Assembly (NCBI GenBank): GCA_037834085.1
Contig: JBBMKC010218353.1
Span: 1 to 34,134 of the forward strand
Source of the DNA: Bipalium vagum
Taxonomy: Eukaryota
Reading direction: 5' to 3'
Length of the DNA: 34,134 bases
Shown here: positions 1 through 34,134 of the stretch, in pieces
Numbering within the stretch: position 1 is the stretch's first letter
Layout of the letters: each line of letters opens with the position of its first letter
Program-made: the position numbers and the translations under genes
The notes under the pieces: generated by a model
The model's database searches: none
What the model was told of the DNA's origin: nothing
Seen by the model: only the letters and a program-made list of their open reading frames with translations

Positions 1-569
1 AATAATAACTGAAATCTAAGGGCACTTTTGGAAATGTAAATAAAAATATCGATCACAACAAATAATAAAAATTTGAATACTGAAAGTGCACTTGATAGAC
101 AATTTCATTTATTATTTAAATTTTGATTTCATTTAAAATAATTACAATTTTTAAAATTAAAAAATAAAATTTCTATTTTGGTGAAATGAATTTTTTTCTG
201 TGTCAAATGCGAAATTGCATTTGATTGTAATTATCGATGGTTTCATTCATAATAAGGATTTGCAAATAACTTATTTTTGTAACAATCTGGTTTTGTTTCT
301 TTTTAAAATTCGCTTCCAGAATGTTTAATATTCAAACAAAAGCGATAATTTTTGGTTTTTCAAAAGAAATAATTACGAAATGTTTTAAAATTATAAATTA
401 TTATTATCTTCAATTTTATTAATTTTATTATTAAACTTTTTTTATTATTGTTTAAAATTAAAAATTCTCATAACCTGATTAAATTCCCTGTAAATATTTC
501 TTTAGTTTTTTTTTTCAATATAACACCAATAGCTTCTGTTTAATAATAATTTCTATCTTATCTTTTAGT

Positions 570-990
570 TGTATTGTGAACACATACGTGTAATGTTCTA
601 ACAAAAATAAGGATTCTTTGCTCTGTGAACAAATCTCAAGGCCTTCCAAGTACATGAAATATTTTGTAACTGTTTTCAGATGGTGGGTCATTTTTAAATG
701 GTTTAAGTGAAGCTTTAGAAACCCCTTTATTTTTTGCAAGATATTAAAATTTCCGTCTTCCTCTATATTCATCTGACACAATGTCTAAGGCTCTTGAACT
801 TTTCAGATCCTTTTCAAAACGGTTTCGTCACCATTTTACTGCAAAATCCCGAATTTTCAAAATTAGAATTGAATTTTTGATACCTTTCTAAAGAGGAAAC
901 TCAGATATTTATAGAAAACTCTTCGTTGATTAAATACGATTCTTTTGTTAAAACATATCCCATTTGGTAATCTTTATTGTCTGTCGTCAT
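570..990 (-). mobile_element. Possible highly decayed non-LTR retrotransposon (R4/NeSL-like RT) fragment in ACAD9 upstream intron
   Basis: Minus-strand fragments in different frames: NQRRVFYKYL (cf. NQKRFY) and ASLKPFKNDPPSENSYK / ISCTWKAL (cf. LIPK..D..PSNYRPITCLPT.WK). Many stops and frameshifts. Confidence 0.3.
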
Positions 991-1044
991 TAGTTTTGAG
1001 TAAAAAAAAAATCATTGTTTTTCTAACTGTACGAAAATTTCTAG

Positions 1045-4000
1045 GCTCTTTTGCTGTATGGTTCCGATGAACAGAAATCTTATTACTTACCCAAACTTGC
1101 AAGCGGAGAGTTACTCGGTGCTTTCTGTCTTACTGAAACGTCTAGTGGTAGCGATATGTTCAGTATGGAAACTATAGCATCTTTGAGTCCTTTTGAAGAT
1201 GGATATCTTCTACAAGGCACTAAAAATTGGGTTATCAATGGTCATGCTGCTGATGTTTACATAGTTTTTGCTATGACTAAAGATTCCATTCATGAGGTTG
1301 GCATAGGTTCAAGCCCACATATATCAATTATGTTTTTATCAGGGAGGTCGAGATTATATTACAGCATTGATCGTAGACAGATGTAGTGTAGGAGTTAAAA
1401 TTGGTGAAAAATACAACATTGATTGGTTGGAGAATTGCGAAGGTTCGTTTTTTGATGGAATCAAATTATTTTGAATTTAAAATTGTTAGTTGCTGACATT
1501 TCTTTCAATGAGACATTCATTCCAATTGATAAGGTGTTAGATGAAGCGAATGGTGGTTATAAAGTAAGTTTTATGTTTATTATTGATATTATCAATTTGA
1601 TTAGACTTATTATTTTATATTTTGGACTTCTTTACCATATGTTGATTTATTCGAAAAAATTAATAATTAAATTATTAGGTTAGTACATAAGTTCCCGCGT
1701 TTTTAAAAAATTATCATTCTTGTTATTTTTAGCTTTGTTTTGCTGAGCAAAAATAATTATTTTGAAAGCGCTTTTTTAAGCTACAAGCATGTAATCATTA
1801 TTCATTTAACAACTTAATTATACATTTATTTTTTAGCTCTACAAATTGGATATTCCAGGCAGCGAAAAAATTCATTTTCGGCATTTATTATATTTGGCCT
1901 TTGCCGTTATCAGAAAGCTACAGAAGCAGCACAAGACATTTGTGCTGTTTATGGAGCTAATGAAATAGGTGCGAGGACCGCTCAAGAATAGTACAACAAA
2001 TTCAAAAAGAGTAATTTTGATCTCGAAGATAAATTTCGCTCTGGTCGATCATCCGAATTCGACGAAGAACGTCTTCAGGAGCTTTTAAAGAAGAATGGTC
2101 GCCAAAAAACCAGAGAACTTGATGAAAAAATTTACTAGACTCATCCGACAATCCTCAGACACATTCATTCGATCGGCTTTGAGCAAAAATTTGTAGATTG
2201 GATACCTCATAAACTCAGTGAACAAGACAAAGAAAATAGTCTCCAAATCGCAGCACAACATCTTGCTCGGCACCGAGCGACATGCGGCCACACGGAATGA
2301 TTTCTGCAGAGAATCGTCACTGGATACGAGAAATGGTGTCTCTACTTCAATATGAGACAGAGGAAGGAGTGGGTCGCTAAAGGAGTCACGTCTAACCCAA
2401 GAGTAAAAAAAGAACTTCATCCCAAGAAAACAATGATATGTGTATGGTTGAACTGGGATGGTTTAGTACACGGTTTAGTACTTGAGAAAAATAAGACTAT
2501 TAAAAAAAAAACTCTTTGTAGCCAAGTTTCAAAGTGTGAACGAAGCTATCCAACTGAAAAGTTCAGATCGTCGCAGTCATGTCATTTTGCGTCATGACAA
2601 TGCACGGCCACACACAGCGAATATAGTGAAAATAGCCCTTCAAGAGCTCAAATGGGAGATTCTTCATCATCCGCCGTACTTTTCTGACCTTGTGCCAGCT
2701 GACTTTAACCTCTACCGCCCATTGTCCAATCAAATGAGGGGTGTGACATTCAATAACAAGGAGGATCTCAAAAACTGGCTCAACCAATTCTTCGAGATCG
2801 GACTGGCGATTTCTGGAGAAATGGTATCAAAAAATTGGCCGAGAGGTGGGAGCAGGTGGTGAACAATCACGGAGACTATATTACTGATTGATTTATTATT
2901 TTTAACATTAATAAAATAATAGTTGGTTTTCACAAAAAAATTTTCAATAAAAAAACTCGGGAACTTATGTACCAACCTAATATTTCTTACATATTTTATA
3001 ATTTATTTATTTTTATACTTTTACTTGTTTAGTGGATTTAGAATTATTGAATTTCTATTATTTTTAATAAATAATTTTTTTTAATATTATTATTAAAATC
3101 AATACTTTAATTTATTTCACATAATCCACGAAGCCTACTTTATTTTTTTGCATATTAATTGCTTACATTTGATTAATTTAAACAAAAATTACAATTTTTT
3201 CAAGAATTATTTCAAATGCGTTTAGATTTAATTTTTTTTAAAAAATCAATTCTCAATGTTTCCTCTTGTATGATAGACACGGTAAATCCCAATTCCAATT
3301 TAACGTTAATATTTTTTTAACCTAATTCCTTTTTCCTAACTATGATTTGTCTTAGATCGCCAATCATATCCAAAACAATGCCCGATTCATCGTGGCAGCC
3401 TGTATTTCTGGTATCACGCGGTACTTTATGAAAGATCTGATTACAAGAAAAAGTAACGGTCTCATTCCGAAAGATTCGTTGATTGATCATCTTATGAATG
3501 AGTGTATCACTTACTTGTATGCCATAGAGAGTGGGTTGTACTTTACCACGCGTTTTTCTGACTCCTATTTGATACCAGAGATCGAGCTGGAAAGCGCGGC
3601 GATTAAGGTTTTCGTTTCCAATTGATTTTTTTCTCAAATCACTCTCACAATGTTCAGGTATTCAGCATTGAAAGCGGTCTTAAATTGATGAAAAATTTCC
3701 AAAACATTTATTTGTTACTCGATCGATTCTCTACACCGAAATTTCAGAAATTATTTCACCGAGTAAATGGACTCCAGAGCTTTCTGGTAGGGAAAATAAA
3801 ATCGATCATCAGATTGTGACATGATTTACAACGTATGTCTAGGGTTCCAATTATTTCGTCAAGCTCTACATCGGAGGTACAATGGTGAAATTGTCGACCT
3901 TAAACATGATGGAGAACCAGAAAAAAATGAGACAACCATGGAATAATATTCCCTGGATGAAAGATGTTCTGAAGGATTCTTTGGAGCCAATCCATTGGAC

Positions 4001-5655
4001 AGAAGATATATCCAAACAGAATTATGTCTCGGTTTTAAAATACAGTCTGTTTTTGAGTGATCTCCGAAACATTTTCCGAAAATTACAAATGGCCAAGTTT
4101 TCTTTGGCTCGAGCAATCAAACTCCACGAAAATGTGAGTACATTTTTACTTGCAATTGAGCAGCAGTTACATTTAGTTGTGAAATCTTCCAGAAAACTCT
4201 TGAATATCAAAATATTATGGTGGCATTGTCGAATTTGGGAGAGATGTTTTACATTCTATCCACTTGTGTGGCGCGATCAAACACTACTTTCGGAGATTTC
4301 GAGGTATGATCTAATTGATATTTGATTGGTAGATCTATCAATTTTTATTGGTTTTATTTATTATAATTATTAACGTGAATGATTTTTCAGCTCTAACTTG
4401 AATTATCCTAAATCTTCAATTTATTTAAAATGATATTAATATAGGATTTCCGTGGTTTGACTAATTTTTTTCAATATTTTTATTTCGATATGATGGCATA
4501 AAATGAATTATAAAAAAACTTAGACCTAGCTAGGCGAGGCTAAACTTCATAGCCAAAGTTACGTGTATTTTTTTTGAGTAACTTTGAAGTTGTGCGGTCT
4601 AATGTTATCGTGAACGGAGAACATCCTTTCTGTTGACTAAATATGGGCGAGATAATCAACCAGTCACTCCAAATGTTGACAGTAACAATTTCAGATATAA
4701 GTTCGCCAAAATCAGTCCCCCCCCAAACCACAAAACATTTTTTACCATTTATAGGTCTACTTGCAGTTGTAATTGGAGTCTGTTTAGTAGAAAGCCATTG
4801 GCGATGATGATTATGACTCTCAAATAAAAACCAATTTTTACTGGAAGTGACAATTTTCTTCAAAAAATGGTTTTAGGTTTGTCTTATTAGATTTGCATTT
4901 GAAATCATAATCATCATAGACTTCTGCTGATTTGATAAATTGTTTTTGGTTTCATTCAATCCGTTCTTATAAAGTGATCAATTCTTGCACTAGAGCCCTG
5001 TTCAAATTCATACAGAAGACAGTGTCTTATTTGCAACCATATTTTGAAAATATCTAGTAACGATATTATTTAAACAAATATTTGATTAAATGTCCGTCTA
5101 ATAATTAAATCTAATTTTATTTATAAACTAATTTAATATCAATTAAGTGCGATTAAAATGGTACTTACAAAGCCACCTGTTTCTTTTCGGGCATCTAATA
5201 CCTATTATATATTATTGTATTATAATAATGTTTTATAAAACTTATTTAAAAATATTTACTTTTTCAAATAAATAATAAATAATAATAGAGAAATTTAAGT
5301 TTTGAAATATTTTCTTAAAATTAATGGATAAAGGTTCCTTAAAATACTTTCCAGTCTTGCTAAGAAAACTTATCATGAAAATTAAATTTAACAAGTCTTA
5401 ATTCTGGTAAATTTGCAGATCAAGTGCACGGAAAAAATTCTTCAAAAAACTCATTCAGTGATTGATGAAAGTCTAAAGATGCTACAATTGACTCTTGATG
5501 ATCCCGGTGAGATGTTATTGCACAATTTATCCAGCGATATAGCTCTAGCGAAAGGTTACCCACCACATGACATCTTGGAGATGAGAAGGGATTTGGCGAT
5601 GCCAGTTTCTAATCTCTTATCGTACGATGAATTCTATGTAAATAAAATAGATTAG
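1045..5655 (+). CDS. ACAD9: Acyl-CoA dehydrogenase family member 9-like / VLCAD-like, 5'-partial, 8 exons visible, probable pseudo-enzyme
   Basis: Phase-consistent GT-AG exons 1045-1296, 1343-1442, 1490-1563, 3356-3607, 3658-3786, 3843-4133, 4193-4303, 5419-5655 (TAG). Motifs LYGSDEQKSYYLPKLASGELLGAFCLTETSSGSD, GTKNWVING, ELESAAIKVF. ACAD9/VLCAD-type C-terminal extension (KTLEYQNIMVALSNLGEMFYILSTCVARS; LHNLSSDIALAKGYPPHDIL). No N-terminal exons found in the window. Confidence 0.88.
1675..2980 (+). mobile_element. Full-length but defective mariner (DD34D) transposon in ACAD9 intron
   Basis: 30-bp TIRs ttaggtt[a/g]gtacataagttcccg[c/a]gttttt (2 mismatches), TA on both flanks, 1306 bp. Transposase motifs HFRHLL, WIPHKL, IVTGYEKW, HDNARPH, HPPYFSDLVPADF, broken by stops and frameshifts. 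Confidence 0.95.
4540..5198 (-). mobile_element. Internally deleted mariner remnant in last ACAD9 intron
   Basis: Minus strand: IRHCLLYEF, FLKKIVTSSKNWFLFE..RQWL, and a DNIRPH (HDNARPH-like) segment. One TIR-like end (ta-ttagatgcccgaaaag) at about 5198. Confidence 0.75.
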
Positions 5656-6333
5656 AATCCTTTTTCTGATTTGTCTCTTTGCAATTTCATTATTTTTATC
5701 AAACAACATCAAATATTTTTTTTATTATAAAATTAGATTATCGACATAATTAGCGTGTGATGATAAAAGGGCGAAAACTTCTAAAGAGCTACAACTCCTT
5801 AATTTCATTGAATAAAATTTTTAAGAAGTGAAATAAATGGAGCGCACTTATTTTTATTACTGTCACAAACAATTATTTTCAATCACATCATATCGCCTTA
5901 CCAAATCAAGCAGGTATTTAACGTCCTGAGCATTGAAAATAATTGAAATCTAATTTATTAGTAACAATATACTAGATCCTTCTATTCAATTGTTTGACAA
6001 TTGGTGGCCAATTATTCTCCTATACGAAGAATAGAGCACTCCAAAAGAGGGTTAAAAGAGAGTTTCTCTCTCAAATGAACAATAACAGCTTTGGCTTAAT
6101 GTGCCATTACCAAAATCTGGTCAAAAGAGATATTATCTATCAGAATGATGTTCTATAACGAAAGAAATGATTTTTTTTCTTGATGTACTGGTTTAAATAA
6201 ATCTCTTAATTAACGGTAAGCTCACTCCTTAAAAAATTTTTTTGATTCACTTTTCGCAACTAGCCTGTATTCGACATTAACAGGGGTTGCAGATAAATCA
6301 CTTGAATAATAATACATGTCATTTCCCTGGATA

Positions 6334-6750
6334 TTACGAAACTTTTGTTATTAAAATATTTGTTTTACATTTATTAACCAACATTTTTATCAGTCCCTTG
6401 TTGTAATATGATTTATAACATTGTATTATTCCATGATCAAGGGGTTGCAATATATAGATTTTGAAATGCAAGTCACATATTCTTCGGTAACATTTTATAA
6501 CGCTAAAGATGGATTCAAACTGTGACACTGCGCATTGCCTATTAGTAGACTTTTCTTCTTTGTACCATTTATCTAGCCACTATCTTAGGCCAAGAGTTGA
6601 ACATGTTATTTGTCATTCAATTGATTTGTTGGACTCATAAAAACCAGTCCTTTAAATGCTGTTGAATTAAGGAATTTTGGTGCTTATCGTCAACGTTAAT
6701 AATGTCGAATAATTGACATTTTAAAATTAACCCATTCTAACTATTTTATC
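6334..6750 (-). mobile_element. pogo/Tigger (CENP-B-like DDE_1) transposase remnant
   Basis: Minus strand: LQPLDHGIIQCYKSYY (cf. LQPLDQGII..FK..YR), LLIGNAQCH (cf. LLLDNAPSH), degenerate FN.DETG-like segment. Confidence 0.7.
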
Positions 6751-7039
6751 GGACTGATATTGCTGGGCGCGGTTTTTCAAATTTTATGAGGTTAATACAA
6801 TTTTCTGGATATTACGATATAATTAATCGGACTCTTTAATATACATAATTTTGATATATAAAAGCATTGCTTAATATGATAAGTCATTTATTACGTCTGA
6901 AATTAAATCTTATTTAATTTTTTAATTTCGCTTAATAGAATATTTTATATTTGATTTGTTTAAATTTCCACAGAAATCCGAAATTTTTAAAAAATAAATA
7001 CTAAAAATATATATTCTCTCAGCCCACTGTGGCAACCAT

Positions 7040-7600
7040 CAAATGCAATGACATCAAGATTTACGAATTTTTTTTCGTAATGAGAAAAACACAGTGATGC
7101 GACGTCGAAATTGTACCGCTTTTGAACTGGATAATTCTCTGATTATGTGGATTAAGGAATGATGTGTTGTCAAAATTGCATGATATCTGGCCCGTGGTAC
7201 AGATGAATTTGAAATATAAGTTAGATGTATCATGGATTGAAAGGTGGAAAAATTTGTACAATAAAACTTCTAAAGAAATGTTAACTTTGCTGATTTTAAC
7301 GAATACTAATTGATGAAAACATTTTATTACATGATGAAAATAATATTGATGAGATCATGAAAAGAGAAGATTTTGATCTGTTTTGTGAATGTAATACAGA
7401 AGGATCTACGACCTCGATACTAACAAACACGGATATCTGTGACGCGAAGATAATTCTTTTACTGAAAATAACTAATTGGAGAAGTGGAACAGCATTTCAG
7501 CTATAAAGATGAGTTATCCTCTGAAATTTATATTCGCGAACACCTTCAGGAAAACAAACTTGGTGCTGAAATGTAATTAACTTTGTAATTGAAGATGGCA
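7040..7600 (+). mobile_element. pogo/Tigger transposase N-terminal (CENP-B HTH) remnant
   Basis: Fragments ELDNSLIMWIKE, ISGP and SWIERWKNLYN resemble the CENP-B HTH motifs ELE..L..W, PISGP and GWLERFKKRH. Interrupted by stops. Boundaries approximate. Confidence 0.5.
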
Positions 7601-8939
7601 TCTTAAACAAACCACAATGCTATAAGTAGTTATTCATACCGGACTTCTTTAAAACAAATTAAATGATATGTATCTTTAATTAGTATTTTAGAATTGATAT
7701 TCTTTTTTTAATTAATGTTATATAATAATTATAGTGTAATCGTATTAAGTAAACTTCTTTTATTACGTTATATCGGTTATTACAATAATTTTTCAATGTC
7801 TTTGCAATATCATATTAACTGAAGTCTATTATAATTAAATTTGAAAAATGATTTATTTTAAATTAATTAAACAAAATAATTAATTTTTTAATAAAGTGAT
7901 TAATTCTGTGCAGACTATTTGTAAAAAAAGTCCGTTTTAGATGCAATTAGTTCTGTGCATTTCGCTTTCTGAAGACCAAATTATATGAATTAATGTTCAG
8001 CACTTTAATGTTATTGCAGCTGGTAAAATTTCAGTCTCTATTAATGATATTAGAGTAAAATAATTGATTTAAACAAATGTTAAGTAATTAAATTTAATAT
8101 TTTAAATTTAAGCTAAAATTAAAAACTTCCTATGTTTTATTTTTATTTAAATTAAGAGTAATAGTAAACTATTTTTAGTTTTAATTAATTAATTAATGTT
8201 AAATGTAATTATTTGGTTTATTGTTAAAAGTAAGGAATCATTTTAAACAAAGTATAGGGTTTAAGTACGTTAAATCATTATGCACAATCGCAGTATGGAA
8301 AGAATTTATTTAAACTGTAAGGCTTGCTTAGTATAGCAGTGATGTCGTATTGAAGGAAAGATGTACACAAGAATAAATGCATTGGTCTACATACCAACGT
8401 AATATAACCAAATCCTGATGTTAGAGTTTAAAATGCGGTAAGCATAAGCCTTAACTATTTGTGGGTGTATTCTGAAGAAAGATTTTCAGAAGTCAGTCTA
8501 AAAATAATTAAATAAAAAGTTCAATCTCAAGATGCATTTTTTGAGGTTCGACTTCCATCTTATAAGTTTCTGTAAATAAAATTTTAACCAACAATAAAAT
8601 TTAAATAATACGCTAGCTAATTTCAAATTACATATTTTAATTATTAATTTAAAATTAATTAAATAAATTATAAATATTATTTTAGAATCAACTACTGATT
8701 TTTAATCAATAACAGTATTTCTAAAATTATAATTTTCAAAAATTTTAAAAAAGTTATTTTATTTTTATTAATAATTAAATTTAGAAAGTTCGTCATGATT
8801 GACAGCTTAACTGATCAATCAGAGACGCCAAAACGAATAGTAAAATATTATGTAAGCCAGTGAAAATTCATTATTTTTTGCCCAGAAAATTGTCAGATAT
8901 AAAGGTATGTTTTATTTTTGTAATTTTATTTTGCGAACC

Positions 8940-9240
8940 AGGGTTTTCCCTGGCACAGCTTTTTAATTAAGGAATGTTGCTTGTAGACTGCCTGAGAAGT
9001 TTGGTGATTTATTGACTGCCGATTGTTGCAGTTCGTTTGAGAGTGACTGCCTATCGCAGTTTGCTTGTTGTAATTAAAAGGATCTTACCCTCATTTAATT
9101 TAATAAAGCTTGATAGTGTTGCTTTTGTGTTTTTGTTAGAAAGTGAGTTACGATCTCTTTAGATAGGCCGACAGCATCCTCAGCATAGGCTAGGTGAGCT
9201 AGATAAGAGTTTCGCCAACACATTTAACATTCAGTTGGAA
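8940..9240 (-). mobile_element. Possible LINE reverse transcriptase remnant
   Basis: Minus-strand AHLAYAEDAVGLS resembles the non-LTR RT catalytic motif hLAYADDh. Surrounding frames contain stops. Confidence 0.35.
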
Positions 9241-9819
9241 ATTAGAAACTATTTATAAATGATTATATTTGAAGGATTTGGTACTATCAGTGTTCACAAT
9301 GAAATAATTATGTAATATGTATAAGTATAATGATATAATGTTTCTAATAAAATAGCTTTAAAAATTAATAGTTATCTTGCATTCAGCATATAAAACATTT
9401 AATTTTACAATTCATTCAAACTAATGACATACAATTAATTGATTTCGTTTCTTTTACTACAGAAATTTTTTAAAATTAATTTAAAATCATTTGTGTATGT
9501 TAACATAAATTAAAATTGAAATTATTAAAGTTTTAATGAATTTTTCTCATTTAATATTTATTGATCAAATCATTTAATAAAATTATTTTTCATCAAAAAA
9601 GAATTAATCGTAAAAATAATTTGAAACTAGTTTACAATTGAATAATGAATTAAAATTTAAAACTGCGAACAGACTTATTTATAAAAACATTGAAAGTTAA
9701 ATGTTTAAATCGGTTAAGATTCTTTAAAAGTTATTTAGGATAGTCTAATTACATGATTTTCTTAATTTTGTTTTAATTTATCTGAATAATTTTTTTAGTG
9801 TGATTTCCAAATTAATTGA

Positions 9820-10519
9820 ATGGAACTGGGTAAAATTGGGTCGAATTTGGTAAAAAGTGCCTTAGACTTAACCAAAACAACTCGCATTGATTCTTTTTGG
9901 AAGGTAAGTAAAAGATCTCTGAATCGTATATAAAATAATGTAAAGGAGTCGAGGTGCGTCATAACATTTTTCCGACGATTCGGATGATCTTACTGTAGAC
10001 TGGCTGCAAAGGTCCTCTCAGACATTACACCTATTCTGTTGTCACATAATGTGAGGAATATCGGAATCGGTTTAGAAGAACTGGGAGTTGAAGAATTTGT
10101 AGCCGGTCAATATTTTAATGGAGGTACGGTGATAAAAGCTGATCGAAGCACATTTTCTACCTCTATTTCCAGAGCTGTATGTAGATATTAACAAGAAATC
10201 GTTCGAACAACTCAATTTCAAAAACTATTCTCGCTTGGGATTGTTTGGTGCTCTGTTTTCCAGCTCTTCTCGGAACAATTACTCTGAAGCCCAGAAGTTT
10301 GGCGGAAATCTGAAAGGAGACGGATACCAGAACGGCGGAACGATCGTAACTGATGCCGGAGGATCCCTGCTCTATTTTTATAAGCAGGAAAACTTTGCTG
10401 ATCACGTCAAGAACGAGGACATTCTGAAAGCTCTGAACATCAGTGTAACTAGTAATGCTGATCCAGAGAAAGGTTCGCCAAAATTGTCTTGTGACGATAA
10501 CGCTTGTCATAGAAAATAG
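9820..10519 (+). CDS. PRXL2B: Selenoprotein U family (PRXL2B/FAM213B, prostamide/prostaglandin F synthase-like, AhpC-TSA_2 fold) with UxxC motif, 202 aa, Sec42
   Basis: Exons 9820-9903, 9946-10123, 10173-10519 (introns 42 and 49 nt, GT-AG) give MELGKIGSNLVKSA...FWKESRCVITFFRRFG[TGA]SYCRLAAKVLS...IGIGLEELGVEEFVAGQYFNGELYVD...GGNLKGDGYQNGGT...YKQENFADHV...SCDDNACHRK*. The only in-frame stop, TGA 9985-9987, aligns with the first Cys of the family RRFGCxxCR motif. SECIS in 3' UTR. Confidence 0.93.
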
Positions 10520-10530
10520 ATTATTAGGTT

Positions 10531-10598
10531 GTTAGATTCGGAAATGACTTTTCTGCTTGAAATTGTCTGAGCAGAAAATGATGTGAAAAGATTCTAAC
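10531..10598 (+). promoter_or_regulatory. Eukaryotic SECIS element (type I)
   Basis: Lower helix gttagattc/gattctaac. Core ATGAC (10544-10548) opposite TGAT (10579-10582). Upper helix ttttctgcttg/tgagcagaaaa (11 bp, two G-U). Apical loop AAAttgtc. Starts just after the stop codon of the TGA-containing gene. Confidence 0.92.
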
Positions 10599-22659: not shown

Positions 22660-25600
22660 TATTGAAGTTATATTCAGTAATCATGAATATTTTATTAAAT
22701 TTGGTTATAATTAGTAAGTGAAACAGTATTTCTTATTCATTATTTTTTTATAGTAAAAGGTTTTAATTTAAACAAAATATTGGTTTTTCAGACAGACAAA
22801 GCCTAACGTCTGAAGTATTCTATTGTCTATCGCAAAATGCAGAATTGAAATTTTCAAAGCTCAGCGAAATGAATATTGATCAAGTTAAATGGACCTTTAA
22901 TAATATTCCAATCAACGAAAATAACAGTAATATCCAATATATTATTTTACATAAATATAGCTTTTATATTTTTAATATTGTTTTGCAGAATTTGATATAC
23001 TCAATTATTATTATTTTATAAATATAATTATATATCAGTCTTTTCATTCGAACGATGATGGAGTTCAAGAAGTACTTCATGGGAAAAAATAATTGAGATT
23101 TCTGATTGAGGAGCACTGAAATTTTTATATCACTTGTTTCAATATTCCTTAAACACTTCAATAAAATTCAATTTTTTGTCATTTTATTAATAATTAATAA
23201 TTCCATCCGCCGTTTTGTTTAAATAAGAAACTTTCAAATCATGCCTGTAATTTATTTTGTCAATAATTAATAAAATAAATTTTATTATTTAAAATAGAAA
23301 AACTTTTTTCATTATTTTTCGCTGTAAGATTAAGTAAAAAATTAAAAAGACAATATATTTTATCACACTACTATGAAAATAAAATATAATAAAATAATAA
23401 AAAAATAATATAATAAATAAATAAATAATAAAATAAATTATAAGAAATAATGAAAATCTTTCATCTAGGGTCTAGGTAAATCATAAAAAATAATTTCTTT
23501 GAAAAAATATTAATATACGTCTTAATTTAATGTTAAAAAAAATATAAAAAATAATAAAATAATAATAATAATTATTATAAAAATAATAGGAATAATTAAA
23601 TATAAATTATTTGTAGACCAAGTTTTATTATTATATAAAAATCTAGAAGAGAAAAATTATTTTTGACAATGATGATGGAAAATAGTTCTTTATTCAAATA
23701 ATAAGATTTCAGATATATATAATTTTAATTTTATATATTTTAATTTTAATCAATTTTATTAAAGTTTTCGTCAATCGATAATTTGTTACTTTTAACTTAA
23801 ATCTCAACAAACAGATAAATAAATAAAAATATTTACTAATCACTAATATATTTTTACGTAAATATTTCTTTTTTATCATAATTAAAAATGATAACCAGTT
23901 TAATGTTTGATCCATTTACTTCAAAGATTTGCCGAAAATCCGAACCTTAGACAAAATTCTAATTAAACTTATTAATTAATTATTACAACTGAGGATTAAG
24001 CCTTTTTAATTAATGCTTCTTCGCATGATTTAAAGTCTACTTCGACGAAGAATTGATGGAGAAGATGTCTCTATGCACTTGACAAATGATTATGGAAATA
24101 AATAATCAACACTATGATTTCTTTTATTTTATTGAAATTTATGATAATGATATTTCTCAGGTAAATATCGAATTTTTACCACTGAATCTTATGGAATCTA
24201 TTTTGTGATCACAAATCTCGAAGAAAACGATTTCGGAGAATATTGTGCCCTGGACGAAAGAAAACAGGTTCTACAATCGTATATCATTGTTAAATCAGGT
24301 TTCCTTCACTAACCTTTAACTACGATTTCCATTGTTATATTTCAGATGCACCAACGTTCTTAAATTGTATTCCAAACCGAAGTTTGAATCTCCACGAAAA
24401 TCTATTTGTATCGGTGCAAATTGATGCTCAGCCAGCTCCAGATGTCGTTTGGAGAAGAAATTGGAAGAAAATATTTTCTAGCTATAGAACGGTCTTGGCG
24501 GAGGATAAGGAGAAATCTATGTATTCGTTATCAATTTCTAAATGTATGTTGTCGGATAGCGGTGAATACAGTATTCGAGCAGAAAACGTCGTAGGGTTTG
24601 CTGAAATGAAATTCACTTTACGTGTTGATGGTATGACCGGAAATAATGAAATGTCATTTCCCTTAAATTTTATTTAGCCCAACCAGAAAAAAGATCCATA
24701 CAAATCAATGAAGGAGATATCAATGACAGATACTACATCATGAAGCATTTATCGAGGTTAAAGGATAACATTATAAAAATGTTCATGTTAAGTTTTTTGA
24801 ACATTTGTTTTACAGAGGATCTTACAGTACATGTCAGATTTTGATTGAGAAGTCTACACAGAACGAATTTGTCGGAAAGTTCTTCGACATAAGCAATATG
24901 GGTATAGGGAAATCCGAATTCGAATGCATAAGAAATTTATATCAAAGAAATATAGTGGAAATATTTGATGCTATTATAATGCCAGATCAATATTTGGTTT
25001 TAATCTATGAAAAGTAAATCTAGATTATATGATCTTATGCATAGTTCATTGATTGATCGAATATTTGACAAATTATTAGGTTGTAAAGAAATAAACGGTG
25101 GTTTTTAACATTGAATTTGAAATGAAAAAATCACAGCTTAAACAAAATTTTATTTTTGAAAATAGAAACCATTACATTGTACACATATCTCCAAACGAGT
25201 CACAAGCTTATTTATCCAAATTTGATAATAATCTGAAATTCTAAGAGTTAAAAATATTCAAAGTCTTGAATGACAGCATTATCATTGGGGAAGGTTAGAA
25301 CAAATTTTCTCGATAACTCTCTTTTGAATGTCCTTAATTGTATGACTTTATCTCTTGATAGACAATTTAAATCATAGTTTGGATTATTTTGAAAACATTT
25401 TTTTGTTTTAAAGTGTTTAGAAAAAAAATTCTCAATAATCAAGAATGATTGAAATAACAAAACAATTAATTAATTATATACAATATCTATACATGATTCC
25501 ATTAGTTTCAGTAAAAAATATTATGAAAAAGAAAAGACACAATAAACGAGTCTAAGTCAATATTCTTCATGCTAATGTGAAACCACTCACAGCAAGTATT

Positions 25601-28600
25601 GGCAAAATTACTACACATAGGTGTTTCTTCAACGCTCTCCATATTCCCCGGTTAACGCTTCAACATATTTCTATCTTTTCCGCATGCTGTTTAACCAAAT
25701 GAAAAGCATAACTTTGAATAAATCTAGTGATTTCAAAAAACGTTTTGACAAGCACGTGGCAAGATAGAAGGTTCTAAATAATAACGGAAAATACATCGAT
25801 TGATTTTTCATTATTATTTATTAAAAAAGTGTTAAATTGCTCATAAAAAAAATAATATATATAATTCAAAATCATAAAAAATTATGTTACAACTTAATTA
25901 CAAAAGGGTTGTCATTAATTAATTGATGATTAATTTCTGACATAATTTATATTATAAAAACATTAGAAAACAATTTATATTATTATTTGATATTAGGCTA
26001 CAGGGTTGGCCGTTGGTCGAATATATGGCCAACCTAAATCATTGGTGTGAGACTCAAGCGAAAATTATTTTCCAGTCTCTAGTTCAAGCCGTTGCATTTT
26101 TGCATAGTAACGAAATCTGTCATTTAGATATAAAGGTTATTGTTTAAGCTTTTCTTTTGTATCAAGCTCACTTTTAATTAGCCGGAGAACATCATTATGA
26201 CGGGAAAATATCACGAAACTGTCAAGTTGTGTGGATTTTCCAATGCAGTGAAATCAGAAGATTTCGAAAACCGCCGACAAATGTTTCTAACGTCCCCATT
26301 CAGTGCCCCTGAATTGTTAAAAGGGGATCGGATAAGTTTTAAGTGTGATATGTGGTCAATAGGGATTTTAGCCTTTATATGGTAATTTTTTTGTTTATTA
26401 TACCAAAAAATGTGAGATCATTCAAATAATTATAGTCTTCATGGCCACACAAAAATAGATTTCAATGATGAGTTACGTGATAAGGATTCTGCCGACAGTG
26501 TAACCCAGTTTGCAAGCGATTTCGTTAAGAACTGTCTGACTTTAGAAAAGAAGTGGGTTCTTTATATTTTTATTCTCATTAATAAAAACTAAATGTCATT
26601 ATTTCATAATATTTTTTAATATTAAATATTCTCTACAGATAAAATTTCGTGATTTTAGTGTCATGAAATGATCCAAAAACGAACAGTACAAACTAAACAA
26701 TAACAAGTTATGATAATATATAATGACATTGTGTCTATTTATATTAAGAAAGTCCACAAATAACCTGACTCCATTTATCTATTATGGTTATGTTCGTTAT
26801 TGCCAAACACCGTTTTACGAAATAGAGTACGTCGGTTTAAAACTTTTATTTAAGCAAATCACAAAAGTATTAAAATCACAAATTGTTAATGTATTACACC
26901 TGGCGCTCAGCACATTCGTTTTAAAACCATCTTAAGATAAATATTAATGGCTTAACTACGTAATTGAGTAAAAATGGATGTGATTAAATGACTGGATATA
27001 AACAAATGATTAATATAATTTATAAAAACACGTTAAATACACAAGAAATATGAAAATAAAAAATATCAATAATGAACACTCTTATCTATTCTCTGACTAA
27101 TGTAACTTGATAATCTCAGCTTTTTATGGTTATCCATTAGATATCTAGCTCACCGATCCGAACATAATAAGACCTTTGAATAAAGTCCTGCTTTGCCACT
27201 GGTACAGAGCTACAGATAACCACTAATTTTTGTTAGATGGATTTTCATATATTATTCACTTTTCATATTCAATCACAATTCATTTGAAGAATGATTCCTT
27301 TAAATGTCAAATAAATAATAACTGACAAATTTGGACTGGATTTTTCTTCTGATCTGGAGTTAAATCATGAGAAACTCAAACACCACACCTCTTAATTTTT
27401 CCTATCCCTTTTATGTGATAGCCTACACTGCTAACATAATAATGTAATAGAGCAGAAAGTTATTCTAATGTTTGTCTAGAATAAAACATAGATTGTCGAT
27501 GCTCCAGTGGTTGTTATACAAACTGAGATTGCCTTTACGAAACCAGTCAAACTTTTTAGCATCTGCGAACATCTAGCATTTTACCTTAAACATTGATATT
27601 TTTGGTGACAACAGTGGCATTTGATCCCGGTTTAAACTCATACAGCATAAAATGACTAATATGAACGTCATTTTCTAAATTTTCATTCATTTCTTAATAG
27701 ATTAAATAAATTTAATTTGAAAATTTTTTATGATTGTTTATACTTGTCATCGATCATTGATTTTAAATTGAATTTAATATTTGCTTATTATGAACGATAT
27801 AAACAATATTAAAACAACGATATTAAATATTATTAGAAAAACGAACTTTCAATTTGAAAACCATAATATATTATTATTTATTGAACTTATTTTTGTTTTA
27901 ATTTTTAATAATCATTTTTAATTATTAAATTTTGAATTAACTAAAAAATATGAATTTCAATTTATTAGATGTACAACTATGACTCCAGCTTTTTAAAAAT
28001 AAGAAAACAAAGACATTTTTTACATTTTATTTGAAAAAATTTATTGAAAATTTGTTCCATTGGAAGCTACAACCTTTGCCCACATTTCAGGTAACGAACG
28101 CATTCCATGAAAGATAAACTCTGGCTCTTTTGATGAAATCCAGCTGTCAATTCAATTTTGTAGGTCTTCAAGGGAACTGAACCGCTTTCGGGAAAGTGCT
28201 GATTGCAAAGAACAGAAAAAATGGTAATCCGAAGGAGCGATGTCTGGTGAATAGGGCGGGTGACGTAAAACTTCCCACTTTGTACTTTCTAATTAATTAT
28301 TTACAACTGAATTAATGTGTAAAATGCGTTATCATGTTGCAAAATTATCTTTTCACGTCTAATCACCTATTCCGGTCGTTTTTCATTCAAAGCTTGCTTC
28401 AAACAAATTAATTTTGATCGATAAAGTTCACCAGTTAGTGTTTGAGAAGATTTTAAAAATTCATAATAGATCACTCCTTTCTGATCCCACCAGATACACA
28501 ACATAACTTTCAAACCGTGGACTATTTGTTTCGGTGTTGATGGACCGAGTTCACCTGGTATCACCCAAGCTGCTTTGCGTTTTGGATTGTCATAAAGAAT

Positions 28601-31600
28601 CTATTTTTCGTCTCCTGTGATAACTCGATGCAAAAATCTTTTCCTTTTTTGTCTCTGAAGAAGGACATCACAAATTTTATTTCGCTGTTCAATTCATCTT
28701 TCTGTAAATTCATGTGGGCTCCGATTTCCTAATTTTCGAATAATTCCTAAAGTTGCCAGACGTTTCGAAATGCATTGTTGAGTCACATTTAATGCGACAA
28801 CCAGACCAGATTGTGTTTGGCATGGAACAGCTTTCTCAAATCTCTATCTTCACATTGTTTTTGTGGCCTCCCATGATCGTTGTCGTTCGTATCATAAAGG
28901 GCCATTTCTAAAACGGCAAAAACCAATCTATATATGTGGTCATCGAAGCAAAATGTTCTCCATAGGTATCTTGAAGCAAGCGGTACGTTTCCGCTGCAGT
29001 TTTCTTGGCAATAAAGTAATGTAGAACTAGTTCCGCAAATGTCGTTTATTTGGGATGAATAAACAAGGAATATTAAAACAACTGTCTCGTGATATTATTA
29101 ATTATATGATATTTTTGTTTATAAATCAATTCAATATAATTTAGATACATATGCAAACAAAATTTTTATTATCATTTAAAAAATAAGCCGGAGTCATTGT
29201 TGTACACCTAATATTATATATTTTATAATATATTCAATAATTTATTAGATATTTTAATTAATTAATTTTCATTTCCTCTTTTCTGATTAAAATGTTATAT
29301 TTAAAGAAAAGTGTTCTTTTTCTATAAGGAAAAACTTATTCTTCTGACGAAAAACAATAACTTAAATATAATAATAATAATGTAACAGAATCAATAAATT
29401 GATCGAAAACTAAAGACATTCTCTATAAATCAATTATTAAACTTTCCTTCTTTTATACATCATTAACTTAAAACTGGGGTGATTGCGTTGAAGACATGGT
29501 TAAGTTGATTTCAAGCGAAATTTCTTCTATCTTCTGCTATGAGCATTTTAATGGAAATCCTTTTCAAGATTTTTCCTATTTTTACGTATAAAGAATGTCA
29601 ATTAGCAATCACAGCTAAGGCAAACATTTAAACAAAAAATTATAAAGCCCATCTTATTTTCGTTTAGATGAGATTATATTGAGGTTTGTTCAAGAAGTTT
29701 AGGTGGATAAAGTTATATTAAGTTATATTAAGTCACCTGAAAAACAGATGTTCTGAGATGTTCATCTGAATTCTCAAAAAACAAAACATAATCACAAATC
29801 GGATGTCCATATTTATATAGTACAATTATTATTAAAATCTTTGAAGAAAATATATTGCATAATGTAATAATTTCTATTTTTTACTAAATAAATAATATTA
29901 ATAATAATTAATTATTTAGTGCTGTTCAATGATGAGAAATGAGGATTTCCAATGACAGAGTCAACTCACATTATCTTAGTTATTCCTCGTATTTTTGTTC
30001 CTGTTTTTTTTCATTTCTTTTACATTTATGTATATTTCCTTTCTTAGAAAGTTATTTTTCAAAATATTTTGAACAATTAAGCTATTATTATATAATAAAA
30101 ATGTTTTAAAGATTCATTATACAGGTTGCGTTCGATAAATTGGCAAAAAATGTTTGCTTTTGTAAGAAAATTATTATACATAATAATAAATCAATTAAAT
30201 TATTGATTAAATAATAATCATTGATAATCAGTAATAATCAATATTAAATTATTAATTTTTCATAATTTTATTATAAAAATATTGAAATGAAATTAGTTCA
30301 ATTGTTTGTTTTAATATTTTTGTCTTAAAATAAGTACTAAGTTGTTACATAAGCATTATCGTTTATTATAGAACACTTTAAGCAAAAAAATGAACGGACA
30401 GGTATATTAATATTAAAAAATAAATGGTAATTAAATCCTATTCACACCCGAACGTCTATCGCAAACAACAGTATTCATGATTTAAGATTTATAATATGTT
30501 TTTGGTTGGATATAGGAGGAATTGTAAAAACCAACTTTAGAAAAAGATAAACAGATAAGTGGTAACGAAATTTTTTGAAAATTTGAAAATTGAATGATGA
30601 ATTAATCAAAACATGTCTGAATATCAAGCAAAATATCTCTAATCTTCAAGCAAGTCGTGTTAGGTCTGAAATGAAAGCTGTTCGCATCGCATTCTCCTCC
30701 CAGAATCAGCGCCTGATAGTTTTTTTTAATGAGACCAATGTTAACACAAATTTTAAAAATTTGGCCCGTGATAGATTAATTATTAAGTTCTATTTTACTG
30801 ATGTTGGAATATTTATGTTGTCGAATTTCTGAGAGGTTATGTTGAACGAAATAAAATATTTTCATTCATTTCAATGTATTATTTTGTCCACAAATTAATA
30901 TTTAAGTCCAGATAATATTTATTTCAACAGATTTTTGATTATTTTATTTAGTAAAAATGACTGAACTTTTATTTCAGCCTGCGTATCTCGTCCATGGAAG
31001 CGGTTGGTCATCAATGGTTTACAAACAAGGGTTTTTCCTTAAGTACTTCCCTGGACTACCTCTTAGATACCATAGTTAAATTAATGAAATATCCAGAAGA
31101 AATGGTTTCTCAAAATATTTTCTCTAATTTTATGCAAAGTTTCTTAGGTGACACATTTTCCAGATGATATAAAAAATGCTATTGAAACATCCATAATAAG
31201 TTCTAGACCAAAAGTTATTTTCGATAACTCTATGTTAAATGTCGAAGATTATCCAAGTCCGGCAGTAAGTCAGTTGTCGTCTAGGGCATCATCAGCATCA
31301 AGAGATGGAATAAAGTTAGTTATTTAAACAATACTGTATTTTCCTTATTGATTAAGATTGTACTTCCATATTGTAAGTTCAATATAAAAAAATAATTATT
31401 TAAATAATAATAATAATAATGACAATAAAAATTAACATATAACGTAGTATTTTATGATAATACACAAAAGACAATTATTGAAATTTAATATAGATAAAGA
31501 ATTGTTACGTTTATACCTCTATCAGAACTGCATAACACTTTTCTAATGACTTTAATGTCTCCTTTATGTTAATAACCTGTTCGATTGTAATTGAATCAAA

Positions 31601-32798
31601 ATAATTACGATAAATCTTTATTTAATCTATGTAGCAGTACACTAGCAAAATCACTTTGCGAGAAAATGTGATCAATAAAAGTAGAAAATAAATCAATCAA
31701 AATTCTAATTCAACTGTCACATAAAAAAATTCAATCAAATAAATATGAATTGTTAAGATATTGATCAAAGTCCAAATGGATTCTCTCATAAATGACAAAA
31801 ACTGTAAGGACTCTGTTGACTCCTGTCGAATAGAAAATATCATAATCTTAAAATCTTACAAAAATATTTGAATATAATCTTCTTCCGACTTAGTTCGTAA
31901 TATACAGACATTTTTTCAGACGTAAAATGTAATTTTAAAGTCTAAAATTTTCTGGGCAGTCCATTGAGGACTCCGTCGACTCTTACATTGACTACTTAGT
32001 CATATACCAATATTTTTATCTGAAGTCAATTCACTTTTTAGGCAAAAATTTAGTAATTGGCTACTAACTACGGAACTGATTTAATCTTAACAATTCAACA
32101 TTGACAAGATTAGAAAAGCTCCAAAAATATTTTATAATTATTATTAATTATTTAATTATTATTAATTTTAATTTTTAATTATTATTATTATTATTAAAAT
32201 TTAATAATAATTTCTTCAGTTATGAAAGATGTGATCCATTAAAAGATAACTCGGTGGATGACGGCTCTTCGGAACGAAAAGAAATCTTTCCAAGTGTAGA
32301 TAGAAATACAGTCAAAAACACTAAGAAAGGTTTGCTAATTATATTAGTAACACATTTAAATTATTATATTAGAACTTTTATTTACTGTTCCTTTAAAAGA
32401 CCAAACTTTTAAAGGAGGATCAATTGGCAGTAGAATTACAGTTACCCTGACTTGTCAGCTAGCTCTTTTAGGAAGCGAACCGATTAGCATTTCTTGGTAT
32501 AAGAATCAAGAACTGTTGTCGGACGATTCAAAAATAAAACTTGAAGTCATAAAAGGAGGCTTCCTTTCATGCACTATTTTAAGTGCATCTGACAATGATG
32601 TAGGCATATACAAATGTGTTGCTAGATGTCATTCTCTTAGAGCTGAAACCTGTGCAAGATTGATACTTGGAGATATTCCAACCCCTCCAGAACAACTTTT
32701 GGTATATTATATAAATGAACAAGAGGTCTTATTGAAATGGAATCCCTATTTTTTGGCGATCGATGACATCATCTATAGGGTTGATGTGAAAGTCATTG
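18287..32798 (+). CDS. unc-89: Obscurin/UNC-89/SPEG-like muscle protein, partial: Fn3-Ig-Ig-kinase1 (pseudokinase)-interkinase-Ig-Fn3
   Basis: Phase-consistent exons 18287-18613 (Fn3), 18665-18709, 22792-22926 and 24161-24298 (Ig), 24346-24630 (Ig), 24678-24756, 24816-25013, 25997-26135, 26182-26381, 26436-26552, 30978-31104 (CAMK/MLCK-type kinase: FVGK, HLDIKPEN, APE, DMWSIG, HQWF), 31148-31314, 32220-32329, 32373-32798 (Ig + TCARLILGDIP + Fn3 start). This domain order matches the UNC-89/obscurin dual-kinase region. Both gene ends are missing. Confidence 0.85.
19550..20079 (+). mobile_element. hAT (Charlie/Buster-like) 3' end fragment
   Basis: FSHLTILNTKRPERPRNVEEKMRIAISNLRLDIEKLCKNHQLEVSN* resembles the Buster/Charlie C terminus. 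Terminal aagtttaagaaccactg (reverse complement cagtggttcttaaactt) is a typical Charlie TIR. Confidence 0.75.
20092..21313 (+). mobile_element. Near full-length defective mariner in obscurin intron
   Basis: About 31-bp imperfect TIRs ttgggttgtctaaaaagtttccgccgatttt / aaaatcggcagaaacattttggacaactcaa, TA flanks. Motifs KPKLTPRKVMLYIW, HDDNGRLH, LLHPPYSADFAPSDYYLFRSL. Confidence 0.92.
22583..22657. repeat. (TAA)n microsatellite, about 25 units
   Basis: Perfect trinucleotide run. An imperfect related tract lies at about 22250-22350. Confidence 0.95.
25076..25897 (+). mobile_element. Internally deleted mariner in obscurin kinase intron
   Basis: Degenerate TIRs ttaggttgtaaa.. / ..gttacaacttaa. Motifs ILHANVKPL (HDNARPH-like), SPYSP, YLFRML, NNGKYID*. 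Confidence 0.7.
27060..27700 (-). mobile_element. Decayed mariner 5' half
   Basis: Minus strand: HISHFMLYEFK.GSNAT, WFRKGNLSL, VSHDLT, FFK*IVIEYEK*IIYENP. Confidence 0.7.
27965..29211 (-). mobile_element. Full-length defective Mos1-like (mauritiana-type) mariner
   Basis: TIRs ttaggtgtacaacaatgactccggctt / ttagatgtacaactatgactccagctt, TA flanks, 1247 bp. Motifs KKTAAETYRLL, FLHRVITGDEK, KVMLCIWWDQKGVIYYE, HPPYSPDIAPSDYH. Contains stops and frameshifts. Confidence 0.95.
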
Positions 32799-34024
32799 GT
32801 AATACTGAGTTATTTTTGTAAAATAAATTTTAAAGCTCCACAAAATGTTTGAGTACTACTTTAAAAATGTGGAAATAATTTTTAACAAAAAATTAAATAA
32901 ATTTTAAGTAAAATTTTCACCTGATTTTAATAATAAAATAGATATTTATGTTACTGTTTTTCTATACTTTGAAAGAAATTATAAAATTAAAAATTGAAAC
33001 AAATTTTTAGTTAAACAAAACAATTTAAAGCAGATTTTTTATTAAAAAATAATTTTGTGAAAATTAATATTTTCCATTCAATTGATAAATATGGAAATAG
33101 ACAAACATTCTTAAATGTATTGATATCTGTTTTGTGATATACTGGGTGCCTAGGGTATTTGAGGACTTAAGTTTAATGTCAACACAATTTTGTCTGCATA
33201 TTAGTTATTGACACGCTATCGATATTGTTCGAGTTCATAAGTCTCAATTGAACGTAATATTCATTTCACATAAAATTTGAGAAGTTAAAAAACGCTCTCC
33301 CTTTATTTAATTTTTAAAAAAATAATGATGTGAATATATTTTCAAAAAATTTTCATTATAAAACTAATTAATTATATATTATAAAAATTAATATTATTAA
33401 TTATTATTATTAATATTATTATTATTACCCATTGAAGTTATTTTAAATTCTCAACATCATTAATATTTTGAATCGAGTTTCACATGCACACACTACACAA
33501 TGGCAAAATGTTATTTTTAGGAAATTCTCATTTTTATTATAAAACATTATGAAATATTACATATCATAAATGTACAAATAAAATACTATAATGTATATAT
33601 ATTTATTTATATATATAATGAAATCTCATCTAATTACACTTATTTTGTTAAAAAATATTGGCTGAAATATAAAATATAAAAGTTTGTTAACTTGCTTTTG
33701 TTAGCAACTGTAACTAACGAATATTAAATACTGTATATCAAGCCCAAATTTTATATTGATTTTTCGTATTAATTATCTTCCCAAGTACGGAATTAAGAAA
33801 TATAACGAATCAATTTGTAATACAAAATTATAGAATATATAATTTAGTAAAAACAATTGCAAAACTAATACTTGAATTGGAAAATAATACTAAGGAAAGT
33901 ATAATTACCCATCCTGTTACAGAAATAAGGAAAATCTTTCGGATTTGGCAAAATCATAAGGAGTTATTTCTCTGAATAAGTCTTACTACACCTTTTAATT
34001 TAATTTTTTTCTAATACATAGTAT

Positions 34025-34043
34025 ATAGTATATTTAAGAAGTA

Positions 34044-34082
<39 letters not shown>

Positions 34083-34134
34083 CACAATAATAATAATAGT
34101 AATAATAATAATAATAGTAATAAGAATAATTAAT
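34025..34134. repeat. (TAA)n imperfect microsatellite running to window end
   Basis: Directly visible trinucleotide run. Confidence 0.9.

What the first reader, a model, noticed from the sequence alone, without database searches (positions are those of the whole stretch)
9820..10598. Hidden UGA-recoded selenoprotein: Sec-containing SelU/PRXL2B with UxxC active site
Seen: a clean 3-exon, 202-aa frame has a single internal TGA (9985-9987, codon 42) in RRFG-*-SY-C-R, exactly where the family has the first redox Cys. Family similarity continues on both sides and a SECIS follows the TAG. Established: UGA plus a 3' UTR SECIS directs selenocysteine insertion; the SelU/FAM213 family has both Sec and Cys forms, and mammalian PRXL2B (prostamide/prostaglandin F synthase) is a Cys form. 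Inference: this organism makes a Sec form of the PRXL2B-type enzyme and has a working Sec pathway. Standard gene callers would truncate it; the ORF track shows only the last 94 aa.
Basis: partly seen in the sequence, partly recalled or inferred. Interest (0 to 1): 0.9.

Follow-up and report, generated by a model that had tools for sequence, protein, structure and literature searches.

The report
Selenocysteine form of PRXL2B/SelU gene
This is a real three-exon animal gene for a small thioredoxin-fold redox enzyme of the SelU/PRXL2B type that uses selenocysteine where humans use cysteine. Gene callers miss it, but selenocysteine forms of this family are already described in invertebrates, a planarian flatworm included.

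Summary
Exons 9820-9903, 9946-10123 and 10173-10519 (GT-AG introns of 42 and 49 nt) give 202 codons, with one in-frame TGA at 9985-9987 (codon 42).

- **Homology:** Cys-form homologues and human prostamide/prostaglandin F synthase (PDB 9US9) align on both sides of the TGA and place it on the catalytic first Cys of RRFG-C-xx-C-R.
- **No other start:** no Met lies downstream of the TGA.
- **SECIS:** a canonical form-1 stem-loop (AUGA 10544-47, AAA 10560-62, GA 10580-81) starts 11 nt after the TAG. It is the only strict hit in the 34-kb window.
- **Sec machinery:** the assembly holds tRNA-Sec(TCA), SepSecS, eEFSec and SPS.
- **Other selenoprotein genes:** three GPx genes and a Sep15 gene carry TGA at their Sec sites.
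- **Other species:** an unrelated environmental homologue has TGA at the same site.

Transcription, splicing and Sec insertion could not be tested, because no RNA run was available.

It is not new in kind. Sec-form SelU3 (PRXL2B type) was reported in invertebrates in 2012. A Sec SelU was reported in the planarian Schmidtea mediterranea in 2013. Unchecked notes from this scan call this genome a planarian. The verdict is a correct, unannotated new member of a known kind, of low interest.

The parts
9820..9903 (+). Exon 1 (codons 1-28, start ATG at 9820, preceded by an in-frame TGA)
   Evidence: Translation. It aligns to the N-termini of homologues P0025, P0016, P0048 and P0008. The GTAAGT donor at 9904 is confirmed.
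9904..9945 (+). Intron 1 (42 nt, GT-AG, contains an in-frame TAA)
   Evidence: A 14-codon gap appears in all four tblastn alignments.
9946..10123 (+). Exon 2 (codons 29-87 plus the first base of codon 88); holds the redox motif
   Evidence: Translation. Pfam PF13911 profile positions 2-37 match. PDB 9US9 residues 47-89 align to the part after the TGA.
9985..9987 (+). In-frame TGA, codon 42, read as selenocysteine (U42)
   Evidence: It aligns to the first Cys of RRFG-C-xx-C-R in Cys-form homologues, which is Cys44 of human PGFS (PMC12938796). An identical base call stands in the Logan contig.
9985..9996 (+). U-S-Y-C redox motif (U42, C45), preceded by R38-R39-F40-G41
   Evidence: In the human enzyme Arg40/Arg41 and Cys44/Cys47 form the active site (PMC12938796).
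10124..10172 (+). Intron 2 (49 nt, GT-AG, phase 1)
   Evidence: The Pfam profile continues from position 37 to 40 across it. The tblastn frame shifts from +1 to +2 at this point.
10173..10519 (+). Exon 3 (codons 88-202 and the TAG stop at 10517-10519)
   Evidence: Translation. PF13911 matches at E 9.9e-9. PDB 9US9/9USA residues 91-187 align at E 1.7e-10. There are 273 library hits.
10490..10507 (+). C-terminal C-DDNA-C pair (C194, C199), a tail motif shared by many homologues
   Evidence: A C-x(2-5)-C lies in the last 18 residues of 43 of the 150 listed homologues.
10531..10598 (+). SECIS element, form 1. Helix I is 10531-10539 paired with 10590-10598. The AUGA is at 10544-10547. Helix II is 10549-10559 paired with 10568-10578. 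The apical AAA is at 10560-10562 and the 3' GA at 10580-10581.
   Evidence: The MFE fold gives both helices. It is the only hit of a strict SECIS pattern scan on both strands of the window, against 0.4 hits per shuffled window. It is the best hit under relaxed settings. The same scan finds SECIS-like elements after the Sep15 and one GPx gene of this genome.

Best explanation
The locus is an intact, single-copy, three-exon gene for a 202-residue thioredoxin-fold oxidoreductase of the SelU/PRXL2 family (Pfam AhpC-TSA_2). It is closest to the PRXL2B/SelU3 type (prostamide/prostaglandin F synthase).

How I think it is made: codon 42 is UGA. The form-1 SECIS stem-loop, 11 nt into the 3'UTR, recruits the SBP2/eEFSec/Sec-tRNA complex. 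The ribosome then inserts selenocysteine at UGA-42 and terminates at the TAG.

How I think the enzyme works: U42 is the attacking residue of a U-x-x-C centre. It takes the place of catalytic Cys44 of human PGFS and is flanked by the conserved Arg-Arg pair. Its selenolate reduces a peroxide or endoperoxide substrate. The resulting selenenic acid is resolved by C45 to a selenenylsulfide, which a thioredoxin-type reductant recycles.

Shown here: the gene structure, the homology, the TGA-to-Cys alignment, the SECIS-like structure, and Sec machinery plus other TGA-bearing selenoprotein genes in the same assembly.

Inferred: transcription, splicing, Sec insertion, the catalytic cycle and the substrate. 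Whether PGH2 is the natural substrate in this animal is open.
For: - **Gene model and frame:**
- **Domain:** PF13911 is colinear across exons 2 and 3.
- **TGA on the catalytic Cys:** it aligns with the first Cys of RRFG-C-xx-C-R in P0025, P0016, P0048 and P0008, with 34-45% identity running through it.
- **Human enzyme:** PGFS 9US9 aligns to exon 2 after the TGA (residues 47-89, E 4.8e-7) and to exon 3 (residues 91-187, E 1.7e-10), so U42 corresponds to Cys44. Cys44 is the catalytic thiolate and Cys47 its partner (PMC12938796).
- **No other start:** there is no Met codon after the TGA in exons 2 or 3.
- **SECIS:**
- **Sec system, all but the tRNA on AT-rich contigs like the window:** tRNA-Sec at 75.9 bits with anticodon TCA; SepSecS in 4 exons, best E 2.6e-28; eEFSec domain 4 at 63.8 bits; SPS/selD.
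- **Other selenoprotein genes:** three GPx genes with TGA at the N-[VT]-A-[SC]-K-U catalytic site and a Sep15 with C-G-TGA.
- **Same-site TGA elsewhere:** an unrelated homologue seen in three environmental samples has RRFG-TGA-MFCR. Among the library hits, at least five start just after this position and three show W there, the usual signs of mis-called Sec forms.
- **Base call:** an identical contig in the one public run that holds it, depth about 27.
Against: - There is no RNA evidence.
- Rfam's SECIS_1 model gives no match at E up to 10. It is equally silent on the GPx loci and on the environmental Sec homologue, so this is weak evidence.
- The fold z-score of the SECIS region is only -1.8.
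- The tRNA-Sec lies on a 440-nt contig with 38-42% GC, unlike the 27.7% of the window. Scan notes mention foreign rRNA in this assembly, so that one gene might belong to another organism.
- PSTK was not found. The TIGR03574 hit is KTI12. SBP2 was not searched.
- The substrate is unknown.
Confidence: 0.88

Rival explanations
1. It is a selenoprotein as described, but it is not a prostaglandin F synthase in this animal. It would act as a general selenol-thiol peroxidase or protein-disulfide/peroxide reductase, and the PGFS name is only inherited from the mammalian orthologue. This rival concerns function only. It is compatible with the gene-level reading, so its confidence is not exclusive of the best explanation.
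For: SelU function is called unclear in the literature (PMC3473315). Names such as 'prostamide/prostaglandin F synthase' on invertebrate hits are automatic. Identity to the human enzyme is moderate. No prostaglandin pathway gene was examined here.
Against: The Arg-Arg-x-Gly-[C/U]-x-x-Cys-Arg active-site string, which the human structure paper ties to binding of the PGH2 peroxide, is fully kept.
Confidence: 0.45
2. It is a pseudogene or null allele. A Cys codon (TGT or TGC) mutated to TGA, so the product is a 41-residue stub.
For: A single-base change would be enough. There is no expression data.
Against: The rest of the frame is intact across three exons, with canonical splice sites and conserved residues to the last codons. 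A canonical SECIS sits just behind the stop, where only 0.4 such hits are expected by chance in the whole window on both strands. The genome uses Sec elsewhere. Sec forms at this exact site occur in other species and are published (PMC3473315).
Confidence: 0.04
3. The TGA is a sequencing or assembly error.
For: The assembly is very fragmented, with 272,664 contigs. The only other data come from what is probably the same sample.
Against: An independent assembler gives the same letters over the whole gene at depth about 27, with no variant. An error would not explain the SECIS.
Confidence: 0.02
4. The contig belongs to another organism in the sample (prey, commensal or parasite), not to the nominal genome. 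The gene would then say nothing about the host's selenoproteome.
For: A scan note reports nematode-like 28S rRNA in this assembly (unchecked). The tree does not place the gene with the one named flatworm sequence.
Against: The 34-kb contig has 27.7% GC, like the SepSecS, GPx, Sep15, eEFSec and KTI12 loci of the assembly. It carries ordinary animal genes with short introns. The tree is unresolved, so it says nothing either way.
Confidence: 0.05

Closest known systems
Sec-containing SelU3 of non-deuterostome invertebrates (Jiang, Ni and Liu 2012, PMC3473315)
   Same: It shares the PRX-like2/AhpC-TSA_2 fold, the homology to prostamide/prostaglandin F synthase, Sec at the first position of the redox motif and an AUGA-type SECIS. 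The paper counts 8 SelU3 proteins, of which 3 are in Cys form, all in deuterostomes; the remainder would be Sec forms.
   Different: This is a different species. I could not align this gene to those sequences because none was available by reference, so orthology is inferred from shared best matches.
Sec SelU of the planarian Schmidtea mediterranea, with Cys homologues in Schistosoma and Taenia (Jiang et al. 2013, PMC3828610)
   Same: If this genome is a planarian, as unchecked scan notes say, this is the expected orthologue: one Sec SelU in a free-living flatworm. The Cys form in a fluke (P0048, Trichobilharzia, RRMGCKFCR) fits the paper's picture.
   Different: The paper's passages read here do not say which SelU subfamily the planarian gene belongs to.
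Human PRXL2B, prostamide/prostaglandin F synthase (PDB 9US9/9USA; PMC12938796)
   Same: Both are about 200 residues with no signal peptide. Both have the same RRFG-x-xx-CR active-site string, and the alignment runs from the N-terminal region to about residue 187.
   Different: The human enzyme has Cys44 where this gene has Sec. The gene's pieces are roughly 35-40% identical to it. Human PGFS activity on PGH2 has not been tested for any Sec form.
Vertebrate SelU1 (PRXL2A; Sec in fish and birds) and PRXL2C/SelU2
   Same: They belong to the same superfamily and also show Sec/Cys interchange.
   Different: This gene's best named matches are all PRXL2B-type. The genome's second AhpC-TSA_2 gene (contig C199230, L022) has the R-H-F-L-C string I recall from PRXL2C, with Cys, and it is clearly a different paralogue.

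Membership tests
SelU / PRXL2 family (Pfam PF13911 AhpC-TSA_2, PRX-like2) | The AhpC-TSA_2 domain is detectable and colinear | tested here: met
   Exon 3 scores 36 bits against a cut-off of 27, E 9.9e-9, on profile positions 40-113. Exon 2 after the TGA matches profile positions 2-37 weakly.
SelU / PRXL2 family (Pfam PF13911 AhpC-TSA_2, PRX-like2) | A [C/U]-x-x-C redox motif follows the first beta strand (RRxG-[C/U]-xx-C-R) | tested here: met
   The window reads RRFG-TGA-SY-C-R. In the 20 listed homologues with the motif, 17 have Cys and 3 have W at that position.
PRXL2B / SelU3 subfamily (prostamide/prostaglandin F synthase type) | The gene is closer to PRXL2B than to PRXL2A or PRXL2C | tested here: inconclusive
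   All named best hits are PGFS-type and the only PDB relative is PGFS. The paralogue L022 is PRXL2C-like. No labelled PRXL2A sequence was available, and the exon-3 tree is unresolved.
PRXL2B / SelU3 subfamily (prostamide/prostaglandin F synthase type) | The enzyme reduces PGH2 or prostamide H2 to the F2alpha form | not testable with these tools
   This needs an enzyme assay.
Eukaryotic selenoprotein gene | An in-frame UGA aligns with Cys (or Sec) of homologues, with conservation on both sides | tested here: met
   
Eukaryotic selenoprotein gene | A SECIS lies in the 3'UTR: AUGA/GA quartet, helix II of about 9-12 bp, unpaired AA in the apical loop, and helix I | tested here: met
   The fold is and the pattern scan with shuffles. 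The caveats are that my scanner is home-made, Rfam SECIS_1 is silent as it is on control loci, and SECISearch3 was not available.
Eukaryotic selenoprotein gene | The Sec decoding machinery is present in the same genome | tested here: met
   Found: tRNA-Sec TCA, SepSecS, eEFSec domain 4 and SPS. PSTK was not found and SBP2 was not searched. The tRNA-Sec contig is short and richer in GC.
Eukaryotic selenoprotein gene | A spliced mRNA carries both the UGA and the SECIS, and Sec is inserted in vivo | not testable with these tools
   No RNA run is on record for this DNA. Labelling or mass spectrometry is needed.

The most novel reading that the evidence does not exclude
The Cys pair at the very C-terminus (C194-x4-C199 here; a C-x(2-5)-C within the last 18 residues of 43 of 150 homologues) could be a mobile second redox centre. 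It would recycle the U42-C45 selenenylsulfide, much as the C-terminal arm of thioredoxin reductase shuttles electrons. The Sec form in free-living flatworms would then be a high-turnover version of a two-centre enzyme that parasites downgraded to Cys. I did not find this tail discussed in the human PGFS structure paper.
Probability: 0.12. Interest if true: 0.45.

Novelty: new member of a known kind. Interest (0 to 1): 0.18.

Why it matters
Practically, it is a correct annotation that standard gene callers miss. They report only a 94-residue tail or nothing. With the GPx, Sep15, SepSecS, eEFSec and tRNA-Sec loci, it shows that this genome needs selenoprotein-aware annotation.

Biologically, it adds one more data point to a published picture: free-living flatworms keep Sec in SelU, while flukes and tapeworms use Cys. 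A natural Sec form of a PGFS-type enzyme could serve as a handle for finding the family's real substrate. It opens no new question by itself.

Tried and rejected
- **Rfam SECIS_1:** cmscan at E up to 10 gave no SECIS match over 9400-11200. It also gave none on three GPx loci and the environmental Sec homologue, so the blank carries no weight. The whole window at gathering score gave nothing.
- **PSTK:** the single TIGR03574 hit is a 287-aa single-exon KTI12, so PSTK remains unfound.
- **Selenoprotein S:** PF06936 gave no match, and the tool's controls rang nowhere. The Rdx family gave only partial exons without the Sec region.
- **Protein searches with exon 3:** The search for homologous proteins returned only two short fragments. 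The protein atlas gave only the family name.
- **Tree:** an exon-3 tree of 95 sequences leaves the gene in an unsupported group near spider sequences and not with the fluke sequence. It is unresolved and I did not use it.
- **SECIS in the environmental homologue:** my scanner found none in L024-L026. The scanner is crude, so this is no evidence against a SECIS there.
- **RNA support:** the only run holding the locus is kept as contigs, is not on record as RNA, and is probably the assembly's own source.
- **Organism:** it could not be named from protein hits. The KTI12 best named hits are only about 50% identical.
- The exons were handled one by one by reference. The 13 residues of exon 2 before the TGA are too short for the protein tools, so I judged them only through tblastn of homologues against the window DNA.

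Full report
**1. Observation**

- ATG at 9820, with an in-frame TGA directly before it.
- Exon 1 at 9820-9903.
- A 42-nt GT-AG intron at 9904-9945, which contains an in-frame TAA.
- Exon 2 at 9946-10123.
- A 49-nt GT-AG intron at 10124-10172.
- Exon 3 at 10173-10519, ending in TAG.

The exons add up to 609 nt, which is 202 codons plus the stop. The single internal stop is TGA at 9985-9987, codon 42, in RRFG-*-SY-C-R. The mechanical ORF list shows only the last 94 codons.

**2. Is the model real?**

Pfam AhpC-TSA_2 (PF13911) matches exon 2 after the TGA (profile 2-37) and exon 3 (profile 40-113, 36 bits against a cut-off of 27). The match runs colinearly across intron 2.

A full scan of 1.84 billion representative proteins with exon 3 found 273 relatives, the best at 42-52% identity. 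I ran tblastn of four full-length Cys-form relatives against the window DNA in a script. It recovers exon 1, a 14-codon gap exactly at intron 1, and exon 2. In every case the TGA is aligned to the first Cys of RRFG-C-xx-C-R. The alignment then moves into exon 3 in the shifted frame.

Human prostamide/prostaglandin F synthase (PDB 9US9) aligns to exon 2 after the TGA (residues 47-89) and to exon 3 (residues 91-187). A close Cys-form relative aligns to it from residue 6 to 187 at E 7e-47. U42 therefore corresponds to Cys44. The structure paper describes Cys44 as the thiolate that attacks the PGH2 peroxide. Cys47 is its partner, and Arg40 and Arg41 shape the site (PMC12938796). All of these residues are kept here.

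No Met codon lies downstream of the TGA in exons 2 or 3. A product that starts after the TGA is therefore not an option.

**3. SECIS**

The MFE fold of 10526-10606 gives the expected architecture.
- Helix I: 10531-10539 paired with 10590-10598.
- Internal loop, then AUGA at 10544-10547 opposite GA at 10580-10581.
- Helix II: 11 bp.
- Apical loop beginning AAA at 10560-10562, 12 nt after the AUGA.

A strict pattern scan that I wrote finds this as the only hit on either strand of the 34-kb window, where shuffled windows give 0.4 hits. Under relaxed settings it is still the best hit. The same scanner also finds SECIS-like elements just behind the stop of this genome's Sep15 gene and downstream of one GPx gene.

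Rfam's SECIS_1 model does not report it. It also misses those control loci and the environmental Sec homologue, so the blank is uninformative. The fold z-score is modest at -1.8. SECISearch3 was not available.

**4. Does this genome use Sec?**

The assembly has 440 Mb in 272,664 contigs. It holds:
- a tRNA-Sec at 75.9 bits with anticodon TCA;
- a four-exon SepSecS;
- the eEFSec-specific fourth domain, at 63.8 bits;
- SPS/selD exons.

Three GPx genes carry TGA at the catalytic position. A Sep15 gene reads C-G-TGA. These loci have 25-30% GC, like the window at 27.7%.

There are two caveats. The tRNA-Sec sits on a 440-nt contig with 38-42% GC. PSTK was not found, because the one candidate is KTI12.

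**5. Base call and copy number**

The one public run holding this DNA gives an identical contig across 9700-10700 at depth about 27, with no variants. It is probably the assembly's own source, so it rules out an assembler artefact and not a library-level error. The gene is single-copy in the assembly. No RNA run was offered, so transcription and splicing are inferred from homology only.

**6. Comparison with other species**

The best library hit is a 167-residue call that starts M-F-C-R. On its contigs, in three samples, it is preceded in frame by ...FFMRRFG-TGA. That is an independent Sec form at the same site. Among the 150 listed hits, 17 show Cys at the site and 3 show W, which suggests TGA read as Trp by a gene caller. 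At least five begin right after the site.

Named relatives are annotated prostamide/prostaglandin F synthase (spider, mayfly, Ciona) or are unnamed (annelid, fluke). The fluke protein has Cys.

**7. What is known**

Jiang et al. 2012 (PMC3473315) describe three SelU subfamilies. SelU3 is the PGFS/PRXL2B type. They report 8 invertebrate SelU3 proteins, of which 3 are in Cys form, all in deuterostomes; the remainder would be Sec forms.

Jiang et al. 2013 (PMC3828610) report one Sec SelU in the planarian Schmidtea mediterranea and Cys homologues in Schistosoma japonicum and Taenia solium.

Unchecked notes by other agents of this scan call this genome a planarian. I could not verify the species. 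Composition, short introns, animal-type neighbours and the rich selenoprotein set are compatible with that. If it is a planarian, this gene is the expected orthologue.

**8. Mechanism**

The shown parts are the UGA-42, the 3'UTR SECIS and the decoding machinery. The inferred parts are as follows. SECIS-directed Sec insertion gives a U-S-Y-C centre. The selenolate of U42 reduces a peroxide or endoperoxide. C45 resolves the selenenic acid to a selenenylsulfide, which a thioredoxin-type system reduces. Whether PGH2 is the substrate in this animal is open. I give about even odds that the enzyme works as a more general peroxide or disulfide reductase.

**9. Rivals**

A nonsense pseudogene (0.04) and a sequence error (0.02) both fail to explain the SECIS, the intact frame and the recurrent same-site Sec in other taxa. 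A contaminant origin of the contig (0.05) would not change what the gene is.

**11. Verdict**

The gene is an unannotated new member of a known kind of selenoprotein. Confidence is 0.88 that it is a genuine Sec-encoding SelU/PRXL2B-type gene. Interest is low, at 0.18.

Noticed in passing
window 10490-10507, and homologues P0001-P0150: The protein ends in C-DDNA-C-HRK. A C-x(2-5)-C pair in the last 18 residues recurs in 43 of the 150 listed homologues from many animals. The human PGFS structure paper does not mention it. It could be a second redox or metal site.
   Followed up: partly
G000 contig C199230, L022:1200-1800 (+): This is the second AhpC-TSA_2 gene of the genome. It is PRXL2C-like (IIIFLR / HFLCFTTSDYVEDL ... 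QQGGGAMVVGPG) and has Cys, not Sec, at its motif. The TGA flagged by the search lies in an intron.
   Followed up: partly
G000 contigs C199131 (L016), C223928 (L017), C209931 (L019), C183253 (L030): Three glutathione peroxidase genes have TGA at the catalytic site, and a Sep15 gene reads C-G-TGA. The Sep15 SECIS-like element starts about 20 nt after its stop, the same tight spacing as in the SelU gene.
   Followed up: partly
G000 contig C4233, L001:67-150 (+): The only tRNA-Sec found (anticodon TCA) sits on a 440-nt contig whose flanks have 38% GC, well above the 25-30% of the other loci. It may come from a GC-richer region or from another organism in the sample.
   Followed up: no
window 1051-1386 and 2482-2862 (+): An acyl-CoA dehydrogenase exon (Acyl-CoA_dh_M) lies upstream. 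About 1.1 kb downstream of it is an ORF with a weak DDE_3 match and the look of a mariner/Tc1 transposase remnant (HDNARPH...), on the same strand, possibly inside an intron of that gene.
   Followed up: no
window 18304-18630, 24384-24677, 32516-32821 (+); N run 18088-18229: Exons encoding FN3 and Ig I-set domains suggest a large cell-adhesion or muscle-type Ig/FN3 gene over the second half of the window. An assembly gap of 142 N was left untouched.
   Followed up: no
G000 contig C3488, L023:1264-2127 (-): This is an intronless 287-aa KTI12 gene. The best library hit is 67% identical but unnamed, and named animal KTI12 proteins are about 50% identical or less. Public named proteomes therefore hold no close relative of this species.
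   Followed up: no

What the first reader, a model, noticed from the sequence alone, without database searches (positions are those of the whole stretch)
10531..10598. Canonical type I SECIS immediately after the stop codon
Seen: AUGA core, 11-bp upper helix, unpaired AAA in an 8-nt loop, opposing UGAU, and a 9-position lower helix with one mismatch. It lies about 0.5 kb downstream of the UGA in the spliced mRNA. This is independent RNA-level evidence that the TGA is sense and not a pseudogenising mutation.
Basis: partly seen in the sequence, partly recalled or inferred. Interest (0 to 1): 0.75.

Follow-up and report, generated by a model that had tools for sequence, protein, structure and literature searches.

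The report
SECIS hairpin of a SelU selenoprotein gene
This is an ordinary but genuine-looking selenocysteine insertion hairpin sitting right behind the stop codon of a peroxiredoxin-like (SelU/PRXL2B-type) gene, and it explains why that gene's internal TGA is read as selenocysteine rather than as a stop.

Summary
It has an AUGA core (10544-47), an 11-bp upper helix, an 8-nt loop starting AAA, UGAU opposite, and a 9-position lower helix with one mismatch. It starts 11 nt after the TAG stop and lies about 510 nt of spliced mRNA after the TGA at 9985-87.

- **Chance:** it is the only strict SECIS-pattern hit in the window. Shuffles give 0.19 hits per window.
- **Copy number:** it is single-copy in the genome.
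- **Rfam:** SECIS_1 is the best family, but at 19.9 bits against a cut-off of 35, and only when the hairpin alone is scanned.
- **Own model:** a covariance model built from six other SECIS of this genome, this one excluded, ranks it first in the window (28.3 bits, E 0.002).
- **Gene:** three exons, AhpC-TSA_2 domain. The TGA sits where relatives have the first Cys of CxxC. Eight of 8 environmental relatives with that site visible also have TGA there, and several carry SECIS elements that Rfam recognises.
- **Machinery:** the genome has tRNA-Sec, SepSecS, SelD/SPS, and Sec-type GPx, Sep15, SelM-like and SelS-like genes.

No RNA data exist, so expression and the poly(A) site are untested. Sec-containing SelU is already in print for invertebrates, so this is a new member of a known kind. 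The scan had noted this gene on the same window (s1-751371).

The parts
9820..9903 (+). Exon 1 of the SelU/PRXL2B-like gene (ATG to the GT donor at 9904)
   Evidence: The 28-aa N-terminus is collinear by eye with the start of homologue P0027.
9946..10123 (+). Exon 2, carrying the redox motif with in-frame TGA
   Evidence: The pieces on either side of the TGA align to P0027 residues 29-41 and 43-87. Weak AhpC-TSA_2 match.
9985..9987 (+). TGA read as selenocysteine (UxxC)
   Evidence: It falls on residue 42 (Cys of RRFGCAFCR) of P0027. Eight of 8 metagenome relatives have TGA at the same site.
10173..10519 (+). Exon 3 (AG acceptor at 10171-72) up to and including the TAG stop at 10517-19
   Evidence: Pfam PF13911 AhpC-TSA_2, E 9.9e-9. 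Closest solved structure is prostamide/prostaglandin F synthase, E 1.7e-10.
10531..10598 (+). Whole SECIS element, form 1
10531..10539 (+). Lower helix (helix I), 5' arm
   Evidence: Pairs with 10590-10598, with one T/T mismatch at 10537/10592.
10544..10547 (+). AUGA core, 5' half of the non-Watson-Crick quartet
   Evidence: Aligned to the AUGA of Rfam SECIS_1 and of models R2 and R3.
10549..10559 (+). Upper helix (helix II), 5' arm, 11 nt
   Evidence: Pairs with 10568-10578 with no mismatch, two pairs being G-U.
10560..10567 (+). Apical loop AAAUUGUC, with unpaired AAA at 10560-62
   Evidence: The AAA aligns to the conserved AAA of SECIS_1.
10568..10578 (+). Upper helix, 3' arm
10579..10582 (+). 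UGAU, 3' half of the quartet (GA at 10580-81)
10590..10598 (+). Lower helix, 3' arm
10892..10897 (+). First canonical AATAAA after the stop, a candidate poly(A) signal (inferred only)
   Evidence: No AATAAA or ATTAAA lies between 10401 and 10891. No RNA data.

Best explanation
The hairpin at 10531-10598 is the SECIS element of a three-exon, roughly 202-codon SelU/PRXL2B-type (peroxiredoxin-like 2, AhpC-TSA_2) selenoprotein gene.

**Shown here:** the structure, its position, the UxxC codon, the family, and the presence of tRNA-Sec, SepSecS and SelD/SPS in the genome.

**Inferred from established knowledge of eukaryotic Sec decoding:** the AUGA/GA quartet forms a kink-turn that binds SECIS-binding protein 2. 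That protein recruits eEFSec carrying Sec-tRNA(Sec) to ribosomes reaching the UGA about 510 nt upstream. Selenocysteine is then inserted as the first residue of the UxxC redox centre, and translation continues to the TAG 11 nt before the hairpin.
For: - **Anatomy:** complete and canonical.
- **Chance:** the only strict-pattern hit in 68 kb of window strands, against 0.19 expected per shuffle. The same pattern gave no spurious hit in 88 kb of other strands of this genome.
- **Copy number:** single-copy, so not a repeat.
- **Rfam:** SECIS_1 is the best of 4,227 families on the hairpin, full length 1-64, with AUGA, AAA and UGAU in register.
- **Own models, this element excluded:** R2, from 2 SECIS of this genome, gives 21.6 bits, E 0.0095, rank 1 of 30. 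R3, from 6 SECIS, gives 28.3 bits, E 0.0022, rank 1 of 30, with the next hit at 19.3.
- **The TGA:** it aligns with the catalytic Cys of relatives. The frame stays open for 45 codons in exon 2 and 115 in exon 3 after it.
- **Relatives:** 8 of 8 with the site visible have TGA. Rfam finds SECIS_1 downstream in 6 of 16 relative loci, 4 over the cut-off.
- **Machinery:** tRNA-Sec at 75.9 bits with anticodon TCA, SepSecS, SelD/SPS.
- **Other Sec genes with SECIS-like hairpins downstream on the same strand:** GPx, Sep15, SelM-like and SelS-like.
Against: - The Rfam score is 15 bits under the curated cut-off, and the hit appears only when 78 bases are scanned. It is absent.
- No RNA run holds the locus, so transcription, splicing and the poly(A) site are unverified.
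- No close relative was available, so there is no covariation test of this particular hairpin.
- E-values of my models are rough because calibration was shortened.
- The apical loop (8 nt) is shorter than the Rfam consensus, with 4 inserted nt where the model expects 11.
- SBP2 and eEFSec were not looked for.
Confidence: 0.86

Rival explanations
1. A chance AT-rich hairpin that happens to fit the SECIS pattern, with the TGA being a nonsense mutation in a decaying gene.
For: Rfam is below its cut-off. Seventeen of 100 shuffled windows contain some strict-pattern hit somewhere. The fold z-score is only -2.2.
Against: The chance rate is about 0.19 per 68,000 strand positions. A hit on the right strand within 100 nt after this stop is therefore expected about 3 times in 10,000 (my arithmetic). 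The TGA sits exactly on the redox Cys and is shared by 8 of 8 relatives. No other stop or frameshift occurs in the three exons and the splice sites are intact. The element ranks first with independent models.
Confidence: 0.04
2. A true SECIS by descent that no longer works, or works poorly, so the gene mostly yields a 55-residue truncated peptide or is degraded by nonsense-mediated decay.
For: The apical loop is short and helix II is AU-rich with two G-U pairs. There is no expression evidence.
Against: All invariant positions are intact, and the upper helix has no mismatch. The coding sequence downstream of the TGA shows no decay and keeps family motifs, including the C-terminal Cys pair.
Confidence: 0.08
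3. Another kink-turn RNA, such as a C/D-box snoRNA-like element, lying by chance in this 3' region.
For: There are weak matches to SNORD42 (17.3 bits, + strand) and SNORD111 (15.4 bits, - strand).
Against: Both are far below their cut-offs (39 and 46 bits) with E-values of 1.5 to 7. SECIS_1 scores higher on the hairpin alone. UGAUGA-type words are shared by both RNA kinds (recalled knowledge).
Confidence: 0.02

Closest known systems
Eukaryotic SECIS element, Rfam RF00031 (SECIS_1), form 1 / type I
   Same: AUGA...GA quartet, 11-bp helix II, unpaired AAA at the 5' side of the apical loop, a lower helix, and a 3'UTR location. It aligns over the full model 1-64.
   Different: It scores 19.9 bits against a gathering score of 35. 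The apical loop is shorter and the helix AU-rich. Its base is only 11 nt from the stop codon.
SECIS elements of Sec-containing SelU (SelU1-3, including the prostamide/PGF synthase-like subfamily) in marine invertebrates and the planarian Schmidtea mediterranea (PMC3473315, PMC3828610; passages read)
   Same: Same protein family, same UxxC position, and an AUGA_AA type SECIS in the 3'UTR. My own metagenome relatives show the same arrangement.
   Different: No sequence similarity between the hairpins. In the three relatives where both the stop and the SECIS were located, the core lies about 96 to 351 nt after the stop, against 25 nt here. The papers' SECIS figures are in supplements that I could not see.
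Sep15 SECIS of the same genome (L019:999-1074)
   Same: AAAAUGAC...UGAUG core words and an 11-nt helix II. It also starts right after the stop, with an 8-nt gap.
   Different: That one has a mini-stem above the AA bulge (form 2). The SelU element has a plain 8-nt loop (form 1).
Coding-region SECIS elements shown to be functional (PMC1802603; title and abstract seen in a search listing only)
   Same: They show that a SECIS close to or inside translated sequence can still work, so the 11-nt gap is no obstacle in principle.
   Different: Here the element is wholly outside the reading frame.

Membership tests
Eukaryotic SECIS (RF00031) | Quartet: (A)UGA on the 5' side opposite GA on the 3' side | tested here: met
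   ATGA at 10544-47 and TGAT at 10579-82, in register with the model.
Eukaryotic SECIS (RF00031) | Helix II of about 9-13 bp between the quartet and the unpaired AA | tested here: met
   11 bp, 10549-59 with 10568-78, no mismatch.
Eukaryotic SECIS (RF00031) | Unpaired AA(A) in the apical loop or bulge | tested here: met
   AAA at 10560-62, at the 5' side of the 8-nt loop.
Eukaryotic SECIS (RF00031) | Lower helix below an internal loop | tested here: met
   10531-39 with 10590-98, 8 of 9 positions paired.
Eukaryotic SECIS (RF00031) | Score at or above Rfam's gathering cut-off (35 bits) | tested here: not met
   19.9 bits. For comparison, of six other SECIS candidates of this genome one reached 38.1, three reached 20.0-27.1 and two were not reported. 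The curated model is therefore insensitive in this AT-rich genome.
Eukaryotic SECIS (RF00031) | Lies in the 3'UTR of an mRNA with an in-frame UGA at a known Sec site, at least about 50-110 nt downstream of it (spacing rule recalled) | tested here: met
   By gene model only: about 510 nt after the TGA at 9985-87 and 11 nt after the stop. There is no transcript evidence.
Eukaryotic SECIS (RF00031) | Resembles other SECIS of the same organism | tested here: met
   Rank 1 in the window with R2 (21.6 bits) and R3 (28.3 bits), both built without it.
Eukaryotic SECIS (RF00031) | Conserved with compensatory changes in orthologues | tested here: inconclusive
   No relative close enough was found; the best are 55-60% identical over part of the protein. 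Relatives do have SECIS elements, but these cannot be aligned to this one.
Eukaryotic SECIS (RF00031) | Binds SBP2 and supports Sec insertion | not testable with these tools
   Needs a bench assay.
SelU / peroxiredoxin-like 2 (PRXL2B-type) selenoprotein | AhpC-TSA_2 (PF13911) thioredoxin-like domain | tested here: met
   Exon 3 matches at E 9.9e-9, 36 bits, over the cut-off of 27. The exon 2 piece is weak, 13.5 bits. Matches PDB prostamide/PGF synthase at E 1.7e-10.
SelU / peroxiredoxin-like 2 (PRXL2B-type) selenoprotein | Sec (or Cys) as the first residue of the CxxC/UxxC motif after RRFG | tested here: met
   The TGA falls on Cys42 of P0027. TGA is at the same site in 8 of 8 relatives.
SelU / peroxiredoxin-like 2 (PRXL2B-type) selenoprotein | Subfamily assignment (PRXL2A, 2B or 2C) by phylogeny | not tested
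   Only the nearest solved structure (PRXL2B-type) and the length of about 202 codons point to 2B. No tree was built.

The most novel reading that the evidence does not exclude
Stop-abutting SECIS elements may be a trait of this lineage and not an accident. In two of the selenoprotein genes examined (SelU, 11-nt gap; Sep15, 8-nt gap) the lower helix begins within the stretch that a terminating ribosome covers. Each termination event would then have to open the base of the SECIS. That could couple termination or recycling to reloading of the SECIS-binding complex, or it could simply mark extreme 3'UTR compaction tolerated by the Sec machinery.
Probability: 0.1. Interest if true: 0.5.

Novelty: new member of a known kind. 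Interest (0 to 1): 0.25.

Why it matters
It settles the annotation of this gene: the TGA at 9985-87 is a selenocysteine codon, and the gene is intact, not a pseudogene or a truncated ORF. Many database relatives look like they were cut at exactly this codon, since several start one or two residues after it.

It also shows that this unnamed AT-rich animal keeps a working-looking Sec system and a moderately rich selenoproteome. Rfam's SECIS model under-calls in such genomes, passing one of seven candidates. A small species-specific model or a structural pattern does better. Beyond that, it adds nothing new to how selenocysteine decoding is understood.

Tried and rejected
**Steps that led nowhere**
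1. Rfam at gathering on the whole window gave 0 matches. At E<=10 on 351 nt there was no SECIS among 4 matches. The hit appeared only on 78 nt and vanished again in batches of 585 and 251 nt. I read this as an effect of the speed filters, not as evidence of absence.
2. Genome-wide RF00031 scored only 129 of 10,278 candidates and gave 1 sub-threshold match, the SelS-like gene. A genome-wide search with my model R3 scored only 150 of about 1,057,874 candidates and returned one training member. Neither can list the selenoproteome.
3. MAFFT alignments of the six SECIS (A1) and of three (A2) were not consistent with the structure, so I dropped them.
4. A single-sequence model R1 found only itself plus noise.
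The single-protein scan worked.
7. No RNA run holds the locus. Read laying on the one DNA-type run only confirms the letters.
8. The search for homologous proteins gave only 2 short hits because of its length window.
9. The protein atlas returned only the family name.
This is not a typical SL1-using nematode, and the taxon stays unknown.
11. No CxxU exon was found within the fetched flanks of the two Rdx/SelT-like genes, so their Sec codons are unverified.
12. SBP2, eEFSec and PSTK were not searched.
13. The joined spliced protein was never searched, aligned or folded.
14. Supplements of PMC3473315, which hold the SelU SECIS figures, were not opened.
It was sent again with that field added.

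Full report
**The observation.**
- The lower helix pairs 10531-39 with 10590-98, 9 positions with one T/T mismatch.
- The internal loop has 4 nt on the 5' side and 7 nt on the 3' side.
- ATGA lies at 10544-47.
- The upper helix pairs 10549-59 with 10568-78, 11 bp including two G-U pairs.
- The loop is AAATTGTC, 8 nt, with AAA first. TGAT lies at 10579-82.

RNAfold gives just this shape as the minimum-energy fold (-18.9 kcal/mol, z -2.21, 2 of 200 shuffles as stable). With no mini-stem above the AAA it is a form-1 (type I) SECIS.

**Is it more than chance?** I wrote a strict SECIS pattern and found one core in the whole window on both strands, this one. One hundred dinucleotide-preserving shuffles gave a mean of 0.19 cores, and 17 of 100 shuffles had at least one. 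From that rate, a hit on the right strand within 100 nt behind a given stop codon is expected about 3 times in 10,000 (my arithmetic). In 17 other loci of the same genome (44,148 bases, both strands) the strict pattern hit only twice, both behind selenoprotein genes. It is therefore specific in real sequence of this composition. The 141 bases around the hairpin occur once in the 440-Mb assembly, so it is not a repeat or a transposon end. A contig of the one public run that holds the locus matches 9700-10900 without a difference. That run is probably the assembly's own source, so this excludes an assembly slip at the TGA but is not an independent sample.

**The gene.** The model has three exons:
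- exon 1, 9820-9903;
- a 42-nt GT-AG intron;
- exon 2, 9946-10123, with TGA at 9985-87;
- a 49-nt GT-AG intron;
- exon 3, 10173-10519, ending in TAG.

That makes 609 nt, or 202 codons plus the stop. Exon 3 matches Pfam AhpC-TSA_2 (E 9.9e-9) and, among solved structures, prostamide/prostaglandin F synthase (E 1.7e-10). The two pieces of exon 2 on either side of the TGA align without a gap to residues 29-41 and 43-87 of a 206-aa homologue. The TGA therefore falls on residue 42, the first Cys of RRFGCAFCR. Among the 1.84 billion representatives, 273 proteins match exon 3 at E<=0.001, the best at 36-52% identity. Several start one or two residues after this very position (P0003, P0025, P0013, P0015). 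That is the usual mark of selenoprotein genes cut at the UGA by gene callers.

**Scores from RNA models.** Rfam's SECIS_1 is the best of 4,227 families when the hairpin alone is scanned. It scores 19.9 bits at E 0.051 over the full model, with AUGA, AAA and UGAU in register. That is 15 bits under the curated cut-off, and the hit is lost in larger scans.

To judge what that means here, I collected SECIS candidates behind other selenoprotein genes of the same genome:
- a GPx with TGA at the catalytic site;
- Sep15 (CG-TGA);
- a SelM-like gene (CGG-TGA);
- two Rdx/SelT-like genes;
- a SelS-like gene ending in TGA-GGA-TAA.

Rfam gave them 38.1, 27.1, 24.2 and 20.0 bits, and reported nothing for Sep15 and GPx. 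Only one of seven candidates in this genome passes the cut-off, so 19.9 bits is within the local range.

I then built covariance models of the core and helix II without the SelU element. R2, from the Sep15 and one Rdx SECIS, ranks the SelU hairpin first in the window at 21.6 bits, E 0.0095, with the next hit at 15.5. That is higher than it scores the four other candidates (14.3 to 9.3 bits). R3, from all six (alignment A7), gives 28.3 bits, E 0.0022, rank 1 of 30. The next hit, at 19.3 bits, is an A/T hairpin at 23156-85. E-values of these models are rough.

**The machinery.** The genome has:
- a tRNA-Sec gene, 75.9 bits against a cut-off of 47, called tRNA-SeC with anticodon TCA by ARAGORN;
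- a four-exon SepSecS gene;
- SelD/SPS exons;
- three GPx genes with TGA and one with Cys.

SBP2, eEFSec and PSTK were not searched.

**Relatives elsewhere.** A metagenome scan with exon 3 returned 16 loci.
- In the 8 where the active-site exon is readable (L036-L040, L046-L048), the codon after RRFG is TGA in all 8.
- My looser pattern finds a SECIS downstream on the same strand in 9 of 16 loci (L036, L037, L041-L045, L048, L049). A still looser scan adds L038 and perhaps L046.
- Rfam reports SECIS_1 in 6 of 16 loci, 4 at or above the cut-off (35.5-35.8 bits). L041-L045 are near-identical and count as one lineage.
- In L039, L040, L047, L050 and L051 I found none. These contigs are short or may end before the element.
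- In the three relatives where both the stop and the SECIS were located, the core lies about 96 to 351 nt after the stop, against 25 nt here.

**What is known.** Sec-containing SelU of all three subfamilies, including the prostamide/PGF synthase-like one, has been described with AUGA_AA SECIS elements in sponge, cnidarian, placozoan, mollusc, annelid and amphioxus (PMC3473315; passages read). It has also been described in the planarian Schmidtea mediterranea, with Cys forms in parasitic flatworms (PMC3828610; passages read). Caenorhabditis has a Cys form (PMC4114682; one passage read). SECIS elements even inside coding sequence are reported to work (PMC1802603; title and abstract in the listing only). 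I did not search the literature for stop-to-SECIS spacing.

**Verdict.** This is the SECIS of an intact SelU/PRXL2B-type selenoprotein gene, a new member of a known kind. What remains inferred is expression, the transcript's 3' end and actual Sec insertion, because no RNA run holds the locus. The one mildly unusual feature is how close the hairpin sits to the stop codon. The Sep15 gene of the same genome shares this, with an 8-nt gap. The organism was not identified. It is an AT-rich animal genome (window 16-39% G+C per kb) with introns of 42-49 nt in this gene and no canonical nematode SL1.

Noticed in passing
L001:1497-1660 (minus strand; G000:C23711): A SelS-like gene whose reading frame ends ...GGG-TGA-GGA-TAA, so Sec would be the penultimate residue. 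A form-2 SECIS core lies about 60 nt downstream. This was the only genome-wide Rfam SECIS_1 match (24.2 bits).
   Followed up: partly
L019:771-1074 (G000:C183253): A Sep15 gene with a CG-TGA motif. Its SECIS lower helix starts 8 nt after the TAA stop at 990-992, the same stop-abutting layout as the SelU gene.
   Followed up: partly
L009, L010, L012, L008 (G000:C199131, C223928, C209931, C151800): Three glutathione peroxidase genes with TGA at the catalytic site and one with Cys. A SECIS-like hairpin was found only behind the first. The flanks of the other two were short, or their SECIS deviates from my pattern.
   Followed up: partly
window 10490-10507: A C-terminal Cys pair (C-DDNA-C) just before the stop. 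A similar CxxxxC or CxxxC pair near the C-terminus is seen in 10 of the 17 homologues read. It may be a second, resolving redox centre.
   Followed up: no
window 2352-2975: Remains of a mariner/Tc1-like transposase on the + strand, apparently inside an intron of the acyl-CoA dehydrogenase-like gene that occupies about 1050-5650. The family name is my reading of the ORF translations, not a tool result.
   Followed up: no
window 23156-23185 (minus strand): AAAAUGAC...UGAAG inside a pure A/T hairpin with almost no loop. It is the second-best hit of model R3 (19.3 bits, E 0.12). It lies in a 16-17% G+C stretch and is most likely chance.
   Followed up: no
window about 18100-18240: A run of 142 N, an assembly gap or mask. 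It was left as it is.
   Followed up: no
L048:3532-3577 and 5384-5429 (minus strand): Two histone 3' stem-loops (Rfam 36.6 and 33.9 bits) next to a SelU relative on a metagenome contig. Histone genes neighbour that relative.
   Followed up: no
window 15583-16521 and 18304-33000: Cys-rich secreted-looking ORFs, then a long run of Ig/FN3-like exons that resembles a giant muscle kinase-type gene. These were seen only as ORF translations.
   Followed up: no
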